Of a stretch of 64,000 nt of DNA, positions 1 through 64,000 are shown piece by piece (positions within the stretch are counted from its first letter, which is position 1; every line of letters starts with the position of its first letter). The position numbers were made by a program, and so were the translations under genes. The stretch is from an uncultured Clostridia bacterium (GTDB lineage: Bacteria; Bacillota; Clostridia; TANB77; CAG-508): assembly GCA_963931155.1 (NCBI GenBank), contig OZ006978.1, positions 131,357 to 195,356 of the forward strand, in the 5' to 3' direction. The notes beneath the pieces are model-generated. The model had not been told where the DNA came from. It saw only the letters and a list, made by a program, of their open reading frames with translations, and made no database searches.

Positions 1-939
1 TAAAGCATCTCCATTTTTTCTTGCCTCAAACTCCTCAATTGTCTTTCTATTTTCTCTTTGCGTTTTTCCTTGCTCATCATCATTACTTATTACATAATCA
101 ACATTAATATTTTTATTAACCTGTCCAAAAATTTCATTTACATGAGACATTTTATCAAACATCTCTTGTCTATCGGTACAAAAAACAATATATTTTCCAT
201 TCTTTTTCGTCATGGCCTGTTCTATAATATCAGATAAGCCTGGTGCATTATTTATTATTGCATTTAATTTCTCAAATTTTTCTAATAATTTTTGCCTTCT
301 ATTTTCATCCTTAGTTAGTTCAATCGCTTCTCTTAATTCTCTAGCATAACCTTGTAATTCAGAAATAACTCTAACATATTTAGCACCATTTAAAACTACT
401 TCTCCTTCTTTTTGACCACTAAGTGCATCAGTTAAACTCATTTCATAAACTACATCTTCTCCAAATCTTTCATATGCCATATTTCTTTTATCTGTTCTCT
501 CTGGAGTTGCAGACATTCCGATTATCTTTGCAGAAGGATTTGCTTCAATTAAAGAATCTATTCCTTGTTCCCATTTTTCAGCACCCATTCTATGAATTTC
601 ATCAAATACAATTATATCTGGATGAATATCTGCAATATCTCTGGCTAAAGCAATTTTTTGATAGGTTACAGCTCTAAAATTAGGCATAGTTTTTTTGCTT
701 ACGCCTTCTCCGTCTAATATATAAATACTAATATATTTTTTTATTTGGTTAATTATTTCAATATTAGGGCTTACATATAAAACTGTTTTATCTGGATTTT
801 CTTCTATATATTTAAGGACAGGAAAACTTTTTCCGCACCCAACAGGAAAAACATATGCTGCTCTTCCTTTTTCCTCCAAAGCTTTTTTCATTAATTCATA
901 TGCCCTTTGTTGATGTCTATATACCAAGTTTACTGGCAT
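1..939 (-). CDS. SF2 DEAD/DEAH-box helicase, N-terminal part (C-terminus lies beyond window start)
   Basis: Minus-strand ORF starting ATG at 937-939 behind AGGGAGAAAG RBS; Walker A GCGKS, DEIH (DEAH) box, MSATPERT (SAT-like) motif; not in ORF track because it has no stop inside the window. Confidence 0.7.
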   Translation of the reverse strand, partial: MPVNLVYRHQQRAYELMKKALEEKGRAAYVFPVGCGKSFPVLKYIEENPDKTVLYVSPNIEIINQIKKYISIYILDGEGVSKKTMPNFRAVTYQKIALARDIADIHPDIIVFDEIHRMGAEKWEQGIDSLIEANPSAKIIGMSATPERTDKRNMAYERFGEDVVYEMSLTDALSGQKEGEVVLNGAKYVRVISELQGYARELREAIELTKDENRRQKLLEKFEKLNAIINNAPGLSDIIEQAMTKKNGKYIVFCTDRQEMFDKMSHVNEIFGQVNKNINVDYVISNDDEQGKTQRENRKTIEEFEARKNGDAL

Positions 940-959
940 AACCACTTTCTCCCTTTACT

Positions 960-998
960 ATAATAAAAAGATTGGCAAATAAACTTTATCCAATCTTT
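960..998 (-). terminator. hairpin plus U-rich tail between 72-aa gene and helicase gene (partial terminator)
   Basis: AAAGATTGG...CCAATCTTT stem followed by TTATTAT on the minus-strand transcript. Confidence 0.35.
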
Positions 999-1016
999 TG
1001 TTGACTAAATATATTT

Positions 1017-1235
1017 TTATAATTCCATTTCATCTTTAATTTCCTGTACTAATAAAGTTGGATCAATTGTTTCTTCTTTTCCATTATCTAACTTATCCTC
1101 TTTTTTAGCAAGTTCTGCTTCTGCAATTCTTGCAACTAATCTCCCTGCTGTTTTTATTCCTTTAATAGTATCTTTAACTCCTAACTCATTAAACTCATTT
1201 GATGCACCAGTAAGACTTCCTACTAAACCACTCAT
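1017..1235 (-). CDS. hypothetical small protein (72 aa)
   Basis: ORF whose start overlaps the upstream gene's stop (ATGA), implying translational coupling; no recognisable motif. Confidence 0.45.
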   Translation of the reverse strand: MSGLVGSLTGASNEFNELGVKDTIKGIKTAGRLVARIAEAELAKKEDKLDNGKEETIDPTLLVQEIKDEMEL

Positions 1236-1777
1236 ATTTTAATTTCCTCCATATTACTCACAAAATCTTTAAATATATCTAAATATCTGTTATCTTTATC
1301 TTTTAAATTTCTATACTCTAATAAAACTAATGCCTCATCTGGTTTAAAAGCAATTCTTTCTGGTCTATCTAAAAGCATACCTCCAAACTGATCTGTTAAT
1401 TCTAAAACATCACTTTCCTTTTCTCTAGGATCTAATTCAGAATATCTATTTACTCCTTCGCAAATTCTACAAAATCTCTCGTCAAATCCTAACTTAGCTA
1501 AATATTTTGCTCCGTCTTTTGCAAACGATTTAATTTTAGATAAGTCTTTAGGAAGTAAATCCTTCTTACAACTCCATAGCAAACTTGCAGTTATTGTAAG
1601 ATTTTTATCAACATCCAGATTTGTTTTATCCAAAAAAAGTTTTGTAAGCAAAGTTTTAAAAACAACTGAATTATCAAAAAATATATTAGTTTTCTTTTGT
1701 AAGTAAAAAACTATTTCCATTTTTTTTATCCAATTTTTTTCAGACAATATATAATCTGCAAACGTTTCTGTACTCAT
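1232..1777 (-). CDS. hypothetical protein (181 aa)
   Basis: ORF with coding-like composition, first gene of a 2-3 gene minus-strand unit; no motif recognised. Confidence 0.5.
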   Translation of the reverse strand: MSTETFADYILSEKNWIKKMEIVFYLQKKTNIFFDNSVVFKTLLTKLFLDKTNLDVDKNLTITASLLWSCKKDLLPKDLSKIKSFAKDGAKYLAKLGFDERFCRICEGVNRYSELDPREKESDVLELTDQFGGMLLDRPERIAFKPDEALVLLEYRNLKDKDNRYLDIFKDFVSNMEEIKI

Positions 1778-1954
1778 GTTCTTCCCCTCCTACATAAGGC
1801 TTATCCTATTGTTCAGCTCGGTATTTTTCTACAAATATTATATTCTAAGATATAATTATTTTCAATATTGTTACGCAATTGTAATATTTTTGTAATATGA
1901 GTGTAATATTGGCATAATTAAATAATTATATAAAATGCTGTTAGTTTTCATAAT

Positions 1955-2530
1955 TTAATAGCCATTATATATGGTCAGATACATTTGATAATTTTTAAGT
2001 ATTTTTTTTACATAATTGCTTGTTTCTTTATATGGTATATTTTCTATATCTGAGCCATCACTTTTTATAATTCCATCTTTAATCCATTGTTCAACATTCC
2101 CAAGTCCAGCATTATATGCTGTAATAGCTAAAACTACATTTCCATCATAAAGGTTTAATAAGTATGATAAATATGATGTTCCAAGTTTTATATTAGTTTC
2201 TGGGTCATATAGATCATATGCTTCAACGGAGTTATTTTCTATAATATTCGATCTTTCTACTGCTGTTTCCTCCATAAGTTGCATCAATCCTCTAGCATCA
2301 CTTGCTGATGTAACATCTGGATTAAAATTACTTTCTGCTTTAATAGTTGCATACACCAAATATTTATCTAATCCATTTTGCTGTGAATATTTTTCAACAT
2401 ATTCAGAATACTTAGTTGGATATATTGATTTAAGTATAATCTCTTGAACTTTTATAACTTTAAATAAAATAAATATAATTAATAAAATTATAATCAAACC
2501 TGTAATAATCTTAATTGTTTTTTTGGTCAT
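1955..2530 (-). CDS. membrane-anchored lytic transglycosylase (SLT domain)
   Basis: N-terminal TM helix; catalytic ES motif (AESNFNP), GLMQLM and AYNAG signatures of family 1 lytic transglycosylases. Confidence 0.85.
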   Translation of the reverse strand: MTKKTIKIITGLIIILLIIFILFKVIKVQEIILKSIYPTKYSEYVEKYSQQNGLDKYLVYATIKAESNFNPDVTSASDARGLMQLMEETAVERSNIIENNSVEAYDLYDPETNIKLGTSYLSYLLNLYDGNVVLAITAYNAGLGNVEQWIKDGIIKSDGSDIENIPYKETSNYVKKILKNYQMYLTIYNGY

Positions 2531-2544
2531 CCTTCTCTCCTTTG

Positions 2545-5259
2545 TTATTTTGCTTCATACCAATTTTGAGCTTCAGAAATTTCTACTTTTAATGGTATTT
2601 TTAATTTTACTCCATTTTCCATTTCATGTTGTAAAATCCCCTTTACCTTATCTACAATATTCTTATTACATTCAATTATTAATTCATCATGTACTTGAAG
2701 TACAATTTTAGCATCTAATTTTTCTTCTTCTAACTTCTTATATACATTAATCATAGCAATTTTCATAATATCTGCAGCAGTTCCTTGTATTGGTGTATTC
2801 ATTGCAGCTCTTGAGCCAAACTGTCTTACCATATAATTGTTTGACGAAAGCTCAGGAATATATCTTCTTCTATGAAATAATGTCTCTACATATCCTTTCT
2901 CTTTTGCACTTTCTACTATGTTTTCCATAAACTTTTTTATACCTTTGTACTTTTCTAAATATTGCTCTATATATTGCTTTGCTTGCTTTCGTGATATGTT
3001 CAATTGCTCTGCTAATCCAAAATCACTTATACCATATACAATTCCAAAATTAACTGCTTTTGCAGATGTTCTTTGTTCTTTTGTAACCTCATCTATTGGA
3101 ATATCAAATACTTTTGATGCTGCTTGTTTATGTATATCTTCATCATGCTTAAAAGCATCTAGCATATGCCTATCACCAGAAATATGAGCTAACACTCTAA
3201 GTTCTATTTGTGAATAGTCAGCATCAATGTATATATAATCCTCCGCTGGTTTAAATACCTTTCTTAATTCTTTTCCAAGTGCATATCTTGTTGGTATATT
3301 TTGCAAATTTGGTTCTGTACTACTAATTCTACCCGTTGCTGTAATTGTTTGATGAAAATAAGAATGTATTCTTTTGGTTTTTTCATTTATATATGGAATT
3401 AACCCTTCAACATAAGTTGAATTTAATTTCATTAAACTTCTATATTCTAATATTTTTTCAATTACTGGATGTTTATTTTTTAATTTTTCTAAAATATCTA
3501 CATCTGTAGAATATCCAGTTTTTGTTTTCTTATATACTGGTAATTTTAATTTTTCAAATAAAATTACTCCCAATTGTTGAGTTGAATTTATATTAAATTC
3601 TTCATCACACAATTCGTAAATTTCTTTTTTTATAACATCTATCTGCTCTTTTAATTTATTTCCAAAATCCACAAGTTCTTGTTTATCAACATACATACCA
3701 TTTGTTTGCATTTCTCCCAAAACTTTAACTAGTGGCATTTCAATATTATTAAATAAATCTAATGAATTTACACTATTTAATTTTTCTAAAGTTTCTTCTG
3801 CTATCTTAGATATTAAATAAGATTTAAACCCAAATATAAATTTATCATTTTCGTTTTCTTCCTGTCCATCATTAAATAAATTTAATTGTTTATTTTTAGG
3901 TTTTTCTTGTTCATACTTACCTATATACTCACCTACATCAATATTCAAATATTGCTGTGCTACATTCTCAATTGAATAATTATTATTCGTAGGATTTAAA
4001 TCATATGCGGCAATTTTTACATCATAATATATATTTTTCATCTTAATTTCCATCTGTCTAAGCATAACATAGTCTTCTGATAAATGATAACTATATTTTT
4101 TAATTTCTTCATTTTCAAATATTTCAGTAAAAATATTTTTAAATTCACTATCATTTATTTTTAAATAATATGATGTATTTTCTTCTTTTATATATATTGC
4201 TATTGCTTTAATATCTTTTTTTATTATTTTATCTTTATTTTCTATTTCCTCTTTATTTAACAAATATATTAATTCTTTGTATTGCTTTATTTTATCAATT
4301 ATGTTTGATATATTGTCAAGATTAATTTCTTCTATCTTTACTAAATCCGATACATCCTTTTCTTGTTGTTCAGCTTGTAAACTAAATCTTTCTATAAATC
4401 TATTAAAATTAAGTTCTTTAAACTTTTCAAAAACTTTTTCTTTATCCCATTCCTTAACTTTTAAATCATCAATTTTTTCTTCCATTGGTACTTCTCTGTT
4501 AATAGTTCCTAAGGTTCTTGAAAGGAAAGCTAAATCTTTATTCTCTACTAATCTTTCTCTTAGTTTTCCTCTTTCAGTATCTGTACCATTTTCAAGCTCT
4601 TTATATAAATTATCTATAGATTTATACTTTTTTACAAGGTTAATAGCTGTTTTCTCACCAACACCTGGCACTCCAGGAATATTATCAGAAGTATCGCCCA
4701 TGAGACCTTTTACTTCAATTAATTGCTTAGGCGTTACACCATATTTTTCTTTTATTTCTTTTTCACTAAAAGTATCAACCTCTGTTTTACCCACTTTTGT
4801 ATGTGGAATTCTTACAGAAATTTTCTTAGTTGTTAATTGAAATGTGTCTCTATCACCAGATACTATAGTAACATCTAATCCAGCTTTTTGCCCCATTAAA
4901 GATAAAGTACCTAAAACATCATCCGCTTCATATCCTTCTTTTTCAATAATAGTTATATTCATAAGTTGAAGAATTTCTTTAATCATTGGCATTTGCTCTG
5001 CTAGTTCGTTTGGCATACCCTTTCTTGTAGCCTTATAACCCTCATATAATTTATGACGTGCAGTTGGAGCCTTTAAGTCAAATGATACAGCCATATAATC
5101 TGGATTTAAATCATCAATCACTTTAAACATAATTGCTAAAAAGCCATATACTGCGTTTGTATACTTTCCATCAGATGTTGTAAGCATTTTAGTCCCCATT
5201 ATACCATAAAAAGCTCTATTCATTATACTATTTCCATCTATTAAAACTAATCTAGACAT
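2545..5259 (-). CDS. polA: DNA polymerase I
   Basis: 904 aa; N-terminal 5'-3' exonuclease (MSRLVLIDGNS...), Klenow-type polymerase motifs (DYSQIELR, QVHDEL). Confidence 0.95.
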   Translation of the reverse strand: MSRLVLIDGNSIMNRAFYGIMGTKMLTTSDGKYTNAVYGFLAIMFKVIDDLNPDYMAVSFDLKAPTARHKLYEGYKATRKGMPNELAEQMPMIKEILQLMNITIIEKEGYEADDVLGTLSLMGQKAGLDVTIVSGDRDTFQLTTKKISVRIPHTKVGKTEVDTFSEKEIKEKYGVTPKQLIEVKGLMGDTSDNIPGVPGVGEKTAINLVKKYKSIDNLYKELENGTDTERGKLRERLVENKDLAFLSRTLGTINREVPMEEKIDDLKVKEWDKEKVFEKFKELNFNRFIERFSLQAEQQEKDVSDLVKIEEINLDNISNIIDKIKQYKELIYLLNKEEIENKDKIIKKDIKAIAIYIKEENTSYYLKINDSEFKNIFTEIFENEEIKKYSYHLSEDYVMLRQMEIKMKNIYYDVKIAAYDLNPTNNNYSIENVAQQYLNIDVGEYIGKYEQEKPKNKQLNLFNDGQEENENDKFIFGFKSYLISKIAEETLEKLNSVNSLDLFNNIEMPLVKVLGEMQTNGMYVDKQELVDFGNKLKEQIDVIKKEIYELCDEEFNINSTQQLGVILFEKLKLPVYKKTKTGYSTDVDILEKLKNKHPVIEKILEYRSLMKLNSTYVEGLIPYINEKTKRIHSYFHQTITATGRISSTEPNLQNIPTRYALGKELRKVFKPAEDYIYIDADYSQIELRVLAHISGDRHMLDAFKHDEDIHKQAASKVFDIPIDEVTKEQRTSAKAVNFGIVYGISDFGLAEQLNISRKQAKQYIEQYLEKYKGIKKFMENIVESAKEKGYVETLFHRRRYIPELSSNNYMVRQFGSRAAMNTPIQGTAADIMKIAMINVYKKLEEEKLDAKIVLQVHDELIIECNKNIVDKVKGILQHEMENGVKLKIPLKVEISEAQNWYEAK

Positions 5260-5283
5260 TTTAAATTATCTCCTTTTGTAAAT

Positions 5284-6735
5284 TTATCTTTGCAATTTTA
5301 CTACATCACTCTTTGCAAAATATTTTTTTAAGTTATTTGTAGTTAATTGTAAAATTAATAGTAGTGCTATAATTATTCCTACAAAATAAATATCATAAAT
5401 ATAGCTTTCTACTTTAAACATATAAATACTATTTGCAATTTGTGCAAACAAACTTATTCCTATAATATTTCTTATCATATTTGGCTTTTGCCACATCAAA
5501 CTTGCAAATATCCATATTATATACCATTGTTGGAAAGTGCCTAAAATTAATGAAAATAATATTAAAGCAGTATTATATTTTCTAATAATTTTACTCCACT
5601 TTATTTTTTTGGTAGTTAACAAATCTATGCAGAATTTTATATAGTAAATAAAAAATACTGTATACATTATGTATTTCAATGGTTTTAACATATTTGGCAT
5701 TACAACATAAATTGATGAATATATAGATTTTGCATATTTTTCTGTTTGTACAAGCATTGCAGATAATATACTAAAATCTTTAAAATAAATTAAATATTCT
5801 AATGCCAAAATTAGTATAAATAATAACCCATATTGTATGCATTTTGCAAATCTTTTTCCTAAATTTTCTTCTTTTCTAAAAAAGTATATTATATATACAG
5901 GCAATAGTAGTACTGTAAAATACTTGATTCCTGTTGCAATGCTTAAGAAAATTATACTAGGTATTATTTTTTTCTTTCTTAATAAAAAATATAATGATAA
6001 AAGTATGAAAAATACTACAATTATATCATTATGTACATTTCCAATATATTCTATAAAAATAAATGGATTTAAGCCGTATAGTTTAGCAAAAAATTTTCTT
6101 TTAGTAATTTTATACACTAAATACGTATTTGCAATATGTATAAGTAAATTTACAAGCTTAAATATAATAATTGCAACATCAACATTTTTAAATGACAAAA
6201 CTGAGCAAATTTTAAAAATAGTCTGAGCAGTAGGTCCATATATTACAGTTGTATTACTCCAACCATTTTCTGCACCTTTTTCTAATATCTCATCATTTAT
6301 ATTTTCCTCATTTGTATCATAATAATCTTTTACAGTTGTGTAATATGGATTTTGTTTGTATACTCCATCTAATTCTCCAACTCCCATATAATAAAATATA
6401 TCAGAAGATGTCCATGGCAACATAAACATGAATATAATTCCTATAATTCCTACAAAGATTAATATTTGTTTTATATTTTTAAATATATCTTTTCTTTTTG
6501 TTATTAATATATATACTATAAATATTGTTAAAAACAAAACTATAAAAACAATTGCTGGAATCATTTTATTTACATCATTATTTAAAAAGAAATTATAATA
6601 TGTTTTAAAGTTCATTATAGTTTTATTTTGTATTATATATATTAAGGAAGGAATAATGAAGCATATACTTAGTAATATAAACAATGATTTTAATATATTA
6701 TCTTTCATCTTCTCTTTTTTAGTTTCTTGATTCAT
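5284..6735 (-). CDS. polytopic membrane protein, GT-C-fold glycosyltransferase-like (paralog A)
   Basis: About 12 predicted TM helices; acidic/aromatic first external loop (TSSDIFYY...NPYY); long collinear similarity to 10048-11520 (VIYGP...NVDVAIIIFKLVNLLIHI...LYGLNPFIFIE..NVHND). Confidence 0.5.
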   Translation of the reverse strand: MNQETKKEKMKDNILKSLFILLSICFIIPSLIYIIQNKTIMNFKTYYNFFLNNDVNKMIPAIVFIVLFLTIFIVYILITKRKDIFKNIKQILIFVGIIGIIFMFMLPWTSSDIFYYMGVGELDGVYKQNPYYTTVKDYYDTNEENINDEILEKGAENGWSNTTVIYGPTAQTIFKICSVLSFKNVDVAIIIFKLVNLLIHIANTYLVYKITKRKFFAKLYGLNPFIFIEYIGNVHNDIIVVFFILLSLYFLLRKKKIIPSIIFLSIATGIKYFTVLLLPVYIIYFFRKEENLGKRFAKCIQYGLLFILILALEYLIYFKDFSILSAMLVQTEKYAKSIYSSIYVVMPNMLKPLKYIMYTVFFIYYIKFCIDLLTTKKIKWSKIIRKYNTALILFSLILGTFQQWYIIWIFASLMWQKPNMIRNIIGISLFAQIANSIYMFKVESYIYDIYFVGIIIALLLILQLTTNNLKKYFAKSDVVKLQR

Positions 6736-6807
6736 TTTTTCTCCTATAATAATTATTCATTCTTTTATTGCACTTTTCTTTTATATTATTTTTTTATGTA
6801 GATAGGT

Positions 6808-7341
6808 TTAATGTTTTTCTTCAAAAGGATCAAATCCACCTTTTCCATAATATTCGTGAAATTTTACTTCATTTCCTCTTAAAAATGGATTTATATAATC
6901 ATAATAATAAACATTTACTTGAAGAAACGAGTTTACCACAGCAACATACTTTTTATTATTCTTATATATTACATGCTCTGGTCTATCTAATATAGCTACT
7001 GTAAAAAATCCCAGAAGTGGTCCTATTAAGCATAATATTACTATAATAAATACAACTATCATAATTATTACCGACTTTAGTATTTTATTTGTATGATTTT
7101 TTATTATCTGTACAATTCCTAAAATAAGACCTAGTAAAAGTAATATAACTATTACTTTGTATACCCAAATTCTAAAAGTAATAGAAAATACTATATTTAA
7201 TAAAAAGTTTAATAAAATAAATAATAATAGAACCATGAGTGTGAAGACTAAAATATTTTTTCTTATTTTAATTAATAATTTTTTCATTTTGATATCTCCT
7301 TTTATACTAAGCAGATTATTTTCTTTGGTATAAAATTTCAA
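6808..7341 (-). CDS. hypothetical membrane protein
   Basis: Several hydrophobic helices; start may be the internal MKKLL; no motif. Confidence 0.4.
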   Translation of the reverse strand: MKFYTKENNLLSIKGDIKMKKLLIKIRKNILVFTLMVLLLFILLNFLLNIVFSITFRIWVYKVIVILLLLGLILGIVQIIKNHTNKILKSVIIMIVVFIIVILCLIGPLLGFFTVAILDRPEHVIYKNNKKYVAVVNSFLQVNVYYYDYINPFLRGNEVKFHEYYGKGGFDPFEEKH

Positions 7342-7422
7342 GTTTTTAGCCTTTTTTAAAATCTAAAATTTTCCTTTATATATAAAGGTTTGTCCGTTTT
7401 TATGGCTATAATATATAACCTC

Positions 7423-8481
7423 CTATTGTTTATTTTCTCTTTTGTTTAATTTCTTGGTATTCAACAAAAGTTCATCAAAATCCGATATATAAATTCTGTC
7501 CTGTATTACTCTGTATTTTTCAAACTCTGTTTCAGCATGAATTTTTGCCATCTCTGCTGAAATTTTTCCATTGTCTTTTAAAATTTCATGATCCCATAAT
7601 TTTAAAAATCCATTTAATCTTTCTTCCCAATCTGCCATTGTCATTGGAATATGTCTCATAGCTTGCATTTCTGCTAAATCCAAATATGCAGATACCATTC
7701 TTTCTAGTTGCCCTATTTCTTTTTCAGATAAATAGTTTTTGGCAACAATAACATCATATTTATGTATTTTGCTGTTAGGAGCTCCTTCCCAAGAAGTTAA
7801 CCCCATGTGTTCTTTAGTACTATCTGCTCTATTATAAATTATTTCGGCAGCAGTATTCCCAGATACTGCATAATGTAATTTGTTTTGAACTGATGTAAAA
7901 AATCTAATTGTAGCTTTTGCTGTTTTATCATAATCAATTGAAGTTGCATAAATATCAGTAATTTTTTGATAAAATTTTCTTTCTGACATTCTTATTTCTC
8001 TTATACGTTCTAATTGCTCTTCAAAATATTTTTCTGTTAAAATTGAGCCACCGTTTTTTAGACGTTCGTCATCCATTACCCAACCTTTTATTGTATAATC
8101 TTTTACAATTTGATTTGCCCATTTTCTAAATTGTACAGCTCTTTCATTGTTCACTTTAAAACCCACAGCAATAATCATTTGTAAATTGTAATGTGCAACA
8201 TTCCTTGAAACATCTCTATTTCCTTCTTTTTGAACTATCTCAAAATTTCGGATAGTTGAATTTTCTTCTAATTCATTATCTTCATATATTTTTTTAATGT
8301 GATAATTAATTGTTCTTACATCAACTCCGTAAACTGCTGCTAACATTTTCTGTGTAAGCCATATATTTTCATCTTCATATCTAACTTCTACTGATTCTGG
8401 ATTGTCTCCTACTGCTGCCACATAAATTAAATACTCAGCTGCACTGGAACGAATTGTTATTTCATTTTTCTTTCTATCCAT
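7423..8481 (-). CDS. RhuM-family virulence-associated protein (full length)
   Basis: WLTQKxM, YYNLxxIIxVGFxV, FRKWANQ, FYQKITDIYATSIDYD, SVQNKLHYA - signatures recalled for Pfam Virulence_RhuM. Confidence 0.75.
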   Translation of the reverse strand: MDRKKNEITIRSSAAEYLIYVAAVGDNPESVEVRYEDENIWLTQKMLAAVYGVDVRTINYHIKKIYEDNELEENSTIRNFEIVQKEGNRDVSRNVAHYNLQMIIAVGFKVNNERAVQFRKWANQIVKDYTIKGWVMDDERLKNGGSILTEKYFEEQLERIREIRMSERKFYQKITDIYATSIDYDKTAKATIRFFTSVQNKLHYAVSGNTAAEIIYNRADSTKEHMGLTSWEGAPNSKIHKYDVIVAKNYLSEKEIGQLERMVSAYLDLAEMQAMRHIPMTMADWEERLNGFLKLWDHEILKDNGKISAEMAKIHAETEFEKYRVIQDRIYISDFDELLLNTKKLNKRENKQ

Positions 8482-8501
8482 TCAATATCACTCCATTTCC
8501 T

Positions 8502-8822
8502 TTAATTTTTATAATTTACTGCTTTTACTTCATAATATGCCTTTAAACAATCTCCTTTTTTCTCTCCTTGTCCATCTCCTTCATCTACATACCAATACCA
8601 TTCTTTAATTACTTTTAAAAACCAACTTGTATATGGAAATCTTGCAGTAGAGCCAAAGGCATTCCAATCATCATCAGTTCCTTCAAAGATTCCTTTTGCA
8701 ATTTCTTTTATTGTTTTGCTTTTATAACTGTTAAAATGTTTTCTAATTGCATTTAAGCATTGTTCTTCTTCATAGCCTGCTCTTTTCAAATTTCCTTTAT
8801 CAAATATAAATTCCATTTTCAT
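8502..8822 (-). CDS. hypothetical protein (106 aa)
   Basis: ORF immediately upstream of and co-oriented with the RhuM gene (20-nt gap). Confidence 0.4.
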   Translation of the reverse strand: MKMEFIFDKGNLKRAGYEEEQCLNAIRKHFNSYKSKTIKEIAKGIFEGTDDDWNAFGSTARFPYTSWFLKVIKEWYWYVDEGDGQGEKKGDCLKAYYEVKAVNYKN

Positions 8823-8904
8823 AGATTTTATTTTCCTTTCATGACATATAAAACTCTACTGTTTTTTTATTTTTCCTCGCAACTCGTAATTTGTCTTTCT
8901 AATA

Positions 8905-9207
8905 TTACTTTATTAAATTTGTATAATATAAGATTTCTTTACCTAATTTTTTTGCATATTCTATCTCTAAATTTGTAGTATCTCCGATATAATTATTTAC
9001 ATTTACTACTAATATTGCATCAGCCAATTCTATTCTTTTAAAATGTTCTTCTTTTAACTTTTTTAGTTGCTCATCTGTTCTTTCATAATTTTCTAACACA
9101 GGATAAACTGGTGTAAGAATACAATTACTTTCTAAAGCCATTTTCTCTGCTGTTTCCATCATTTCTTTTTTAAACTTTAAACTTCCACATAATGTTATTA
9201 CTTTCAT
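8905..9207 (-). CDS. nucleoside 2-deoxyribosyltransferase-like small Rossmann protein (paralog 1)
   Basis: N-terminal KVITLCGS (compare KIYLAGP of NDT-like families), later acidic/Gly motif; shares start motif with 37421-37795. Confidence 0.4.
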   Translation of the reverse strand: MKVITLCGSLKFKKEMMETAEKMALESNCILTPVYPVLENYERTDEQLKKLKEEHFKRIELADAILVVNVNNYIGDTTNLEIEYAKKLGKEILYYTNLIK

Positions 9208-9391
9208 TTCTCAATCTCCTATATAAATTACTATTTATAACTACATCTTATTTCTTTTTTAAATCTTTTGAATAATATATCATATACAAATTAAATCTCC
9301 ATCTCTAATTTCTTCATCAGTCATATCTATAAAATAATTTTTTATTGTCTTTTCATATTTATCAAAACCTTGTTTTACATAGAAAAGAATA

Positions 9392-9958
9392 TTATATATT
9401 TTCTTTGTCCCTATTTATCTGCTTAGCATACCTATCTTCCTCTGAAAATATGCATCCGCAATATTTTTGCATATATAATCCAAGTTCTCTTGCTTTGGCT
9501 TGTCCTTCTCTAAATCCTACTCTGAAGTCTCTATATAAAAATGTTAATCCATATTTTTTTGCTAATGTTTCTCCAATTGTTTTTATTATGTCATGTTTTT
9601 GGTATGGACTAACTAAAAGAGTTGTTGTAAAACAATCATATCCATTCTCTTTTGCATACTTTGCAGTCTGCTCTAGACGAACTGGATAGCAATAATCTTG
9701 GCATCTAGTTTCTAAAGAGTTTACTACATTTTTGCAGAACTCATCTAGTCCATAATCTTCTTCAAATATTGCTTTTACATTAATTGATGCTGTATATTCT
9801 TTTAATGTGTCTCTTCTAGTTTTATATTCTATATATGGATGTATATTAGGGTTATACCAATATACCGTAGGTTCTATTCCTTCCTCTCTTAAAGAATCTA
9901 TGCAATACACACTACATGGTGCACAGCAAGTATGCATTAACAATTTCATTTTAGTCAT
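9392..9958 (-). CDS. queH: epoxyqueuosine reductase QueH (DUF208)
   Basis: LLMHTCCAPCS motif and conserved Cys pattern characteristic of QueH. Confidence 0.85.
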   Translation of the reverse strand: MTKMKLLMHTCCAPCSVYCIDSLREEGIEPTVYWYNPNIHPYIEYKTRRDTLKEYTASINVKAIFEEDYGLDEFCKNVVNSLETRCQDYCYPVRLEQTAKYAKENGYDCFTTTLLVSPYQKHDIIKTIGETLAKKYGLTFLYRDFRVGFREGQAKARELGLYMQKYCGCIFSEEDRYAKQINRDKENI

Positions 9959-10047
9959 CTCTTCTTTCTAAGTTTTAATTTTACAACTTTTTCTATTCTT
10001 TATTATGTCTTTTATTTTCTTCCTATAATTTTACTATATTTTTATAT

Positions 10048-11520
10048 TTATCTAATTAACTTTATTTTTCCCTCTTCTGTTCTTTCTAGTTTCATATTCA
10101 ATGTTTTAATTAATAACATTCCTACTATCATAATTATTAAAAATGGTATTCCCAGTATTTGTTCTTCGCTATGTAATGCAAATGATGCAAAATTTGCTAT
10201 TTGACTTGTATAACTTAATATTAAAATTGTTTCTTGGGCTTTTCTTTTTAGGAAGAACATAGTTGGAAATAGCCACATTATATACCATGCATTAAAATTG
10301 GTTATTAATACAAATGTAAATATTAAAAGGAAAATATTATATTTTCTAATAATTTGTATAAATCCAATTTTCTTTTGCACTAATAACCTAACACAAACAA
10401 TCACATAAAAAACTGCAAATATCACTAGAGCAAGTGTTTGAATTATTTCTACTTTATCTTGTCCAAAATATTCATATATAACATACATTATAGACCTATT
10501 GTATTTAGATTGTTGTATAAACAAACCTGCCAAAACTCCAAAATCTCTCATATATATTAAATAAAATAATGCTAAAATTGCCAAATATTCTATTCCACAC
10601 AATATGCAATATATTATTCTTTTCTTTATATCTTTATTTCTTACACTATAAATAACAATAAATGGAAGTATCAATATTGCTAAATATTTAACAGCTGTTG
10701 CAAATGCGACACATGTCACTGCTAAAAACAAATTCTTTTTTCTTGTTGTAAAATATATAGCAAGTAAAATAAATAATATTATGCATATATCATTGTGTAC
10801 ATTTGATAAAGCCTCAAACAAAATAAATGGATTTAATCCATACAAAATCATGAATAATTTTTTTCTAGTTATTTTGTATATTAATATTGTATTTAATATA
10901 TGTATTAATATATTAAATATTTTAAATAATAATAGTGCCACATCTATATTCCCCAAAGACATTGCAGATAGCCCTGTACAAATTAAAGTCCAAAGCGGAC
11001 CATATACTACTGTTTCATATTTCCAACAATTTGCCACTTTATTAAACATCATATCACTTTGTCCAGTTTTATCTGTTATCTCTCCGGTTGATGTATAATA
11101 TGGGTTTTCTCCATAATGTGCTGATGACCAACCATTTGCTATATATGAGTATACATCTGTGCTTGTATATGGAATTATTACTCCAAATATTATTGAAACT
11201 AAAATCACAAATACTATTATTTTTTTAGTACTAATATTTTTGCATTTTTTAGCTATTAGCATATAAGCTAAAAATAATATTGTTATTAGTAAAAAAAACA
11301 TTAGTGCATTATTTAGCATTTCTGCTTTATTTACTGGGATTTTAAAAAAATATGTCCATACATAATAAAATCCATATACAGTTTTGTTTTTTATTAAATA
11401 TGTAATTGATGGTATTGCTAAAATTATAGATGCAAAAATAAATATAATTATAGGCAAATTTAATTCTTTTCTATTATTACTTTCAAGCTTTTTCTTCTTT
11501 GTTACTTTTTCCATTTTCAA
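10048..11520 (-). CDS. polytopic membrane protein, GT-C-fold glycosyltransferase-like (paralog B)
   Basis: 490 aa, same architecture and many shared blocks with 5284-6735. Confidence 0.5.
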   Translation of the reverse strand: MKMEKVTKKKKLESNNRKELNLPIIIFIFASIILAIPSITYLIKNKTVYGFYYVWTYFFKIPVNKAEMLNNALMFFLLITILFLAYMLIAKKCKNISTKKIIVFVILVSIIFGVIIPYTSTDVYSYIANGWSSAHYGENPYYTSTGEITDKTGQSDMMFNKVANCWKYETVVYGPLWTLICTGLSAMSLGNIDVALLLFKIFNILIHILNTILIYKITRKKLFMILYGLNPFILFEALSNVHNDICIILFILLAIYFTTRKKNLFLAVTCVAFATAVKYLAILILPFIVIYSVRNKDIKKRIIYCILCGIEYLAILALFYLIYMRDFGVLAGLFIQQSKYNRSIMYVIYEYFGQDKVEIIQTLALVIFAVFYVIVCVRLLVQKKIGFIQIIRKYNIFLLIFTFVLITNFNAWYIMWLFPTMFFLKRKAQETILILSYTSQIANFASFALHSEEQILGIPFLIIMIVGMLLIKTLNMKLERTEEGKIKLIR

Positions 11521-11602
11521 TCCCTTTTATTTGAATAAGGGAAGGTTAATTGTTATTCTTCCTTTTTCCTTCCCCTTTCCTATTTTTTAATCTTCATCAG
11601 AT

Positions 11603-12610
11603 TTAATCTTGGTTATATGGAATTCCCATATGTTCATATGCTGCAGGAAGTGCAACTCTTCCCCTTACAGTTCTTGATATGAAACCTATTTGTATTAAAT
11701 ATGGTTCATATACATCTTCTATTGTATCTACTTCTTCTCCTAAAGTAGTGGCAATAGTTTCAATTCCTACTGGTCTACCTCTATATTTTATAATTAATGT
11801 TTCTAAAATTTTTCTATCAATTTCATCTAAACCTAAGTCATCTATTTCTAATTTGTTTAATGCTATTTTTGCTATTTTTAATGTTATATTTCCATCACCT
11901 AAAACAGCTGCATAATCTCTTACTCTTTTTAATAATCTATTTGCTACTCTAGGTGTACCTCTTGATCTTCTAGCTATCTCTATTGCTGAATCATTATCTA
12001 TATTTATTTCTAAAATATTTGCAGACCTCTTAACTATTGTTGTTAAATCTTCTGTATTATATAATTCTAATCTATGTATAATTCCAAATCTGTCACGAAG
12101 TGGTGTTGCAAGTGATCCTGCCTTAGTTGTAGCTCCTATTAGTGTAAATTTAGGCAAATCTAGTCTTATAGACCTTGCACTTGGCCCTTTTCCAATTATT
12201 ATATCTAATGTATAATCTTCTAATGCTGGATATAATATTTCTTCTACGCTTTTGTTTAATCTATGAATTTCATCAATAAACAAAATATCAAATTCTGATA
12301 AATTTGTAAGTAATGCTGCTAAATCTCCTGGCTTGCTAATAGCAGGGCCTGACGTTATTTTTATATTTGAATTCATTTCATTAGATATAATATTAGCAAG
12401 AGTAGTTTTTCCAAGTCCTGGTGGTCCATATAAAAGTACGTGGTCTAGTGCTTCCCCTCGTTTTTTAGCCGCTTCTATGTATACCTTCATATTTTCCTTT
12501 ACTTTATCTTGCCCTATATATTCATTTAAAGTTTTAGGTCTTAATGAATTTTCTAATCTTTCCTCTGATGCATCTGTAAGTTCCGGACTAATTAGACGTT
12601 CTTCTTCCAA
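11603..12610 (-). CDS. ruvB: Holliday junction branch migration helicase RuvB
   Basis: [15 protein letters not shown] Walker A, DEIHRL, C-terminal winged helix; typical 335 aa. Confidence 0.95.
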
Positions 12611-12624
12611 ATTTATACCTCCAT

Positions 12625-13804
12625 TTATTCTTGCCTTCTTAAATGTTTTTTATCTACTGTTTCCTCTGTTTTCTCTTCATCATTTTTTTCTATGTTTTGT
12701 TCCGTTGTTTTATCAGTCTTATTATTACCATCTGATAGTAATCTTGACATATCTTTATATCCAATTGTTGCAATTGCAACAATTAATAACGCAAAAGATA
12801 GTGCTTTCCATATTCCACTTTCTAATAGGATTACTGCAAACATTCCAAGTGTAGCTGTAATTCCATACATTATTAAAACTGCTTGTTTTTGTGAATATCC
12901 TTTTGCCATTAATTTATGATGCAAATGTCCTTTATCTGGCTTAAATACTGCTTTTATAGATTTTCCTTTTACAATTCTTCTGCATATTGCAAATAAAGTG
13001 TCAAAAATTGGCATTCCAAGTATTATAATTGGAGCTATTAGTACAAGAGCCGTATAAGTTTTTGCAACACCTAAAATTGATATTATAGCAAGCGAAAATC
13101 CCATAAAATTTGAACCAGTATCTCCAATAAATGTTTTTGCTGGGCTGAAATTAAAAGGTAAAAATCCTACAATGCCACCTGCTAATGCTGTTATTAATAC
13201 AATAGCTATTAATGGTGATTCATTTAATGCAAATACCATAAGAAGAGATAAACATGAGATTAATGTAACACCAGATGATAGTCCATCTAATCCATCTATT
13301 AAATTTATAGCATTTGTAATTCCAACAATCCAACAAACTGTAATAATATATGAAAATATACCACTTATTACAATTTTCCCTTCTGTAAAAGGAATAGATA
13401 TATGTTCAATTCTAATTCCACAAGCAACTACAATAATTGCTGATATGATTTGTGCCGAAAGTTTAACATAACTTGGTATTCCTTTTACATCATCCACATA
13501 ACAAATAATTCCAAGAATTACTATTCCTATAAAAAATCCTGTCATTTTTATATAATAATTCTCAGGTCCAAATAAATCTATTTTTCCTTCTAACTGAGTT
13601 GTTATTAGCAAATATATAATAGAAACAAAAAATCCAGCTATTACAGCTAATCCTCCGAAGTCTAGGCATTGGCTTTTTGTTTATCCTTCTATCATTTGGT
13701 ATATCAATTGCTCCAACCTTTTTTGCCCATCTCATTGTGTGTGGTGTAATTACAAATGCTGTTATAAATGCTAATAAAAAAGCTATTGCTATATCTCCCC
13801 ACAT
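12625..13804 (-). pseudogene. UDP-GlcNAc:undecaprenyl-phosphate GlcNAc-1-P transferase (TagO/WecA/MraY family), split by a +1 frameshift near 13657
   Basis: ORF 13562-13804 encodes N-terminus (...IDIPNDRRINKKPMPRL) and ORF 12625-13611 the rest (NAINLIDGLDGL signature). Removing one base in CTTCGGAGG restores ...PRLGGLAVIAGFFVSIIYLLITTQ... Confidence 0.6.
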
Positions 13805-13890
13805 ATTTTTTCCTCACTTTTGCTTATTTTTCTAGTATATATTTTTCAAATTTAGTGTTTGTCTATTAAATTAAGTTTATACATTAAAAT

Positions 13891-14586
13891 TTAATATTCT
13901 AAAATTTCTACATTATATCCAATAAAAAGTCCACTTTCTATCACGCCAGGAATACTTTTTATTTGTTTTTCTAGTTGTTTTTCGATGCTTTCAAATTTAA
14001 CATCTAGTATAACATTTGAATTTTCTGTTATAACAGGACCATCTTTTCCTTTTGCTTTTCTTAATGTTATGTCCCTTCCTCCAAGCTTTATTAATTCTTC
14101 TTTTACATAGTTTATACTTTCCAAAACACACTCAACAGGTATTTTAAATTTTTCTCCTAGTTTAGATACCTTTTTAGATTTGTCAATTAAAATATACGTA
14201 ATTGGTGAATTTACAATATTTAATTTTTCTTTAAAACTTGCTCCACCTCTGCCTTTAATAAGCCAACTATTATCATCTACTTCATCTGCCCCATCAAAAC
14301 TCCAGTCTGGCTTGTATTCCATTAAACTAGCGGTTCTTAAACCCAAATAATTACATAGCATTTTAATTTCATATGATGTTGGTATTGCTATGATATCTAG
14401 TTTTTCTTTTTTTACTCTGTCTGCAATAGCCATAGTTGCCATATATGAGGTAGAGCCAGAACCAAAACCTATTACTTGTCCATCTTGTACTTTACTTGCT
14501 ATAATTTCTCCCAATTTTCTTTTTTCTTCTATATTTGAAATATTATCGAATTCAATTTTGTTTAATATATCTTTACTCCAATTCAT
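13891..14586 (-). CDS. rpiA: ribose-5-phosphate isomerase A
   Basis: GFGSGST, DGADEVD, KGRGGA motifs. Confidence 0.85.
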   Translation of the reverse strand: MNWSKDILNKIEFDNISNIEEKRKLGEIIASKVQDGQVIGFGSGSTSYMATMAIADRVKKEKLDIIAIPTSYEIKMLCNYLGLRTASLMEYKPDWSFDGADEVDDNSWLIKGRGGASFKEKLNIVNSPITYILIDKSKKVSKLGEKFKIPVECVLESINYVKEELIKLGGRDITLRKAKGKDGPVITENSNVILDVKFESIEKQLEKQIKSIPGVIESGLFIGYNVEILEY

Positions 14587-14708
14587 TTTTAACCTCGCTC
14601 GTATAAATTTCTACTTTTAGCATTATATCATTATCTTGTAGCATAGTAAACCTTATTTATTAATAAATTTAGAAAAAGCTATATATATTTTTTAGTTTTA
14701 TTATGTTT

Positions 14709-15656
14709 TTAATTTACTGCAAAATTAATTCCTCTTGCAATTACATCTTTCATTTTTTCAATTAATCCGTCAATTTCCTTTGGAGTAACAATAAAATTAT
14801 ATTCATCTGGTGATAATACTTCTTTTATTAAATTGTATTTATCTTCCTCTTGTAATTTATTTAAAAAATCATTTGATTCCCCTTGATTTTGAACTTCACG
14901 TATTAATAATGTTAAACTATCTGCTGCTATAGTAGCCGCATCAACAACAGTTGGTATCCCTATTGCTATAACTGGTATTCCCAAAGTATTTTTGCTTATT
15001 TCTTTTCTAGTGTTGTCCACTCCTGCACCAGGTACTATTCCTGTATCGGCAAGTTGTATAGAACTACTTATTCTTTCTATACTTCTTGATGCTAATGCAT
15101 CTATTACTATTAATAATTTAGGTTTGATATTTTCTACAATTCCTTTTAAAATTTCCAAGGTCTCTATTCCTGTAGTTCCAAGTACCCCGGGAGATATTGC
15201 ACTAATTTCTCTTGTTCCTTCTTCTAAAATTTCTGGCATATATTGTAATAAATGTCTTGTAATATCTATTTCATTTATTACTTTAGGCCCTAAAGCATCT
15301 GGTGTTACATATATATTACCAAGTCCCACCACAAGTATGGAGTCTAATCCTGATATTTGATTTTGTATTAGTTTTTTTAGTTCATTAGTCACTACTTCAG
15401 ATGTCCTTTGTATTCCATCTTGAGAAATATTTTTAAAGTTTTTTATATCTATCGTAATATAATTTCCTATTGGTTTATTAATAGCTTTTTCTCCATTTTC
15501 GTTAGTTACTTTAACTCTTGAAATATTTATATGTTCTTCTTTTGTTTCCCCTATATTTTCCTCTTCTGTCTCTATTCCATCAATTTCTTCTTGTATATTA
15601 TGTGCCTTTCTATAAAGGTCACGTCTTTCTAAAGCTAAATCAGTTCTAAAATTATA
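14709..15656 (-). CDS. gpr: germination protease (spore endopeptidase)
   Basis: MYNFRTDLALE... N-terminus typical of GPR; start reassigned to second ATG, which has a GGAGGT SD 9 nt upstream. Confidence 0.8.
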   Translation of the reverse strand, partial: YNFRTDLALERRDLYRKAHNIQEEIDGIETEEENIGETKEEHINISRVKVTNENGEKAINKPIGNYITIDIKNFKNISQDGIQRTSEVVTNELKKLIQNQISGLDSILVVGLGNIYVTPDALGPKVINEIDITRHLLQYMPEILEEGTREISAISPGVLGTTGIETLEILKGIVENIKPKLLIVIDALASRSIERISSSIQLADTGIVPGAGVDNTRKEISKNTLGIPVIAIGIPTVVDAATIAADSLTLLIREVQNQGESNDFLNKLQEEDKYNLIKEVLSPDEYNFIVTPKEIDGLIEKMKDVIARGINFAVN

Positions 15657-15791
15657 CATTTTTACACTAACCTCCATTTGAGCAATTTATACTCCATCTA
15701 AATTTACTTTCTAATCTCCGAAATTAGAGAATAAAAAGAATTTATCATTAGTGTTTTACATTTTTATTTTTTTATACTACATAAACAAAAT

Positions 15792-15826
15792 AAAAGGAAA
15801 TATTTTCATTAAATACTTCCTTTTAA
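15792..15826 (-). terminator. rho-independent terminator after the HTH-repeat gene
   Basis: AAAGGAAgTATTT...AAATATTTCCTTT stem followed by U-rich tract on the minus transcript. Confidence 0.45.
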
Positions 15827-15840
15827 ATAATATATATATT

Positions 15841-17931
15841 CTATCTTGCTTCGCTTTCTTTGCTTCTATCTTCTCGAAGCTTTTTATCCAATTCATTCTT
15901 TCTCTGAATAATCTTTTTTCTTGAAAACAATTTTCTCATAAGTGTTTGATATGCATTAAAATTTATTGCTGAAAAATCAATTTTATCTTTTATACTTTCT
16001 AAACACTTTATTGCTGATTCTATATCTCCATTTTTATAATAATCTTTAATTTGTAAAACCATGTTAGAAATATATTCAACTTGCTCTTGTTCATCGGTTG
16101 TTGATTGTGCTTCTGATAAATTTTGTACATCAGTTGATGTTTGTGCTTCTGTTGAATTTTGTACATCAGTTGATGTTTGTGCTTCTACAACATTCATTTG
16201 AGAATCGTCTGTTTTTCTACCTATCTCATCATTTTGACCAATTATTCCTTGAGTTTTTAAAAATCTTATATCATTTTCAATAGTCGGTATAGAAAATCCT
16301 AATTTTTCTGCAATTTCAGGTGTCGAAATAGTGCCATATAAATCTGCTATTTGAGTTCTCCTATCTTTAATTGCTTTTCTTTTGGTAGTAGATAAAACAT
16401 TTATTCTTTTAGAGCTAGCCTCTATTTTTCCTCTTTGTTTTAATTCAACAATATCGGATGAAATTGTACCTATTGATACCCCCAATTCTCGAGCAATTTC
16501 TTTTTGAGTCATTTTTCCATATAATTCCGCTACTTGTTCTAATCTGGCTTCTTTTTTAGGATCTTTTCTTGCAATATTTCTTCTTTTAACTCCTTCTTCA
16601 CTTATTATTCCAATACTTATTAAGTATTTTACATCATTATAAACTGTCCCATATGAAACTCCTAAAAGTTTAGCTATTTGTTTATAACTCATTGTTCCAT
16701 ATAGCTTAGCTACTTCCATTCTTCTTTCATGTAACCTATCTACTTCTTCTATAGATGGAACTACTATACGCTTAGATTGCTGTGATTCATCAGCAATCAT
16801 CCCCATTTCTCTTAGAGCAACTAAATCATCATACACGGTATTTGGTGAAACATTAAGCTCTTTTGCAATATCTTTTTGGCTCATTTTTCCATATAGTTTT
16901 GCTACTTGCATCCTTCTGCTCTCTATTTGTTGCAATGTTTCTCTTGATGTTTTTCTCTTTAATCTGCTTGCTTCTATTAATCCATGTTCTTTTAAATATC
17001 TTATATCTTCATTTATAGTTCCAACAGTCACATCTAATTCTACTGCAATTCTTGATATTGGAATTTTTCCACGTAATCTAGCTACAGTATTTCTTCTTTT
17101 TTCTAATAACTCTTTTTGGGTTTGTAATACTCCTTTTGAAGTTAAAAAATTAATATCATTTTTTATAATAAATTCCGACACCCCAACTTCTGTTGCTATT
17201 TGTTGAACTGATACTTTTCCATATAATATTGCTACAATTTGTCTTCTCACAGCTACTGCTTCTCTATTTCGTATTAATGCTTGCCCACTTTGTTTAGAGG
17301 AACTTTCACTTTTAGTTCCTAATACCATACTATCTTCATTTACTTCATGTTCTTTTATAAATTCTATGTCTTTATCAATAATTCGTGATGATATTGTTTT
17401 AAATACTTTATATATAGTATCTATTGAAATACCAGCTTTATATAAAATTGCAATTTTTCTTCTTCTTTCTTGTAAACTATCTTCTGCCCCTTTATATTCA
17501 GCTATTATTTTAGGGACTTCATCTGCTTCGCCTGAAATTTCTTCTACTTCTTCATGAGCTTCATCTGCTTTTGTTGATTCGTTTTCTTGTATTTGTCTAC
17601 TATTTGATGCTACGTGACCTCTTTGCGATGGTATTATCCCCATAAATAGTAAATCTTCTTCAACTAAAGCTTTGGATACCCTCATTTGCTTTGCTATTTC
17701 TTCTACTGAAAGACCATAATCTAAATGTAATGAACGAATTTGGCTTCGTCTATCTTTATACTGAATTTCTCTTGATGGATTTGGCTTAGTTTTAGAAATT
17801 TTTAATCCTTCTAAATATGTTACAATGTCTGCCAAAGTCTCATGTGTTATATCAGCAATTTCTCCATAACTTAAACCTTGTTCTGCTAATTCTTCAATTT
17901 TTTTATACTCCATTTCTATATACAACTCCAA
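15841..17931 (-). CDS. large protein of about 10 tandem helix-turn-helix modules (sigma-70 region-4-like repeats) with C-terminal S/T/Q-rich repeats
   Basis: Recurring ~50-aa module xLYGKMSQKDIAKELNVSxxTVxxDxxxLxxxGxI found about 10 times; no other domain recognised. Confidence 0.6.
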   Translation of the reverse strand: MELYIEMEYKKIEELAEQGLSYGEIADITHETLADIVTYLEGLKISKTKPNPSREIQYKDRRSQIRSLHLDYGLSVEEIAKQMRVSKALVEEDLLFMGIIPSQRGHVASNSRQIQENESTKADEAHEEVEEISGEADEVPKIIAEYKGAEDSLQERRRKIAILYKAGISIDTIYKVFKTISSRIIDKDIEFIKEHEVNEDSMVLGTKSESSSKQSGQALIRNREAVAVRRQIVAILYGKVSVQQIATEVGVSEFIIKNDINFLTSKGVLQTQKELLEKRRNTVARLRGKIPISRIAVELDVTVGTINEDIRYLKEHGLIEASRLKRKTSRETLQQIESRRMQVAKLYGKMSQKDIAKELNVSPNTVYDDLVALREMGMIADESQQSKRIVVPSIEEVDRLHERRMEVAKLYGTMSYKQIAKLLGVSYGTVYNDVKYLISIGIISEEGVKRRNIARKDPKKEARLEQVAELYGKMTQKEIARELGVSIGTISSDIVELKQRGKIEASSKRINVLSTTKRKAIKDRRTQIADLYGTISTPEIAEKLGFSIPTIENDIRFLKTQGIIGQNDEIGRKTDDSQMNVVEAQTSTDVQNSTEAQTSTDVQNLSEAQSTTDEQEQVEYISNMVLQIKDYYKNGDIESAIKCLESIKDKIDFSAINFNAYQTLMRKLFSRKKIIQRKNELDKKLREDRSKESEAR
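16100..16190. repeat. 36-nt tandem repeat (about 2.5 copies) inside the HTH-repeat gene
   Basis: TGTGCTTCTG... recurs at 16106, 16142 and 16178; encodes STDVQNSTEAQT repeats. Confidence 0.8.
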
Positions 17932-18065
17932 CCAGAATTATTTTACATAAAGATTTTACCATCTTTTGTATGATTTTTCAAGTATTTATTTGTTTTTTGA
18001 CTGTTATTAAAGCTTTCTTAACCTTTATTTATTTTTCTTGATTTAGATATACAAATTTTTATACA

Positions 18066-18119
18066 AAAAAACAAATCTTTCTCCAAAATTTAAATTTTAA
18101 AGAAAAAGATTTGTTTTTA
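18066..18119 (-). terminator. terminator downstream of LPXTG gene (bidirectional hairpin)
   Basis: AAACAAATCTTT...AAAGATTTGTTTTT stem with flanking A/T runs. Confidence 0.5.
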
Positions 18120-18154
18120 TTGTATTATTATAAATAAAAATGCAAGATATATTT

Positions 18155-18958
18155 CTATTTTTTATTAATTTCACTTGTTTTATATTTTACAATTCCTACA
18201 ATTGCTAAGATAAACAACGCAAGTGTTATAAGTGTTAAAACTATATTAGCCCCTGTTTGTGGCAATCTAGTATCTTTTACCATTGTCTCATCAAAAGAAT
18301 TAATTACATTTTCATCATCTGTCTCATCATCTATTTGAACTTCATTATCTTTATTTGGTTCAGTATCTATTGTAATATCTTCTCCAGGAATCATTGTATT
18401 AGTATTTTCGTTTGGTTCTTCTTCATCTGGTGTTTCTGTTCCGGGATTATTTTCTCCTGGGTTTTGAGTTCCTGGCACTAAACTATAATCCATTTCACTT
18501 CTTGGATATGTTTCGTTTAAATTATTATCATTTGTAACAGTAAAACTATTTATTGCAACTTTTCCATTTGTTGTTTCTGTAACTCTTGATGGATCTAAAT
18601 TAAATATGATTTTTCCAATTTCAATATTAGGTGTTGCAGAATCTGTTGTAAATTCAACTGTTTTATTTTCTGCTGATACTGTCACATTCCATCCTTCATA
18701 TGCTTCACCTTTTACTGTATCTACATGGTTAGTATCAAAATCAAGTGTAGCAGTTGCTTTCATAGGTGAATTTTCTGGCACATTAGCAAAATCTCCCATG
18801 TGAATTGAAAATATTATTTGATTATCTTGTTTAGTTGCTTGATAAGATACATTAACTGATGCTGGTAATTCGTTTCCATCTGTTGCATTAACTATATTCA
18901 AATTAAATGATAGTACAATTAAAACTATTAATATAAAAATTGCTAATACTTTTTTCAC
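18155..18958 (-). CDS. LPXTG cell-wall-anchored surface protein
   Basis: Signal peptide, LPQTG sortase motif followed by hydrophobic segment and KYKTSEINKK tail. Confidence 0.85.
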   Translation of the reverse strand: MKKVLAIFILIVLIVLSFNLNIVNATDGNELPASVNVSYQATKQDNQIIFSIHMGDFANVPENSPMKATATLDFDTNHVDTVKGEAYEGWNVTVSAENKTVEFTTDSATPNIEIGKIIFNLDPSRVTETTNGKVAINSFTVTNDNNLNETYPRSEMDYSLVPGTQNPGENNPGTETPDEEEPNENTNTMIPGEDITIDTEPNKDNEVQIDDETDDENVINSFDETMVKDTRLPQTGANIVLTLITLALFILAIVGIVKYKTSEINKK

Positions 18959-19082
18959 TTCTATCTCTCCTTTTTATTATTATACAAAATTTCATTCTTT
19001 TATATTTTACCACATTTAGTATTATATAACAACCCTATAAGTATTACAATTATGTTCCAAAAGTGTAATATCTATATAAAAT

Positions 19083-19135
19083 CAAAAAAATAAGAACTTT
19101 AAAGTGTTATATACTTACAAAGTTCTTATTTTTTC
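19083..19135 (-). terminator. rho-independent terminator after the Spo0E-like gene (bidirectional)
   Basis: AAGAACTTT...AAAGTTCTT stem flanked by A-run and T-run. Confidence 0.55.
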
Positions 19136-19139
19136 TTAA

Positions 19140-19301
19140 TTAAATCTTCTTATTCTTATTAAACTTATTAATTTTTTCCATCTTTAGATTGACATATTTA
19201 TCAACAATTCTGCTTTGTTTTAATATTTTTTCATAAGACTCTCCTTTTTCTATTAATAAGTCTAATTTTCTTTTGTGATAGTTAAGTAATGTATCTAACA
19301 T
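19140..19301 (-). CDS. Spo0E-family sporulation regulatory protein (aspartyl-phosphate phosphatase-like), 53 aa
   Basis: Not in ORF track (below 60 aa). ATG at 19299-19301 with AGGTGA SD; MLDTLLNYHKRKLDLLIEKGESYEKILKQSRIVDKYVNL fits the Spo0E-like helical hairpin pattern. Confidence 0.5.
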   Translation of the reverse strand: MLDTLLNYHKRKLDLLIEKGESYEKILKQSRIVDKYVNLKMEKINKFNKNKKI

Positions 19302-19348
19302 GGTCTATCACCTCTAATTGCATTATAGCATATTGAAAATATATTATT

Positions 19349-19365
19349 TGTCGAAACCTGTCGAA
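19349..19365. promoter_or_regulatory. two tandem perfect Spo0A boxes (TGTCGAA) spaced 10 bp
   Basis: TGTCGAAACCTGTCGAA about 50-65 bp upstream of the Spo0E-like start codon. Confidence 0.5.
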
Positions 19366-19429
19366 AAAATAAAAATTTTTTCATTTTTTATTTCCCATAA
19401 ATTTTTATCCGCTTCAAATTGTATAAATT

Positions 19430-20413
19430 TTATGAACAATATCTACAAAGTATTGATTCTAATCCAATATTAATATCAATTAAACCAACCTTGTAATTTG
19501 CATCTAAATTCACAAACTCATCCATAATTTTTTCAATTTCATCTTTAGAAAAATATCTAGCTTGATTTTTATATTTATTTATTAAAAACATCTGGTTCGG
19601 TTTAAGTTTCATGCTTGTTGCTAAATCTTTCTTGTATTTCTCAGCTATTTTAACTATATATAATTTTTTAAAATGATTATATAAAGTTATTAATATTTTC
19701 TGAATTGGTTCTCTTTCATATATTAAATTATTTAAGACTTCCATTGCTTTTTTTATATCTTTTTTTCCTAAATTATCTGTTAAATCAAATATTACACTAT
19801 CCATTTGCTTTATAGTTAATAAGTCAATTTCTTTTTTTGTTATTGTTCCATTAGTACCAACATATTCTATTAATTTTCTAATTTCATTAATTAAATCTTG
19901 CATATTAGTACCAACACATTCTATAAAATATTTTGCAGTCATATTGTCTATTTGTACTTTATATGCCATACATATTTTTTGTATATTTTGCATGGCTTCA
20001 GGAAGTTTAAGAACAGCAAATTCTTTTACTTCACCTAATTTTGAAATAGTTTTATATAAAGTATTATTTTCAGCAGATTCTTCAACAAAAACTAATTCTA
20101 CCGCATCATTTATTAAACCTATATTTTCGCTAATATAATCAGCTATCTTTTTAGATAAATTAATCAAAGCAAGTTCTTGACCTTTAGCTGTCTTTTTTTC
20201 TTTATTAAAAAGTCCGGTATCTTTTGCAATAATAAACTTTTTTGCATATCCAAAGGCAGGAGTTTCAATATCAGAAATCAATTCTTTTACATTTGATGCA
20301 TCTATTTGTATATAATTAATACCTAATATTAATTCTCCAAATTCCTTCTTTATTTTTTTTAATCTTGATTCTAATAAATAGGTTTCTTCTCCATAAAGTA
20401 ATTTTACAGACAT
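19430..20413 (-). CDS. holA: DNA polymerase III delta subunit-like
   Basis: LLYGEETYLLE N-terminal motif and about 330-aa length typical of HolA; no Walker motifs; start set at ATG preceded by AAGAGGGAGG. Confidence 0.5.
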   Translation of the reverse strand: MSVKLLYGEETYLLESRLKKIKKEFGELILGINYIQIDASNVKELISDIETPAFGYAKKFIIAKDTGLFNKEKKTAKGQELALINLSKKIADYISENIGLINDAVELVFVEESAENNTLYKTISKLGEVKEFAVLKLPEAMQNIQKICMAYKVQIDNMTAKYFIECVGTNMQDLINEIRKLIEYVGTNGTITKKEIDLLTIKQMDSVIFDLTDNLGKKDIKKAMEVLNNLIYEREPIQKILITLYNHFKKLYIVKIAEKYKKDLATSMKLKPNQMFLINKYKNQARYFSKDEIEKIMDEFVNLDANYKVGLIDINIGLESILCRYCS

Positions 20414-20509
20414 ATGCCTCCCTCTTTTCAAAGTTTGAGTATAATTATAATTAGTTTTTTAACCTTATTCCTTTGTTATTTATTCACCAAGCATTTTTAA
20501 TCCAAATTT

Positions 20510-20995
20510 TTAAAGTTTAACAGAAAATTTAGATGAGTGTGCATGACATATAGCTGCTGCCATACTATCTGTTGTATCATCTAGTTTTGGTAGCTTATCA
20601 ACTCCTAAAATTGTTTTTACCATTTTTTGAACTTGAATTTTATCAGCTCTACCATAGCCTACAACAGCTTGTTTTATTTGAAGTGGAGTATACTCATATG
20701 TAGGAATGTTTTTCCTACATCCTACAACCAGTATCACTCCTCTTGCTTGTGCAACATTAATTGCTGTTTTAGCATTATTATTAAAAAATAACTCCTCTAC
20801 AGATATAGCATTTGGTTTATATGTATCAATTATATTCTCTAAATCATTATTTAACTTTAAAAGTCTTAAAGGAAATGATTCACCGGCATTAGTTAGTACT
20901 GCTCCAGATGTTATAAGTTTAAATCTATTTCCTATATAATCTATTATGCTATAGCCTGTAATTGCAAATCCAGGATCTATTCCAAGTATTCTCAT
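20510..20995 (-). CDS. ruvC: crossover junction endodeoxyribonuclease RuvC
   Basis: MRILGIDPGFAITGYSII... catalytic Asp/Glu pattern, 161 aa. Confidence 0.9.
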   Translation of the reverse strand: MRILGIDPGFAITGYSIIDYIGNRFKLITSGAVLTNAGESFPLRLLKLNNDLENIIDTYKPNAISVEELFFNNNAKTAINVAQARGVILVVGCRKNIPTYEYTPLQIKQAVVGYGRADKIQVQKMVKTILGVDKLPKLDDTTDSMAAAICHAHSSKFSVKL

Positions 20996-21040
20996 ATTAT
21001 TACCTTCTTTTTGTGTTTCTCTTTTGAAATTTTATTTATA

Positions 21041-23071
21041 TTATTTTGTTACTATTCTTAATACTTCAGCTACACTCCATGCCTGAGCTATTGTTCCTTG
21101 TGGCATATATTTTCTTTTTTCTATATCATATAATTCACAAATACTGCCAACAGAGTTTCCTTTTTCAATTTCCTTAGAAAAAGTTTTTTTAGTAGTTTCT
21201 TTAAAACTATTCAACTTTTCTTCTAATTCTTTTTTAGCTTTCTTTCCACTTTCATTTTTTATCATATTTCTTAAACTATCATAATACAATCCTAAAAGCC
21301 ATGGCCATATAACACCTTGATGATAACTCATATCTCGTTTCATCATATCTCCTTCATATCTATCTATATAGCCAGGTTCTCCTTTTGCGAGGGTTCGTAA
21401 TCCATAAGGTGTAAGTAACTTTTTCTCTACTGTAGAAATTATCTGTTTAGCTTCCTCACTATTAGGATTTATAACTGGATAAGATAACGAAAGTGCAAAT
21501 AATTGATTAGGTCTTATTTTAGAATCTCCTAAAACATCATATAAACATTTTCTTCTTTTATTAAAGAATTTTTCATTAAAACTTTTTTGAGTTCTTTTTG
21601 CAATATCAGCATATTTTTTAGCTTTATCTTTCCCTTTCATTAGCCCAGTTAATTCTTCCATAATTTTTAGGGCATTGTACCATAAACTATTAATTTCAAC
21701 AGCTTTACCATTTCTAGGTGTAACAACAAATTCCCCAATTTTAGCATCCATCCAAGTATTTTGAATTTTTTCAGTTCCTGATGAAATTAAATAATCTGAA
21801 TCTAAATATATATTATTTCCATCAATATCTATCCTGTCTTGGTATGCAGTTATTATTTTTAATAATGAAGGATATATATTTTCTTTTACCCATTCATAAT
21901 CACCTGTATAATTTAAAAACTTTTTAACTTGTTCAAATAATAATAATGATGCATCTGCACTATTATATAAAGGTCTTGAATCAAAACCAGAATATCCATT
22001 TGGTACTAATCCATATTTAATATCTCTTATGCATGTAAGAAGAACTTCTTTCGCTTCTTTATATCTTTTCGTTTTTAATAATAGTCCCTCAAAAGATATT
22101 AGAGAATCTCTCCCCCAATCTAAAAACCAAGGATATCCCGCTATTACTGTATATAAAGCAAACGAAGGTCTATATACAATAAAATTATCTGTAGTAAGAA
22201 TTAAGTCCTTTAAAAACTTAGCATATTCTTTATCTTTAGCCTCTTTTTTATTTTCTTTTAATAATTCAGAATGTTCTACAACTTTACACAATCTTAATAT
22301 TTCTTTATTTATAAGTTCTTTTCCTTCTATCTCTTCAATGTTCTCTTCTAATGAGCATACAAATGTAAAATCTTTTTCTTTATTTGGTTCAATATCTACT
22401 TCATACACTCCAGGTACAGCATGATTATCCCAAGGGCCTTGTCCTCTTTTTTCCTCTTCTATATAATACATATCATAAAACATATCGTCATTATGTTCTA
22501 TATATTTTCCTTCTTTTAGAAATATATACACAGGATATTGAGAATTTTTATCAATAATTAATTTAACTTTATTATTATCTATTTGTTGGTTAACTTCAAT
22601 TTTTTCCTCATTGTTTGTAGTATGGAAACCTCTAAAATTTATTACTGGTGCTAATTTCATTTTAATTTTTTTATCTTTGTTTTTAATGTTATAATATACT
22701 GCTACTGTATTTTTTCCATAATCCATGCAGATATATTTTTTTATTATTATTCCTTCAACTTCATAAGTAAAAATAGGTATAAATTCTTTTTGAAATTCTA
22801 CCAAATTCTTATATCCATCAGATATATAATTTTTGCATACATTTGTATATAAATTATATTGCTTTTCTCCTATAACTATACTTTCATCTAGTTTTGAAAG
22901 TATAACTTGTCTATCTCCTGGTGGCATTAAAGGAGCAATTAAAAGCCCATGATATTTCCTAGTATTCGCTCCTATAATTGTAAAACTGCTATATCCACCA
23001 ATTCCATTTGTTATAAGCCATTCTTTTTTCAAACCATTTTCTAAAGATAAATCTGCATTACTATATTTCAT
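21041..23071 (-). CDS. glycogen debranching enzyme family protein (GDE N-terminal domain plus amylo-alpha-1,6-glucosidase domain)
   Basis: N-terminal GIGGYSSFTIIGANTRKYHGLL motif and C-terminal (alpha/alpha)6 glucosidase-like region. Confidence 0.7.
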   Translation of the reverse strand: MKYSNADLSLENGLKKEWLITNGIGGYSSFTIIGANTRKYHGLLIAPLMPPGDRQVILSKLDESIVIGEKQYNLYTNVCKNYISDGYKNLVEFQKEFIPIFTYEVEGIIIKKYICMDYGKNTVAVYYNIKNKDKKIKMKLAPVINFRGFHTTNNEEKIEVNQQIDNNKVKLIIDKNSQYPVYIFLKEGKYIEHNDDMFYDMYYIEEEKRGQGPWDNHAVPGVYEVDIEPNKEKDFTFVCSLEENIEEIEGKELINKEILRLCKVVEHSELLKENKKEAKDKEYAKFLKDLILTTDNFIVYRPSFALYTVIAGYPWFLDWGRDSLISFEGLLLKTKRYKEAKEVLLTCIRDIKYGLVPNGYSGFDSRPLYNSADASLLLFEQVKKFLNYTGDYEWVKENIYPSLLKIITAYQDRIDIDGNNIYLDSDYLISSGTEKIQNTWMDAKIGEFVVTPRNGKAVEINSLWYNALKIMEELTGLMKGKDKAKKYADIAKRTQKSFNEKFFNKRRKCLYDVLGDSKIRPNQLFALSLSYPVINPNSEEAKQIISTVEKKLLTPYGLRTLAKGEPGYIDRYEGDMMKRDMSYHQGVIWPWLLGLYYDSLRNMIKNESGKKAKKELEEKLNSFKETTKKTFSKEIEKGNSVGSICELYDIEKRKYMPQGTIAQAWSVAEVLRIVTK

Positions 23072-23214
23072 TTGTTTCCTCCATACTTATTTTTAAGTTC
23101 TCATAAGTTTAATTTGTTTTGTAATTATTTAATGGTATTTATTTGTTTATTTTTTGTTTTGTCTCTTGTTTTTTTGTTTTGTTTTTTACTTTAAAATTAG
23201 TATATATTTTGCAT

Positions 23215-24765
23215 TTATTTCTTATCTGTATATTTTTCTTTTTGCTTTAATTTTATTTCAGATTCTTTAATTGATTCTATTCTATCACTATATTTGGTAA
23301 AAAACTTACTTTTCCTTTGTTTTTTATCTTGTTTTTGTGATTTTTTATGATTTTTTAATTTTTGAGCATTTTCTTTATTTTTTCTCTTTATTGATTTTTG
23401 ATTAGTCTTTAATTTTCTATTAAGCATCATGTATTGAGCATTGTTTTCCATATTATTAAATTTCAAATCATCACATATTAGTTGAATAACTGTAGCTGCA
23501 ATAGCATCTGGATTATGACGAATATATCCACGTTCAACCTGTGACAATTTTCTTTGCACCATATATATTCCATCAATTTTAGCTTTAGATACATCTTGCT
23601 CTACAACTTCTCTACCTTCCATATTGTATTTTCTAATGAACTCTGGAACGATTTCTCCAGTATCATATATGCAATATTCAATAACACCTTTGCCAACATG
23701 CTCATTTATTGCCTTTATATGCTCAGATAAAGTATAATCGTCAGTTTGACCCGGTTCTGTCATTAAATTACTAATATATATTTTAAAGCCCTTACTTTCT
23801 TTTATCGCTTTAGCCACACCTTTTACTAAAAGGTTTGGTATAACATTTGTATATAATGAACCTGGTCCAATTATTATTGCATCAGCTTCTTCAATTGCTT
23901 CTAAAACTCCTGGTGCAGGCTTACAATTTGAAGGTTTAATAAAAATTCTATTTATTTTTGAAATTGTTTGGCTTGCTTTTTCTGGTATTTGTTCTTTATT
24001 TTCAATTACAGTACCATCTTCAAGTTCAGCACATATTTTAATATTCTCCATTGTAACAGGAAGCACTTTACCTGTCATATTAAAAATATTTTCAGATTGC
24101 TTTACAGATTCTGCAAAGTCCTTATATATATCTTGCATTGCTGTAAAATACATATCACTAAACTCAAACCCATTTAATCTACCATAATTAAACTTATAAT
24201 TCATTAATCTACCAACAGCATCTTCTTTTTCAGAAAGAGCTATCATACTACTTTTTATGTCTCCCAAAGGTGGCATTGAAAGTTCTTTACTGCTTTCTGA
24301 CTCTGGTTTTCCATAATCAGAAACTGTAACAATTGCAGTTATATTATCAGTATATTTTTTTAATCCTCTAAGCACAACATCTAACCCTGTACCTCCACCA
24401 ATCGCAACTATTTTAGGCCCTTGATTATATACTCTTTTATTAAAAATTAAAGATTTAACATCATTTTTTTCATTAGCCAATCTTTTATCAGTATCTTCAA
24501 CTAAAATTTCCAAAGTTCTTTTTTGTATTGCTATAATACTATAAATTATTAAAATAAAACCTATAACAAAAGCAATTGCAACTTTAGCTAAATGTATAAA
24601 ATCTATTTGTTTACTTGTTAAAACTGAAGCCATCCCATAACAACATAAAATTACACCAACAATTATAAAAAACAACCATCTCTTCATTCTAGTATTAGCC
24701 TTAAACCATCTAAAAAAACCTTTCATTGTAAAATTCATTCCTTTCTCAATCTGCTCTAAAGGCAC
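23215..24765 (-). CDS. yvcK: YvcK/CofD-family gluconeogenesis-factor-like protein with N-terminal TM anchor and Lys-rich C-terminal tail
   Basis: IVAIGGGTGLDVVLRGLKKYTDNITAIVTVSD...PPLGDI matches UPF0052/YvcK core; track start is a GTG, so the true start is probably an internal ATG. Confidence 0.75.
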   Translation of the reverse strand: MPLEQIEKGMNFTMKGFFRWFKANTRMKRWLFFIIVGVILCCYGMASVLTSKQIDFIHLAKVAIAFVIGFILIIYSIIAIQKRTLEILVEDTDKRLANEKNDVKSLIFNKRVYNQGPKIVAIGGGTGLDVVLRGLKKYTDNITAIVTVSDYGKPESESSKELSMPPLGDIKSSMIALSEKEDAVGRLMNYKFNYGRLNGFEFSDMYFTAMQDIYKDFAESVKQSENIFNMTGKVLPVTMENIKICAELEDGTVIENKEQIPEKASQTISKINRIFIKPSNCKPAPGVLEAIEEADAIIIGPGSLYTNVIPNLLVKGVAKAIKESKGFKIYISNLMTEPGQTDDYTLSEHIKAINEHVGKGVIEYCIYDTGEIVPEFIRKYNMEGREVVEQDVSKAKIDGIYMVQRKLSQVERGYIRHNPDAIAATVIQLICDDLKFNNMENNAQYMMLNRKLKTNQKSIKRKNKENAQKLKNHKKSQKQDKKQRKSKFFTKYSDRIESIKESEIKLKQKEKYTDKK

Positions 24766-24803
24766 ATGTACTTATATAAATAATCCTTTAAAACTAATAT
24801 CTA

Positions 24804-25796
24804 CTATTCTCCAATAATTTCAATTTCTAAACTAATAACTTTTCCGGTTTTATTAAACACTTCATCTTTCACATAATTAATTAAATCAATTATATCTTGT
24901 GCTGTAGCATCTCCTGTGTTAATAATAAATCCTGCATGTTTCTCAGATACTTTAGCTCCACCTATTTGTTTTCCTTTTAAACCACATTCATCAATTAGTT
25001 TTGCTGTTATATAATTATCACCTCTTTTAAAAGTACTCCCAGCACTAGGAAAACTAGGTTGTTTTTCTTTTCTTAATTTATTTAGTTCTTCCATCTTCTT
25101 TTTTATATCTTCAGTTTTTCCATGTTTTAGCTTAATTTTTGTTTCTAAAATTACATATCTTCTATGACTAAATATACTATTTCTATAAGAAAACTCTTGT
25201 TCTTCATTTGATAATTCTACTATTTCAGGCTTACTTGACTTCTTTAAAATTTCTTCCAATTCAATATCATCTATATATGTTTTATCAGTTAATTTATCAT
25301 ATCTTTTTAAATCTAAACATTTTGTACTAATAACAACATCCTTCATCTCAGAGCCAAAAGCACCCGCATTCATTTTTATAGCTCCACCAATAGACCCAGG
25401 AATACCTGATGCAAATTCAAGCCCTGTGACTCCTTTGTTCATAAGTTCATGAGATAAAAAAGCAAGATTAACACCTGCACCAGCTGTAACTATAACAGAA
25501 TCATCATCAGCTTCTTCTATACTTATATTTGTAAAATCTATATTTAAAACAAATCCTCTAATTCCTTTATCTCTAACTAAAATATTACTTCCATTACCTA
25601 TAATAGTTATATGAGTATTAGTCTTTTTAGCTATTTTAATAACAAATTTCAATTCATCTATATTCTTAATTTTAACAAAAATATCAGCATTACCACCAAC
25701 TTTAAAACTAGTATGTTTACTCATTGGTTCATTCATATGTATTTGTTCTGCCGGAATAACTTCTGTTAATTTTTGACATAATTCTAAAATTTTCAA
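24804..25796 (-). CDS. murB: UDP-N-acetylenolpyruvoylglucosamine reductase
   Basis: HTSFKVGGNADIF FAD-binding N-terminus and MurB C-terminal domain. Confidence 0.9.
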   Translation of the reverse strand: MKILELCQKLTEVIPAEQIHMNEPMSKHTSFKVGGNADIFVKIKNIDELKFVIKIAKKTNTHITIIGNGSNILVRDKGIRGFVLNIDFTNISIEEADDDSVIVTAGAGVNLAFLSHELMNKGVTGLEFASGIPGSIGGAIKMNAGAFGSEMKDVVISTKCLDLKRYDKLTDKTYIDDIELEEILKKSSKPEIVELSNEEQEFSYRNSIFSHRRYVILETKIKLKHGKTEDIKKKMEELNKLRKEKQPSFPSAGSTFKRGDNYITAKLIDECGLKGKQIGGAKVSEKHAGFIINTGDATAQDIIDLINYVKDEVFNKTGKVISLEIEIIGE

Positions 25797-25874
25797 ACCT
25801 TAAGTCCCCCTATCTAAAATCCATATTGATTTTATCATTTTTAAACAAATATTACAATAGAAAAAAATAATTTT

Positions 25875-25931
25875 GTCACTTTTGGGGACAGGCTCTTTTC
25901 CGCCATCTTTGTCACTTTTGGGGACAGGCTC
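25875..25931. repeat. two copies of 21-bp direct repeat GTCACTTTTGGGGACAGGCTC (36-bp register) in murB upstream region
   Basis: Exact copies at 25875-25895 and 25911-25931, GC-rich within AT-rich DNA. Confidence 0.8.
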
Positions 25932-26133
25932 ACTATAATATAAATTAATATAATAATTTATATTAATAATTAATATTATAATTCATATCAATATTAGCTT
26001 TATTATCTTAATTATTCATTTACTGCATTAAATTAAGCCATCGGATTAGAGATAAACTAAAATTATTAAAAAGTTTTAATAATTTGTTTTCTTTTCACTA
26101 ATGGCTTTTTTAATTATTTATCTTTTTTAGAAT

Positions 26134-26952
26134 TTATTTAATATCAAGCAAATCTCTTTTTATCAATTCAATTACTTCTCTATGTATTTTTCCGTTACTA
26201 ATAACAGCTCCTTTTATACTTTTATCATATCTTTGTTCGTTTCCAAACAAATCTGTAACTTTTCCTCCAGCTTCTTCTACTATAACTTTCACCGCTGCAA
26301 TATCACAATTTTTGTGCAGGGTTCCTGGAAAAATTGCCAAAGAAAAATCTCCTGTTGCAATACACATGCCTGCCCTAATTACACTTCCAAGTCCTACAAA
26401 ATATGCTCTTTTTCTTAATTTATTTAATACCTTTGTAACATCATAATCTGCCTTTGTCCAATAATCAAAATTACAAACAGTTCTTATATCATCAATTTCA
26501 AAATCATTTACGCATATTTTTTCATCATTTTTATATGCACCACTTCCTTTTATAGCTGTATATAAGCTATTAGTAAAAGGGTCAAATACTACACCTACTA
26601 TAGGTTCTCCTTTTATTACAAGAGCAAGTGAAAAAACAGCCACAGGAATATGTCTAGCATACATTGCCGTTCCATCTACCGGATCACATACCCAAACATA
26701 ATCACTACTTTCAAACTGTTCTTCTTCACCATCTACCGAATAGGTTGGATATTTTTCTTTAACCTTTTCTATTAAATATGAATTTATTTCGGTATCTGCA
26801 AGTGTGACAATAGTTTTATCACCTTTATAGCTAGCACCATTACTTTGATTAAAATATTTTAACATTATCTTTCCTGCATTTTTTGCTATATTCTTTGCAA
26901 ACTCTAAATATTCGTTTAACTTATTATCCATTATAACCTCCATTAAACCCAA
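26134..26952 (-). CDS. inositol monophosphatase family protein
   Basis: WVCDPVDGT metal-binding motif and IMPase family fold signatures. Confidence 0.75.
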   Translation of the reverse strand: MGLMEVIMDNKLNEYLEFAKNIAKNAGKIMLKYFNQSNGASYKGDKTIVTLADTEINSYLIEKVKEKYPTYSVDGEEEQFESSDYVWVCDPVDGTAMYARHIPVAVFSLALVIKGEPIVGVVFDPFTNSLYTAIKGSGAYKNDEKICVNDFEIDDIRTVCNFDYWTKADYDVTKVLNKLRKRAYFVGLGSVIRAGMCIATGDFSLAIFPGTLHKNCDIAAVKVIVEEAGGKVTDLFGNEQRYDKSIKGAVISNGKIHREVIELIKRDLLDIK

Positions 26953-27130
26953 TTCATACTCAATGGAAAAATTAAATTAATAACCTTTATAAAAATCTAA
27001 GTAAATAAAATTATTAATTTTAAAATTTAATTGGAACAGAAATTTTAGCATCATTTTTTAATTAATTTCTTTTTAGAAAACTTTAAACTAAAATACATCA
27101 TTTGTCAATAGAATATTAACGCTTAAATAT

Positions 27131-27162
27131 AAAAACACCATCTATAAAATGATGGTGTTTTT
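27131..27162 (-). terminator. rho-independent terminator after HNH gene
   Basis: AAAAACACCATC...GATGGTGTTTTT perfect stem with flanking A/T runs. Confidence 0.7.
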
Positions 27163-27167
27163 ACTAA

Positions 27168-27539
27168 TTAACTTATATATCCTATTTTATTGTGTATTTC
27201 TTTATGACAATTAGAACAAACTAAAATACATTTTAATGCCTCGGCTTTATATTCTTTCCAAGACATAGTATTCCCAGACCCTAGTTTAAATTCTTTAACT
27301 GAGGGATCTTTATGGTGAAATTCTAATGCATCAATACATCGATTGTATCCACAAATAGAACACTTACCTCCTAATAGCTTTACTGCTTGAAGTTTCATGC
27401 TTCTCCTTAAAATTGTTTTTTGATGTTTTCTACTAGTGTTATCTAATCTAGATGAATCACCACTACATTCAAAACAGTAAATACGAGAATATGAATTTGA
27501 ATTAAATTTTTTTCCGCATATTTCACAATATTTAATCAT
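27168..27539 (-). CDS. HNH endonuclease (small zinc-finger HNH nuclease), free-standing next to intron-containing tRNA
   Basis: CxxC...CxxC zinc knuckles, LGGKCSICGY...ALEFHHKDP...CSNCHKEIH HNH motif; start at ATG 27537-27539 with GGAGAAATATT SD. The track's longer 5' extension runs through the terminator and into tRNA 3' exon and is rejected. Confidence 0.75.
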   Translation of the reverse strand: MIKYCEICGKKFNSNSYSRIYCFECSGDSSRLDNTSRKHQKTILRRSMKLQAVKLLGGKCSICGYNRCIDALEFHHKDPSVKEFKLGSGNTMSWKEYKAEALKCILVCSNCHKEIHNKIGYIS

Positions 27540-27552
27540 AATATTTCTCCTA

Positions 27553-27586
27553 TGAAAAAAAACAAGAGAATTGCTTCGTCTTGTTT
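27553..27586 (-). terminator. rho-independent terminator of rRNA/tRNA operon
   Basis: AACAAGA...TCTTGTT stem followed by U7-8 on the minus transcript, immediately 3' of tRNA-Asn. Confidence 0.65.
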
Positions 27587-27594
27587 CTTCATTT

Positions 27595-27904
27595 TGGCTC
27601 CTCATGTTGGACTCGAACCAACGACCTATCGGTTACTGCACTACACTAATTTTCACTAGCATTATATATAATATAATTTGTAGTCTGGACTTTCTCTTTA
27701 CCATATCAGTTATGACTTAGGCAGGTGGTGTAAAGTCTCTACACATAGCTTTCGCCTTGCTCGGTATTACCATCAGCATTACCTGTTACGGCTTTCACCG
27801 AATTAGCCACCTTTTCATCTATAAGTTTCCTTATAGAGCTGCTAACTTCTTGGTTTTTCAACCTGCTCGACAGCCGAGCGCTCTACCAACTGAGCTAATG
27901 AGGA
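27595..27904 (-). tRNA. tRNA-Asn(GUU) interrupted by a 234-nt group I intron in the anticodon loop (exons 27870-27904 and 27595-27635, CCA encoded)
   Basis: Exons join to TCCTCATTAGCTCAGTTGGTAGAGCGCTCGGCTGTTAACCGATAGGTCGTTGGTTCGAGTCCAACATGAGGAGCCA, a perfect cloverleaf apart from a C27-U43 mismatch, anticodon GUU. Confidence 0.8.
27636..27869 (-). mobile_element. group I intron (self-splicing ribozyme candidate, tRNA-intron IC3-like)
   Basis: Follows U35 of exon 1 and ends in G (omega-G). Internal guide 5'-GUUAGCAGCU pairs with exon-1 end GGCUGU (P1, G.U at splice site) and exon-2 start UAAC (P10). Core blocks AAUUCGGUGAAAGCC, ACCGAGCAAGG, GUGUAGAGACUUUACACCACCUGCCUAAG, GGUAAAGAGAAAGUCC resemble Azoarcus/Anabaena tRNA introns as recalled. 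Confidence 0.7.
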
Positions 27905-27910
27905 ATATAA

Positions 27911-28026
27911 ACTGGCGACAACCTATTTTCTCAGCAGGGTAACCCACAAATATCGTCGGCACATTGGAGCTTGACTTCTGTGTTCGGGATGGGAACAGGT
28001 ATTTCCTCCATGTCATAATCACCAGA
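27911..28026 (-). rRNA. rrf: 5S ribosomal RNA
   Basis: TCTGGTG...CGCCAGT helix I, CCCGAACAC and internal conserved blocks. Confidence 0.9.
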
Positions 28027-28238
28027 AAATTTATTTCAATACAAACTACAATAACTTCTTAAAGTAATTTGTATGAATTTACTTGTTTGTTTGTATATTG
28101 TGTGCTTCTTTTTTTGTACTCTCTTAGTATAATACTTTTTGTTTTCTTTTTCAAGTACTTTTACTAAATTTTTTTTACTTTTTTAGCACACTCAAAAATA
28201 CATAGAGAATATCTTTTCGGTTCTTCTTTATTTTTTGT

Positions 28239-31121
<2,883 letters not shown>

Positions 31122-31125
31122 TCTT

Positions 31126-31241
31126 GCTTCAGCTAAACTTCGCATTGCTGTGTCAAACTTCAGTAAAAATTCCCTCGATATACAAACGTATTATCTCGTC
31201 AATTTTTCTTCGTTTTCCTTGCTCTGCTCGTTTATCTTATG
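31126..31241. repeat. ITS repeat copy A (about 115 nt)
   Basis: GCTTCAGCTAAACTTCGCATTGCTGTGTCAAACTTCAGTAAAAATTCCCTCGATATACAAACGTATTATCTCGTC... shared with copies B and C. Confidence 0.8.
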
Positions 31242-31362
31242 CAATCTTAAATTGGTTTCATTGTTAACAAATCCTCAATGTTTAACATTGTCTCTTTGCT
31301 TTTCCTAGTTATGTCTAGTTTACCTTTAATATTCTCTATATATTTTTCAATGTGCTATTTGA

Positions 31363-31478
31363 GCTTCGTCTAAACTTCACATAACTGTGTCAAGCCTCAA
31401 TAAAAATTCCTCGATGTACTAATGTACTATCTCGTCATTTTTATTTTGCTTTCCTTGTTCTGTTCGTTTATACAGTGC
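31363..31478. repeat. ITS repeat copy B
   Basis: About 80 percent identical to copies A and C. Confidence 0.8.
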
Positions 31479-31510
31479 TCACAATTATCTTTCAATTTAG
31501 ATAATCTTTG

Positions 31511-31586
31511 TGGTGGAGCTAAAGAGAGTCGAACTCTTGACCTCCTGCTTGCAAGGCAGGCGCTCTAGCCAACTGAGCTATAGCCC
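31511..31586 (-). tRNA. tRNA-Ala(UGC)
   Basis: GGGGCTATAGCTCAGTTGGCTAGAGCGCCTGCCTTGCAAGCAGGAGGTCAAGAGTTCGACTCTCTTTAGCTCCACCA. Confidence 0.95.
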
Positions 31587-31638
31587 CATAACTTAAGTCA
31601 ATGTACTATATAAAAAGTACATTGAAAAATAAACAATA

Positions 31639-31756
31639 AACTTCTCTGGCTTCGTCTAAACTTCGTATTGCTTCGTTAAGCTTCAGTAAAAATCTCCTCG
31701 ATATACAAACGTATTATCTCGTCGATTTTTCTTTGCTTTCCTTACACTACTCGTTT
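31639..31756. repeat. ITS repeat copy C
   Basis: Third copy, between 16S 3' end and tRNA-Ala. Confidence 0.8.
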
Positions 31757-31784
31757 ATACTGTGCCATTTAGAAACTCTTCTCT

Positions 31785-33343
<1,559 letters not shown>

Positions 33344-33537
33344 AATGGTATATATATTCGCATATTTCTATGCTCTTACATATCGTTTTTAACTAAAGTT
33401 TATTTAGCTCTTTTTTACGCTTTTGCGTATTATTTTTTTTGGTAGATTTACTACCGCTTTATTGGTTTCTCAAAGTTTATTGTTTACTTTTCAATGTGCT
33501 TTTTATGTTCTCAGTCGGTCTCCCGACGACAAGATTA

Positions 33538-33567
33538 ATTTTAGCACAACTTGCACTTCATTGTCAA
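33538..33567 (-). promoter_or_regulatory. sigma-A type rRNA promoter (TTGACA-N18-TAAAAT) with upstream A-tract
   Basis: Minus-strand TATTGACAATGAAGTGCAAGTTGTGCTAAAAT about 200 nt upstream of 16S. Confidence 0.55.
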
Positions 33568-33645
33568 TACTTTTTTTGATTTTTTTAAACTTTTTATGCA
33601 AATTTTTTATGTTGTTTTATGTAACAAACTGTAGCTAAAACATTT

Positions 33646-33671
33646 ATAAAAAAACAGCTTCTCAGAAGCTG
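33646..33671 (-). terminator. rho-independent terminator downstream of sortase-domain ORF
   Basis: CAGCTTC-tca-GAAGCTG followed by U7 on minus transcript. Confidence 0.65.
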
Positions 33672-33754
33672 TTAATTATAATAACATGTTACTCAAAACA
33701 AGTCAATAGTTTTTGAGAATTTTTTTATTTTTTTGAACTTATCTTTTTTTGAAC

Positions 33755-34144
33755 TTATCTTTTTTCTCTTGCAAGCACTATTGTTCTATTAGTTTCATCA
33801 TCGGTACATGTTGATAGTGAAATTTCTCGTCTTCCATTAGTACTTCTCGTCATATAATCTGTATCAGATGAATCTGTTGTAAATTTGTCATATACTTCAT
33901 ATGTAATTGTTCTACCTTTTTCATCTGAAATCAAAATCTTATCACCGTTTTTTAAGTTTTTATTATTTGAAAATAATTTTCCATCTCCATAGTTATGTCC
34001 TATTAGCACAACATTTCCTGGTTCATTTAATTTAGATGGATCATTTGGATACATCATAACTATTGCTTTTTCCATGTTTTCAACAGATATGACCTTTGAA
34101 ATCCTGTATTTTATATTGCTCACAGGAATTTCAATTGTACCTAT
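33755..34144 (-). CDS. sortase catalytic domain (His/Cys/Arg triad) with no own start, in-frame continuation of 34145-35920 after a single TGA
   Basis: IGTIEIPVSN...VVLIGHNYG...ISLSTCT...RTIVLAR; the first sortase codon directly abuts the TGA at 34145-34147 and there is no RBS. Confidence 0.6.
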   Translation of the reverse strand: MGTIEIPVSNIKYRISKVISVENMEKAIVMMYPNDPSKLNEPGNVVLIGHNYGDGKLFSNNKNLKNGDKILISDEKGRTITYEVYDKFTTDSSDTDYMTRSTNGRREISLSTCTDDETNRTIVLAREKR

Positions 34145-35920
34145 TCATTGATCTGTAGTATCAACTCCATTTTGTTCTGTTTGTTGCCCATCTTCTTGCT
34201 GAACTACAATTGCTTCATTTCCTTCTATTCCTATAGTTGCCATTTTTTCATCTAATACTTGTTTAAATGCTTCCATCCATTGTGTTATAAATGTTGTAAA
34301 CTGGTTAGCATCGTAATTATTTGCTATTACAGTATTAGAGTCATTTAATTCTTGTATAGGTTCAACCTGAGATGTAGCTACAGTGTTTGTTGTAAAATCA
34401 ATTGTTGTCGTACTGCTGGTTGTTTGATTATTAGTTGTTAAAGTAATATTATATGCATTGTTCATAGTGTTATTTGTTACCGCGCTCATATCATAAGTTA
34501 AACTTATATTGTTTGTGTATTCGCTATTAATGTTTGGAATAAATGTTATATTATTACTTGTATTTTGTTCGTTTGTAATTTTAGTTATAACAAGTCTCGA
34601 TACTTCTTGGCTTGATTCATCTTCTGTGGTAGTTGTTGCATTTAAGTCTATTACATTAGAAGTTTCTGTGTTAGTTGCATCATCTAATATTTGATTTTCT
34701 TCATCAGCAATGTTTTCTTCCGTTTGGTCTTCAGTCGTATTTTCTTCGGAAACTAAATTTTCTGATACTATATTTGATTCATTTGTTGTTATTTCGGAAG
34801 TCTCATCAACTGTTGTCATATTTCCATCTACATTATTTTCTAATTCGTTTGATGTTTGCATGTTATTTTGATTTGTACTACTTGTTATTTTTTCTATAGC
34901 ACCTTGTGTATAATCTATTGTAAGAATTTGTTTTCCACTTAATCTATCATATGTTATCTTGACAAGGTTTTCTATATCCACAACTGTTCTTATTGTTTCA
35001 TCATAATTTTCATATACATATATTGTAGTAGTATTATTTGAAAAGTCTGCACTGTTAATTGTTTCTATTATATTGTTAATTTTCATAGTAAGGTTAGTCA
35101 TATCTGTGTATTCCACACCCATATTCAATGTTGATGCCTTGTTGCTAAGCATTACCATTGTTTCTGTATCTGATTTCAATGCATTTAAGCAATCAATTAT
35201 AATTTGTTTTAATTGATCTCCTGTGAATTGTACTGCATACACATTTGCATTATATGTTTCGCCATCTATTTGTACATCTTGATTTGTTTTTGCATAATTA
35301 TCTTTACTTATACTGTTTTGTATTATTGGTATATATGTTTCATATATATGCTGTTTCTGTTCATCTGTTAATTCAAAAACATTTGAGTAGTCATCCATAA
35401 CAATTGTATCCGGTACTACATCTGTAGAAATATTGTATTTTGCTGCTAATTGTTTTAATCCTGCATTTCTAAAACCAACATATGTATCTAAAACATCACT
35501 TGATTTTATTGCATATATATCTCCATTAGTTTGATCTGCACATTTTATAAATGATACATTAAATAAATTTATGTCTCCATTTTTTAATGTTGCATCTGCA
35601 TATGTTCTTCCATTAGTTATATCGTGTCTTGCTGTTGTTGCAACATTGAATGTTTTCGAACTATCTGAGCCTTGAGTTAGCGAAAATGAAAAATTGCCTG
35701 TAGAGTTATATGAATTTCTAGATTTGTAATCTGTTTGAAAAGCTAGTTTGTCATTTTCTAATACTTTTGTAATATCTTTATTTTGTGCCATGTACGTCCA
35801 AAATTGTTCTTCATCAGATTTAAAAATATCAGTTGCAAAAAATAGTATTGCAAAAATAATTCCTATTAATACAACTGCCACAATTGGCACAACTATCATT
35901 AATATTTTTTTCTTTGTCAT
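34145..35920 (-). CDS. membrane-anchored Asn/Thr-rich extracellular protein (591 aa), possibly the N-terminal part of a sortase fusion
   Basis: N-terminal TM helix, long low-complexity N/T/S-rich ectodomain; stop codon TGA followed in frame by sortase domain. Confidence 0.55.
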   Translation of the reverse strand: MTKKKILMIVVPIVAVVLIGIIFAILFFATDIFKSDEEQFWTYMAQNKDITKVLENDKLAFQTDYKSRNSYNSTGNFSFSLTQGSDSSKTFNVATTARHDITNGRTYADATLKNGDINLFNVSFIKCADQTNGDIYAIKSSDVLDTYVGFRNAGLKQLAAKYNISTDVVPDTIVMDDYSNVFELTDEQKQHIYETYIPIIQNSISKDNYAKTNQDVQIDGETYNANVYAVQFTGDQLKQIIIDCLNALKSDTETMVMLSNKASTLNMGVEYTDMTNLTMKINNIIETINSADFSNNTTTIYVYENYDETIRTVVDIENLVKITYDRLSGKQILTIDYTQGAIEKITSSTNQNNMQTSNELENNVDGNMTTVDETSEITTNESNIVSENLVSEENTTEDQTEENIADEENQILDDATNTETSNVIDLNATTTTEDESSQEVSRLVITKITNEQNTSNNITFIPNINSEYTNNISLTYDMSAVTNNTMNNAYNITLTTNNQTTSSTTTIDFTTNTVATSQVEPIQELNDSNTVIANNYDANQFTTFITQWMEAFKQVLDEKMATIGIEGNEAIVVQQEDGQQTEQNGVDTTDQ

Positions 35921-35932
35921 ATGTTTAACCTC

Positions 35933-36691
35933 CTATAAACTTTTATTTATATTTCTTTGTTTAACAGCTTCATATATTATTATGCCAGCTGAAACTGATG
36001 CATTAAGTGATGTAACTTTGCCCTTCATAGGGATTTTTACTAAGAAATCACAATTTTTCTTAACTAATCTTCCCATACCGCTTCCTTCATTGCCTATCAC
36101 TATTCCTATTCCACATGTATAATCTTCATTATAGTAGTACTTCTTTGCCTCGATATCTGTTCCGCAAATCCACACATCATTTTCTTTTAAGTAATTTATT
36201 GCTTCATTTATATTGTTCACCCTCGCAACATTCATATGTGCCGTTGCTCCTGCAGATACTTTAGCAACTGTACTATTTACACCGCATGCTCTTCTTTTTG
36301 GAATTATTATTCCATGTACACCAGCTGTTTCTGCTGTTCTTATAATTGAACCCAAATTATGCGGATCTTCAATTTCATCCAAAATTAATATAAAAGGTTT
36401 TTCGTTTTTTACTTTTGCTGTAGCTAATATATCATCAATATCGCAATATTCAAATGGTGGCACTATAGCAATAACTCCTTGGTTATTTGGTGTTTGGGCC
36501 ATTTGATTTAATTTTGCTCTGTTTATTTCATTTATTATGACCTTTTTCTTTTTTGCTAATGCTATAATTTTATTTATTGAACCGTGTTTTTCTCCATCTG
36601 ATATATATATTTTATTTATATCTCTATCAGATTCTAAAAGCTCGAGAACTGCGTTTCTTCCTTCTACTTGATCTTGATATTCATCATACAT
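35933..36691 (-). CDS. rlmB: 23S rRNA (guanosine-2'-O)-methyltransferase RlmB (SpoU/TrmH family)
   Basis: ILILDEIEDPHNLGSIIRTAETAGV and SpoU motifs; GRNAVLELL substrate-binding N-domain. Confidence 0.85.
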   Translation of the reverse strand: MYDEYQDQVEGRNAVLELLESDRDINKIYISDGEKHGSINKIIALAKKKKVIINEINRAKLNQMAQTPNNQGVIAIVPPFEYCDIDDILATAKVKNEKPFILILDEIEDPHNLGSIIRTAETAGVHGIIIPKRRACGVNSTVAKVSAGATAHMNVARVNNINEAINYLKENDVWICGTDIEAKKYYYNEDYTCGIGIVIGNEGSGMGRLVKKNCDFLVKIPMKGKVTSLNASVSAGIIIYEAVKQRNINKSL

Positions 36692-37392
36692 ACTACAATT
36701 TTCTCCTTTATATCATAAACAAAATCTATTAATGAATTTATGAGTTTATTAAGTCCTTCAATATTTTCAATATATCTATATCTGCCTGATATTTCAAGCT
36801 GTATACAAGAAATATCAGCTTTCTCATGTATATACTTGCTAATTGTTCTTATAGAGTTTGCTTTAAACACTATATTTTCAACTATATTAGTAATTCCGTT
36901 GTTTTTAAAACAATTCTTTAAACTATCAACGATATACTGACTCTTTATATTTTTCGAATCGTCTGTACCAATTTCTATATTAAAATCATGCTCATCTTTT
37001 GCACCGTGTATATCTATTAGTAATTTTATATTATATTTTTTTATAGTATCAGCCAATTCTGCTTTATAAGTATTTCCTTCTATGTCGTAATTTGCATCAT
37101 CATTATTATTATAGGTTTTATAAATAGCATAACAATTTGTTTTTTCTGCAAGTATTTGAACTATAGCTCCTGTTTCTCCTTCTGCTGATCTTATCTTGCC
37201 ATTTCTTAAATGTTCTACGCAATGTGGTGCAGAAAAAATAATTGGTATATTTCCTTTTATTATTTTAAAAGATTTTTCTTTTTTTAGTTTTCTTTCATTT
37301 TCATTATTAAAAATTTCATTATTATATTTAATAATTTGTTCTTTTAAATTTTCTTGGTTAATTAGACGATTCTTTCTATTTATTCTATCCAT
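36664..37392 (-). CDS. N-formylglutamate amidohydrolase-like zinc hydrolase
   Basis: IIFSAPHCVEH...LLIDIHGA resembles FGase-family PHxG / DxHS signatures; 3' end overlaps rlmB start by 28 nt. Confidence 0.35.
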   Translation of the reverse strand: MDRINRKNRLINQENLKEQIIKYNNEIFNNENERKLKKEKSFKIIKGNIPIIFSAPHCVEHLRNGKIRSAEGETGAIVQILAEKTNCYAIYKTYNNNDDANYDIEGNTYKAELADTIKKYNIKLLIDIHGAKDEHDFNIEIGTDDSKNIKSQYIVDSLKNCFKNNGITNIVENIVFKANSIRTISKYIHEKADISCIQLEISGRYRYIENIEGLNKLINSLIDFVYDIKEKIVVCMMNIKIK

Positions 37393-37420
37393 TTGAATTT
37401 CTATCCTTGTATTTCTGATT

Positions 37421-37795
37421 TTATTTTTCTAATTTTTCTAGATGACCTTTTAACGGTATAACTCCCCATCCGACTAATTCATCTGCATAAGGTTCATATA
37501 TATCGTTTTTCAAGAAAACTTTTTTTCCAAAGTAAAACCCCATTGCAATTTCAGCAAAACTATTTGCTCCAATGTAATTCTTTTTTCCATTCTTCTCTTC
37601 ATTTATAATTAATACATAATCTGTTTTTTCATTTTGAATCTCTGAAAAATGAAGCATTGAGTGTTCTCGTTTTGGCATAGGTGTAAAAAACTCTTTTGGA
37701 ATTACAACTTCAAACCCTTCTTTTTCTAAATTTCTTCCTATGTTTATTATATAATCTTTAAATGTTCTACTTCCACATAAAACAATTCTTTTCAT
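37421..37795 (-). CDS. nucleoside 2-deoxyribosyltransferase-like small Rossmann protein (paralog 2)
   Basis: MKRIVLCGSRTF... N-terminus like 8905-9207; NDT-like core with acidic residue near FAEIAMG. Confidence 0.4.
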   Translation of the reverse strand: MKRIVLCGSRTFKDYIINIGRNLEKEGFEVVIPKEFFTPMPKREHSMLHFSEIQNEKTDYVLIINEEKNGKKNYIGANSFAEIAMGFYFGKKVFLKNDIYEPYADELVGWGVIPLKGHLEKLEK

Positions 37796-37837
37796 TTCAT
37801 TTTAAACTCCATTTAAAAAATTAAGCTCATCCTCTAT

Positions 37838-39649
37838 TTATTCTTCATCTAATTTTAATATTGATAAAAATGCCTCTTGTGGTATTTCTACATTTCCTAT
37901 TTGTCTCATTTTCTTTTTACCACGTTTTTGTTTTTCTAATAACTTTTTCTTTCTTGTAATATCTCCTCCATAGCATTTTGCTAAAACATCTTTTCTTAAT
38001 GCTGAAATTGTTTCTCTTGCAATAACTTTTCCTCCTATAACTGCTTGTATTGCAATTACAAATAATTGTCTAGGTATAACTGTTTTTAATTTTTCTACCA
38101 TTTTTCTTCCTCTTTCATAGCTATTGCTTTTATGAACTATAAATGAAAGAGCATCTAGACTTTCTCCATTTACATGGATATCTAGTTTTACTAAATCAGA
38201 TCTTTTATATTCTTTAAATTCATAATCAAATGAAGCATATCCTTTTGTTTTTGATTTCAACTGGTCAAAAAAGTCATATATTATTTCATTTAATGGCATT
38301 TCATATATTAATGTAACTCTAGTTTCATCTAAGTATTTCATATCAATATATATTCCACGCCTGTTTTGGCATATTTCCATTATATTTCCAACAAATTCTT
38401 TTGGTGTTAGAATTTCAGCTGTAACAAAAGGTTCTTCCATATATGATATTTCGCTTGTAGGAGGCAAATCTGCTGGGTTATATAAATCTATAACTTCACC
38501 ATCTGTTTTATGTACTTTATAAATAACTGATGGTGATGTTGTAATTAATCCTAAATCAAATTCTCTATCTAGTCTTTCTTCTATTATTTCTAAATGAAGA
38601 AGTCCTAAAAAACCACATCTGAATCCAAAGCCTAAAGCTCCTGATGATTCTGGTTCAAATTCTAAAGCTGCATCATTTAACTTTAATTTTTCTAATGCTA
38701 CTTTTAAATTTTCATAATCGCTACCATCTATCGGATAAATTCCACAATACACCATTGGATTTACTTTTTTATATCCAGGTAATGGTTCTTTAGCTGGTCT
38801 TGCTTTGTTTGTAATTGTATCACCAACTCTAATGTCTTGCAGACTCTTTATACTTGCTGCAATATATCCAACTTCACCTGCTTGTAATTTATCACATGGA
38901 TTATATGAACCTGGCTCAAAATATCCAACTTCTGTTACAGTAAAAGATTTTTTATTAGACATAAGCATTATCTCATCTCCAACTTTTACTTGGCCATCTT
39001 TTACCCTAACATATGCTATAGCTCCTTTATAATCATTATATATAGAGTCAAATATTAAGCACTTAAGTTCAGCATTTTCATCACCAGTTGGTGCAGGAAG
39101 GTCTTGTACTATTCTTTCAAGCACTTGATCCACATTAAGTCCTGTTTTTGCAGAAATACAAGGTGCATCTTCTGCAGGTATTCCTATTATATCTTCAATT
39201 TCTTCTTTTACTTCATCTGGTCTAGCATTTGGCAAATCCACTTTATTTATAACAGGCAAAATTTCCAAATTATTATCTATAGCTAAATACACATTTGCAA
39301 GAGTTTGTGCTTCCACTCCTTGTGTACTATCTACAACTAAAACTGCCCCATCACATGCTGCTAAACTTCTTGAAACTTCATAATTAAAATCAACATGTCC
39401 TGGTGTATCTATTAAATTAAGCTCATATTCATGTCCATCTTTCGCTTTATACATCATTTTGACAGCTTGAGATTTAATTGTAATTCCTCTTTCTCTTTCT
39501 ATGTCCATATTATCTAAAACTTGACTTTCCATCTCACGACTAGAAAGAGCTCCTGTCATTTCTATTAATCTATCTGCCAAAGTTGACTTTCCATGGTCTA
39601 TATGTGCAATTATACTAAAATTTCTAATGTATTTCTTTCTGTCTTCCAT
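37838..39649 (-). CDS. lepA: elongation factor 4 (LepA)
   Basis: [22 protein letters not shown]1 motif, [12 protein letters not shown], LepA C-terminal domain; 603 aa. Confidence 0.95.
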
Positions 39650-39676
39650 AAAATTCTCCTCTATTATCCTGCCATA

Positions 39677-39705
39677 ATTATATTGATTTTACTATTTTTT
39701 GTCAA
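39677..39705 (-). promoter_or_regulatory. sigma-A promoter of lepA (TTGACA-N17-TATAAT)
   Basis: Minus-strand TTGACAAAAAATAGTAAAATCAATATAAT about 30 nt upstream of AGAGGAG SD and ATG. Confidence 0.65.
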
Positions 39706-39980
39706 CTAGATTTGTTATTGTAGGGATAAAATTTTAGTTATTAATTAACCATAAATATTTTAAAATCATTTGACTTTTAACGAAAAACAAGAATTTTAAT
39801 AAATATAGAACAAAGCGACGCAGTCGCCCTTTGTTCTTGCCGATTTGAGTTTCCGACGTCAAGGAGGAAATCTCAAAGGCAATAGCGAATATAGCCTTTT
39901 TATGTAATAGGAATTTCGGAGAAATTTCCTATTACATAAAAAACACCATATTTGTAATATGATGTTTTTTGTATATTTTT

Positions 39981-41498
39981 CTATTCATCCAAAACACTAT
40001 TAATTTTAGCTTTTGCATTTTCAACAGATGACTCATCAGGTAGCATGATATATAACTGAGTACTTCCCATTGAATATGTTGGACCAGAAGAACCAGATCC
40101 AGTTAAAGCATTTGTTTTTATTGTCCAAGATGACATATTATTTAATTGATCTTTTACTAAGTCGCTTATTTCACTTTGCTCTACATTAGTTTGGAAACAT
40201 CCTTCTAGTGATTCAAGTATACTTGTATATCTTGTAAGTAATGTTTCACTATTCATCACTTTTTTAAATATTGCTTCTATTACAGCTTGTTGATTTTTAA
40301 CTCTTTGGTTATCTCCTGAACCAAATGAATGTCTTTCTCTACTAAATGCTAAAGCTTCTTTACCATTTAGTGTATTATATCCCTTAGTAAAATGGTATCC
40401 TAGGCCATAAAAATCATAATCTGAATATACTTCTATTCCGCCTAATGTATCAACCAATTCGATAACAGTTGTAAAGTTAACTCTAACATAATAGTTAATA
40501 TCTATATCTAACAAATCCTCTACTGTAGTTACTGTTTCATTAATTCCATATATTCCTGAGTGTGTTAATTTATCTTTAGCACCTTTACTATGTAAAGTTA
40601 CATAGTAGTCTCTAGGAATAGAGGTTAATAATACTTCATGAGTTTTAGTATTAACAGTTGCTAATATATTTGCATCACTTCTTGCAACATTGCTAATGCT
40701 TCCAGATGTATCTATACCACTAATATACACATTGAATATACCACTATCTATTGTATATTTTGAATTCTTAGTTTTTACCTCAGCCTTTTTTTCTATTTTA
40801 TGTGTTGTTGTAAATATGATTTTTGTATCTTCTTTAAAGTTTTCAATTTCATCTACTAACATGTTATATTGTGATGAACTCGTTAATATAACATCTATAT
40901 CTTCACTTATTAAATTGTTGCCTATATCAGTTAAACTAGAACCGTTTTCAAATGATACATTGACTTCTTTTTCTATGTTATCCATTACATCTTGTTCTGG
41001 CTGGAATGTATAAACAGTATCTCCCGATATATCAGCTAATTCATTATAGCTACTTTCGTTTCTAACTACCACATAATAATCTTCTGTCTCTTGAACTTCC
41101 TGAAACATTGTTCCAAGGAAATTTGTTGTTGCATTAATATAGTTTGTTGCATAAATATATATGCATGAAACAATAATAGCAATAATTAGGCAAAATACAT
41201 TTATTTTTTTTGTTTTATGTTTTTTAGCTAGTCCAACACCTATTAATAAAGTAAAGATTACTATAGCTACTGTAACAATTGTTAAAATATTATTTGGAAG
41301 CATATTTAATTTTAGTATTGAAACATAAAAAACTATTGTAATTATGACATAGATTAAAGCTAATATTTTAAATGCAACACTTGCTTTTCCACCTTTTGAT
41401 TTGTTTCTAGAAGTGTATTTACTTTCTTTTTCGTATTCCCTTCTCATTTTTTTGTATGGGTCTTCACCTTGCATCCTTTTTGGTTGATAACTCATCAT
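39981..41498 (-). CDS. LytR-CpsA-Psr (LCP) family cell-wall glycopolymer ligase
   Basis: N-terminal TM, SIPRDYYV...VNFTTVIELVDTLGGIEV LCP core. Confidence 0.8.
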   Translation of the reverse strand: MMSYQPKRMQGEDPYKKMRREYEKESKYTSRNKSKGGKASVAFKILALIYVIITIVFYVSILKLNMLPNNILTIVTVAIVIFTLLIGVGLAKKHKTKKINVFCLIIAIIVSCIYIYATNYINATTNFLGTMFQEVQETEDYYVVVRNESSYNELADISGDTVYTFQPEQDVMDNIEKEVNVSFENGSSLTDIGNNLISEDIDVILTSSSQYNMLVDEIENFKEDTKIIFTTTHKIEKKAEVKTKNSKYTIDSGIFNVYISGIDTSGSISNVARSDANILATVNTKTHEVLLTSIPRDYYVTLHSKGAKDKLTHSGIYGINETVTTVEDLLDIDINYYVRVNFTTVIELVDTLGGIEVYSDYDFYGLGYHFTKGYNTLNGKEALAFSRERHSFGSGDNQRVKNQQAVIEAIFKKVMNSETLLTRYTSILESLEGCFQTNVEQSEISDLVKDQLNNMSSWTIKTNALTGSGSSGPTYSMGSTQLYIMLPDESSVENAKAKINSVLDE

Positions 41499-41538
41499 TT
41501 ACCTCCTTAGTTTACACGCTTTTGAAAATTACATATTA

Positions 41539-42228
41539 TTAAATTGCATTTTTGTAATTTTCACTTAAATCTTCTAGTTTTGGTTGTTTATAATTTACAT
41601 TACTTGATTGTTCATAATTTATGTTTTCTTTTAGTTCCTTTAATTCATCTTTTATACCTTGTTCTGATATTTCTGCATTATCTTTTTTCAAAACAGTAAT
41701 AATTGTAAGCCAAATGCATTTTAAATCCATTTTTAAACTTATATTATTTACGTAAATCAAATCATATTCTATTTTTTTAAATATATCTATTCCATTTCTC
41801 CCTTTAGCTTGGGCTAGTCCTGAAATTCCTGGTAATACTTTTGCTCTCTTTTTTTGCTCGTCATTAAAATATTCATAATATTCAGGTATCCATGGTCTTG
41901 GTCCAATAAAACTCATTTCTCCTTTAATGATATTAAATAGTTGTGGTAATTCATCTAAGCTTGTCTTTCTAATAAAATGCCCAACTTTAGTAACCATCTC
42001 ATCATGGGTTAAGTTGCTATTTAATTCTTCTCTATGTGTTTTCATTGACCTAAATTTATATGCATTAAATATTTTTAAGTTTTTTCCCATTCTTTTAGAT
42101 TTATATATTACTGAATCTCCATCTTCTAATTTTATACAAACTGCAATTATTAACATTGGGATGGCAAATATAATAATTAATATGATAGCAAATATTAAAT
42201 CTAATAGTCTTTTTATTTTTACATACAT
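41539..42228 (-). CDS. undecaprenyl-phosphate sugar phosphotransferase (bacterial sugar transferase, CpsE/WbaP C-domain type)
   Basis: YKFRSM, DELPQLFNIIKGEMSFIGPRP motifs. Confidence 0.85.
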   Translation of the reverse strand: MYVKIKRLLDLIFAIILIIIFAIPMLIIAVCIKLEDGDSVIYKSKRMGKNLKIFNAYKFRSMKTHREELNSNLTHDEMVTKVGHFIRKTSLDELPQLFNIIKGEMSFIGPRPWIPEYYEYFNDEQKKRAKVLPGISGLAQAKGRNGIDIFKKIEYDLIYVNNISLKMDLKCIWLTIITVLKKDNAEISEQGIKDELKELKENINYEQSSNVNYKQPKLEDLSENYKNAI

Positions 42229-42478
42229 ATAAATTATCCCCCTTAGTTCTATTATTAAATAATATATTTAAAGCTTCTTTTATTTTTATTTGTTGCTTGT
42301 CCGTGTTTTTGTATGATTTATAAATTTTTATTTTTTGAAAACATAAATATTTTACAGCATACAGTTAAATTATATAATATAAATTTTATTAATTCAACTT
42401 TTTTAAATTATAATTTATATAAATTTTTTCACTATGCATTTTTTAAGTTTTCTAACTATAGTAATTTTATTACATTCT

Positions 42479-43564
42479 TCATAAAGTATACTCTATTTCA
42501 ATATCATCTAAATCGATATTCTTTTCTGTAACTAATTTTACTATTTTTTGATTATCAATCATTAACTTATGCTTTTCTTCTATATTATTAGTTTCTCTAA
42601 TTAAGTCAAATAATAATTTTACTCTTACAGACTTATTATCTTTTACAGATTTAACAATGGTAAAAGTAAATTTATTATATTTTATTGCTTGATTATTTTT
42701 AGAAATATACATATTTACTAATATCGAATATTCTGCCATTTTATCAAACGGCTCTTTTGTAACACCTGTCGTGCTAATAAAATTTCCTAAAGAATAAGAA
42801 ACTAATTTATTATCTTTATATTCTATTGGTTGGATTACATGTTCGTGGTTACCTATAATTAAATCGACTCCGTTTTTTATTAAAAATTCTACAGTTTTTT
42901 TAGTCCTTTTGATTGGTTTTTTATTGTATTGTCCTCCTTCATGCATACACATGATAATACAATCAGCACCAATTTCTTTGTATTTTTTTATTTTATTTAT
43001 AATTTCCTGCCTTTTTTTCTTTGATGACTCATTTCTTTCATATACAAATTTTTTTAATTGAAAAAATCCTAAAATTGTAAATATTTTTCTTATAATTTTT
43101 ATAACTATGTTAGAACTTAAATATAATTTTCTAATCCACCAATTGCTTAATTCTTGTTTCTGAAACAAGTTAACTTTTACATTTTTATCTTTATTATTTA
43201 AATAAACGTTATTAGAAAAAGCATTTGTGCCATATGTATAAGATAGAATTGCAAATCTCATTCCATTAATATTATGAAGTTTCAGTTCCTCGTCTCCATA
43301 TGAAATTCCTGTGTTTTCAAGTTTTATTTTATTAAGAGAATCAATAGTTTTCTTTACTCCATCTATGCCATTATCTAAGCAATGATTATTAGCTGTCGTT
43401 ACTAAATCAAAACCTGCATTTTTTACAGCTTCTGCAAACTCTATTGGACTTGTAAATCTATACTGTTGATTTTTTATCTCATCATTGTTAATAGTTATTG
43501 GTGTTTCTAAATTTCCAACAATATAATCAGATTGATTTAAAAAAGTCTTTATATCTGCAAACAT
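42479..43564 (-). CDS. CapA/PgsA-family metallophosphoesterase-like protein; N-terminal signal-anchor segment is frameshifted upstream
   Basis: ASDYIVGNLE, TTANNHCLD, GNHEH motifs; a 27-codon ORF at 43581-43664 (MKRAKLTFSGDIML...) supplies the expected N-terminus in another frame. Confidence 0.7.
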   Translation of the reverse strand: MFADIKTFLNQSDYIVGNLETPITINNDEIKNQQYRFTSPIEFAEAVKNAGFDLVTTANNHCLDNGIDGVKKTIDSLNKIKLENTGISYGDEELKLHNINGMRFAILSYTYGTNAFSNNVYLNNKDKNVKVNLFQKQELSNWWIRKLYLSSNIVIKIIRKIFTILGFFQLKKFVYERNESSKKKRQEIINKIKKYKEIGADCIIMCMHEGGQYNKKPIKRTKKTVEFLIKNGVDLIIGNHEHVIQPIEYKDNKLVSYSLGNFISTTGVTKEPFDKMAEYSILVNMYISKNNQAIKYNKFTFTIVKSVKDNKSVRVKLLFDLIRETNNIEEKHKLMIDNQKIVKLVTEKNIDLDDIEIEYTL

Positions 43565-43683
43565 AATGTTAAAATCATACTTACCGATTTTCCTTTTTAT
43601 ATAAACTCATTGTTTCATTATCTAACATGATATCACCTGAAAATGTTAGCTTTGCTCTTTTCATTCCATTGCTCCAATCTTTT

Positions 43684-44934
43684 TTATTTTTTTCTAATTA
43701 TTTTTCTAATAACTTGTTTCGTTTTTCCATATATTTTTTCTATAAATAATTTATATTTTGTTTTTTCCTTAAACTTATAATTTCTGAACCACATTAAATC
43801 TTTTGGTGTTTCCTCTTCGCTGTAATTTTTAATAAAAACTTCTTGTGCATCTGAATAGAAATTAACATAATTATATTTTACCAATTCCATTTTAGGGCAT
43901 TTTTTCATCATTTTTCTTCTTTTTTCTTCGGTAAAATTAAAACCAAAATCATTTGGATTTCTTTTTTCAGCTATAATCTCTATGATGGTCCTATAACATT
44001 TTTCACATTCACAACAATTTTCTCCGCCAGAAGATTTCCAACACACCCTTAATGGTATATTCTTATTATTGTTTTTAGAAAATTTACAAATATTATGGAC
44101 TTTATCCTGCCTAGTAAATTCATATCCATCATGTATTATTTTACAGTTTGCATATGCCAAATAATTATCAATAGTGGGATCTGAAGCACATACAAAATTT
44201 TTAGTAGCAGGAGTACTTGAAGATGCTATATAAACAATATTCATTTTTTTCAAATATGCAATAGGTGCTATATGACCTAATATTCCTATTCCATGTTGAA
44301 AATCATGCCACCATTCTCTATTTTCTTTATTTCGTACACAATCTGATAGAGCAATTTCATTTAAAAAAGTCCTAAAATTAGTTTTAATAAACGAATATTC
44401 TAAATTATACTCTTTTGCCACTCCAATGTGATGTTCAGTTACTTTTTTCCAACCTTCTTCGTCATCTAACTTTATATCTGAACCCCATAAAGTTAATAAA
44501 ATTGGTTTTTCATTTATATGTTGAACCAGTGTATTAGTTGCATCTACTCCACCAGAAAAAAGTGTACCAACTGTTTTAGGTTCATACGTATTTTCTTCAA
44601 TCTTATTAATCTCTATCTTTCCAAGCATTGGTATCATAGGGTGCATGTTAGAATATCCATTTTTTACTTCTGGAATACATTTATAAAATTGTTCATCTAT
44701 TTCATTAACTTTAATAGTCAAATCAAATACCCAACTAATAGGAAGAATATTGCATAAAAGAGGAATAATAGCTATACTATCTGGTACATCTTCTATATTG
44801 CAGTCATATTCAATAAACATATTTTCTTTTTCATTTAAAAATTCTTTCCATTTTCCACTTAATTCATAAGAGTACTCTATTCTTCCACCAATTTTTTTTA
44901 TACTATTTATTTCTATGCAATCTGTATTATTCAT
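43684..44934 (-). CDS. PP-loop (SGGxD) ATP-pyrophosphatase-like protein with C-terminal CxxC cluster, possible N-acetyl sugar amidotransferase-like enzyme
   Basis: TLFSGGVDATNTL PP-loop-like motif; CCECEKC cluster; embedded in polysaccharide locus. Confidence 0.3.
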   Translation of the reverse strand: MNNTDCIEINSIKKIGGRIEYSYELSGKWKEFLNEKENMFIEYDCNIEDVPDSIAIIPLLCNILPISWVFDLTIKVNEIDEQFYKCIPEVKNGYSNMHPMIPMLGKIEINKIEENTYEPKTVGTLFSGGVDATNTLVQHINEKPILLTLWGSDIKLDDEEGWKKVTEHHIGVAKEYNLEYSFIKTNFRTFLNEIALSDCVRNKENREWWHDFQHGIGILGHIAPIAYLKKMNIVYIASSSTPATKNFVCASDPTIDNYLAYANCKIIHDGYEFTRQDKVHNICKFSKNNNKNIPLRVCWKSSGGENCCECEKCYRTIIEIIAEKRNPNDFGFNFTEEKRRKMMKKCPKMELVKYNYVNFYSDAQEVFIKNYSEEETPKDLMWFRNYKFKEKTKYKLFIEKIYGKTKQVIRKIIRKK

Positions 44935-46459
44935 TATTTTTCACTTTCCTTTTTATTAAATTATTTGTTATATATTTAACAGCTTCACTTTTTCTATAAA
45001 TGATAAAAAATATAATAGTTGGTATTAATACACAAATTATACATTTCAATAAAAAGCTAACATATATTTTTTCGATATTGATTATATTTGCAACTATATG
45101 AGCAATTGTTGTTATGCCAAGTAATAAAACTAATCTTTTAATATATGTAATAAAATATGGCACAGGAGATGATTTAAAATAATCTTTATAAATAACTAAA
45201 GGCTCCTTCCACCATGCATAAATCATTCTTGATATAACCGTTGCTGAAATGATACCTGCAAGTCCAAAAAAATATCCTAATAATATTGATAGTCCAATAT
45301 TAAGTACTGCTGTAACAATTGTAATATACTTAGTTTTTTTAAATACTCCCATTGTCTCACGATATGTCCATAATGATTGTCTAATATTTGAAGTATAAAA
45401 ATTAAGAACTGTCCAAATCAAAACCGAAAAACTTAAAATATACTGTTCTCCAAAGCATATATTAATAAAATCAGGTATTAATACTATAAAACAAATTGAA
45501 CAAAATGCAACTAACCAATAATTATATACTTCCAATAAATTAAACAATTTTAATTGTTCTTCTTCATTTTTTACTGCCACGAAATTTCCAACACTTGCCT
45601 TTAAAGATGTAAAAACCATAGTTAGAAATGTTGTAATAGATTGAATAATTATGCTATAGTTTGAATAATATCCTACCGTAACTGTACCCACAAATATTGA
45701 TGTAAGAATACTGTCTGTATTTGTTTGTATTATTCCTCCTATTTTGTAAAATGACAAAGAAAAAAGATTGGAAAATATTTGCTTTTTTTCTTGTTTTGAT
45801 AGCATTATTTGTTTATTTTGTTTTAAATATGGATAAATCTTATCTGCTTTTTTTGCCTTCATAATGTTACTTAAAAAAGTACATACTATATTAGAAATCA
45901 AATAACCTATAAAACTTTTCCATACTATTAATATAATAATTTGCATTATAGATAAAATAAATTGAAATATAATATCATATCTATTAATTATATACATTTT
46001 TTGATCAGCTGATAGCAATGTGGTTTTATAAATAAATAAGTATGATATTACTGAATTTGCTAATAGTAAAATATAATACAAATAAATATCCGGCATTTCA
46101 CTTGGCAAATTTACTAAATATTTTAAAAATGGTATGATTGCAATTCCTAAAACTGTAATTACTAAAGCAATTACATAATAAACTTTTCGAAAATAGTCTA
46201 TATATTCTTTTATTTTATTTTCGTCATTTTCTGCTAATGGTTTGTATAGGCTATACATTAAAGCTGTAGTTATACCCAAATCAGCCAAAGATAAAATTCC
46301 AATTACATTTGTAAATAATCCATTAACGCCTAAATATTCCTCTCCTAATAGATATACAAAGACTATTCTTACAATAAACATTAACGCAATTTTTACTATC
46401 TGTAATATAACAGCATAAATGAAATTTCTACTTGTATTTTTTATTCTAGATTGACTCAT
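44927..46459 (-). CDS. oligosaccharide flippase (Wzx, MOP superfamily polysaccharide biosynthesis protein)
   Basis: 510 aa, about 12-14 TM helices, typical Wzx N-terminal pattern. Confidence 0.75.
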   Translation of the reverse strand: MSQSRIKNTSRNFIYAVILQIVKIALMFIVRIVFVYLLGEEYLGVNGLFTNVIGILSLADLGITTALMYSLYKPLAENDENKIKEYIDYFRKVYYVIALVITVLGIAIIPFLKYLVNLPSEMPDIYLYYILLLANSVISYLFIYKTTLLSADQKMYIINRYDIIFQFILSIMQIIILIVWKSFIGYLISNIVCTFLSNIMKAKKADKIYPYLKQNKQIMLSKQEKKQIFSNLFSLSFYKIGGIIQTNTDSILTSIFVGTVTVGYYSNYSIIIQSITTFLTMVFTSLKASVGNFVAVKNEEEQLKLFNLLEVYNYWLVAFCSICFIVLIPDFINICFGEQYILSFSVLIWTVLNFYTSNIRQSLWTYRETMGVFKKTKYITIVTAVLNIGLSILLGYFFGLAGIISATVISRMIYAWWKEPLVIYKDYFKSSPVPYFITYIKRLVLLLGITTIAHIVANIINIEKIYVSFLLKCIICVLIPTIIFFIIYRKSEAVKYITNNLIKRKVKNNE

Positions 46460-46463
46460 TTAT

Positions 46464-47531
46464 CTATTCTCCCTTTTTTGAATCAGTTTCAATGTTACTT
46501 TTTATTAATTCTATTAGTGCTTTATAATTATTTTTTAATTCTTCATTATCTACTTTTTCTTTTATATTTATTAATTTATCGCTTATTTCAATCATGTTTT
46601 GATTTTCAGCTAGCATGATATAATTGGCATCTTTTATCCATTCATATACTCCTTTAACTTTATAACTCTTATTTTGTAGCACAAGACAAGTAGTATTAGA
46701 TAAATATGCGAAAACCATACCATGCAATCTATCAGTAACAACCATATTATATTGTTGGAATTGACGTATTTTTTTTTCTAGTTCTTTTTTCCTTTTTCTC
46801 TGTGTATAAATGTTTTTCTCAATAACTGTATCTGTATAATCTATTTGGAATTTGTTTTTATTTTTTAAAGTATCTTCTAATTTTTCAAAATCATATTCTA
46901 ACTTTTCCTTATCGCTTCTAATGCAAAAAAGTATATCCTTCCTTTTACTATTATCTTCTAGTTTGTCCAGATATAAAACTATATCTGGTATCAGTAAAAT
47001 TTGACATTTTTCAAATTCTTCTTTCATAAAATTATATGAATATTCTTCCCTACAACATATATATAAATTTTTATGAGATTGATAAATCTCTTTTGATTCC
47101 TTTAATACACGTTGTCCCTCTTCATCGTTTGAAAAATAAGCTGTTTGTGGAAATACTATAATATTATTATCTTTAAATGTCTTTAATAATGTTCTAAACA
47201 TTTCCTCTTCTTTAATCCATAATGACCCCAAAAAGCCTCCACCATGAACTAAAATTAAAGAGTCGTTTGCCAATTTTTTTAATATTTTGTTAAATCTTCT
47301 TACAATGCTAGATTCAACTTCAATAATTTTATGTTCTTTAAAATTATCTTTTAAAAATTTTTCTTCTCCCAATAAGATGGCTTGATCTCCTAAATTTCCA
47401 TGTGTAGGAATTCCAAAAAGAAACAATTTGTTCTTATAAAATAGGCTACAAAATATTATTCTAATTACCATTAAAAATTTACTAAAAACATCTATAATTT
47501 TTCTTATTACTCGCTTTATTAATTTTATCAT
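46464..47531 (-). CDS. polysaccharide pyruvyl transferase
   Basis: GNLGDQAI motif and PS_pyruv_trans fold features. Confidence 0.7.
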   Translation of the reverse strand: MIKLIKRVIRKIIDVFSKFLMVIRIIFCSLFYKNKLFLFGIPTHGNLGDQAILLGEEKFLKDNFKEHKIIEVESSIVRRFNKILKKLANDSLILVHGGGFLGSLWIKEEEMFRTLLKTFKDNNIIVFPQTAYFSNDEEGQRVLKESKEIYQSHKNLYICCREEYSYNFMKEEFEKCQILLIPDIVLYLDKLEDNSKRKDILFCIRSDKEKLEYDFEKLEDTLKNKNKFQIDYTDTVIEKNIYTQRKRKKELEKKIRQFQQYNMVVTDRLHGMVFAYLSNTTCLVLQNKSYKVKGVYEWIKDANYIMLAENQNMIEISDKLINIKEKVDNEELKNNYKALIELIKSNIETDSKKGE

Positions 47532-48541
47532 TATTTACCTCTTTTTATTGCTCTTTTCAAAAAATTAAACATAATAATACTAAATTCATATATATTACCA
47601 TTTCCAAATAATAACGTCAGAGCTATTCTTGTTTTTCTATCTATTAATTTATTATTTTTGTATGTTTTTTTATGTTTTTTTATATCATCAATAATAGTTA
47701 TTCTTTCTTTTTCTTTAAATTTATCTCTAATCATATTATTTAAAATATTAATCTTCGTTATAATTTCATAGCACTGTATTTCTTCATCTAATTTTATTTT
47801 TTTATCTTTGAAAAATTTTTTTGTCTCGTCTATCGCATCAAGAATATCTAATCTTTTTTTGTTAAATTTTTGTCCCATAATACTATTGTTTCTTTGCAAA
47901 TAATAATATAATTCATCTGAAATCATCGCTATCTTTTTAGAATAGTAATATAGTTTATATGTTGTAAAATTATCTTCATGATATCTTCCTACAGGAAAAT
48001 ATATGTTATTGTCTTTAAATAGTTCAATTTTATAAAGTTTATTCCATGTCATAACTTCAGTATTTTGTTCTTTACAAAATATATCTTTAAGTGCTTCTAT
48101 ATTATTATAAATTTTATTTTCTTTTTCTTTTCTTTTCCATGTGTTATCTTCTTCATCTATATAGAAAAAATCACACACACTAATATCAGAATCATTGTCT
48201 ACCATACTTTCTAATAATAATTTCACATAATCTGGATGAACAAAGTCATCACTATCAACAAAGCATATATATTGTCCTTTAGCATTATCAATACCAGTAT
48301 TTCTAGCAGCTGATAGCCCCTGATTAAGTTGAGAAATGATTTTAATTCTATTATCTTCTTTAGCTTTTCTCTCTGCTATGATTAAGCTATTGTCTTTGCT
48401 CCCGTCATTTATTACAAGTATTTCAATATTTTTATATGTTTGATTAATTAAACTATCTAGACACTTTTCTATATATTTTTCTACGTTATACATTGGTACA
48501 ACTATGGTTACTAAAAAATTATTTTCCATTATCCTCACCAA
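47531..48541 (-). CDS. family 2 glycosyltransferase
   Basis: VVPMYNVEKYIEKCLDSLINQTY...LVINDGSKD, DxD. Confidence 0.85.
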   Translation of the reverse strand: MVRIMENNFLVTIVVPMYNVEKYIEKCLDSLINQTYKNIEILVINDGSKDNSLIIAERKAKEDNRIKIISQLNQGLSAARNTGIDNAKGQYICFVDSDDFVHPDYVKLLLESMVDNDSDISVCDFFYIDEEDNTWKRKEKENKIYNNIEALKDIFCKEQNTEVMTWNKLYKIELFKDNNIYFPVGRYHEDNFTTYKLYYYSKKIAMISDELYYYLQRNNSIMGQKFNKKRLDILDAIDETKKFFKDKKIKLDEEIQCYEIITKINILNNMIRDKFKEKERITIIDDIKKHKKTYKNNKLIDRKTRIALTLLFGNGNIYEFSIIMFNFLKRAIKRGK

Positions 48542-48556
48542 TTTAATTTTATTGTT

Positions 48557-49642
48557 TTATTCAATCTTATTTTCAGTAAAAAAGTCAAGAGAAAAATTAT
48601 TACTCATAAATTTGCTATTTTGTACTGAAACTATATTTTTAACTATTAGCACTATTAATATTATATATATAAATATCTCAGCAAATAGCTTTAATTCCTT
48701 CGTATTTATTTCTTTAATAAATGTAACGAAGAGCAAGCATAAGAATATTAAAAATATATAACTAACTCTTATAGCATATCCACTATTTATTGTTGCAAAA
48801 AAGGTAATAAAATATATAAATTGACCTTTTTCCAAAAAAGCATTTTTGGGTTCTTGATTGTTTTTCATTATTACACACTGTATTATATAAACTGCTAAAT
48901 AGAAATAATGAGTAATGCCGCTTCCCGCAAACGCCTTTCCTTCTTCTTCTAATACATATGCTCCATATTTTAAGTTCTGAGCAATTAATTTTATGACATT
49001 ATTAATTATTCCTGTTTCTCCTAATATCAAAACTAATATTGGTATTGTGATTTTAATTCTATAATCAATTTTAACCTTATCCATAAAAATAGGTAGGATA
49101 AATAATACTATAATTGTTGAATTATGAAATAGTGCAGAAACAAGTATCCATATAATACTTGGTTTATATTTTTTTTCACTGAATAATACCATTCCATACA
49201 AAGCTATTGCTATTGCTAGGAATTGTCTCATTACTGTCATATATGTAAAAAATGCCATTCCTAAAAAGAACATAATAAAAATAGATAATTCTTTTTTACT
49301 AAGTTCAAGCTTTTTTAAGAATAATCCTAAGAAAGTAAATGTTAATGACGAATATAATAAAAATACAGCTTTATAATTCAAGTGTAGAAATCCAAATATT
49401 CTACATATTACCTTAAAAATCATTTCTACGTTTTGGTAATGTACATTAACCTTTTCTAATGATTCGGAAAAGGTTGAGAAAATATATATATAATTCAAAT
49501 CATCTACTGCCAAATTATCTCTTATTCCAAAAAAGATGGCAAAAGTAACCATTAATAATACCAGTCCATATTTTTTAAAATATTGTTTTGGAATAAGAAA
49601 TATTGCTCCTATACAAATAAATAGTATAATATACGCTATCAC
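48557..49642 (-). CDS. polysaccharide polymerase (Wzy/EpsG family) membrane protein
   Basis: 361 aa with about 10 TM helices, EpsG-like organisation, between GT genes. Confidence 0.6.
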   Translation of the reverse strand: MIAYIILFICIGAIFLIPKQYFKKYGLVLLMVTFAIFFGIRDNLAVDDLNYIYIFSTFSESLEKVNVHYQNVEMIFKVICRIFGFLHLNYKAVFLLYSSLTFTFLGLFLKKLELSKKELSIFIMFFLGMAFFTYMTVMRQFLAIAIALYGMVLFSEKKYKPSIIWILVSALFHNSTIIVLFILPIFMDKVKIDYRIKITIPILVLILGETGIINNVIKLIAQNLKYGAYVLEEEGKAFAGSGITHYFYLAVYIIQCVIMKNNQEPKNAFLEKGQFIYFITFFATINSGYAIRVSYIFLIFLCLLFVTFIKEINTKELKLFAEIFIYIILIVLIVKNIVSVQNSKFMSNNFSLDFFTENKIE

Positions 49643-49677
49643 TTTTGTTTCCTCTCATATAAATTTTATTTTCCTGT

Positions 49678-50658
49678 TTAAGCTTTTACTTTTATGTACA
49701 TAGCCATTAATCTACCTACTATTTTAAAACCAAATAGCTTATATACATAGTAGACTATTTTAACTTTTTTACTTATCCCTTTTGTAAATAAATATTCGTA
49801 TTCTTTTACTTTTGTTATTATTTTTCTTCGTTCATTTTTGGGTAATGTATATAACAAACCAACAACTATTGAATATTCATATTGTACAAAATTGAATAAA
49901 TACTTTTTTAGTTCTACTGATTCAATTTCTTGTATTCTATCATTCCATTTTATAACAAAATTCATTGTATCATCAACTCTTTTTAAACTGCAAGAGTGAG
50001 TTGCTGAAGATTGATTTTGCCTATATACATAAAATGGTTTTTCTATGAAAACAATCTTTTCTGCTTTTAAAAAAAGTTGAAGCATACAATCCATATCTTC
50101 AGTATATTTTACATTTGCATCTAATAATATATTATTATCAAAAAATAAATTTCTTTTAATTATATTGCAGCATAATGATGGATTAAAATTGTTAGTTTCA
50201 AATAATTTTATTAAGTTCTCGGGGAAATCATATTCTTTTAAATTTAATGTAGTTCTTACTTTTTTACTTTTTGCTTGATTATTCTTTGATTTCACAAAAT
50301 CACCAGCAAAAATATCTACTTCCCTGTTTTTTTTGATTTTATTAATTATTTGAAGCAAAGTATCTTTTATAATCCAATCATCGCCATCTACAAATAATAT
50401 ATAATCTCCTATAGCTCTTTTTAACCCATTGTTTCTTGCAACTGATACACCTGCATTGTCTTGATAAAAGTACTTAATGTAACTATATTTTTCACAATAA
50501 CTATTACATATTTCTTTAGTTTTATCCTTTGAACCATCATCTATCAAAATAATTTCCACATTTTCTCTTATCTGAGAAACTATGCTGTCCAAGCAATAAG
50601 ATATGTATTGCTCTAAATTATACATTGGGATAATAATACTTAATAATATCTCGTTCAT
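49678..50658 (-). CDS. family 2 glycosyltransferase
   Basis: IIIPMYNLEQYISYCLDSIVSQ...ILIDDGSKD. Confidence 0.85.
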   Translation of the reverse strand: MNEILLSIIIPMYNLEQYISYCLDSIVSQIRENVEIILIDDGSKDKTKEICNSYCEKYSYIKYFYQDNAGVSVARNNGLKRAIGDYILFVDGDDWIIKDTLLQIINKIKKNREVDIFAGDFVKSKNNQAKSKKVRTTLNLKEYDFPENLIKLFETNNFNPSLCCNIIKRNLFFDNNILLDANVKYTEDMDCMLQLFLKAEKIVFIEKPFYVYRQNQSSATHSCSLKRVDDTMNFVIKWNDRIQEIESVELKKYLFNFVQYEYSIVVGLLYTLPKNERRKIITKVKEYEYLFTKGISKKVKIVYYVYKLFGFKIVGRLMAMYIKVKA

Positions 50659-50660
50659 TT

Positions 50661-51761
50661 TTAACCTTCCAAATATATTCTTTTCATATCTTCTTGTACG
50701 TTTTTTATATCAAATTTATCTAACTCGATTTTAGAAATGTGATGCAAATCAGCTTTATTTTCTTTTATTTGTAGTATCCTGTCTATTAACATTTCTTCAT
50801 CATTTACAATAAAGCCATCTTTTTCATCTTTTATCAAGTCTCTATTTCCTCTGCAATCAGTTACAACAGCTGGAATTCCTGTTGCCAATCCTTCCATTAC
50901 ATTTACAGGTAATCCTTCTTGTTTAGAAGTAGAAACTAATAAATTTGATATTTTTAATAGTTCTGGTACATCTTTTCTATATCCTAAAAAAGACACATTG
51001 TTTTCTAGCTTTTTATTATGTACAATATCTTGTAGTTTGCCATTTAAAGAATCTCCACCAACCAATAATAACTTTATAGATGAATCCTTATTAATTAGTT
51101 TAACCATAGCATTTAATAGCATTTCTTGATTTTTCCTTTTAGAAAGCTCTGCAACATAAATCATTATAAAGTCAGTATCTTTTAAACCAATACTTTTTCT
51201 TAAAGCATGTTTTTCTTCATTACTTATTTTTGAATCAAATTTGTTTATATCTACTCCCACACCATTAACAAGTTCAACTTTTTTAGCTTTAAATTTCTTC
51301 TTAGCTAATTCATAGTCTTCTTTATTAATTGTTATTAAACAATCAGTACATTTTGACAATGATTTCTCAATTGGATAAAATACTAACCAATTTAAAAGTG
51401 GTGCTCCTTTATAAAAGTGGAATCCATGAGCAGTATATATGACTCTTGTATTATATTTTTTTCTTGCCTTCTTTGATGCGAGTCTGGTTACAACACTTCC
51501 CATCGGTGTATGACAATGTATTATTTCGAATTTTTCTTCATCAATAATTTTCTTTAGTTGCCTTATTGCTTTTAAATTATTTATTTTTATGGGACTTCTT
51601 TCGAAACTTACTAAATGTTTTTTGTCACAATATGGTATCTCTTCTTTTCCATTGGTAGCAACATGTACCTCATATCCTTGTTCTTTAAAAAATTTTAAAT
51701 ATGGAATATGAAATTGTAATATATGTGAATCTACTGTTGCTGTAAATAATACTTTTTTCAC
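50661..51761 (-). CDS. family 4 glycosyltransferase (GT-B)
   Basis: C-terminal EGLPVNVMEGLATGIPAVVTD E-x7-E motif. Confidence 0.85.
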   Translation of the reverse strand: MKKVLFTATVDSHILQFHIPYLKFFKEQGYEVHVATNGKEEIPYCDKKHLVSFERSPIKINNLKAIRQLKKIIDEEKFEIIHCHTPMGSVVTRLASKKARKKYNTRVIYTAHGFHFYKGAPLLNWLVFYPIEKSLSKCTDCLITINKEDYELAKKKFKAKKVELVNGVGVDINKFDSKISNEEKHALRKSIGLKDTDFIMIYVAELSKRKNQEMLLNAMVKLINKDSSIKLLLVGGDSLNGKLQDIVHNKKLENNVSFLGYRKDVPELLKISNLLVSTSKQEGLPVNVMEGLATGIPAVVTDCRGNRDLIKDEKDGFIVNDEEMLIDRILQIKENKADLHHISKIELDKFDIKNVQEDMKRIYLEG

Positions 51762-51785
51762 ATTATTCCTCCTACATATTTTTTC

Positions 51786-52796
51786 TTAAATATTAGTTTC
51801 TTTCTCAATATAGTTCCATGAATCTCTACACATATCTTCTAAAGTTTTTTCTGCTTTCCATCCTAGTTCTTTTTCTGCTTTTGTAGAATCAGCATAACAA
51901 ACATCTATGTCTCCTTCTCTTCTTGGAGCTATTTTATAAGGTACATTTTTTCCGGTTGCTCTCTCAAATGCCTCTATCATGTCCAGTACACTATATCCTT
52001 TTCCTGTACCCAAATTATATATAAATAATCCGCTTTCTTCTTTTAGTAACTTTTTTAAAGCATTAACATGTCCTTTAGCTAAATCTACCACATGAATGTA
52101 ATCTCTTACTCCAGTTCCATCTTTAGTTTTATAGTCATTTCCAAACACAGATAATTCAGATAGTTGTCCGTTTGCTACTCTTACAATGTAAGGCATTAAA
52201 TTATTTGGAATCCCATTTGGCTCTTCTCCTAACTCTCCGCTTTCATGAGAACCTACAGGATTAAAATATCTTAAAATACATATATCCCAAGTGTTATCTG
52301 AATGATATAAATCTTTTAATATACGTTCAATAAATAACTTGGATGTACCATATGGATTTGTTGTTCCTCCTATTTTGCAATCTTCTGTTAATGGTACTTT
52401 CTCAGGTTTTCCATATACTGTTGCTGATGAACTAAAAATAATTTTTTTGCAATCGAATTTTTGCATTGTTTGTAATAAAGTAATTGCTCCAGAAACATTA
52501 TTATAATAATAATTTAGTGGTTCTTTTACAGACTCTCCAACTGCTTTAAATCCTGCAAAATTTATAACAACATCAATATTATTTTCTTGAAATATTTTTT
52601 CTAAATCTTCTCTATTTGTATAATCAATTTGATAAAATTCAAAATCTTTTTTTGTGATTTTTTTTATTTTATCTATTACATTTGGTTTGCTGTTAGAAAA
52701 GTTATCTATTACTATAATTTCTTGTCCATCATTCAATAATTCTACTACTGTATGACTACCTATATACCCTGCTCCACCAGTTACTAAAATTGACAT
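51786..52796 (-). CDS. galE: UDP-glucose 4-epimerase
   Basis: ILVTGGAGYIGSH, YxxxK SDR catalytic motif, 336 aa. Confidence 0.9.
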   Translation of the reverse strand: MSILVTGGAGYIGSHTVVELLNDGQEIIVIDNFSNSKPNVIDKIKKITKKDFEFYQIDYTNREDLEKIFQENNIDVVINFAGFKAVGESVKEPLNYYYNNVSGAITLLQTMQKFDCKKIIFSSSATVYGKPEKVPLTEDCKIGGTTNPYGTSKLFIERILKDLYHSDNTWDICILRYFNPVGSHESGELGEEPNGIPNNLMPYIVRVANGQLSELSVFGNDYKTKDGTGVRDYIHVVDLAKGHVNALKKLLKEESGLFIYNLGTGKGYSVLDMIEAFERATGKNVPYKIAPRREGDIDVCYADSTKAEKELGWKAEKTLEDMCRDSWNYIEKETNI

Positions 52797-53028
52797 TTTC
52801 GCAAATTCTCCCTTTTATATTTTATTCATCAATTCTTTGTCATTATATAACAAGATTTATTCTTTTTCAACATTTTTTTCATTTTATATTAGTTTATTTA
52901 ATTGCAAAAGAATTTCCACTTCTACTTTGTTTAAAATTTACTTTTTTATTAAATTTGTTTCCATATTATAATATTTTTTTCTTGGTTTTTATCTAAATCT
53001 GTGGTAAAATAGTTAAAGTTTATTAATT

Positions 53029-54255
53029 ATGGAAGGAATGATGTTGATGTCAAAAATTTTTGAAGAATTAATGGAAAGAGGTTATATTGAACAAATAACT
53101 CATGAAGAATTAAAAGATGTATTAGATAATAGCCATATTCCATTCTATATAGGCTTTGACCCAACAGCTGATAGTTTACACGTTGGACATTTTGTTTCAA
53201 TGATGGTTGCAAGCCATATGCAAAAAGCTGGACATAAACCAATAATCTTAATTGGTGGTGGTACTGCTACTATTGGAGATCCATCTGGAAAAACAGATAT
53301 GAGAAGAATGATGTCTAGAGAAGAAATTAATCATAATGTTGAATGTTTTAAAAAACAACTTTCTAAGTTTATAAATTTTGAAGGTGAAAATGGAGCAATT
53401 ATAGTTAATAATGCTGATTGGTTATTAAAACTTAATTTTGTTGAGTTTATGAGAGATATAGGTTCACTATTCTCTGTAAATAAAATGCTATCTGCAGAAT
53501 GTTATAAACAAAGAATGGAAAGAGGTTTAACATTTTTTGAATTAAGTTACATGCTTATGCAATCTTATGACTTTTTACATTTATATAATACATATGGTTG
53601 TAAACTTCAAATGGGTGGTAATGATCAATGGTCAAACATTTTAGGTGGTGTTGACCTAATAAGAAGAATTGGTCATTCAGATTCTTTTGGTTTAACATTT
53701 AAACTTCTTACTACAAAAGAAGGAAAGAAAATGGGTAAAACTGAAAAAGGTGCATTATGGTTAGATGCAAAAAAAACATCTCCATATGAATTTTATCAAT
53801 ATTGGAGAAATATTGATGATGCAGATGTAAAAACAGTATTATCACTTCTTACTTTCTTGCCAATGGATGAAGTAAATAGATTAGCTAGTTTGAAAGATGA
53901 ACAAATAAACGAAGCTAAGAAAGTTGCCGCATTTGAAATTACAAAATTAATTCATGGCGAGGAAGAAGCAAAAAAGGCTGAAGAAGCCTCAAAAGCATTG
54001 TTTGAAGGCCAAGGTTCTTTAGAGAATATGCCTACAACAAAAATTGATGGAAATATATCTATATTAGAAGCAATAATAACAGCTGGAATGGCTCCATCAA
54101 AAGGACAAGCAAGAACATTAATTAATCAAGGTGGTATTACTTTGAATGATGAAAAAGTTAATGATGTAAATTATGTTTTAGAGGATAAAGATTTTAAAGA
54201 TGGATATGCTATTTTAAGAAAAGGAAAAAAAGTATACCATAAGTTAGAAAAATAA
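53029..54255 (+). CDS. tyrS: tyrosine--tRNA ligase
   Basis: HVGH and KMGKT (KMSKS) class I motifs, C-terminal S4 domain; likely true start ATG at 53047 (GGAAGGA SD). Confidence 0.93.
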
Positions 54256-54273
54256 TTTTAGTAGCTGTAATTT

Positions 54274-54350
54274 AAAAAAGGATACATTCCCAAAATAACA
54301 TTAAATTCATTATCAAATTGAAAATGTTGTTTGGAAATGTATCCTTTTTA
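54274..54350. terminator. bidirectional terminator between convergent tyrS and RhuM-like gene
   Basis: AAAAAAGGATACATTCC ... GGAAATGTATCCTTTTT with nested inner stem. Confidence 0.55.
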
Positions 54351-54397
54351 ACTACTTTGTAATTATTTTATCTCAACTGCCTATGTAACATTTCAGA

Positions 54398-55267
54398 CTA
54401 GTTTTCACTACTTTCTATTAATTTGTCAAAATCAGATTTATATAGTTTATCTTGCACAACTCTATATTTTTCAAATTCCATCAATGCTTTTTCTTTTGCT
54501 ATTTCATGTGATATTTTTCCAGCATCTTTTAACACATCTCTATCATCCGATAGTAAATATTTATCTATTCTATTTGCCCAGTCTTCCATTGTCATTGGAA
54601 TATTTCTTTTTGCTCTTGCCTCTGCTAAATCTAAGAAAGCTGAAACAATTGCTGTTTGATGAGTTACTGCATAGTGCATCTTATTTTGGACTTTTTTAAA
54701 AAATTTGATTGTTGTAGGAGACTTACTATCATAATCAATAGATGTTGCATAAATATCTGTTATTTTTTGATAAAATCTTCTCTCTGACAACCTTATTTCT
54801 CTAATTTCCGCAAGTAATGATTCGAAATAATCTTCGTCAAAAAATGTTCCATTTTTCATTCTTTTTTTATCTATAATATATCCTTTTTTTGAGAACTCTT
54901 TTAATACATTTGTTGCCCATCTTCTAAATTGAATTGCTCTGTCTGTACTTACTCTATAGCCAACAGAGATTACTGCATCTAAATTATAATACTTTACTTT
55001 TCTTGTTACTTGTCTATTTCCTTCTTGTTGAACTACCGAGAATTCCTCGGTAGTTGAATTTCTATCTAATTCTAAATCATTATAAATATTTTTTAAATGT
55101 AATCCAACATTATCTGATGAACAATCATACAATTTTCCCATTGCTTTTTGAGTTAACCACAAGTCTCCATCTTCAAAACGAACTTCAATTCCGCTTTCTT
55201 TTTTCTGTTGTTCAAATATAAGAAATTCCGCCGAACCACTTCTTATATATAAATCTTTATCACTCAT
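54398..55267 (-). CDS. RhuM-family protein, paralog with about 63-aa in-frame internal deletion
   Basis: Collinear with 7423-8481 (WLTQKAM, YYNLDAVISVGYRV, FYQKITDIYATSIDYD, KVQNKMHYA) but lacks the segment equivalent to GNTAAEII...VSAYLD. Confidence 0.7.
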   Translation of the reverse strand: MSDKDLYIRSGSAEFLIFEQQKKESGIEVRFEDGDLWLTQKAMGKLYDCSSDNVGLHLKNIYNDLELDRNSTTEEFSVVQQEGNRQVTRKVKYYNLDAVISVGYRVSTDRAIQFRRWATNVLKEFSKKGYIIDKKRMKNGTFFDEDYFESLLAEIREIRLSERRFYQKITDIYATSIDYDSKSPTTIKFFKKVQNKMHYAVTHQTAIVSAFLDLAEARAKRNIPMTMEDWANRIDKYLLSDDRDVLKDAGKISHEIAKEKALMEFEKYRVVQDKLYKSDFDKLIESSEN

Positions 55268-55287
55268 TTATTGATTCACCTCTTATT

Positions 55288-55983
55288 TTAAGTATTACTA
55301 AATAAGTTTCTTATTACTTTGTAATTTCCAAACACTAGTAATACATCATTATCTTGGATTTTAATAGTTTCATCAATATCCGATATTATTAAGCTTCCTC
55401 TTTTTACAACTAAAAGTTGAATGTTGTAATCCTTTTTAAGTTTTACAATATTTAAATCAGTTATTTTATCATGCATTTTAATTATCCTAACTTCTGCTAT
55501 TACTTTATTTCCATAATAATCATAAATTGATATTGGATTAATTTTTCTTTTCTTCTTCCTTTTTCCTATTCGTAAAACTAAATTGTCGAATATTCTTCTT
55601 ATTTTTGTAGATTTATTTAGCCCAATTAATAGAGTGATATTTATAACAGTAAGTACTACTCCAATTATAAGTTCTGTTAAACTTGTATTACTTGTTGAAA
55701 TAAACAAGTTTACTATTGTAGATACAATTGAAATATTGAATATATAACTAAACAAAATCATTATTTGAGTTATTTTCCTTCTTTTTCTCGTAGCTAGCAT
55801 TATTTCACTTTCGTTTGTTGTAAATCCTGTTCCTGTAAGAATTGAAATTATTTGAAATCTGGCTTTATCTATTTGTACTCCATCTACTCTAAATATAGCG
55901 GAAAATACTTCAATCATTATCTGATATAATAATATTAAAATGTTAAAAACTACTAATGCTGCTAATAAATTAATATTTATCAC
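55288..55983 (-). CDS. small membrane protein with pore-loop-like TGTGF motif and C-terminal TrkA-C/RCK_C-like domain (putative ion channel-like)
   Basis: Two to three TM helices, ISILTGTGFTT, C-terminal beta-rich domain resembling RCK_C. Confidence 0.3.
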   Translation of the reverse strand: MININLLAALVVFNILILLYQIMIEVFSAIFRVDGVQIDKARFQIISILTGTGFTTNESEIMLATRKRRKITQIMILFSYIFNISIVSTIVNLFISTSNTSLTELIIGVVLTVINITLLIGLNKSTKIRRIFDNLVLRIGKRKKKRKINPISIYDYYGNKVIAEVRIIKMHDKITDLNIVKLKKDYNIQLLVVKRGSLIISDIDETIKIQDNDVLLVFGNYKVIRNLFSNT

Positions 55984-56010
55984 CTTCCTAATTATTAGAT
56001 TGCTATAAGG

Positions 56011-56751
56011 CTATTTCTTTTTTATTGTTTTTCTATATCTTGTAATTGCATCGGAAATTTCTCCATCAAATTTCATTCTTCCTTTTTCCATTACAATTCC
56101 TCTTTTACAGAATTCTTTTGCTGTTGCTGTTGCATGTGTTACGAAAAGAAGTGTTACTTCGTCTTTATTTATAATTTCATTTATTTTGTTAATACACTTA
56201 TTTTTAAATTCTTCATCACCAACACTTAACGCTTCATCAACAATTAATATCTCTGGTCTAATGTTAACATTTATAGAAAATCCAAGTCTTGCTTTCATTC
56301 CACTTGAATATGTTCTTACTGGTTGGTCTATATATTCTTCTAATTCTGAAAAATCTATAATTATTTTTTCAAGTTCTTCAATTTCAGATTTTTTTAAGCC
56401 CAATAATTGTCCTTTTAAATATATGTTTTCTCTTCCTGTAAATTCAGGATCAAATCCTGATGTTAGTTCTAAAAGGGCACTTACTCTTCCTTTTACTGTG
56501 ATATTTCCTTCTGTTGGAAAACATACTCCTGTAATCATTTTTAATATAGTAGATTTTCCAGCACCATTTTTTCCAAATAATGCTACTGATTCTCCTCTTC
56601 TTATTTCAAATGACACGTCATTAACTGCCTTTTTTTCTTTGTATTTTATTTTTTTACAAAATGTGTACAAAAGTCGCCTTTTCTCACTTTTAAAGAGTTT
56701 GTATGTTTTTGTAACATGTTCAAATTTAATTACAACTTCTTTTTTATCCAT
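56011..56751 (-). CDS. ABC transporter ATP-binding protein (TagH/Wzt-like glycopolymer exporter)
   Basis: GKNGAGKSTILKMITG Walker A, LSGGQ-like YSSGMKARLGF, ILIVDEALSVGD Walker B. Confidence 0.85.
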   Translation of the reverse strand: MDKKEVVIKFEHVTKTYKLFKSEKRRLLYTFCKKIKYKEKKAVNDVSFEIRRGESVALFGKNGAGKSTILKMITGVCFPTEGNITVKGRVSALLELTSGFDPEFTGRENIYLKGQLLGLKKSEIEELEKIIIDFSELEEYIDQPVRTYSSGMKARLGFSINVNIRPEILIVDEALSVGDEEFKNKCINKINEIINKDEVTLLFVTHATATAKEFCKRGIVMEKGRMKFDGEISDAITRYRKTIKKK

Positions 56752-56813
56752 TAAGGTATTGTCCTTTCACCGTTTATTTACCACCTGCTATATTAGCTTT
56801 ATATTGTATATTC

Positions 56814-57623
56814 CTAATTAAGCACATCAGGAATTTCTTTTCTTAATCTTTTATATGTTATTACTGCTAATATAAGCATAATTAATGTTATAATTCCAAA
56901 ATATAAAAGTCTTTTTGGTTGTTCCCAAAACCACACATGATGTATTAAACAATTTCTATATCCTTCTACTAAAAATGTAACTGGGTTTATCATTAATAAT
57001 GATTTTAACCATGGTATTGATAAAGTATTAATGTTCCAAATAATTCCTGATAACCAAAATATTGCAGTTACAAATGATTTGACTAAATTTGCATAATCTT
57101 TACTCATTGATGCTAATAATCCTGATAGTAAGGTAAATATTGTAAAAAATATTAAGTTAAGCAACATATAAAATGGTAGTTGAACTATATATATTGTTGG
57201 CAATTTTCCCATACATGCAAATATTAAAATCATTATTATAACTAAAAATATATGCACTAAAAATTTTGAAATACTTACAAATGTTGGTATAGTTGAAACC
57301 GGGAATTTCATTTTAGTTACTAAATAACTATATCTTCTAATTGAACCTGTTCCACCAGTAATCATACCACTCATATAGAACCATGGAATAAGACCTGCTA
57401 TAAGCCATAAGAAAAATGGATAACCATTTACACCTTTGCCTGCTCTTAATCCAATTTCAAATGCAAACCAATATACAAATATAGTAACAGCAGGCTTGAT
57501 TATAGCCCAAGCCCATCCAAGCGCTGCACCTCTATATGTTTTTCTTAAATCAGATATGGCTAACTTAAATATTTGATGTCTATATTCATAATGGTCTTTA
57601 ATAATTTGAATGAATGTACCCAT
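56814..57623 (-). CDS. ABC-2 type permease (TagG/Wzm-like)
   Basis: 269 aa, 6 TM helices, ABC-2 family organisation directly upstream of the ATPase. Confidence 0.75.
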   Translation of the reverse strand: MGTFIQIIKDHYEYRHQIFKLAISDLRKTYRGAALGWAWAIIKPAVTIFVYWFAFEIGLRAGKGVNGYPFFLWLIAGLIPWFYMSGMITGGTGSIRRYSYLVTKMKFPVSTIPTFVSISKFLVHIFLVIIMILIFACMGKLPTIYIVQLPFYMLLNLIFFTIFTLLSGLLASMSKDYANLVKSFVTAIFWLSGIIWNINTLSIPWLKSLLMINPVTFLVEGYRNCLIHHVWFWEQPKRLLYFGIITLIMLILAVITYKRLRKEIPDVLN

Positions 57624-57662
57624 ATTTTTTATTATTATTACTCCTTTTTTTGTTTTTTTATT

Positions 57663-58139
57663 TTATTTATTTTTTCTTTTTTCATTTTTTGGTTCTGGTA
57701 GTTCGTCTCCTTTTCCTGATGGTTCTTTTAAACCTAAATCTTTCTTTATTTTAGTTGTAGATATTCCTTCTGTTCTATCTAAATATACTACTTGGCAATA
57801 ATCATTTAAATAATCAAATCTATCACTACCTGCCCAATCGCTTCCCATAACTACTATATCTATATCGTATTTTTGAACATCTGATATTTTCTGTTCCCAA
57901 TTTTCTTCTGGAATAACTAAGTCAACATATCTTATAGATTCTAACATTTTTTTTCTTGTTTCATAATTGTGGTATGCTTTTTTTCCTTTTTCTCTTGCGT
58001 TAAATTCATCTGTTGATAAAGCAACTACTAGATAATCTCCTAGTGCTTTTGCTCTTTGTAATAATCTGATGTGTCCATAATGTAGTAAATCAAATGTACC
58101 ATAAGTTAAAATTCTTTTCATAAAAATACCTCTTTTCAT
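57663..58139 (-). CDS. tagD: glycerol-3-phosphate cytidylyltransferase
   Basis: ILTYGTFDLLHYGHIRLL (HxGH), RTEGISTT; start probably the ATG for MKRILTYG. Confidence 0.85.
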   Translation of the reverse strand: MKRGIFMKRILTYGTFDLLHYGHIRLLQRAKALGDYLVVALSTDEFNAREKGKKAYHNYETRKKMLESIRYVDLVIPEENWEQKISDVQKYDIDIVVMGSDWAGSDRFDYLNDYCQVVYLDRTEGISTTKIKKDLGLKEPSGKGDELPEPKNEKRKNK

Positions 58140-58178
58140 TGTTATATATCATTATTTATATTTTTTATTATTTTGATA

Positions 58179-60473
58179 TTATATAGATTTATCACTAATC
58201 TCTTTTTTTGCTTTTTTTCCTGTTTTAAACTGATTATATTTTTCTAGCAAACTATTGATTTCTACACCATCAACTTCTTCCATTAAATTAAATCTATTTT
58301 CATTTAATGTTACAGCTGATTTATGGTTGCTTCTATATCCTTCTTTATAGTTTGACATATAATATTCTAATTTTTCACTAATGTTTTCAAATAACGAATT
58401 TCCTTTTTCTGTATTAATTTTAATTATTGAAATACCATTTTTTTGTCTTTTAGCATATTGAGGCATTACACTTTCTATTCCCCAGAAATCTCCTATTGTC
58501 ATATCTGCCAAGCCATCATTTCCAGTCAATTCACAATTATGACATCCTGGTCTTAAAATGTAATTATTTAAAAATGCTCTGTTAAAATTATTGTATTTGG
58601 CAAATTCAGTAACCTCTCTACCATCTTCAAATATAACTCTTATTGTTGATAAATTTTTAGTAGCCCATCCTTTTTCTTTATCTCTAAATTTAAAGTCTAC
58701 AACTTTAGATTTATATTTTTCTTCTAGATATTTGATATATAGTCTAAATACTTTAGGCGATGGAACTCCATGACATATAATTTCTACTAAATATAAATTA
58801 TCATAATCTTTATTTAAATATGTTCTTAAAGCTTTTATTTGACATGGGTTTCCAGTGAACAACACTTTTTTACCTTTTTCTAACTTTTCTTTTATATCTT
58901 TTCTTAATCCGTTTATGCTTGCTGCAACATATTTTGAGCCTCTAAACTTTTCGCAATCTTTTTCATTGTCTGCCATAGCATATTCTGCTACCATATCCTC
59001 ATTATATTTTACTCCTACTACATAACCTTTTTGTGAAAGTATATGTTTATATAAGGCTGTAAAAATACCACCTGAACTACTATTTTTTAATACATCATTA
59101 TCTTTATATGATGCAGCATATATTAATGGATAATCTTCGCTTTTTTCTTGTTTAATTTTTTTCCTGTAAATACAATTTTTTTCGCATAATCCACATTTAA
59201 TACATTTTTCTTTATCTATTTTTGGATATTTAAACCCTTCTTCATCTTCTACCATTTCAATAGCTTGTACAGGGCAAATATCTTTACATAATTCACAACC
59301 ATAACAATTAAATCTATTATGAGTTTTTAAGTAATTTTCTTCATGCTTGTCTGGAATTTCTCCATATATAGCATTATTTAAAAATTCTATTGAACCTTTT
59401 CTTTCTTCAAGTAACCTTTTTTTAACGTCTTTATAATCAATTTTTAATGTTTCAAGTTTTGGCATTATTCTAACATCTTCTATTAAATGGTTAGATAATC
59501 CTGCTATTTCTAATAGATTTTGCATTCTTGCAGGTCTTTTTATATGAGGTATTGTAATAAAATCTTTTTCGTATATTAATGCGAAAACTGTTGTGTGAAA
59601 AGAGTTTGTTACTATATATTTTGCATTTTCTATAACGCTTATAAATTGTTCTGGTCTTTCATTAAATTCTCCAGATAATTCATGTTCAAACAATCCTTTT
59701 TCTCTATTATGTACAATTGGTAATTTAAGCATTCTAGACATCTTATCAGCCATTTCATATGTTTTTTCATCTTTTCCTATAAAATGTACATATATATAAT
59801 CTTTTCCTTTAAATTTTGTATCTATTTTTATATTGTCATACTTGTCTTTATCTAATAATAAAGTTGGGTCTATTACTCTTGTAATTGGTTTGTCTGTTAC
59901 GTCTTTTAATAATTCTTTCATCGATTCTTCTCTAACAGATATAAAATCAAAGTTTTCCAAATATCTTTTATAAAACACAATATATTTTTCTGGAAGCTCA
60001 TCATTTCCTAAACTTGCCGCATATGAAATTCTTCTAGCATCTTTATTTCCAAACTCTAAGAAATATGCAGGTTTAAATCCCTTAGTTAATTCCACATTCC
60101 ATATTTGGTCTGAGCCAGCTATTAGGATATCATATTGTAAAAAGTCTTTTTGTATTTCTGCTAGAGTATAATATGCTTTTGTTGTATTTAATACATTATT
60201 AATAAAATATTCAAAGTTTTCTCTTCTCTTTATTCTCCATCTCTCGGAGATGTTTACTTTTATGAATTTATATGTTTTTTTAATTCCTCTTATTAATTTA
60301 TGGTCTTTTCTTCTGACATTATATAATTTATATACATTATCAATTTCTTTAATTCTATAATTAATAACTTCAACATCTATGCCAAGACTTTTTAAATATT
60401 CTTGCATAGCATATACTTGTAAAACAGCTCCATAGTTATGTGCACTATTAAAAGTTATAATTCCGGCTTTCAT
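58179..60473 (-). CDS. fusion protein: polysaccharide pyruvyl transferase domain plus 2x[4Fe-4S] ferredoxin plus F420-hydrogenase/dehydrogenase beta subunit-like domain
   Basis: N-terminal GIITFNSAHNYGAVLQ pyruvyl-transferase-like region; CYGCELCKDICP and CIKCGLCEKNC clusters; FrhB/FdhB-like C-terminus. Confidence 0.55.
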   Translation of the reverse strand: MKAGIITFNSAHNYGAVLQVYAMQEYLKSLGIDVEVINYRIKEIDNVYKLYNVRRKDHKLIRGIKKTYKFIKVNISERWRIKRRENFEYFINNVLNTTKAYYTLAEIQKDFLQYDILIAGSDQIWNVELTKGFKPAYFLEFGNKDARRISYAASLGNDELPEKYIVFYKRYLENFDFISVREESMKELLKDVTDKPITRVIDPTLLLDKDKYDNIKIDTKFKGKDYIYVHFIGKDEKTYEMADKMSRMLKLPIVHNREKGLFEHELSGEFNERPEQFISVIENAKYIVTNSFHTTVFALIYEKDFITIPHIKRPARMQNLLEIAGLSNHLIEDVRIMPKLETLKIDYKDVKKRLLEERKGSIEFLNNAIYGEIPDKHEENYLKTHNRFNCYGCELCKDICPVQAIEMVEDEEGFKYPKIDKEKCIKCGLCEKNCIYRKKIKQEKSEDYPLIYAASYKDNDVLKNSSSGGIFTALYKHILSQKGYVVGVKYNEDMVAEYAMADNEKDCEKFRGSKYVAASINGLRKDIKEKLEKGKKVLFTGNPCQIKALRTYLNKDYDNLYLVEIICHGVPSPKVFRLYIKYLEEKYKSKVVDFKFRDKEKGWATKNLSTIRVIFEDGREVTEFAKYNNFNRAFLNNYILRPGCHNCELTGNDGLADMTIGDFWGIESVMPQYAKRQKNGISIIKINTEKGNSLFENISEKLEYYMSNYKEGYRSNHKSAVTLNENRFNLMEEVDGVEINSLLEKYNQFKTGKKAKKEISDKSI

Positions 60474-60503
60474 ATTTTACTTCCTTTCATCCATTCTTAA
60501 AAT

Positions 60504-62906
60504 TTATTTAAAAATATCTTCATACTCTTTTTTTACTTGTTTATTATATTTTTCCGCATCAAAATTCATACATTTAACTTTGCCATTCATAAAATCATGC
60601 ATTCCTTGTAATATTCCCTCTTCACTATTTTCGACTAAGGTTCCATTATACTTTTGCATAAAGCCTCTTGGTCCTCTTACATTAGTAGCTATACAAGGTA
60701 CTCCACATGTATCAGCTTCTAATAAAACTAGTCCTAATGCTTCATAATATGAAGAAAGTATAAACAAATCACATTTTTTTAATATAGGAAATGGATTATC
60801 TATGCTTTTTAGAAATATAACATTATACCTACATTCTAATTTTTTCACATATGCTTGTAATTCTTCAAATAATATACCATGTCCACCCATTAAAATAAGT
60901 ATTGAATTGTTATTTTCTTTATAAAATTTTTCAAATGCGTCTATAAGTCTTTTTTGCCCCTTTTCAGGAGAAAACCTTGCAATATTAATAAACTTAGTAT
61001 AATCCATATCTAATAATTGCTTTAATATTTTTTCGCTTACATTTGCAACTGTATTACTACCATATTCTATCTCTTTTTTGCTTTTTTCTAATATTGTTTT
61101 ATAATCATGTGCGTTGTTAACAATAACTATATTATCATCTCTGCCACTAATTTTTTTAATTGGCTCAACAATATCTTCAGAAACCGCAACAACCCTATCA
61201 TATTTGTTATATGCTTCTTTAAGAGTTTTATAGTGTTGATTTTTTCTTGTTTTTATTTCAGCAATCATATCATTGTGTACAAAAATAGCTCTCTTAGCAT
61301 CAAATCTTTCTAACAGTCCTGTAATTTGTTTTTCATATCCTGTAAAATGTATTACTTTATCAAATTTAGCATTTCCAAAGAATCTTTTAACTTCTCTTTT
61401 ATATAATCTGTCTATATATTTTTTCACAAACTTTGTATTTATATTAAGTTTATAGAATAACACATAAGCAATTAATTCCCTAAAAGAATATATATAACTA
61501 CTAAATATAGGAAATACATCTGAATTTTCTGGCAACTTTGTTATTCTCATAGGTGCATTTTTTAAAGTTTTTTGTCTAAAAGAAAAATTTATATTTTCTT
61601 TGTTTCTATCTATAACATTCATTAATGACACAATGGAAGAAGTAATACCATTTAATGCTAATGTAGAAACATAAATTAATACATTATCTTTTCCATTTTT
61701 CTTTAATTTTTCAGGTTTAACATATTTTGATTTTTTTCCTTCTAACACATAATCTACTAAAGCTTTTGGTGCTTCAATATTGTCATATGTACAGAATTTC
61801 TTTAAAAACTCTGTATCATCATAATTTTTAGGTGTATTAATCTCATTTAATAACTCTTTTGGTGTATATGTTTTAGGGAAAGGCAATTCATCTAGTGAGT
61901 AATAGAATCCCCTTGTTTTTGTATATTCTTCTTCATCATAAGTATATAATACTATCTTCTTCTTTGTATTTGCAAAATCAAAAAATACGCTTGAGTAATC
62001 TGTTATTAGCACATCTGCCGTATTTAAAACTTCATATGTTTCCATTCCAGTTGGAAAACTTTTTATATGTTTGAAATCACCAAATTTTAAATCTTTTTGA
62101 ACTAGAACGTGCATTTTCACATAGAAAACTTGATTATCTGTTAGATGCTCGTCCATATATCTCATTAATTCAATAATTTCTTTAAATTGTTCCCCTTGCA
62201 TCTTTTTAGTCATTATACCACGCCATGTTGGCATATATACAATTACTTGCTTTCCTTCTAACTTTAATTTTTTTCTAATATTTTTTTCAGAATTTCTATC
62301 AAAGAAGACTGCATTTCTTGGATACCCTGCATTTAGAACAGTACCATCATATAGGTTTTGTATCCCATAGGCACTTATCATTTTTTCTTTCATCTCATCA
62401 TTAGGATATACTAAATAGTCTGTAAACATAAAATTTCTTTTTATGTTTCCTATAGCATATTTTCTATTTATAACATCCTTTCCCATTTGCTTTAGTGGTG
62501 TACCATGCCATGTGTTTGTATAAACTTGTCCATCTTTTTTAGTGAAAAACATTGGAAAAGAAGTATCGTTAAATAAATATTTAGCTGTAGCAAGTAATTT
62601 ATAATAATCTAATGATTTATATAAAACTGTTTTTGCACTATCTAACCCATGTTCTTTTAATAATTTTTCTAATGATTTTTGTTTTTTGGCAGTAGCTACT
62701 AAAAACACTTCAAACTTTTTGTGATTTTTTACAATTTCTTTTAATGTATAAAACATGTTTCCTGCTAAATCTTCACCTTGTTTTGATTCTATTAAAACAT
62801 AATTATCAATTATAGGTTTCTTGTAGTAATATTTTAAATAATACATTTGTTTAATATGCTCAACAACTCTTGTTTTTAATTTCTTTTTTTTCATCTTTAA
62901 TTTCAT
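60504..62906 (-). CDS. bifunctional CDP-glycerol glycerophosphotransferase (TagF/TagB family) plus GT4 glycosyltransferase
   Basis: TNTWHGTPLKQMG and VIVYMPTWRG TagF signatures; C-terminal GT-B E-x7-E (EALGLVLLEADTCGVPCIATN). Confidence 0.8.
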   Translation of the reverse strand: MKLKMKKKKLKTRVVEHIKQMYYLKYYYKKPIIDNYVLIESKQGEDLAGNMFYTLKEIVKNHKKFEVFLVATAKKQKSLEKLLKEHGLDSAKTVLYKSLDYYKLLATAKYLFNDTSFPMFFTKKDGQVYTNTWHGTPLKQMGKDVINRKYAIGNIKRNFMFTDYLVYPNDEMKEKMISAYGIQNLYDGTVLNAGYPRNAVFFDRNSEKNIRKKLKLEGKQVIVYMPTWRGIMTKKMQGEQFKEIIELMRYMDEHLTDNQVFYVKMHVLVQKDLKFGDFKHIKSFPTGMETYEVLNTADVLITDYSSVFFDFANTKKKIVLYTYDEEEYTKTRGFYYSLDELPFPKTYTPKELLNEINTPKNYDDTEFLKKFCTYDNIEAPKALVDYVLEGKKSKYVKPEKLKKNGKDNVLIYVSTLALNGITSSIVSLMNVIDRNKENINFSFRQKTLKNAPMRITKLPENSDVFPIFSSYIYSFRELIAYVLFYKLNINTKFVKKYIDRLYKREVKRFFGNAKFDKVIHFTGYEKQITGLLERFDAKRAIFVHNDMIAEIKTRKNQHYKTLKEAYNKYDRVVAVSEDIVEPIKKISGRDDNIVIVNNAHDYKTILEKSKKEIEYGSNTVANVSEKILKQLLDMDYTKFINIARFSPEKGQKRLIDAFEKFYKENNNSILILMGGHGILFEELQAYVKKLECRYNVIFLKSIDNPFPILKKCDLFILSSYYEALGLVLLEADTCGVPCIATNVRGPRGFMQKYNGTLVENSEEGILQGMHDFMNGKVKCMNFDAEKYNKQVKKEYEDIFK

Positions 62907-62927
62907 TCCCTTCTTCAGACAAACATT

Positions 62928-63053
62928 CCGGTTGGAAAAAAATTGTGCTTTTGGCTAGAAAAACGAATTGAAAATTTATGAGGCGTACTCTTTGTACGTT
63001 GAATAAAGTTTCAATGAAGTTTGACACCGCCAAAACGCAATTATTTTCCAACC
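62928..63053. repeat. about 125-bp element bounded by 26-bp imperfect inverted repeats (GGTTGGAAAAAAATTGTGCTTTTGGC / GCCAAAACGCAATTATTTTCCAACC) with nested hairpin
   Basis: Inverted repeats at 62930-62955 and 63029-63053; inner CGTAC-aaaga-GTACG hairpin; relatively GC-rich. Confidence 0.6.
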
Positions 63054-63062
63054 TTGTGCTCC

Positions 63063-64000
63063 TTACCCAATTATCCTCCTTATTACCCTTTTACTTGCAT
63101 TGCCGTCATCCAAGTAATTGTATCTTTTGTTGAATTTTCTATATTTTTCATCATATTTAAAATTTGATTCTATGTTTTCTACTGCTTCTTCTAATTCACC
63201 TTCTGTTTTTACGATAGGTCCTGGCAATTCTTCTAAATCAAAATAAAATCCATTTGATTTATCTCTATAATGATCTAAATCATACATGTAGAAAATCATA
63301 GGTCTTCTTAAATTTGCAAAGTCAAAAAATACACTTGAATAATCTGTTATTAAAACATCTGTTATAATGTATAATTCATTTATATCATCTATTTTAGATA
63401 CATCAAATACAAACCCTTTATATTTTTCAAAATCAAATGAATTTGCTATAAAATAATGAGGTCTAAATAGAACTATGTATTTATCTCCAAATTTTTCTTG
63501 GAAACTTTTAAAATTTATCTCTTCTTTATACACATATCCTACACCAGATTCGTGTTGATTTGGTCTGTATGTTGGTGCATATAATATAATTTTTCTTTTG
63601 TCATTTTCTATTCCCAGTTTTCTTTTTATTTTTAATATATCTTCATTATTATAATTAAATAAAAAGTCATTTCTAGGATATCCTTCTTCTATTATAATGT
63701 TTTCTTTTCCTATTTCTTTTAAATTCCATGCTGATATGAATTTTTCACTAGCAAATTTTGATGGTGATATAAAATATGAGAATTTAGATGCTTCTAGTTT
63801 ATATCTTTTTTTCATACCTTTTATAGTGTTTAGTTCATTATCAAAATGTGTAAGGTCACACCCTAGTCTTTTAAGTGGTGTGCCATGCCAACATTGAACA
63901 AAAACTTGGTTTTTCTTTGGCTTTAAAAAATCAGGTATTTTATAATTAAATATCCAATATTTTGCTTTAGCTAAACTTTTATTATATTGTTTTGTTCCTA
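63063..64000 (-). CDS. CDP-glycerol glycerophosphotransferase (TagF family), C-terminal part (N-terminus beyond window end)
   Basis: Frame open to window edge: ...QCWHGTPLKRLG..., ILYAPTYRP (YxPTWR-like); track shows only the part after the first in-window Met. Confidence 0.8.
   Translation of the reverse strand, partial: GTKQYNKSLAKAKYWIFNYKIPDFLKPKKNQVFVQCWHGTPLKRLGCDLTHFDNELNTIKGMKKRYKLEASKFSYFISPSKFASEKFISAWNLKEIGKENIIIEEGYPRNDFLFNYNNEDILKIKRKLGIENDKRKIILYAPTYRPNQHESGVGYVYKEEINFKSFQEKFGDKYIVLFRPHYFIANSFDFEKYKGFVFDVSKIDDINELYIITDVLITDYSSVFFDFANLRRPMIFYMYDLDHYRDKSNGFYFDLEELPGPIVKTEGELEEAVENIESNFKYDEKYRKFNKRYNYLDDGNASKRVIRRIIG

Follow-up and report, generated by a model that had tools for sequence, protein, structure and literature searches.

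The window, the whole 64-kb stretch of DNA analysed here, comes from an uncultured spore-forming Clostridia bacterium. It carries an intact gene at 15841..17931, which we call the poly-HTH gene; this gene and all features described below lie on the minus strand. The open reading frame runs from TTG 17931 to the stop codon TAG (15843..15841) and encodes 696 aa. All database gene calls use the ATG at 17913..17911, which yields 690 aa, and ATG 17913 is probably the true start. A promoter scan revealed a sigma-A-like, extended -10 promoter (17945..17981), composed of the -35 element TTGAAA (17981..17976), TG (17961..17960), the -10 element TAAAAT (17958..17953) and TTATGT (17950..17945). The arrangement TTGAAA-N14-TGnTAAAAT-N2-TTATGT is invariant in 10 of the 10 aligned upstream regions, which belong to family loci or paralogs and include that of the window. 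Right after the stop codon lies an intrinsic terminator with a hairpin and a U-tract (15780..15825; -17.5 kcal/mol, z -5.5), while on the other side the terminator hairpin of the upstream LPxTG gene (18061..18125; -23 kcal/mol, z -6.7) insulates the unit. The poly-HTH gene is its own transcription unit, and its sigma-A-type promoter is common to the whole family. The downstream neighbour is gpr, encoding the germination protease (14709..15677; Peptidase_A25, 5.5e-95), whose functional link to the poly-HTH gene is only conjectural. A 53-aa neighbour was considered as Spo0E-like and set aside, as Pfam did not support this assignment. No paralog of the poly-HTH gene was found elsewhere in the 64-kb window.

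The protein contains nine HTH modules, six of them canonical (about 52 aa each) and three divergent (A, B and C). The sequence-only reading had described about 10 tandem modules; the tandem array is borne out, whereas Pfam, the unit HMM and AlphaFold bring the number to nine. Scanned as a whole, the protein matches HTH_11 (1.1e-35, in six stretches), HTH_23 (7.8e-31) and Sigma70_r4_2 (2.6e-25), which confirms the HTH nature of the modules. The unit HMM finds six strong units at aa 226-277, 276-327, 336-387, 400-451, 460-511 and 521-572, and two weak ones at aa 58-104 and 153-200, to which AlphaFold adds one further three-helix module at aa 7-48. This first module, unit A (17788..17913), is divergent, bears a SYGEIAD motif and is modelled with helices at 2-17, 22-29 and 33-46 at a pLDDT of ~78. 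Unit B (aa 58-104, 17620..17760) is a divergent HTH ending in EDLLxxGIIP (unit HMM 14.1 bits, pLDDT ~87), and the A-B module is conserved in relatives. An acidic linker (aa 105-152, net charge -10) leads to unit C (aa 153-200, 17332..17475), a degenerate HTH-like unit recognized by a weak unit HMM match and by AlphaFold. The six canonical units (16216..17256), detected by Pfam, the unit HMM and AlphaFold alike and joined by mostly basic linkers, are D1 (17101-17256), D2 (16951-17106), D3 (16771-16926), D4 (16579-16734), D5 (16399-16554) and D6 (16216-16371).

The canonical units follow the pattern RRxxVAxLYGKxSxxEIAxELGVSxxT[IV]xxDIxxLxxxGxI, which spans helix 1, helix 2 and the recognition helix. 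With D5 set aside, pairs of these units share 35-54% of their amino acids and 49-61% of their nucleotides, in keeping with the earlier impression of an old array of moderately conserved units. The periodicity is also visible in the DNA, as a 44-nt repeat with four occurrences at a spacing of 180-192 nt. The units had been likened to sigma-70 region 4 or LuxR-type domains; they are better described as generic three-helix HTHs. Single units match HTH_11 (4e-7 to 2e-10) and HTH_23 (~3e-7 to 6e-7) best. The HTH_11 scores of unit D3 (30.1 bits) and of the consensus unit (40.9 bits) exceed the cut-off of 25, although this match is not specific because many other HTH families score nearly as high. 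Sigma70_r4_2 is borderline (22.2 and 26.4 bits, cut-off 25.7), while Sigma70_r4 (22.7, cut-off 24.1) and GerE (17.4, cut-off 23.5) stay below their cut-offs. Only HTH models matched the protein, with no match to sigma regions 2 or 3 or to a LuxR receiver or ligand domain, and the ECF sigma matches cover only profile positions ~116-165.

Downstream of the array, an in-frame 36-nt tandem repeat (16087..16186; 2.8 copies, 90% matches) encodes a linker rich in S, T, Q, D and E (STDVQNSTEAQT). It had been described as recently expanded. The repeat itself is real and in frame, but it is not purely recent because a diverged ortholog also carries a 36-nt repeat, in 2.4 copies with 80% matches. What had been taken for a Lys-rich tail is in fact a conserved three-helix domain, the family signature (aa 614-696, 15844..16092; AlphaFold pLDDT 88), whose basic last helix is followed by an acidic end finishing in Arg (...SKESEAR). 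The poly-HTH protein carries the family motif of this domain, Y..M...IK.YYK.GD.E.A...LE....V.FS, and the acidic tail after it. The terminal R is present in 23 of the 30 representatives that have the domain. Judged from sequence, the C-terminal domain and the terminal Arg are invariants of the family.

In the AlphaFold model, every unit is a confident three-helix HTH (pLDDT 80-87). The linkers fall below 50 and the pTM is 0.21, which indicates that the units have no fixed packing against one another and are arranged like beads on a string. The model has no beta-hairpin wing after helix 3, where a low-confidence linker is found instead, and its strand-like elements are limited to isolated bridges that connect helix 1 with helix 2. 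The D1-D6 array region has a net charge of +17, with three linkers contributing +4, +4 and +5, while the whole protein is close to neutral (~+1), units A and C and two linkers being acidic. Over 117 family units, entropy is highest at positions 17, 28, 29, 32, 33, 37 and 41, and positions 30, 31, 34, 35 and 38 are conserved. This pattern points to a recognition helix whose buried face is conserved and whose exposed face varies.

Given the internal repetitiveness of the gene, a collapsed repeat in the assembly, a concern raised by the sequence-only reading, had to be considered, as had a decaying pseudogene. An independent 261-kb contig of ERZ21549425 is colinear for 8 kb at 99.66% identity and carries a poly-HTH gene of equal length, and two more assemblies, from other samples, contain intact orthologs, making three other assemblies in all. 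These data exclude a collapse, against which the low DNA identity between units (49-61%) also speaks, while a dN/dS below 1 and the conserved promoter and terminator argue against decay. We therefore give virtually no credence to either explanation.

The family is very rare and was undescribed. It comprises 149 proteins among 1.84 billion representative proteins, and of 185,579 species genomes, five contain it, all of them MAGs of uncultured Clostridia. Its members have 1-12 units and often occur as tandem paralogs. Genome contigs were searched with a degenerate DNA pattern, which was checked beforehand on known loci. No relatives were found on viral contigs, and no A-B module was found in JGI metagenome contigs. 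No published account of a bacterial family of this kind emerged from a literature search on tandem-HTH phrases. Family genes lie just upstream of gpr in the lineage of the window and in four of five further lineages that were checkable; the contigs of P0006, P0007 and P0020 were too short to show the neighbourhood. Both genes share a strand in the window lineage as well as in L005, L006/L008 and L012, and the gpr of these other loci is only 64-67% identical where measured. No gpr was found near locus L009.

Comparison of strains revealed that the poly-HTH gene is hypervariable, while its flanking genes are 91-100% identical. A cassette covering units D5-D6 (16300..16680) is only 61-73% identical to its counterpart in a strain whose identity elsewhere is 99-100%, and an in-register loss of two units is also seen between strains. 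The dN of the gene is 0.07-0.36 vs 0.003-0.035 for the neighbouring genes, i.e. 10-100 times higher. Positive selection is not demonstrated, because dN/dS is below 1 (0.3-0.7). The dS of D5 is elevated (1.1), which suggests, at the sequence level, imported or ancient alleles. Taken together, the fast substitution, unit loss and cassette exchange suggest rapid change in the DNA target or in the pressure acting on it.

Among natural proteins of solved structure, Cbp2 (2LVS) comes closest to the unit profile, which matches both of its HTH domains (E 9e-6; 18 and 8.7 bits per domain); Foldseek also retrieves Cbp2 (28% identity, probability 0.97, E 0.14). In Cbp2, a flexible basic linker connects two HTH domains that do not interact with each other, and the protein binds reiterated DNA (PMC3597662); Cbp1 builds chromatin-like structures on CRISPR arrays and also binds transposon sites (PMC10883916). 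Like these proteins, the poly-HTH protein has tandem, non-packing three-helix HTH domains with flexible basic linkers, as judged from AlphaFold and linker charges. The Cbp proteins, however, are crenarchaeal, contain two to three units and lack the C-terminal three-helix domain with its Arg-ended tail, whereas the family studied here occurs in Clostridia, has nine units in this protein and up to 12 elsewhere, and alone carries that domain. Homology to Cbp beyond the HTH superfamily is not established, because the weak similarity is confined to the generic HTH core. By analogy, the best reading is that the poly-HTH protein may work like archaeal Cbp1 and Cbp2 while standing outside the Cbp family. 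No CRISPR-like array was found in the 64-kb window.

The units have the helix 1-helix 2-recognition helix pattern of HTH_11/DeoR-type and sigma-70 region 4/SpoIIID-type domains, and the unit profile matches SpoIIID (2L0K) with an E of 5e-4. In contrast to the poly-HTH protein, the HTH_11/DeoR and sigma-70 proteins have one HTH (AraC two) paired with a sensor, an oligomerisation domain or sigma regions 2-3, and winged HTH_11/DeoR domains carry a hairpin that the modelled poly-HTH units lack. The top PDB match of the unit profile, the 'CAP repeat' 8VD6, was discarded because, as a repeat protein designed de novo (PMC12339374), it reflects convergence on an idealised sequence. No PDB entry matches the whole protein sequence. 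The top Foldseek matches of the whole model, namely the tandem winged-helix SelB WH1-4, UFL1 and RPC62, are not significant (E >=0.018, PDB), which is expected because the model is flexible and multi-domain. They resemble the poly-HTH protein as strings of small helical DNA- or RNA-binding domains and differ from it by carrying wings and binding RNA or the ribosome. PADLOC gave no defence-specific match, covering only HTH parts of the CasR, Csa3, CARF and WYL models, and PHROGs gave generic HTH matches only.

Serial DNA-reading modules on one chain are known from eukaryotic multi-HTH readers, namely Myb R1R2R3, the Pax paired domain and Pipsqueak, and from the modular arrays of TALE and tandem C2H2 zinc fingers, a comparison drawn in part from PMC3597662. 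These readers and arrays share with the poly-HTH protein a conserved scaffold, variable base-facing residues (predicted in the latter) and the gain or loss of units between relatives, with no homology implied. The poly-HTH units, however, diverge from one another far more than TALE repeats, and a one-module-one-site code is conjectural in their case.

We infer that the poly-HTH protein is a multivalent, probably sequence-reading DNA binder with long or repeated targets, a reading to which we assign a probability of about 50%. The HTH units, the basic array and the flexible linkers make a multivalent DNA-binding role plausible, as far as sequence and model can tell. Nine independently folded HTH modules would be tethered by flexible, mostly basic linkers and followed by the repeat spacer and the C-terminal domain. 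[quoted passage not shown] Acting together, the units would recognise with high avidity either a long composite site or a DNA target that is reiterated. Self-association or partner binding would fall to the C-terminal domain, through which family paralogs could pair. The output would likely be repression or a local chromatin-like organisation of the bound DNA, as for Cbp2 (two HTH) and Cbp1 (three HTH) on CRISPR repeats. Counting against a DNA reader are the whole-protein net charge of ~+1 with its acidic units and linkers, the dN/dS below 1, the weakness of the Cbp2 similarity and the fact that no candidate target repeat array was found in the 64-kb window. Moreover, HTH folds can bind protein or RNA as well, the fold matches here including winged helices of SelB, and variable exposed residues would be equally expected of a protein-binding surface.

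Several alternatives deserve consideration. The sequence-only reading had proposed a DNA-wrapping or nucleoid-associated factor, in which numerous weak contacts with the HTHs would let the protein coat or bridge DNA of any sequence. The basic array and linkers, a near-consensus sigma-A-like promoter compatible with high expression, and multivalency together with a possible oligomerisation domain would suit such a protein. Non-specific wrapping nevertheless fits poorly, because the variability is concentrated where the recognition helix is exposed, at positions that would be expected to be conserved and basic, and because the gene is hypervariable between strains. Evolution 10-100 times faster than that of the neighbours, with cassette swaps between strains, is unusual for a core chromatin protein, and the extreme rarity and lineage restriction of the family and the near-neutrality of the whole protein also speak against this role, which we consider unlikely. 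That same variability would suit a fast-evolving silencer or sensor of phages and transposons, a bacterial counterpart of zinc-finger or TALE arrays in which module turnover tracks invaders. Hypervariable alleles in a conserved neighbourhood (with the D5 dS of 1.1), in-register unit loss, tandem paralog clusters of 1-12 units and the binding of transposon sites by Cbp1 (PMC10883916) point in this direction. On the other hand, the protein lacks an effector domain, its PADLOC matches are generic HTH domains of CasR and Csa3, its neighbours are housekeeping genes rather than a defence island, no relatives occur on the viral contigs searched, and dN/dS is below 1. We regard silencing of mobile DNA as rather improbable.

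In several lineages, family genes directly precede gpr and share its strand, which raises the possibility of a sporulation or germination factor tied to gpr, such as a forespore DNA-packaging protein or a Gpr substrate. The unit core EIAxELGV would agree with this, as it presumably resembles the HTH core of alpha/beta-type SASPs. The Gpr cleavage motif is E-[IF]-[AG]-S-E. This site is absent from the window protein and occurs in only 6 of 153 family proteins, and the substrate idea was dropped for lack of the motif. The adjacency may be explained by the origin and duplication of the family at the gpr locus, locus L009 has no gpr nearby, and the poly-HTH gene carries a sigma-A-like promoter of its own, with a strong terminator between it and gpr. 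A factor tied to gpr is thus very doubtful. Least credible among these functional roles is a mimic of sigma-70 region 4, acting as a binder of the RNA polymerase flap or, as the sequence-only reading had suggested, as a decoy for anti-sigma factors. When scores are summed over units, matches to Sigma70_r4_2 and ECF sigma models do appear, but single units reach only 22-26 bits against the cut-off of 25.7, and HTH_11 and HTH_23 match better. Sigma regions 2 and 3 are missing, no anti-sigma gene lies nearby, and the surfaces differ from unit to unit, leaving the decoy proposal unsupported.

The preferred reading, a multivalent DNA binder, has a stronger and more speculative form, drawn by analogy, in which a long DNA address would be encoded by which HTH units are present and in what order, and strains would re-target the protein by swapping, deleting or duplicating cassettes. 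We hold this form to be a long shot at present. If true, up to 12 modules would chromatinise repeated DNA on the principle known from Cbp1, and possible uses would include the silencing of mobile DNA or the organisation of a reiterated element in the chromosome.

To our knowledge, bacterial transcription factors almost always contain one HTH, or two in AraC types. The present family provides a natural chain of nine to twelve HTHs with its own C-terminal domain and promoter, and its alleles differ by whole modules between strains that are nearly identical elsewhere. Serial reading of DNA by the modules would make the family a prokaryotic case of array-type DNA recognition with rapid re-targeting, and a possible scaffold for engineered long-site DNA binders. 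Should the protein instead prove to be a chromatin protein restricted to its lineage, the few known kinds of bacterial nucleoid protein would gain a new one. The one-unit paralogs of the family resemble ordinary regulators, with an HTH and a C-terminal helical domain that is possibly an oligomerisation domain.

The poly-HTH gene (window positions 15841..17931, minus strand) is a single open frame of 696 codons from a TTG. The ATG at 17913, six codons past this TTG, is the start in all database gene calls for the protein and has a GGAG 12 nt 5' of it, so that the product is most likely 690 amino acids long. An assembly artefact, in particular the collapse of a repeat region that the sequence-only reading had named as a concern, is ruled out. 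A 261-kb contig from another sample (ERZ21549425 s1155.ctg001421l, L014) aligns colinearly with window 21000..13000 (99.66% identity, equal length) and comes from the same organism; indels fragment all or nearly all of its genes, which suggests an error-prone long-read assembly. Intact orthologs also occupy the same neighbourhood in two further assemblies, and dN/dS is below 1 in every segment of the gene.

Independent HMM libraries agree that the protein is a tandem helix-turn-helix (HTH) array. Pfam returned HTH_11 (1.1e-35, six separate stretches), HTH_23 (7.8e-31) and Sigma70_r4_2 (2.6e-25), while the NCBIfam matches are to the HTH end of the Csa3 and ECF sigma models. A profile made from the clearest copies in the protein detects six strong units (aa 226-277, 276-327, 336-387, 400-451, 460-511 and 521-572) and two weak ones (aa 58-104 and 153-200), and the AlphaFold model adds a three-helix module at aa 7-48. 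There are nine modules in all, three divergent (A, B and C) and six canonical (D1-D6), instead of the about ten first counted. Pairs of canonical units share 35-54% identity in protein and 49-61% in DNA (pairs without D5), and the array is therefore old, as had been proposed. The periodicity persists in the DNA as a 44-nt repeat, present four times at a spacing of 180-192 nt. The 36-nt tandem repeat previously read as a recent expansion does exist (16087..16186; 2.8 copies, 90% matches), but it is not simply recent, since a diverged ortholog carries it as well (2.4 copies, 80%).

The AlphaFold model, built from a five-sequence alignment (mean pLDDT 67, pTM 0.21), predicts each unit as a three-helix HTH. 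As the pLDDT is 80-87 within the units and below 50 in the linkers, the units appear in the model as beads on a string, with no fixed packing between them. The D1-D6 region has a net charge of +17, and three of the five linkers in it are basic (+4, +4 and +5); an acidic linker (-10) lies in the N-terminal part, and the whole protein is near neutral. Among 117 family units, variability peaks at positions 17, 28, 29, 32, 33, 37 and 41, whereas positions 4, 5, 11, 20, 21, 34, 38 and 42 are near-invariant, with conservation also at 30, 31 and 35. Such i, i+3/4 spacing matches a recognition helix whose buried face is conserved while its exposed face varies.

The most unexpected result on this gene is its hypervariability. 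Over 8 kb, one other strain (L003) matches the window at 99-100% identity, save for ~400 nt at 16300-16680 (61-73%). The divergent block corresponds exactly to units D5-D6, and its recognition helices are unlike those of the window, for example VSIGTISSDIVEL versus ISEHQVYYYVKEL. In a second strain (L002), the flanking proteins are 91-100% identical to those of the window; the poly-HTH protein is ~50% identical in the tblastn local alignment and 63% over the stretches matched by phmmer, and an in-register fusion of D1 with D3 has removed two of its units. Relative to this strain, the neighbouring genes show dN of 0.003-0.035 and dN/dS of 0.03-0.21; the segments of the poly-HTH gene show dN of 0.07-0.36, dS up to 1.1 and dN/dS of 0.3-0.7. 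Because dS is raised too, the comparison points to old or imported alleles, and not only to relaxed constraint.

Among 1.84 billion representative proteins, an exhaustive HMMER scan found only 149 matches at E <= 1e-3, of which 17 reached E <= 1e-30, and a word-indexed search of 5.8 billion gave five. Family members contain 1 to 12 units. The C-terminal domain is common to 30 representatives, 23 of which end in an acidic stretch followed by Arg (...EDEER, ...DGEER, ...SEAR, also ...DER; window 15844-15870, P0003-P0016 and others). The conserved A-B module, searched for as a degenerate DNA pattern, turned up in only 5 of 185,579 species-representative genomes, all of them "uncultured Clostridia bacterium" MAGs, and in none of the JGI metagenome contigs. 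No relatives were found on viral contigs, a sequence search of the PDB with the whole protein gave no match, and the literature search found no description of such a bacterial family. The poly-HTH protein is a new architectural variant of a well-known DNA-binding fold, in a rare, undescribed and fast-evolving family of uncultured Clostridia. The weaker HMMER matches are partly other kinds of multi-HTH protein, whose units are of different types and number up to 12. Six metagenomic proteins (P0020, P0039, P0044, P0047, P0101 and P0045) have 5-12 tandem HTH units of other types, such as EKILELYNQGxxxKEIAKxLNVS... and ILELLEKGLSQKEVGEQLGVS...; given these different unit types, poly-HTH arrays seem to have arisen more than once.

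On the minus strand, the gene order is ruvC, holA, a 53-aa ORF, an LPxTG-anchored protein gene, poly-HTH, the germination protease gene gpr, rpiA, a glycosyltransferase gene and ruvB. In four related loci (L005, L006, L008 and L012), gpr lies directly downstream of the family cluster; in the more distant MAGs L005, L006 and L008, Gpr is only 64-67% identical to that of the window. In L006, L008 and L012, uvrA lies upstream, giving the order uvrA, family paralog cluster, gpr. Since another family locus (L009) has no gpr nearby, the linkage is common rather than universal, and may just mark the site where the family arose and duplicated. Five consecutive paralogs of 268, 281, 567, 1178 and 161 aa were observed in L001 (6444-14046, ERZ13617487 NODE_1937) and L007, the 1178-aa one having two C-terminal domains and two A-B modules. 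The L001 row directly follows uvrA, and the contig stops before any gpr.

Strong hairpin terminators flank the poly-HTH gene (z -6.7 upstream, z -5.5 downstream). The upstream regions of ten family loci or paralogs (from the window, L001, L002, L004, L006, L008, L010 and L012) have the invariant elements TTGAAA-N14-TGnTAAAAT-N2-TTATGT. In the window, this block (17981..17945, minus strand) was also flagged by a generic promoter scan, and it is almost invariant across lineages whose gpr is only ~65% identical. It has the consensus of a sigma-A-type extended -10 promoter, which argues for vegetative expression rather than the use of a sporulation sigma factor. Just 3' of the -10, the invariant TTATGT may represent the start site or serve as an operator.

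The best-supported function is that of a multivalent DNA binder. We infer a mechanism in which each unit would touch DNA with differing preferences, assisted by the basic linkers, and the C-terminal domain would serve for self-association or for binding a partner. The nearest natural solved relative of the unit profile is the archaeal CRISPR repeat-binding protein Cbp2 (PDB 2LVS), both HTH domains of which are matched (E 9e-6; 28% identity by Foldseek). In Cbp2, which binds CRISPR repeats, a flexible basic linker connects two HTH domains that do not interact (PMC3597662), and Cbp1, with three HTH domains, organises CRISPR arrays into chromatin-like structures and binds transposon sites as well (PMC10883916). 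By analogy, the poly-HTH protein would be like an extended version of this design. Membership of the Cbp family is not established: the likeness extends no further than the HTH core, the hosts belong to a different lineage, Cbp proteins have no counterpart of the C-terminal domain, and the 64-kb window contains no CRISPR array.

Other functions fit less well. The DNA-wrapping or nucleoid-associated role suggested earlier is less likely: the variable recognition faces, rarity and fast evolution of the family suit a sequence-independent nucleoid protein poorly. A role in silencing mobile DNA would account for the hypervariability, but the context lends it no support: PADLOC gives generic matches, and housekeeping genes surround the gene. 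Three features weaken a functional link with gpr or with spore DNA: the gene has a sigma-A-like promoter of its own, a terminator lies downstream of it, and the protein lacks a Gpr-type cleavage motif. Nothing specific supports the anti-sigma decoy of the sequence-only reading: taken singly, the units just reach or miss the sigma region 4 thresholds, and sigma regions 2-3 are absent. The original observation is confirmed, and its interpretation partly supported.

Several minor features were also recorded. The LPxTG protein gene (18155-18958, minus strand) encodes 267 aa with a signal-like N-terminus, an LPQTG sortase motif and a membrane anchor, and no Pfam model matches the protein. Between strains, it varies more (91% amino acid identity, dN/dS 0.21) than most housekeeping neighbours do, rpiA being close to it (92%, dN/dS 0.17). 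The 53-aa ORF (19140-19301, minus strand), between holA and the LPxTG gene, keeps its position in three of three strains and is 100% identical in L002; Pfam gives no hit for it, which leaves a by-eye impression of a Spo0E-like protein unsupported. Upstream of gpr (15678-15790, minus strand), a GTATA ... CACTAAT pair with a spacing of ~19 nt loosely resembles, by eye, forespore sigma-F/G promoters. A complete rRNA operon lies at 27910-33344 on the minus strand (16S 31795-33344, tRNA 31514-31587, 23S 28237-31121, 5S 27910-28026), and direct repeats occur within its 16S-23S spacer: a 125-nt pair at 31121 and 31644 (84%), and three copies of a 45-nt family. Finally, a 79-nt stretch recurs at 7926-8004 and 54727-54805 (89% identity, 46.8 kb apart), within ORFs 7423-8481 and 54398-55267, which are probably paralogous genes.

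Follow-up and report, generated by a model that had tools for sequence, protein, structure and literature searches.

A free-standing HNH gene beside an intron-split tRNA-Asn gene in gut Clostridia is a candidate partner in collaborative homing

A small HNH gene lies directly downstream of an intron-split tRNA-Asn(GUU) gene on the chromosome of an uncultured gut Clostridia bacterium. We consider it somewhat better than an even bet, at roughly 55%, that the ORF-less group I intron has in this gene a free-standing partner of homing-endonuclease type, in the manner of collaborative homing. The initial annotation had suggested that phage collaborative homing could have a chromosomal counterpart here, and comparative evidence now supports that proposal: the two elements are linked across species, they are lost together, the HNH gene is under selection and homologues of both occur in CPR (Patescibacteria-type) bacteria.

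Architecture of the locus

The window is the whole stretch of DNA that we analysed, 64,000 nucleotides long, and all coordinates refer to it (Table 1). On its minus strand the genes run in the order 16S (33344-31795), tRNA-Ala, 23S (31121-28237), 5S, tRNA-Asn, HNH, inositol monophosphatase, MurB and CofD, which bears out the earlier description of a setting between the rRNA operon and housekeeping genes. No phage genes lie near the HNH locus in the window, and no methyltransferase, terminase, prophage or defence genes were found around the HNH gene there.

Table 1 Features of the tRNA-Asn and HNH locus
Feature	Coordinates	Strand	Details and basis
5S rRNA, last gene of the rRNA operon	27910..28026	minus	Rfam RF00001, 88.8 bits; 5-nt gap to tRNA-Asn
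tRNA-Asn(GUU) 5' exon	27870..27904	minus	35 nt, ends ...GGCUGU; sequence, ARAGORN with introns, exon matches in 48 related loci
Group I intron, ORF-less	27636..27869	minus	234 nt; between anticodon-loop positions 35 and 36; Rfam Intron_gpI, consensus fold
tRNA-Asn 3' exon	27595..27635	minus	41 nt including CCA; sequence and exon matches
Hairpin and U-run in the tRNA-HNH spacer	27552..27592	minus	Fold -13.2 kcal/mol, z -2.8; runs into U8
Shine-Dalgarno AGGAG	27547..27551	minus	7 nt before ATG; sequence
Free-standing HNH gene	27168..27539	minus	Stop codon included; 123 aa; ORF list and sequence
N-terminal zinc ribbon	27450..27539	minus	aa 1-30; C5, C8, C22, C25; alignments and model strands 2-4, 11-13
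HNH (beta-beta-alpha-metal) core	27183..27371	minus	aa 57-119; C60, C63, H75, H76, C108, N110, C111, H112, H116
Hairpin and U-run 3' of the HNH stop (terminator)	27129..27164	minus	Fold -18.2 kcal/mol, z -7.0

Default ARAGORN missed the split tRNA-Asn gene. When introns were allowed, the program returned exactly 27595-27904, but mislabelled the product as tRNA-Phe. Read directly, the exons give the anticodon loop CUGU/UAA (slash, intron position), which is that of Asn(GUU); a U precedes the 5' splice site, and the intron ends in G. In gut Clostridia of a widespread group, standard tRNA finders overlook the tRNA-Asn gene. The intron matches Rfam Intron_gpI at 38.6 bits (E 3e-8), below the gathering score of 50. 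A consensus fold of 29 homologues contains 91 pairs, 37 of them with compensatory changes, and shows a P1 helix with the U35-G wobble and the terminal G; in this fold G31 pairs with the intron guide sequence in P1.

The HNH reading frame opens with an ATG at 27539, 55 nt beyond the tRNA-Asn CCA that ends at 27595, and its stop codon ends at 27168; the protein is MIKYCEICGKK...HKEIHNKIGYIS. A longer, 145-aa frame that starts at 27605, inside the tRNA 3' exon, was rejected, as it had no homologue support and the homologues all begin with MIK or MKK. The sequence and its folding confirm a 123-aa minus-strand gene with its own Shine-Dalgarno sequence and a hairpin on each side, as first annotated. 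By its predicted fold, the spacer hairpin would end the rRNA-tRNA transcript as a weak intrinsic terminator. A consensus scan for promoters and terminators found no minus-strand promoter 5' of the HNH gene and called neither terminator; it demands at least three G-C pairs and the genome is 28% GC, which accounts for both missed hairpins.

The product is a predicted small DNA endonuclease composed of a zinc ribbon and an HNH core, and the members of its family live in or beside tRNA genes. Matches to PHROG families named 'HNH endonuclease' range from E 7e-27 (phrog_2255) to 9e-19 and include phrogs 3106 and 35854. Across 33 diverse members H75, H76, C63, C108, N110, C111 and H112 are invariant, and conservation of C60 and H116 reaches at least 90%. 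On the PHROG match and these invariant residues we regard the predicted HNH identity as solid, despite a sub-threshold match to Pfam PF01844 (E 0.017; 15.7 bits, where the cut-off is 21.4), a family that is recorded for some CPR homologues. An NCBIfam scan of the protein returned no matches, and none of the PADLOC defence families matched. Searching the PDB with the single sequence gave zinc-finger noise only, and the family profile matched, weakly and below threshold, only the HNH of McrA and a group II intron maturase in its endonuclease domain. I-HmuI was absent from the matches in both searches, and kinship to I-HmuI-like enzymes is not supported. A structure model of the protein matches HNH nucleases in its beta-beta-alpha fold. 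When aligned with EcoKMcrA (DNCVALCPNCH against EKCILVCSNCH here), the structural Asn of the H-N-H motif is replaced by a conserved lysine, K103, and N110 in CSNCH is invariant; nuclease activity is therefore not to be assumed.

We counted 1,337 close homologues of about 123 aa, in a superfamily that is very large (20,848 clusters at E<=0.001 in a representative search of all libraries). The cluster names of the homologues carry no information on function, and about 1,300 protein clusters without annotation now acquire a functional hypothesis.

Linkage, co-loss and selection across gut Clostridia

We compared 79 species-level loci or genomes from uncultured gut Clostridia, all of them fetched through the HNH gene; every one of the 79 record titles reads Clostridia, Clostridium sp. 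CAG:389 or CAG:575, Ca. Merdicola, or Bacillota. The intron-bearing tRNA-Asn lies 67-373 nt upstream of the HNH gene (median 105) in 35 of the 79 loci. The contig begins within the intron or the 3' exon in six further loci, and seven more have genes inserted between tRNA-Asn and HNH, which brings the number of species with an intron-bearing tRNA-Asn upstream to 48. Over 76 loci, the first gene downstream comes from 53 different families. The intron-bearing tRNA-Asn is the only conserved neighbour of the HNH gene.

Many of the loci that have no upstream tRNA retain an 8-24-nt remnant of a tRNA 3' end about 105 nt away, with recombinase or integrase genes upstream, which indicates that islands have integrated at the tRNA 3' end. 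The 3' end of tRNA-Asn is indeed an integration hot spot, and the islands insert in the interval from the tRNA to the HNH gene rather than around HNH. One locus (L005) with the same HNH preceded by a 427-aa ORF had been considered an assembly chimera; it is better explained as such an island, like L012, L019 and L023. In 18 loci the 1.9 to 8 kb that could be read upstream contain no tRNA-Asn, and HNH is intact in 14 of these. Co-conversion of gene and tRNA is impossible at such distances, which counts against the homing reading.

Intron and nuclease gene are lost together. The initial annotation had set beforehand that an HNH gene conserved at this position in intron-less relatives would refute the pairing, and we ran this comparison. 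With the intron upstream, HNH is intact in 48 of 48 loci and broken in none; beside an intron-less tRNA-Asn with identical exons (G31-C39), it is broken in four of four and intact in none (Fisher p = 1.7e-5). All four lesions are different (a stop at codon 111, an N-terminal truncation, a deletion of aa 32-66 and a frameshift), and the losses fall in at least three independent lineages whose nearest relatives, 91-96% alike at the nucleotide level, carry the intron and an intact gene. Where an intact HNH gene occurs together with an intron-less tRNA-Asn copy (L046, L063, L069 and L074), that copy always has A31-U39 beside the insertion site. This G31-C39/A31-U39 pattern may have other explanations, namely a need for G31 in P1 or descent of the A31-U39 copies from an older paralogue.

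The HNH gene is under purifying selection, as judged from a median dN/dS of about 0.12 at near-saturated dS, and it occurs as 71 distinct intact alleles. Among loci that were fetched through the gene itself it is near-universal in the clade. No empty site lacking HNH appeared among them, as is bound to be the case in a sample collected by way of that gene. Its GC content is host-like, and a test for recent sweeps in close pairs found no excess identity, with HNH diverging like its flanks. Five species with identical HNH proteins (L023-L026 and L030) raised the possibility of transfer, which was rejected as their genomes are near-identical with rearrangements. Mantel comparisons of HNH distances with 5S or intron distances were not significant and are uninformative for a 123-aa, star-like family. 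We see no sign of current mobility of HNH; in this Clostridia lineage the intron and nuclease pair is old, nearly fixed and vertically inherited.

Proposed mechanism and alternative roles

We infer a catalytic activity, a target site and an intron-conferred immunity. In collaborative homing of this kind, the nuclease would recognise the uninterrupted tRNA-Asn gene and nick or cut it near the 35/36 site, and a chromosome carrying the intron would be immune because the intron splits the recognition site. When a cut intron-less allele is repaired from a donor that has the intron, the intron would be copied together with the nuclease gene about 100 nt downstream. What is seen today is a mutual dependence: the intron persists as long as the nuclease is intact, and the nuclease decays after intron loss. 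Selfishness alone leaves the dN/dS of 0.12 unexplained, as a purely selfish, fixed endonuclease should decay. It is possible, though we hold it doubtful, that the nuclease is no longer (or no longer only) selfish and has become a domesticated partner of the intron, either as a splicing or processing protein or as one half of a poison-immunity pair. Either form, if true, would explain the strong purifying selection on a fixed, vertically inherited element.

In the first form, splicing or processing of an intron-split tRNA-Asn, which may be the only one, could depend on an HNH-type protein, the first such case. As a full account of the gene, we find it unlikely that the protein is a domesticated intron helper, either a maturase-like splicing cofactor built on the zinc ribbon and a basic helix or a factor in 5S-tRNA processing, with DNA cleavage secondary or lost. 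Such a role fits the lasting purifying selection, the near fixation and the vertical inheritance, and the co-loss, with HNH decaying once the intron is gone, is equally to be expected of a protein that serves the intron, in splicing for instance. The gene stays intact where islands put kilobases between it and the tRNA, as suits a trans-acting product. The replacement of the structural Asn by Lys also points this way, as does the poor Rfam score of the intron (38.6 bits against 80-96 for CPR introns). Against a helper role, all metal and zinc ligands of the HNH core are conserved and would be unnecessary for an RNA chaperone, and one locus (L069) holds an intact HNH gene beside an intron-less tRNA-Asn. 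We know of no described HNH-type group I maturase. Furthermore, the tRNA-Asn 35/36 introns of CPR bacteria self-splice in vitro without protein (PMC13011429).

The second form of domestication, a 'poison and immunity' pair, could make the intron impossible to lose and lead to cutting of incoming uninterrupted tRNA-Asn genes, in phage arrays or foreign alleles. Taken alone as an addiction or defence module, in which uninterrupted tRNA-Asn on phage arrays or on transforming DNA of intron-less strains is cut, the host gene is protected by its intron and selection acts at the level of the host, this seems to us quite improbable. It would be consistent with purifying selection that is accompanied by no signs of mobility, with relatives in phage tRNA arrays and tRNA-Asn genes in phages such as Felix O1, and with the variant base pair at the insertion site of resident intron-less copies. 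Its case is entirely inferential, however, and the protein matched no PADLOC model and has no associated defence genes in the window.

Very little speaks for a coincidental neighbour, that is, a generic HNH protein (a prophage remnant, or a restriction or repair enzyme) that came to lie by a tRNA integration site. The integration hot spot and the phage origin of the PHROG relatives would suit it, but adjacency persists in 48 species through 53 changes of downstream gene, islands separate the tRNA from HNH instead of surrounding HNH, homologues sit inside the same intron in another phylum, HNH is lost with the intron and the window has no phage genes near the locus; this reading is largely refuted. 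That the gene is a decaying, non-functional relic of the event that delivered the intron, as was also suggested at first and as an ORF-less intron with the gene outside it might suggest, is refuted by the evidence for selection: dN/dS is 0.12 where synonymous divergence is saturated, 71 different alleles are intact and the catalytic residues are invariant. The host-like GC and flank-like divergence contradict it as well.

Relatives and comparison with known systems

The HNH core is 55-62% identical to ORFs that lie inside group I introns at tRNA-Asn 35/36 in WWE3 and other CPR bacteria; in WWE3 CP006914.1, for instance, the HNH ORF is inside the tRNA-Asn intron. Among 70 evaluable metagenome loci the ORF is within the intron in 61, and about seven have it free-standing beside an ORF-less, intron-bearing tRNA-Asn. 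An nhmmer profile of the Clostridial intron matches 73 of 92 CPR loci, 39 of them across the core, with E values down to 4e-16. On this profile evidence the Clostridial intron is judged homologous to the CPR tRNA-Asn introns at the same 35/36 site. The zinc ribbon is common to the Clostridial protein and its phage relatives in alignments and is absent from the intron-encoded CPR relatives. The genes of the phage relatives, 40-51% identical, stand free in phage tRNA arrays. Identity over the HNH core is no guide to origin: CPR intron-encoded and phage-type relatives alike fall at 49-64%.

The favoured model for the union of endonuclease and intron, in which a free-standing nuclease first targets the insertion site and then enters the intron, rests on few phage cases. 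Here one site, tRNA-Asn 35/36, offers a natural series of nuclease-intron arrangements on cellular chromosomes of two phyla: the nuclease within the intron, free-standing before or after an ORF-less intron, beside an intron-less tRNA, and decayed after intron loss. With few proteins and DNA substrates, the series allows tests of the direction in which the system evolved, of target specificity and of the proposed intron immunity.

The closest known system is in Patescibacteria, where four HNH homing-endonuclease genes were described inside tRNA-Asn 35/36 introns that self-splice in vitro (PMC13011429, mSystems 2026). These tRNA-Asn(GUU) introns are group I, subgroup IA, and endonuclease-encoding introns of that kind were reported in Patescibacteria only, with no mention of free-standing copies (PMC13011429). 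The Clostridial pair shares with them the tRNA, the insertion site, a homologous intron and a core that includes KC[IV]LVCSNCHKEIH. It differs in that the gene lies not in the intron but about 55-100 nt beyond the tRNA, in that the protein bears an extra N-terminal zinc ribbon, and in its host, uncultured gut Clostridia (Bacillota).

Nucleases of phage tRNA clusters resemble the Clostridial gene in part. ORF44 of phage Felix O1 is 40% identical over its full length, zinc ribbon included, and overlaps the start of tRNA-Ile; the P0394 family is 51% identical and sits 43 nt before a phage tRNA array. T4 SegB, a GIY-YIG enzyme, is likewise a free-standing homing endonuclease in a phage tRNA gene cluster (PMC2330249). 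Unlike the Clostridial pair, these nucleases (the HNH proteins ORF44 and ORF45 of Felix O1, and SegB) belong to phage genomes and come without an intron. The I-HmuI-type nickases of Bacillus phages share the HNH catalytic superfamily and the association with group I introns, but lack CxxC zinc sites. MobE is also a free-standing HNH-family endonuclease that adjoins a gene with a non-self-mobile intron and is inherited together with it; it differs in nicking away from the insertion site.

In phages, collaborative or trans homing joins a free-standing endonuclease to an ORF-less group I intron (PMC2790892, PMC6083498), as with F-CphI and psbA in cyanophage S-PM2 and with the DNA polymerase intron of a T7-like phage (cited in PMC2790892 and PMC6083498). 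There, as in the Clostridia, the nuclease gene adjoins an endonuclease-lacking intron in a conserved gene, and the target is the intron insertion site with immunity conferred by the intron, as we predict for the Clostridial pair. F-CphI differs in having an Endo VII-type motif. Cleavage and mobility were demonstrated for the phage systems in co-infections, whereas the Clostridial case is known from sequence comparison, and the Clostridial pair sits on a cellular chromosome, at the end of an rRNA operon, where it is vertically inherited.

The HNH gene and its intron-split tRNA neighbour

The initial annotation described an HNH gene with its own Shine-Dalgarno sequence beside an intron-split tRNA-Asn, and both could be read directly in the sequence: an ORF (MIKYCEICGKK...CSNCHKEIHNKIGYIS) starts 55 nt from the CCA end of the tRNA (27595) and is preceded by AGGAG. 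It also placed a terminator on each side of the gene, and folding recovered a hairpin at both places, one in the spacer, followed by eight U (-13.2 kcal/mol, z -2.8), and a stronger one 3' of the stop codon (-18.2 kcal/mol, z -7.0). The 16S, tRNA-Ala, 23S and 5S genes lie 5' of the HNH gene on the same strand, and genes for inositol monophosphatase, MurB and CofD lie 3' of it. The window holds a single copy, equal in GC content to the window as a whole (28.2% vs 28.1%). The 16S rRNA carries 41 nt near model position 70-80, where the Rfam model has 6, a lineage-specific helix expansion.

Read directly, the exons TCCTCATTAGCTCAGTTGGTAGAGCGCTCGGCTGT and TAACCGATAGGTCGTTGGTTCGAGTCCAACATGAGGAGCCA form tRNA-Asn(GUU), with the anticodon loop split at positions 35/36 by a 234-nt intron that contains no ORF, follows a U at its 5' splice site and has a terminal G. 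The Rfam Intron_gpI model scored this intron at 38.6 bits (E 3e-8), below the gathering score of 50. The gene was not found by ARAGORN under default settings; with introns allowed, the boundaries were correct and the label was tRNA-Phe(aaa). Under standard annotation, this tRNA-Asn gene will seem absent from genomes of the clade. In a consensus fold built from 29 homologous introns, 37 of the 91 pairs show compensatory changes, and exon positions G31-U35 pair with the guide sequence in a P1 helix, U35 providing the expected wobble; the window intron is thus real and structurally constrained.

The protein gave a sub-threshold match to the Pfam HNH model and matched PHROG family 2255 ('HNH endonuclease'; E 7e-27). 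Residues C60, C63, H75, H76, C108, N110, C111, H112 and H116 are kept in the family alignment. In an AlphaFold model (pLDDT 88.6), a zinc ribbon at the N terminus and a long basic helix accompany a beta-beta-alpha core. The top structural neighbours of the model were HNH nucleases (Cap5, GVE2 HNH, Cas9 HNH, McrA and Gme HNH); the scores were modest, in keeping with the small size of the domain. In the McrA alignment, the structural Asn of the triad corresponds to a conserved Lys. I-HmuI was absent from the PDB sequence matches, and none of 1,337 close relatives (75-84% identical, ~123 aa) has a functional name from any source.

Coordinates of features in the window and in homologue loci retrieved for comparison (L-numbers).
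Feature	Locus	Coordinates	Strand	Detail
HNH ORF	window	27168-27539	-	123 codons
Shine-Dalgarno AGGAG	window		-	7 nt ahead of ATG
tRNA-Asn, intron-split	window	27595-27904	-	
16S stretch	window	33220-33270	-	
Foreign segment between tRNA and HNH	L005	1600-1810		
Foreign segment	L012	2925-4881		
Foreign segment	L019	1394-3249		
Foreign segment	L023	7126-8001		
Foreign segment	L036	7839-7897		
Direct repeats	L023	7752-7940; 10782-10969		189 bp, 96% identical
Degenerate second HNH fragment	L041	7100-7281		
Intron-less A31-U39 tRNA-Asn	L046	1949-2024		
Intron-less A31-U39 tRNA-Asn	L063	1897-1972		
Intron-less A31-U39 tRNA-Asn	L069	302-377		
Intron-less A31-U39 tRNA-Asn	L074	10432-10507	-	
Free-standing HNH, intron-bearing tRNA-Asn	L188	1501-2106	same as tRNA	ORF-less intron, 206-291 nt
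Free-standing HNH, intron-bearing tRNA-Asn	L156, L185, L134, L155		same as tRNA	ORF-less introns, 206-291 nt
Free-standing HNH, intron-bearing tRNA-Asn	L157, L165		opposite to tRNA	ORF-less introns, 206-291 nt
Free-standing HNH, intron-less tRNA-Asn	L104	2001-2427		
Free-standing HNH, intron-less tRNA-Asn	L105			
Free-standing HNH, intron-less tRNA-Asn	L179	1501-1912		
GIY-YIG ORF	L098	1689-1937		82 aa
Sister-family HNH	L191/L193	3001-3492		at tRNA array edge, 43 nt before tRNA-Ile
ORF44	L189 (Salmonella phage Felix O1)	25030-25584		

Linkage and co-loss in gut Clostridia

A scan of species-representative genomes gave 79 close loci, every one retrieved through the HNH gene, so that only genomes carrying it were sampled, and nearly all in metagenome-assembled genomes; all 79 came from uncultured gut Clostridia (for example, Clostridium sp. 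CAG:389, CAG:575 and Ca. Merdicola). At 35 loci an intron-bearing tRNA-Asn lies 67-373 nt upstream (median 105), usually directly after 5S; at seven, the tRNA and HNH genes are parted by one to several inserted genes, and at six the contig begins within the intron or 3' exon (two show exon only). The upstream tRNA-Asn is intron-less at five loci; at 18, the 1.9 to 8 kb of sequence available on that side contains none; and for eight the upstream sequence was too short for judgement. Given this upstream context, and because the first downstream gene varies over 53 families (76 loci), the intron-bearing tRNA-Asn is the sole constant neighbour of the HNH gene.

Many loci without an upstream tRNA still have a remnant of 8-24 nt from its 3' end, ~105 nt from the HNH start as elsewhere, and several have serine recombinase, tyrosine integrase or AAA_21 genes immediately upstream. 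The best reading is that islands inserted at the 3' end of tRNA-Asn and moved the tRNA away from the HNH gene. This 3' end is a hot spot of integration. At the tabulated and further loci, the foreign DNA lying between tRNA and HNH includes genes for tyrosine integrase and for large serine recombinase, AAA_21 genes and unknown ORFs. Direct repeats at L023 bracket the HNH gene and ~2.4 kb downstream.

The collaborative-homing hypothesis of the initial annotation would be contradicted by HNH genes conserved in intron-less relatives, and it survived this check. With an intron in the upstream tRNA-Asn, the HNH gene was intact in 48 cases and broken in none; with the same exons (G31-C39) and no intron, it was intact in none and broken in four; and the one upstream intron-less A31-U39 variant (L069) accompanies an intact gene (Fisher's exact test, intron-plus vs all intron-less, p = 1.7e-5, the cases being not all independent). 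The lesions are a stop at codon 111 that removes C111, H112 and H116 (L085), loss of the first 47 residues (L092), deletion of residues 32-66 (L094) and a frameshift (L096). They represent at least three lineages, whose nearest relatives are intron-plus with HNH intact, at 91-96% nucleotide identity over kilobases. Assembly errors are possible in principle but unlikely, because the four lesions differ and all fall in the intron-less class. At L041, the degenerate fragment lies ~6 kb downstream of an intact copy and shows the same deletion pattern as L094.

Four intron-less tRNA-Asn copies occur alongside an intact HNH gene (the L069 upstream copy and second copies in L046, L063 and L074), and in all four A31-U39 replaces G31-C39, the pair beside the insertion site. 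This matches a prediction of immunity by sequence and is suggestive only, because G31 is also needed in P1 and the copies may be an older paralogue. In some species this second isodecoder (CTCGA CTGTTAA TCGAT) lies 1-2.5 kb from HNH; at L069 it stands directly upstream of HNH in place of the intron-bearing copy, possibly through recombination between the two.

Relatives in CPR bacteria and phages

The weakest genome-scan match was the WWE3 bacterium RAAC2 chromosome (CP006914.1), in which a group I intron of 569 nt (Rfam 90.3 bits) interrupts tRNA-Asn(GUU) at the same CUGU/UAA site. The 116-aa ORF within this intron and residues 45-119 of the window protein share 61% identity, and KCVLVCSNCHKEIHN is nearly letter-identical. 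A protein search with this ORF returned 618 relatives of 100-130 aa in Microgenomates, Parcubacteria, Nealsonbacteria and others, and wherever the surroundings were inspected, the ORF again lay in a tRNA-Asn intron. Among 70 evaluable loci of 80 from a metagenome scan, the HNH ORF lies within the tRNA intron at 61 and is free-standing beside an ORF-less intron-bearing tRNA-Asn at about seven; at L188 its stop codon falls within the tRNA 5' end. On the candidate-phyla-radiation (CPR)-type contigs L104, L105 and L179, the last of them from this metagenome scan, an intron-less tRNA-Asn follows a free-standing homologue at a distance of 36-56 nt, with C31-G39 in the L104 anticodon stem. L104 and L105 share their upstream DUF1189 gene with intron-containing L101; L097 has a 288-aa ORF in that position.

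A profile of the Clostridial intron matched 73 of 92 CPR loci, at full length on ORF-less introns and, on ORF-containing ones, starting past the P2 region, the place of the ORF insertion. Judged by sequence, the introns are homologous across the phyla. Roughly one in two intron-split tRNA-Asn genes in L109-L188 received a Thr(tgt/cgt), Tyr, Glu or His label from ARAGORN. We rejected the Thr labels in favour of Asn, since GT (or similar) is repeated at both intron boundaries and allows two placements, shifting the register; CUGU/UAA alone gives an intron with a terminal G. At L098, a CPR tRNA-Asn with an HNH ORF in its intron is overlapped at its 5' end by the end of the GIY-YIG ORF, giving one tRNA gene two different nuclease families.

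Proteins 40-47% identical, zinc ribbon included, were found in 366 phage records. ORF44 of Felix O1 belongs to the tRNA array of that phage, its end overlapping tRNA-Ile. In the closest sister family (51% identity, 124 aa), the gene stands 43 nt ahead of a tRNA array on phage-like contigs of ~100 kb; a T4-type RNA ligase 1 and another HNH gene are found on these contigs as well. Broadly, this is a tRNA-gene-associated nuclease family.

Selection, mechanism and known systems

Across 71 distinct alleles the median dN/dS was 0.12, with synonymous sites near saturation, values that speak against the initial annotation's alternative of a remnant of intron delivery. In close genome pairs the HNH gene and its flanks diverged similarly (96.7% vs 98.1%; 80.3% vs 75.4%). 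On this constraint and matching divergence, the gene is an old, functional, vertically inherited resident, neither a relic nor newly arrived. HNH distances did not correlate with intron or 5S distances, a comparison uninformative for a 123-aa, star-like family; intron and 5S distances were correlated (rho 0.33, p 0.001).

Homology, linkage, selection and co-loss best support a free-standing homing-endonuclease-type enzyme (probability about 0.55), for which we infer activity, target and immunity. Its target would be the region around position 35/36 in an uninterrupted tRNA-Asn gene, which the intron would split, thereby protecting its carrier; the nuclease gene, ~100 nt away, would fall within co-conversion distance. 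The main difficulty is that a fixed, vertically inherited selfish nuclease is expected to decay, yet HNH is strongly conserved and stays intact even where islands part it from the tRNA. It is distinctly less probable that the protein has been domesticated to help splice or process the intron-split tRNA. We consider a poison-and-immunity or anti-foreign-DNA role improbable; the window protein matched no defence model. A coincidental neighbour is very improbable and a dead relic even more so, both being contradicted by the data.

Group I introns at 35/36 of tRNA-Asn and tRNA-Asp were described in Patescibacteria in 2026, with self-splicing in vitro and HNH homing-endonuclease genes in four of the introns, stated to be exclusive to that phylum (PMC13011429); an earlier preprint catalogued 21 tRNA intron settings (10.1101/2020.01.27.920355). 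What is new is the same 35/36 tRNA-Asn intron and HNH pair in a gut Clostridia lineage, its long-term conservation and co-loss, and the position of the nuclease: in contrast to that system, the nuclease gene is not contained in the intron but follows the tRNA in Clostridia and precedes it in some CPR contigs. As proposed, the Clostridial pair would share the architecture of collaborative or trans homing described for phages (PMC2790892, PMC6083498).

Follow-up and report, generated by a model that had tools for sequence, protein, structure and literature searches.

Group I introns that interrupt tRNA-Asn genes between positions 35 and 36 have been catalogued as 'Asn.4Ug' (Williams 2020, bioRxiv 10.1101/2020.01.27.920355), and introns inserted at the same site in Patescibacteria self-splice in vitro (Nakagawa et al., mSystems 2026; PMC13011429). 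Table S5 of the latter study also lists a homologous tRNA-Asn intron of 210 nt, typed as IC3, in a genome of Bacillota_A (GCA_022846035.1). This survey confined its search for endonuclease genes to the interior of introns exceeding 500 bp, and it is therefore silent on genes lying just outside the tRNA. Published annotation tools are known to mis-call such split genes, for example as Thr(UGU) with an intron at 33/34. Two phage systems have been described as collaborative (trans) homing, an ORF-less intron acting there together with a free-standing endonuclease (reviewed in PMC3984707), and the free-standing GIY-YIG endonuclease SegB of phage T4, encoded in a tRNA cluster, has its preferred site inside a tRNA-Asn gene (PMC2330249).

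The stretch of clostridial DNA analysed here (64 kb, hereafter the window) contains a further example of the published tRNA-Asn 35/36 class, and its intron is thus not a discovery. The first-pass annotation knew of no tRNA-Asn example in a Clostridium-like Firmicute; this claim falls with the published class and its homologue from Bacillota_A (Clostridia). On its own the intron adds one member to that class, and the value of the locus lies in the neighboring HNH gene, which, judged from its relatives, looks like a mobility partner of the intron. Taken together, an IC3 group I intron between U35 and U36 and a downstream HNH protein acting as a free-standing homing endonuclease very probably account for the locus.

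A split tRNA-Asn gene behind the 5S rRNA

The minus strand of the window carries an rRNA operon in the order 16S, tRNA-Ala, 23S, and 5S, followed at once by the split tRNA-Asn(GUU) gene (table 1). Every feature that the first-pass annotation had given for a tRNA-Asn(GUU) interrupted after U35 and lying directly 3′ of the 5S rRNA is present, on the minus strand. The exons do rejoin to a GUU anticodon when the insert, which ends in G, is removed: ARAGORN recognizes the joined exons as a 76-nt tRNA-Asn(GTT) with a 7-bp acceptor stem (5′ strand UCCUCAU), D and T arms, G73, and CCA. Its anticodon stem has a C/U mismatch at the first pair.

Table 1. Coordinates of the split tRNA-Asn gene, its intron, and neighboring features in the window
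Feature	Position	Strand	Remarks
5S rRNA	28026-27910	-	5 nt upstream of the start of the split tRNA
tRNA-Asn(GUU) exon 1	27870..27904	-	35 nt; tRNA positions 1-35; ends ...GGCUGU
5′ strand of P1 (last 6 nt of exon 1)	27875-27870	-	GGCUGU
Group I intron	27636..27869	-	234 nt; starts CGAGCAGG, ends GUGCAG; terminal G (ωG) at 27636
Small hairpin in P1 loop	27852..27863	-	GGUU-GAAA-AACC; compensatory changes in 3/4 pairs
Internal guide sequence	27837..27846	-	GUUAGCAGCU; P1 and P10 strands
P10 strand of guide	27846-27843	-	GUUA; pairs with UAAC of exon 2
3′ strand of P1	27842-27837	-	GCAGCU; pairs with GGCUGU; U35·G at splice site
P2	27819..27836	-	7 bp, GAAA tetraloop; 7/7 pairs covary in A5
P3	27812-27807 with 27728-27723	-	5/6 pairs changed on both sides; spans 27723..27812 and encloses P4, P5/P5a, P6/P6a, and the 5′ strand of P7
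P4 (inside P3)	27801-27796 with 27766-27761	-	
P5/P5a (inside P3)	27791-27770	-	
P6/P6a (inside P3)	27760-27743	-	
P7, 5′ strand	27737-27733	-	GACUU; UUA alone between P7 and P3′ (J7/3)
P8	27701..27721	-	motif CCUAAG...UAUGG
P7, 3′ strand	27688..27692	-	AAGUC; pairs with GACUU; pseudoknot with guanosine-binding G-C pair
P9.0 and P9	27639..27687	-	three-way junction: AU-rich hairpin P9a, GAAA-capped hairpin P9b
tRNA-Asn exon 2	27595..27635	-	41 nt; UAACCG...GAGGAGCCA; U36 through encoded CCA
P10 strand of exon 2 (first 4 nt)	27635-27632	-	UAAC; pairs with guide sequence
Predicted exon junction after splicing			...CUGUUAACC...
AT-rich hairpin followed by U8	27555..27586	-	between tRNA and HNH gene; sequence read directly
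HNH nuclease gene	27168..27539	-	123 aa; 56 nt past tRNA CCA, same strand; AGGAG ribosome-binding site

In contrast to many published cases, the intron boundary is unambiguous, because a shift by 2 nt would leave a C at the end of the intron. Different exon boundaries, and with them a different tRNA, either Thr(UGU) with an intron at 33/34 or Phe(AAA), might be argued for from the intron mode of ARAGORN, which calls the locus a tRNA-Phe(aaa) with a 218-nt intron at 33/34, and published tools make similar errors. However, most of the anticodon stem is mismatched in the ARAGORN model, a U before the intron combined with a G at its end occurs at the 35/36 boundary alone, P1 and P10 specify this same boundary, and the exons are ∼100% tRNA-Asn-like, G73 included. 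We therefore give these alternative boundaries practically no credit.

The whole arrangement was found 100% identical in two long contigs, one of which is ENA ERZ21549406 tig00014637, and 98.6–98.9% identical in three short-read contigs from other samples; moreover, the same insertion point recurs in at least 44 other genome loci. The near-identical contigs and this recurrence indicate that the arrangement is neither due to chance nor an assembly artifact. Nothing in the analysis favored another kind of element, whether a transposable one (insertion sequence or miniature transposon), a group II intron, or an archaeal-type intron spliced by proteins, and nothing favored a chimeric assembly. Independent long-read and short-read contigs show identical junctions, no ORF in the insert exceeds 40 aa, and besides RF00028 the insert gave only chance-level Rfam matches at E ≤10. 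Such readings have a vanishing probability and are excluded by the covariation and homology data presented below.

A genome scan, whose counts are lower bounds and in which the window's own genome is not among the matches listed, returned at least 45 split tRNA-Asn genes from many phyla. All those among the matches listed (at least 45) have a U before the intron and a G at its end; about 30 of these introns have a long P7–P3′ spacing and about 14 a short one.

Ribozyme architecture and subgroup

The match to a group I covariance model, a check named in the first-pass annotation, is borderline. In an E-value search (701 nt), RF00028 aligned over its full length (model positions 1–253) with 38.6 bits and E 2.9e-8, but this lies below the gathering score, which is 50, and the intron is absent from the matches of the Rfam scan at that threshold. 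Published surveys have accepted RF00028 matches from 18–20 bits upward, or with E <1e-4. The default run of ARAGORN also missed the split gene in the window. Because the defaults of both ARAGORN and Rfam fail on the locus, a genome like this one would be scored as lacking tRNA-Asn, and with the Phe call made in intron mode the standard tools either miss or mis-call the gene.

The proposed fold was examined in two alignments. Among seven close relatives, 98.3% of the cells are paired and both partners have changed in 17 pairs, compared with 6.5 in shuffled alignments (0 of 500 shuffles reach 17). These relatives are only 82–89% identical over the locus, and P1, P10, the splice-site U·G pair, and the terminal G are invariant in them. 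The second alignment (A5; MAFFT, 13 sequences) includes published IC3 introns as well as the Nostoc tRNA-Leu and Patescibacteria tRNA-Asn introns, for both of which splicing is known from experiment. In A5, 89.2% of the cells are paired, 33 of the 54 pairs are changed on both sides (again reached by none of 500 shuffles), and the covariation score is 0.434 compared with at most 0.114 when partners are slid; the likeness to cyanobacterial tRNA-Leu introns proposed in the first-pass annotation is upheld. The guide sequence named in the first-pass annotation, GUUAGCAGCU, forms P1 with GGCUGU and P10 with UAAC, and across the other host tRNAs of A5 both helices covary with the exon sequence: the splice-site pair is U·G in 12 of the 13 aligned introns, and the remainder of P1 follows the host exon. 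The P3–P7 core can be drawn as well, P7 being 100% paired in the 13 sequences, including one U-A to A-U exchange, and P3 covarying as indicated in table 1. Compensatory changes relative to published tRNA introns thus support the predicted helices P1–P9 and the P3/P7 pseudoknot. We relied on alignments A2 and A5 in preference to A3, the alignment of distant matches to model R1, because parts of A3 have lost the register (78% paired; on some measures a slide of +2 does almost as well). R1, built on the seven close sequences, is narrow; it finds IC3-like tRNA-Asn introns and misses IA-like ones.

These sequence criteria identify the insert as a group I intron with IC3 architecture, located between U35 and U36 of tRNA-Asn(GUU). 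The distance between P7 and P7′ is 47 nt, compared with 36–50 nt in IC3 references and 67 nt in an IA reference, and the IA-specific insertion (P7.1/P7.2) is absent from the intron in the alignment. Global pairwise identity, at 58–67%, fails to separate IC3 from IA references, which the P7-to-P7′ spacing does. The IC3 placement rests on this architecture and on the homologue in GCA_022846035.1, typed as IC3 by published subgroup-specific covariance models. The tRNA-Ile intron of Azoarcus, which we take to be a classical IC3 intron, would have the same architecture.

Several described introns resemble this one in part. The GCA_022846035.1 intron shares with it the host gene, the insertion point, the U before and G at the end, the IC3 type, and homologous guide and core blocks (...UUAGCAGC..., GUGUAGAGACUUUACAC, and AAAGUCC.GACUACA). 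It differs in global identity, which is only ∼67%, in the P1-loop hairpin, and in P9, where alignment indicates a single GAAA-capped hairpin instead of the branched P9a/P9b of the window intron. The Patescibacteria intron of GCA_016700035.1 (PMC13011429) has the same site, the same 234-nt length, and the same P1/P10 logic, and in some tRNA-Asn introns of this group there is an HNH endonuclease whose family includes the ORF in the window; the Patescibacteria introns, however, are classed as IA and are longer by ∼30 nt (P7.1/P7.2) in the P7–P3′ junction, which in the window intron is just UUA. The tRNA-Leu(UAA) intron of Nostoc/Anabaena has the same order of elements (P1-P2-P3-P4-P5-P6-P7-P3′-P8-P7′-P9) without P7.1/P7.2, a nearly identical J8/7-P7′ (GGUAAAGAGA.AGUCC), GAAA tetraloops, and the CCUAAG/UAUGG motif in P8, but it lies in another host tRNA and at 34/35 rather than 35/36. 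We presume this P8 motif to be the 11-nt GAAA-tetraloop receptor. Finally, IC3 introns at 34/35 of Bacillota tRNA-Arg(UCU) genes (Table S5, e.g. GCA_001586195.1) are strikingly similar in P5/P5a (CUUAACAG.U.AUGCUGAUGG) and in the branched P9 (CAAAUUAUA...GUAGUGAAAACUAUAGUGGUAAG), and differ in host tRNA, in guide sequence, and by a large insertion in P6.

By analogy with the members of the class tested in vitro, we infer the following course of splicing for the window intron. Transcription of the rRNA operon would yield the pre-tRNA as the 3′-terminal part of its RNA; the intron would fold, its guide pairing with the end of exon 1 in P1, with U35·G as the wobble pair. A free guanosine bound in P7 would attack after U35, the terminal G (27636) would then occupy the guanosine site while P10 aligns exon 2, and joining of the exons would yield a normal tRNA-Asn. 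Alternatively, the insert could be the relic of a dead group I intron and the locus a tRNA pseudogene, with an intron-less tRNA-Asn gene elsewhere supplying the cell. Such a gene, if present, would make the window copy dispensable; no second tRNA-Asn gene occurs within the window, which covers only 64 kb of the genome. The RF00028 score below the gathering value and the fact that splicing is argued by analogy are also compatible with a relic. Yet none of the catalytic elements is disrupted, compensatory changes preserve pairing in those helices that vary among relatives, and the splice-site U·G, the terminal G, and P10 have stayed unchanged in seven relatives as diverged as those described above. 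We thus regard a dead relic as improbable, and an intron able to splice as the better reading of these data.

The HNH gene downstream of the tRNA

The protein encoded downstream of the tRNA is 45–53% identical (E 1e-19 to 1e-23) to ORFs located inside tRNA-Asn introns of Saccharibacteria, Planctomycetota, Omnitrophota, Nitrospirota, and Gammaproteobacteria. An alignment of 11 family members shows the HNH catalytic motif and paired CxxC zinc sites: C..CGY, HH, and C..NCH.E are among the invariant columns, and at least 90% have the final H (H116). Pfam PF01844 (HNH) matches 7 of these 11 proteins (best E 2.7e-5); taken alone, the protein of the window matches it weakly, below the cut-off (E 0.017). 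Among PDB structures, a group II intron maturase gave the best match, through its HNH domain (E 2e-4).

In five other contigs, which show no synteny farther out where compared, and in a Paceibacterota metagenome-assembled genome, the gene again lies just 3′ of a split tRNA. Association is variable: decayed copies of the HNH gene (pseudogenes) were found in five loci, one of them just 3′ of the split tRNA; the intron occurs without the HNH gene in four others; and three strains and two additional loci have the HNH gene but no split tRNA beside it. In the variant strains, the conserved stretch upstream of the HNH gene contains no Rfam family and no tRNA.

These observations bear on whether the intron, taken as real, has anything to do with the HNH protein, which could instead be a stray phage-type nuclease or have a defense or restriction function, and stand beside the tRNA by chance. 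The family is very large, with more than 570 relatives each in viral and metagenome collections, many of them away from tRNA-Asn; the five loci with the gene and no split tRNA speak in the same sense. So does its dN/dS of 0.05–0.15 relative to seven orthologues, a strong purifying selection that would be atypical of a purely selfish gene in decay; the same low values also count for the homing reading. On the other hand, among the matches listed, the closest relatives outside the Clostridia group lie within same-site tRNA-Asn introns of unrelated phyla and of both ribozyme classes. Among the best 80 metagenome loci, the HNH gene is inside a split tRNA-Asn in 10, just 3′ of one in 5, and just 5′ in 2. 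Of all tRNAs, tRNA-Asn is the one closest to a family member in 25 of 59 phage loci (p = 3e-8) and in 14 of 42 metagenome loci (p = 1e-4), an approximately three-fold enrichment. A chance neighborhood is accordingly a reading to be taken seriously, if a rather doubtful one, and the distribution of relatives suggests that the HNH gene probably encodes a free-standing homing endonuclease whose family is associated with tRNA-Asn genes. Against this preferred explanation counts the AT-rich hairpin with its U8 run that separates the HNH gene from the tRNA; it could be a weak rRNA-operon terminator and may affect transcription of the HNH ORF. The terminator scan did not count this hairpin, and no promoter-like site was found on the minus strand between the tRNA and the HNH ORF.

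Candidate stages of intron mobility

If the HNH protein is a homing endonuclease, it would cut intron-less tRNA-Asn genes, and repair of the break would copy the intron along with the nuclease gene (collaborative homing). The intron would shield its own host gene from cleavage. The locus resembles the phage systems in that the endonuclease gene lies outside an ORF-less intron and belongs to a family with intron-borne members as well, and T4 SegB provides a precedent for a tRNA-Asn gene as the target. It differs from them in its bacterial chromosome, in a host tRNA gene belonging to an rRNA operon, and in having an HNH instead of a GIY-YIG enzyme as the putative nuclease.

Targeting of tRNA-Asn genes by this nuclease would have several implications. 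Surveys confined to the interior of introns would underestimate the mobility of tRNA introns, phages with tRNA clusters would be likely vehicles, and the tRNA-Asn system would offer a natural series of stages in the merging of a nuclease with a ribozyme into a single mobile element. Tentatively, and a little short of an even call, the locus may represent the 'collaborative homing' stage on the route by which group I introns have been proposed to become mobile, here on a cellular chromosome. Were this so, tRNA-Asn introns would owe their spread to a nuclease that has its own target specificity and does not depend on the ribozyme.

The HNH family is found in four states that could be arranged along such a route. 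In the first, the gene is free-standing beside intron-less tRNA-Asn genes, as in phage tRNA clusters, where homologues are among the phage genes adjoining these tRNAs. In the second, it is free-standing beside ORF-less tRNA-Asn introns; this state comprises the window, the five contigs and the Paceibacterota genome mentioned above, two further loci, and a viral contig. In the third, seen in one locus, the gene is inserted in the P9 region of the intron. In the fourth, it is housed in the P1 loop of other tRNA-Asn introns, in IC3-type and IA-type ribozymes alike.

The split tRNA-Asn gene and its group I intron

The minus strand of the window carries a complete rRNA operon, identified with Rfam, which is followed by a tRNA-Asn gene in two pieces. 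Once joined, the exons are read by ARAGORN as a 76-nt tRNA-Asn(GTT) whose arms are regular and which has G73 and encodes its CCA. In the raw window the program found no tRNA-Asn, and its intron mode returned at this locus a tRNA-Phe(aaa) that we rejected as a poor model; such mis-calls are an error type already reported for this class of split tRNA-Asn genes.

Features of the rRNA operon, the split tRNA-Asn gene, and the HNH gene, in window positions (intron helices from the hand-drawn structure)
Feature	Position	Strand	Details
16S rRNA	33344-31795	-	Rfam
tRNA-Ala	31587-31514	-	Rfam
23S rRNA	31121-28237	-	Rfam
5S rRNA	28026-27910	-	Rfam
tRNA-Asn exon 1	27904-27870	-	TCCTCATTAGCTCAGTTGGTAGAGCGCTCGGCTGT; begins 5 bases past 5S
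Insert, 234 nt	27869-27636	-	between the tRNA-Asn exons
P1		-	GGCUGU with GCAGCU; U35·G at splice site
P1-loop hairpin		-	GAAA cap
P10		-	GUUA with UAAC (exon 2)
P2		-	7 bp, GAAA loop
P3, P4, P5/P5a		-	
P6/P6a		-	GAAA loop
P7		-	GACUU with AAGUC; pseudoknot with P3
P8		-	contains CCUAAG...UAUGG
P9.0 and branched P9		-	one arm GAAA-capped
Terminal G	27636	-	intron 3' end
tRNA-Asn exon 2	27635-27595	-	TAACCGATAGGTCGTTGGTTCGAGTCCAACATGAGGAGCCA; directly after insert
AT-rich hairpin	27555-27586	-	AACAAGA...UCUUGUU and U8 run; between tRNA and HNH gene
HNH nuclease ORF, 123 aa	27539-27168	-	56 bases past tRNA CCA, AGGAG site ahead

The insert is a group I intron in tRNA-Asn, as the first-pass annotation had claimed, and the coordinates, stems, insertion point, and guide sequence assigned there all proved correct. 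We drew a secondary structure by hand and tested it on three alignments. An E-value search of positions 27400-28100 with the Rfam model Intron_gpI (RF00028) gave a full-length match of 38.6 bits (E-value 2.9e-8), below the gathering score of 50; at the gathering threshold, Rfam lists no intron at the tRNA-Asn locus. The drawn structure comprises P1 to P9 with a P3/P7 pseudoknot. The minimum free energy is -61.3 kcal/mol (z = -2.8), and thermodynamic folding alone recovers most peripheral helices.

Compensatory changes support this structure in two of the alignments. Alignment A2 compares seven close relatives, all from MAGs of gut Clostridia type, that are 82-89% identical over the locus; in it, 98.3% of cells are paired and 17 pairs differ on both sides, versus 6.5 in shuffles (0/500 reach 17) and 1-3 in slid controls; because the core helices are invariant there, this support comes from the P1 hairpin, P2, P5, P8, and P9. 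The unfitted MAFFT alignment A5 adds one viral-contig relative and six published introns from the supplement of Nakagawa et al. (mSystems 2026, PMC13011429), including the Nostoc tRNA-Leu and Patescibacteria tRNA-Asn introns, both spliced in vitro. In A5 the paired cells make up 89.2%, compensatory changes affect 33 of 54 pairs (a count that none of 500 shuffles reaches), and sliding lowers the covariation score from 0.434 to at most 0.114. P3 covaries at five of its six pairs; in P7 the pairing is complete (100%), and one U-A pair is exchanged for A-U. Little weight was given to A3, a model-made alignment noisier than the other two.

Subgroup and published relatives of the intron

The initial impression of a tRNA-Leu-like core was right, because only UUA separates P7 from P3', P7 and P7' are 47 nt apart (against 36-50 nt for published IC3 introns and 67 nt for the IA reference), and the nearest published homologue, in GCA_022846035.1, is assigned to IC3 (Nakagawa et al., PMC13011429); the Nostoc tRNA-Leu intron is itself aligned in A5. 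In contrast, the Patescibacteria tRNA-Asn intron, which is spliced and classed as IA, has about 30 extra nt between P7 and P3' that the window intron lacks. The P5/P5a and branched P9 elements (27770-27791 and 27639-27687, minus strand) are close to those of the Bacillota tRNA-Arg(UCU) 34/35 IC3 introns in a published table, a likeness that hints at one ribozyme lineage moving between different tRNA genes.

The intron had also been thought new for tRNA-Asn in a Clostridium-like Firmicute, which the literature does not bear out. With a 2020 preprint, the count of intron-split tRNA types known in bacteria rose from 4 to 21 (Williams 2020, bioRxiv 10.1101/2020.01.27.920355), and in the account of Nakagawa et al. 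(PMC13011429) 'Asn.4Ug' is cited from it. The latter authors report 28 such tRNA-Asn introns in 4,934 complete genomes (Patescibacteria 19, Cyanobacteriota 3, Nitrospirota 3, Bacillota_A 1, Bipolaricaulota 1, Pseudomonadota 1). The Bacillota_A entry, the 210-nt IC3 intron of GCA_022846035.1, is visibly homologous to the window intron, which is a further member of a published, experimentally validated class.

Our genome scan, with one genome per species, gave at least 120 loci. In at least 45 of these, a tRNA-Asn gene is split after U35 by an insert that always ends in G. These genes represent Omnitrophota, Planctomycetota, Nitrospirota, Cyanobacteriota, Patescibacteria, Methylomirabilota, Gemmatimonadota, several proteobacterial groups, and Clostridia; by core length, about 14 of the 45 listed are short and IC3-like and about 30 long and IA-like. 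Contigs binned as Pacearchaeota (L011) and Woesearchaeota (L103) also have split tRNA-Asn genes of bacterial type with group I cores; these contigs are probably mis-binned, as Williams (2020) suspected in a similar case.

The adjacent HNH gene and its tie to tRNA-Asn

Their shared strand has no promoter-like site in the gap between tRNA and HNH ORF, and the intervening hairpin was not counted by the terminator scan, its match to an unrelated plastid 3'-UTR model being at chance level. Alone, the window protein matches Pfam HNH weakly; 7 of 11 family members match PF01844, and the alignment shows C..CGY, HH, and C..NCH.E kept in all 11. Among solved structures, the best relative is a group II intron maturase, through its HNH domain. 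Gene calls on at least 23 metagenome contigs give a protein identical to that of the window, and dN/dS is 0.05-0.15 versus seven orthologues, with dS saturated. In tblastn searches of the collected loci, residues 45-120 are 45-53% identical (E-values 1e-19 to 1e-23) to ORFs within long tRNA-Asn introns of Saccharibacteria, Planctomycetales, Omnitrophica, Nitrospira, and one gammaproteobacterium. These ORFs start 6-70 nt past the 5' splice site and extend into the guide sequence and P2, and thus sit in the P1 loop.

The gene is free-standing just 3' of the split tRNA in five Clostridia-type contigs (L016 and L129-L132; 78-82% amino acid identity), L016 having no synteny with the window in its further flank. 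It occupies the same place in another lineage (L192), in a Paceibacterota MAG (L034), and, as a pseudogene copy, in L070. It lies just 5' of split tRNA-Asn in L142, L186, and the viral contig L235, and the gene is missing at four intron-bearing loci (L013, L079, L085, and L117). On metagenome contig L136 (1055-1611), a related IC3-type tRNA-Asn intron holds a long-form HNH relative in its 3' (P9) part; this ORF aligns to window residues 2-116, so spans the N-terminal CxxC...CxxC region, and ends immediately before the terminal G.

The phage-like L235 (IMGVR_UViG_3300012979_000043) has a tRNA cluster in which two tRNAs are intron-split (696-1009 and 1984-2252): the insert is 224 nt long in Ser(UGA) and, after U35, 194 nt long in Asn(GUU). 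A same-family HNH gene lies between the two. Outside the Clostridia group, the window intron has its closest relative in this tRNA-Asn insert (85.6 bits).

The HNH family is very large in both viral and metagenome collections. Within the best 160 loci, the nearest tRNA is Asn in 25 of 59 viral loci (Asn being 13% of all tRNAs there; p = 3e-8) and in 14 of 42 metagenome loci (11%; p = 1e-4); since these 160 are the loci most like a query built from tRNA-Asn contexts, the enrichment holds for a sub-family, not for all HNH genes. An intact tRNA-Asn gene often begins 0-15 nt past the HNH stop codon, and homologues in phages adjoin intron-less tRNA-Asn genes. Phages also offer precedents: a free-standing endonuclease and an ORF-less intron converging on one site is a known model (PMC3984707), and the favoured cutting site of T4 SegB, a free-standing enzyme of a tRNA cluster, is within a tRNA-Asn gene (PMC2330249). 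From the homology, arrangements, tRNA-Asn association, and these precedents, we infer that the window ORF probably encodes a homing endonuclease aimed at tRNA-Asn genes. The free-standing gene and the family-wide tie to tRNA-Asn genes are a lead worth pursuing.

HNH genes apart from the split tRNA

Three contigs (L123, positions 1-1907, L124, and L128) are 99.5% identical to the window downstream, and their DNA is unrelated upstream of about 27600. This strain-level breakpoint falls at the tRNA's last 6 nt: in place of the rRNA operon and the split gene, these contigs have a 414-aa ORF (no Pfam match), a promoter-like site, and about 85 nt of conserved sequence that ends ...ACGAGCCA (...GAGCCA). 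This conserved sequence, which has no Rfam or tRNA match, also stands ahead of the HNH orthologue in another species (L133, 1300-1400), and in L134 (1340-1370) only the last 15 nt of a tRNA-Asn are left. The HNH gene can therefore exist without the split tRNA.

On the minus strand of L060 (Nitrospira sp. CG24E), tRNA-Asn exon 1 occurs twice, 1.6 kb apart: a truncated HNH ORF follows the first copy, and a 256-nt intron and exon 2 follow the second.

What the first reader, a model, noticed from the sequence alone, without database searches (positions are those of the whole stretch)
33755..35920. Sortase catalytic domain in-frame behind a single TGA at the end of a 591-aa membrane-anchored N/T-rich protein
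The 591-aa ORF has an N-terminal TM and a low-complexity ectodomain, and ends with TGA at 34145-34147. The next codon in the same frame begins a complete sortase catalytic domain (IEIP..., LIGH, LSTCT, R). It has no start codon or RBS of its own. The track's start for it is a GTG inside the domain. Readthrough would give a roughly 714-aa sortase with a very large linker/ectodomain insert. Alternatively this is a recent nonsense mutation, or a sequencing artefact.
Basis: seen in the sequence. Interest (0 to 1): 0.55.

Follow-up and report, generated by a model that had tools for sequence, protein, structure and literature searches.

The report
Conserved leaky stop joins sortase
In a group of uncultured low-GC gut Clostridia, a complete sortase enzyme domain with no start codon or membrane anchor of its own sits in frame behind one TGA stop. 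That stop has been kept unchanged in eight diverged lineages, so the enzyme is most likely made by occasional read-through of the stop, which is rarely documented for a bacterial chromosomal gene.

Summary
On the minus strand, a 591-codon ORF (35920..34148) encodes an N-terminal TM helix and a Pfam DUF6583 ectodomain, and ends in TGA (34147..34145). The next codon opens a complete Pfam Sortase domain of 129 codons with His50, Cys113 and Arg120.

This is not an artefact or a recent mutation. Eight lineages share the same gene order. Their sortase parts are 50-88% identical, and all carry TGA at the identical position: (Q/E) TGA ATA GGN ACN ATH GAR ATH CC. No sense-codon or TAA/TAG variant was found. 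Neighbouring genes switch between TAA and TAG.

The sortase part is under purifying selection (dN/dS 0.06-0.33), including the 22 codons before any ATG. There is no conserved start codon or SD. TGA is otherwise a rare ordinary stop in the window: no in-frame TGA in about 45 other genes, against 97 TGG.

Best explanation (about 0.65): selectively maintained UGA read-through, probably by tRNA-Trp. It would yield mostly the 591-aa surface protein plus a minor 721-aa membrane-anchored DUF6583-sortase fusion.

Rivals are non-AUG reinitiation, dedicated recoding or selenocysteine, and pseudogene decay. None of this has been tested experimentally.

The parts
35929..35934 (-). Shine-Dalgarno AGGAGG, 8 nt upstream of the ATG of the DUF6583 ORF. 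It overlaps the TAG stop of the upstream SpoU/RlmB-type methylase gene.
34148..35920 (-). ORF1, 591 codons, Pfam DUF6583. It has a TM helix (residues 3-29, nt 35914..35834) and a folded beta/alpha region (residues 36-346). A disordered T/N/E-rich stretch follows (348-436, nt 34879..34613), then a second folded beta region plus helix (440-562).
   Evidence: Pfam PF20224, E 1e-14. AlphaFold2 model with pLDDT above 90 in the folded parts. Homologs listed.
34148..34219 (-). Disordered polar/acidic tail, residues 568-591 (NEAIVVQQEDGQQTEQNGVDTTDQ). It is the presumed flexible linker to the sortase domain. It is present in all eight read-through lineages and ends in D-Q or D-E in 7 of 8 (S-Q in one). 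Most outgroup DUF6583 proteins lack it.
   Evidence: pLDDT below 30; C-termini compared
34145..34147 (-). In-frame TGA, the proposed read-through (recoding) site. The context (C/G)AA TGA ATA GG is invariant in 8 lineages.
33758..34144 (-). Complete sortase catalytic domain, 129 codons, with no start codon or SD of its own. Catalytic residues are His50 (33997..33995), Cys113 (33808..33806) and Arg120 (33787..33785).
   Evidence: Pfam PF04203, 83 bits, profile 1-123/125. Alignment to canonical sortases and to PDB class A sortase cores. dN/dS 0.06-0.33.
33755..33757 (-). TAA, the final stop of the extended frame. It is TAA in all 7 lineages where it could be read.
34096..34134 (-). Candidate hairpin starting 10 nt after the UGA (TTGAAATTCCTGTG...ACAGGATTTCAA). 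Only a 6-bp AU-rich core, 12 nt after the UGA, is shared across lineages. Its role is unproven.
33653..33673 (-). Intrinsic-terminator-like hairpin plus T-run, about 80 nt after the TAA. No terminator lies between ORF1 and the sortase part.
18155..18958 (-). Candidate sortase substrate elsewhere in the window. It is a 267-aa secreted protein ending in LPQTG, then a hydrophobic stretch, then a KYKTSEINKK tail.

Best explanation
One mRNA encodes two proteins through a selectively maintained, leaky UGA.

Most ribosomes terminate at UGA and make the 591-aa DUF6583 protein. This protein is anchored by one N-terminal TM helix with its bulk outside the cell, and it ends in a disordered acidic tail.

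A minority of ribosomes decode the UGA with a near-cognate tRNA, most likely tRNA-Trp(CCA). They continue for 129 codons and make a 721-aa protein. In that protein a complete sortase catalytic domain hangs from the DUF6583 ectodomain by the flexible tail. This is the only route by which the sortase domain gets a membrane anchor and reaches the outer face of the membrane, where sortases act on LPXTG proteins.

The stop therefore works as a ratio-setter: much surface protein, little enzyme. This is the logic of Q-beta coat/A1 or MuLV gag-pol.

What is shown:
- the anatomy of the locus;
- conservation of the TGA;
- purifying selection on the downstream frame, starting at the first codon after the TGA;
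- absence of a conserved start codon or SD;
- TGA behaving as an ordinary rare stop elsewhere in the window.

What is inferred:
- that read-through occurs at all, its efficiency, and the residue inserted;
- that the fusion is the active sortase.

The likely origin is an in-situ fusion of a neighbouring canonical sortase gene that lost its own TM and linker (inference).
For: 1. TGA sits at the identical alignment column in 8 lineages with the same gene order: window, L002, L007, L015, L025, L039, L041 and L040. Their sortase parts are 50-88% identical and their DUF6583 parts are as low as 51% identical to the window's. A metagenome scan with the stop position left as NNN found one more relative, again with TGA. 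It found no relative with a sense codon.

2. No single ORF carrying DUF6583 plus Sortase appears among the listed best hits of either search: 150 listed from 1.84 billion representatives and 120 listed from 5.8 billion proteins. No focal-clade DUF6583 call is longer than 628 aa.

3. The stops of neighbouring genes (LepA, orf124, the 242-aa ORF, SpoU) switch between TAA and TAG among these lineages and are never TGA. The final sortase stop is TAA in 7 of 7.

4. dN/dS of the sortase part is 0.056 (window vs L002) and 0.15 (L007 vs L015). For the first 22 codons after the TGA it is 0.022 and 0.165. The DUF6583 N-domain gives 0.108 and 0.249.

5. In the 21 codons after the TGA, the variable columns by codon position are 11, 10 and 20. 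Of the seven invariant residues IGTIEIP, the six after the first Ile show synonymous codon variation.

6. There is no conserved SD. The first conserved canonical start is codon 24, inside the domain.

7. The domain starts exactly where solved sortase cores start, so an internal start would delete beta-1.

8. All canonical relatives, about 220 aa long, carry an N-terminal TM. The 129-aa part has none.

9. The context matches what is reported to favour read-through. UGA is the leakiest stop, and AA at positions -2/-1 is present in 8 of 8 (review PMC7026636). B. subtilis reads UGA through at about 6% (quoted in PMC7918605). From memory (work of the Isaksson laboratory), an acidic penultimate residue weakens termination at UGA-A; here it is Asp in 7 of 8.

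10. The tail before the TGA is predicted to be disordered.

11. An LPQTG-type substrate is encoded in the window.

12. Related Clostridia encode sortase domains behind other large N-terminal domains in single ORFs, for example P0208 and P0222.
Against: - There is no direct evidence of the extended protein.
- No fused homolog without a stop was found, so the fusion has no 'Rosetta stone' precedent.
- The +4 base is A, whereas C is the classic leaky context.
- No convincing stimulatory RNA structure exists. Only a 6-bp AU-rich helix is shared, with a consensus energy of -0.5 kcal/mol.
- One strain variant of lineage C (L012-L014) carries a 1-nt deletion 27 nt after the TGA, so the sortase part can be lost.
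- One outgroup protein (P0135) has a similar tail without any sortase, so the tail is not proof of a linker role.
- RF2, tRNA-Trp and the sel genes of this genome could not be inspected.
Confidence: 0.65

Rival explanations
1. Termination followed by reinitiation at a non-canonical start, either the invariant ATA right after the TGA or a nearby ATT. The two proteins would be made separately, and the sortase domain would be a free polypeptide of about 14 kDa.
For: The ATA codon after the TGA is invariant in 8 of 8 lineages, while the other Ile codons vary. The stop lies within a conserved ATGA tetranucleotide, which is typical of coupled genes (PMC6728339 listed). Lineage E has GGAG 8 nt before the ATA.
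Against: The ATG of the ATGA is in another frame and opens only a 5-12 codon ORF. No SD is conserved; 4 of 8 lineages have none within 25 nt. ATA is also the commonest Ile codon in this genome at 56%. The product would have no TM or signal peptide, yet it keeps an intact catalytic triad under purifying selection, and every canonical relative is membrane-anchored. Reinitiation does not explain why the stop must be TGA rather than TAA or TAG.
Confidence: 0.1
2. Efficient, dedicated decoding of this UGA rather than background leak. Possible agents are a suppressor or 4-bp-anticodon-stem tRNA-Trp, a weakened or lost RF2 in this clade, or a site-specific recoding element. Under this reading the fusion is the main or only product.
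For: TGA is rare in the window (3 of about 46 stops). The other two TGA stops are each followed by tandem in-frame stops 2 codons later, as expected if UGA is generally leaky. Bacterial 4-bp-stem tRNA-Trp(CCA) molecules that read UGA are now documented (PMC13092985). A short helix 12 nt 3' of the UGA shows some covariation: 43 of 48 cells paired, and 0 of 500 shuffles reach its covariation score.
Against: About 45 other ORFs have no in-frame TGA, against 97 in-frame TGG, so TGA is not a regular sense codon. The outgroup DUF6583 gene ends in TGA with nothing coding behind it. The helix is thermodynamically negligible, and it was derived from the same sequences it was then tested on. No tRNA or release-factor gene of this genome was available. 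The window holds only tRNA-Ala and no prfB.
Confidence: 0.12
3. The UGA encodes selenocysteine.
For: There is an in-frame UGA conserved across lineages. In the window lineage a hairpin begins about 10 nt after the UGA (MFE -17 kcal/mol, z = -2.75), which is roughly where bacterial SECIS elements lie.
Against: The hairpin is not conserved; 5 of 8 lineages do not form it in their MFE folds. The consensus fold energy is -0.5 kcal/mol. Canonical homologs have V, A, M or L at this column and never Cys. The position is a linker/beta-1 boundary and not a redox site. No sel genes or tRNA-Sec are in the window.
Confidence: 0.04
4. The sortase part is an untranslated, decaying remnant (a pseudogene) behind a normal stop, or the TGA is a sequencing or assembly error.
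For: One strain variant carries a frameshift in the sortase part (L012-L014). In-frame stops in bacteria are usually short-lived (PMC7918605).
Against: The frame of 127-130 codons is intact and the catalytic triad is present in all 7 lineages that could be read to the end. dN/dS is well below 1. The TGA is seen in dozens of independent contigs from ENA, Logan, NCBI and JGI, including a 1.75-Mb contig.
Confidence: 0.03

Closest known systems
Q-beta phage coat/A1 read-through, and MuLV gag-pol read-through
   Same: A single leaky in-frame stop (UGA in Q-beta, read by tRNA-Trp) separates an abundant structural protein from a C-terminal extension. The extension is made at a few percent. The stop sets the ratio of the two products, and in gag-pol the extension is an enzyme.
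   Different: Those are viral genes with experimentally measured read-through, and MuLV uses a pseudoknot. Here the gene is chromosomal in a bacterium, nothing has been measured, and there is no convincing RNA stimulator.
In-frame stop codons under purifying selection in bacterial genes (Belinky et al. 2021, PMC7918605)
   Same: There is an in-frame stop with dN/dS below 1 on both sides, interpreted as read-through that lowers expression.
   Different: That survey concluded that most such stops are short-lived, at about the SNP level, and are later reverted. Here the same TGA has persisted across 8 lineages with up to about 50% protein divergence. It also sits exactly at a domain boundary rather than inside a domain.
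Canonical membrane-anchored sortases of low-GC Clostridia (about 215-226 aa; closest solved cores are class A sortases 7f87/7cfj, B. anthracis 2kw8 and C. perfringens SrtD 4d70)
   Same: The catalytic domain is the same: 50-56% identity to uncultured Clostridia sortases, the IGTIEIP beta-1 strand, and the GHN, LSTCT and R motifs.
   Different: The canonical enzymes carry their own start codon, N-terminal TM helix and a linker of 40-80 aa. This domain has none of these, and it could only borrow the anchor of the upstream DUF6583 protein through the UGA. It reaches no NCBIfam sortase class cut-off.
Stand-alone DUF6583 (PF20224) proteins
   Same: ORF1 has the N-terminal TM, the same two conserved regions, and the same genomic position after the SpoU-type methylase gene in outgroups (L026, L042).
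   Different: Outgroup members stop at or shortly after the ..LGF/IGIE motif (P0135 carries a longer tail) and have no sortase downstream. The focal clade adds a disordered tail of 25-45 aa, the TGA and the sortase domain.
Bacterial selenoprotein genes
   Same: Both have a conserved in-frame UGA followed by a continuing ORF.
   Different: There is no conserved SECIS-like hairpin, no Cys in homologs at the position, and the site is not catalytic.

Membership tests
Sortase (Pfam PF04203, cysteine transpeptidase) | Match to the family profile above the curated threshold, over the full length of the domain | tested here: met
   83.2 bits against a cut-off of 26.6; profile positions 1-123 of 125
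Sortase (Pfam PF04203, cysteine transpeptidase) | Catalytic His, Cys (TLxTC-type motif) and Arg at the conserved positions | tested here: met
   His50 (LIGHN), Cys113 (LSTCT) and Arg120 align with canonical and solved sortases. All three are conserved in the 7 lineages read to the end; the eighth (L040) runs off its contig after His.
Sortase (Pfam PF04203, cysteine transpeptidase) | N-terminal signal or membrane anchor on the same polypeptide, giving an extracytoplasmic location | tested here: inconclusive
   Absent from the 129-codon part. It is supplied only if the UGA is read through, by the TM helix at residues 3-29 of ORF1.
Sortase classes A-F (NCBIfam subfamily models) | Score above the subfamily cut-off | tested here: not met
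   The best scores are class C at 40 bits and class E at 39.8 bits, against cut-offs of 160. No class is assigned.
Sortase (Pfam PF04203, cysteine transpeptidase) | Transpeptidation of a protein bearing a sorting signal | not testable with these tools
   A candidate LPQTG substrate lies at 18155..18958.
Functional stop-codon read-through (recoding) | The frame stays open beyond the stop and carries a protein-coding conservation signature from the first codon | tested here: met
   dN/dS 0.02-0.17 in the first 22 codons. Variable columns by codon position are 11, 10 and 20. The downstream sequence is a full Pfam domain.
Functional stop-codon read-through (recoding) | The stop codon and its identity are conserved among orthologs | tested here: met
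   TGA in 8 of 8 lineages, while neighbouring stops switch between TAA and TAG. No sense-codon variant was found.
Functional stop-codon read-through (recoding) | Leaky sequence context and/or a 3' stimulatory RNA structure | tested here: inconclusive
   The stop is UGA with AA at -2/-1 in 8 of 8, which is reported as favourable. The +4 base is A, not C. Only a marginal 6-bp helix is shared.
Functional stop-codon read-through (recoding) | The extended protein is detected | not testable with these tools
   Needs proteomics, ribosome profiling or a reporter assay.
Selenoprotein gene | Conserved SECIS hairpin just 3' of the UGA, and Cys in homologs at the same position | tested here: not met
   Consensus fold energy is -0.5 kcal/mol, and a hairpin forms only in some lineages. 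Homologs have V, A, M or L.
Reassigned genetic code (table 4 or 25, TGA as a sense codon) | TGA used inside many genes at conserved Trp or Gly positions | tested here: not met
   About 45 other long ORFs are uninterrupted under table 11. There are 97 in-frame TGG and no internal TGA.
Translational coupling by termination-reinitiation | Overlapping or adjacent stop and start (ATGA/TGATG) in the frame of the downstream gene, usually with an SD | tested here: not met
   The ATG of the ATGA is in another frame and opens a 5-12 codon ORF. No SD is conserved.
DUF6583 (Pfam PF20224) | Match above the gathering score | tested here: met
   54.6 bits against a cut-off of 27; residues 3-395.

The most novel reading that the evidence does not exclude
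The UGA may be a true recoding site rather than a background leak. In this reading a clade of gut Clostridia decodes this one UGA efficiently or in a regulated way. Candidate mechanisms are a variant tRNA-Trp, reduced RF2 activity, or the small 3' helix. A surface protein and its sortase-bearing isoform would then be produced in a set or condition-dependent ratio. That would be one of very few deeply conserved programmed read-through events in a bacterial chromosomal gene outside selenocysteine and pyrrolysine.
Probability: 0.15. Interest if true: 0.8.

Novelty: new variant of a known kind. Interest (0 to 1): 0.62.

Why it matters
Functional stop-codon read-through is well established in viruses and eukaryotes. 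In cellular bacterial genes, outside selenocysteine and pyrrolysine, it is mostly known as short-lived noise.

This locus offers a clean, deeply conserved and testable candidate. The stop lies exactly at a domain boundary. The downstream domain is an enzyme with a simple assay. The enzyme can only reach its site of action if the stop is read through.

If confirmed, it would show that bacteria use a leaky UGA to set the ratio of a structural surface protein to its tethered enzyme. It would give the uncharacterised DUF6583 family a functional partner in cell-wall protein anchoring.

It also has a practical consequence for annotation. Current gene callers report a 98-128 aa 'sortase' with a wrong internal start in every one of these genomes. 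A pipeline that classes ORFs interrupted by an in-frame stop as pseudogenes could discard this one.

Tried and rejected
- **Sequencing artefact or recent nonsense mutation.** Rejected. The same TGA occurs in 8 lineages and in many independent assemblies.
- **Genome-wide TGA reassignment.** Rejected. The ORFs in the window are intact under table 11, with 97 in-frame TGG and no internal TGA.
- **Search for a fused DUF6583-sortase ORF without a stop.** None was found among the 150 best of 1.84 billion representatives, among the 120 best of each of two searches of 5.8 billion proteins, or in GTDB genomes. The GTDB scan returned only two MAGs, both already sampled lineages.
- **Metagenome scan with the stop position as NNN.** It returned 12 stretches. 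One was a true relative, with TGA. Four were an unrelated class-C-like sortase with Ile at that position. The rest were chance matches.
- **SECIS or stimulatory structure.** RNAalifold on 4 and then 8 lineages gave 0 and 6 pairs, at -0.5 kcal/mol. Single-sequence folds are significant only in the window lineage.
- **Stop hopping.** Rejected. No matching landing codon for the CAA take-off follows the stop (sequence inspection; concept from PMC5009743).
- **ATGA coupling.** Rejected. The ATG is in the wrong frame.
- **Literature.** Nothing was found on sortase read-through or on DUF6583 function.
- **prfB, sel genes or tRNA-Trp in the window.** None found.
Full report
**1. The observation**

On the minus strand, an ORF starts at 35920 (ATG) with AGGAGG 8 nt upstream. 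It runs for 591 codons and ends with TGA at 34147..34145. The same frame continues without interruption as IGTIEIPVSNIKY... for 129 codons, to TAA at 33757..33755.

Pfam places a complete Sortase domain on these 129 residues: PF04203, 83 bits against a cut-off of 26.6, profile positions 1-123 of 125. The catalytic His50, Cys113 and Arg120 align with canonical and solved sortases. In solved class A sortase core constructs, the chain begins only a few residues before the equivalent IGxIxI strand. The codon after the TGA is therefore the true start of the domain.

After the TGA, the only canonical start codons are GTG at codon 8 and ATG at codon 24, and both lie inside the domain.

The upstream ORF is not merely low-complexity sequence. 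It belongs to Pfam DUF6583 (E 1e-14). An AlphaFold2 model built with 31 homologs gives:
- a TM helix at residues 3-29;
- two confidently folded beta-rich regions at 36-346 and 440-562 (pLDDT above 90);
- a disordered T/N/E-rich stretch at 348-436;
- a disordered acidic tail at 568-591, directly before the TGA.

The read-through product would be 721 aa. A terminator-like hairpin follows the TAA at 33673..33653, and none separates the two parts.

**2. TGA is an ordinary, rare stop in this genome**

The window is 28% GC. About 45 other long ORFs are intact under table 11. In long ORFs there are 97 in-frame TGG and no internal TGA.

Two other genes end in TGA, and each has tandem in-frame stops two codons further on. 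The window carries an rRNA operon with tRNA-Ala right after the locus. It carries no prfB, sel genes or tRNA-Trp.

**3. The arrangement is old and conserved**

The closest database sortases are all annotated as truncated ORFs of 98-128 aa. I fetched their contigs, together with those of DUF6583 homologs, one GTDB scan and one metagenome scan. This yielded eight diverged lineages with the same gene order, LepA - small ORFs - SpoU-type methylase - DUF6583 - sortase domain. They are the window, L001/L002, L007-L011/L024, L015-L017, L025, L039, L041 and L040. The two GTDB records are titled 'uncultured Clostridia bacterium'.

The sortase parts are 50-88% identical between lineages. The DUF6583 parts are as low as 51% identical to the window's.

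In all eight lineages the junction reads (Q/E) TGA ATA GGN ACN ATH GAR ATH CC. The downstream frame is open for 127-130 codons with the catalytic triad intact. It ends in TAA in all seven lineages that could be read to the end.

The metagenome pattern left the stop position free (NNN). The only true relative it found again had TGA. No sense-codon variant and no single ORF carrying both domains appeared in any search.

Stop codons of the neighbouring genes do turn over between TAA and TAG among the same lineages, and none is TGA. The window species alone is represented on many contigs, one of them 1.75 Mb long. A sequencing artefact and a recent nonsense mutation are therefore excluded.

**4. 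The sequence behind the TGA is translated, from the first codon**

| Region | dN/dS, window vs L002 | dN/dS, L007 vs L015 |
|---|---|---|
| Sortase part | 0.056 | 0.15 |
| First 22 codons after the TGA (before any ATG) | 0.022 | 0.165 |
| DUF6583 N-domain | 0.108 | 0.249 |

These values are Nei-Gojobori estimates. The more saturated pairs give about 0.3 for the sortase part.

In the 21 codons after the TGA, the variable alignment columns by codon position are 11, 10 and 20. Of the seven invariant residues IGTIEIP, the six after the first Ile show synonymous codon changes. An untranslated remnant would not keep this pattern, and it would not stay open in 28% GC DNA.

**5. How it is translated**

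No SD is conserved before the TGA or before codon 24. Four of the eight lineages have no SD-like motif within 25 nt.

The stop lies within a conserved ATGA, but that ATG is in another frame and opens only a 5-12 codon ORF. Reinitiation at the invariant ATA cannot be excluded. However, ATA is also the commonest Ile codon here at 56%. The product would lack any membrane anchor or signal peptide, whereas all canonical relatives of about 220 aa have an N-terminal TM. Reinitiation would also not explain why the stop has to be TGA.

The features fit read-through:
- UGA is the leakiest stop, and AA at positions -2/-1 (8 of 8 here) is reported to favour read-through (PMC7026636).
- B. subtilis reads UGA through at about 6% (quoted in PMC7918605).
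- The penultimate residue is Asp in 7 of 8 lineages. From memory of work from the Isaksson laboratory, an acidic penultimate residue weakens termination at UGA-A. I did not verify this.
- Canonical sortases have V, A, M or L at the column of the TGA. Trp inserted by near-cognate tRNA-Trp should be tolerated there, and selenocysteine is unlikely.

No convincing RNA stimulator exists. RNAalifold gives -0.5 kcal/mol for a 6-bp AU-rich helix 12 nt after the UGA. That helix shows some covariation: 43 of 48 cells are paired, and 0 of 500 shuffles reach its covariation score. But it was derived from the same sequences. Only the window lineage has a clearly stable hairpin (z = -2.75).

**6. Origin and logic (inference)**

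Outgroup DUF6583 genes, at most 46% identical, sit in the same place after the SpoU-type gene. They end at or shortly after the ..LGF/IGIE motif and have no sortase behind them (L026/27 end in TAA TAA; L042/43 end in TGA). P0135 (L026/27) is the exception, discussed below.

Focal-clade proteins add a disordered tail of 25-45 aa, the TGA and the sortase domain. In lineage E the next gene is argS, as it is behind canonical sortase genes in L020-L022. A simple scenario is that a neighbouring canonical sortase lost its own 5' part and came to lie in frame behind a leaky stop.

Selection would then keep TGA for two reasons. TAA or TAG would abolish the enzyme. A sense codon would convert all of the surface protein into the fusion.

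The window encodes a typical substrate: a signal peptide, then LPQTG, a hydrophobic stretch and a basic tail, at 18155..18958. It also encodes much cell-envelope polysaccharide machinery. No second sortase is in the window.

**7. Caveats**

- No experiment supports read-through.
- One strain variant of lineage C, seen in three assemblies, has a 1-nt deletion 27 nt after the TGA. The sortase part can therefore be lost.
- One outgroup protein has a similar tail without a sortase.
- The DUF6583 fold gave only generic beta-sheet and half-barrel matches, so no function could be inferred.
- The release-factor and tRNA complement of these genomes could not be examined.

**8. Comparison with what is known, and verdict**

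The mechanism resembles Q-beta coat/A1 and MuLV gag-pol read-through. In-frame stops under purifying selection have been surveyed in bacteria and were judged mostly short-lived (PMC7918605). This one has been kept across eight lineages and sits exactly at a domain boundary. I found no report of sortase read-through or of DUF6583 function.

I classify it as a new variant of a known kind. The finding is real and is not an artefact. Maintained UGA read-through that produces a membrane-anchored DUF6583-sortase fusion is the best explanation, at about 0.65.

Noticed in passing
L012:4001-4040, L013, L014 (lineage C variant): There is a 1-nt deletion (gcatttgat to gcattgat) 27 nt after the TGA, seen in three assemblies. 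It shifts the sortase part into the frame of the ATG that overlaps the stop (ATGA). Gene callers then report a 128-aa ORF, MNRNYRNTSIDLKY..., which lacks the IGTIEIP strand. This is probably a loss-of-function strain variant, although two of the assemblies have low coverage.
   Followed up: partly
window 18155..18958 (-): A 267-aa secreted protein carries a classic sorting signal: LPQTG, a hydrophobic stretch, then KYKTSEINKK. It has no Pfam domain. It is a candidate substrate of the sortase.
   Followed up: partly
window 34096..34134 (-); alignment A4 columns 28-33 with 57-62: A short helix 12 nt 3' of the UGA has 43 of 48 cells paired and two covarying pairs. It extends to a 13-bp hairpin only in the window lineage (z = -2.75). 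It could be a stimulator or a by-product of conserved codons.
   Followed up: partly
window 42479..42481 and 1232..1234 (-): The only two other TGA-terminated genes in the window are a PGA_cap/CapA-like gene and a 181-aa ORF. Each has tandem in-frame stops two codons downstream (TGA aga atg TAA TAA; TGA gtg gtt TAG TAA). This is suggestive of back-up for a generally leaky UGA, but with only two cases.
   Followed up: no
window 34146..34148 (-) and the same site in all 8 lineages: An ATG overlaps the TGA (ATGA) and opens a conserved tiny ORF in another frame, MNR(N/Y)..., of 5-12 codons. Its significance is unknown. It may simply follow from the conserved AA before the TGA.
   Followed up: partly
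window 15841..17931 (-): A 696-aa protein is built of many repeated helix-turn-helix units. It hits 46 different HTH-type Pfam families through repeated short segments. This is an unusual architecture.
   Followed up: no
L025:323-2135: In this contig LepA is split into two overlapping ORFs of 251 and 360 aa. This is a frameshift or an assembly error.
   Followed up: no
P0326 (823 aa) and P0383 (567 aa), outgroup proteins: These are single ORFs that combine the SpoU methylase domains with DUF6583. The neighbouring genes are fused in these assemblies, either by stop loss, by frameshift or by an assembly problem.
   Followed up: no
L025:6103-7830 and L020:4896-6686: argS follows the read-through sortase in lineage E, and it also follows the canonical sortase pair in L020-L022. 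This hints that sortase-argS adjacency is ancestral and that the fusion arose in situ.
   Followed up: no
P0172, P0208, P0222: Related gut Clostridia encode unusual sortase architectures in single ORFs. One is a tandem double sortase of 502 aa. One has a sortase behind a repeat-rich N-terminal region and carries its own LPQTGS anchor (435 aa). One has an extra N-terminal domain (343 aa).
   Followed up: no
window 27910..33344 (-): A complete rRNA operon (16S - tRNA-Ala(TGC) - 23S - 5S) starts about 400 nt downstream of the sortase stop. Many contigs of relatives end here, which limits downstream synteny.
   Followed up: no
window 7423..8481 and 54398..55267 (-): There are two RhuM-family ('virulence protein RhuM') genes in one 64-kb window. 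The second matches the profile in two stretches and may be disrupted.
   Followed up: no
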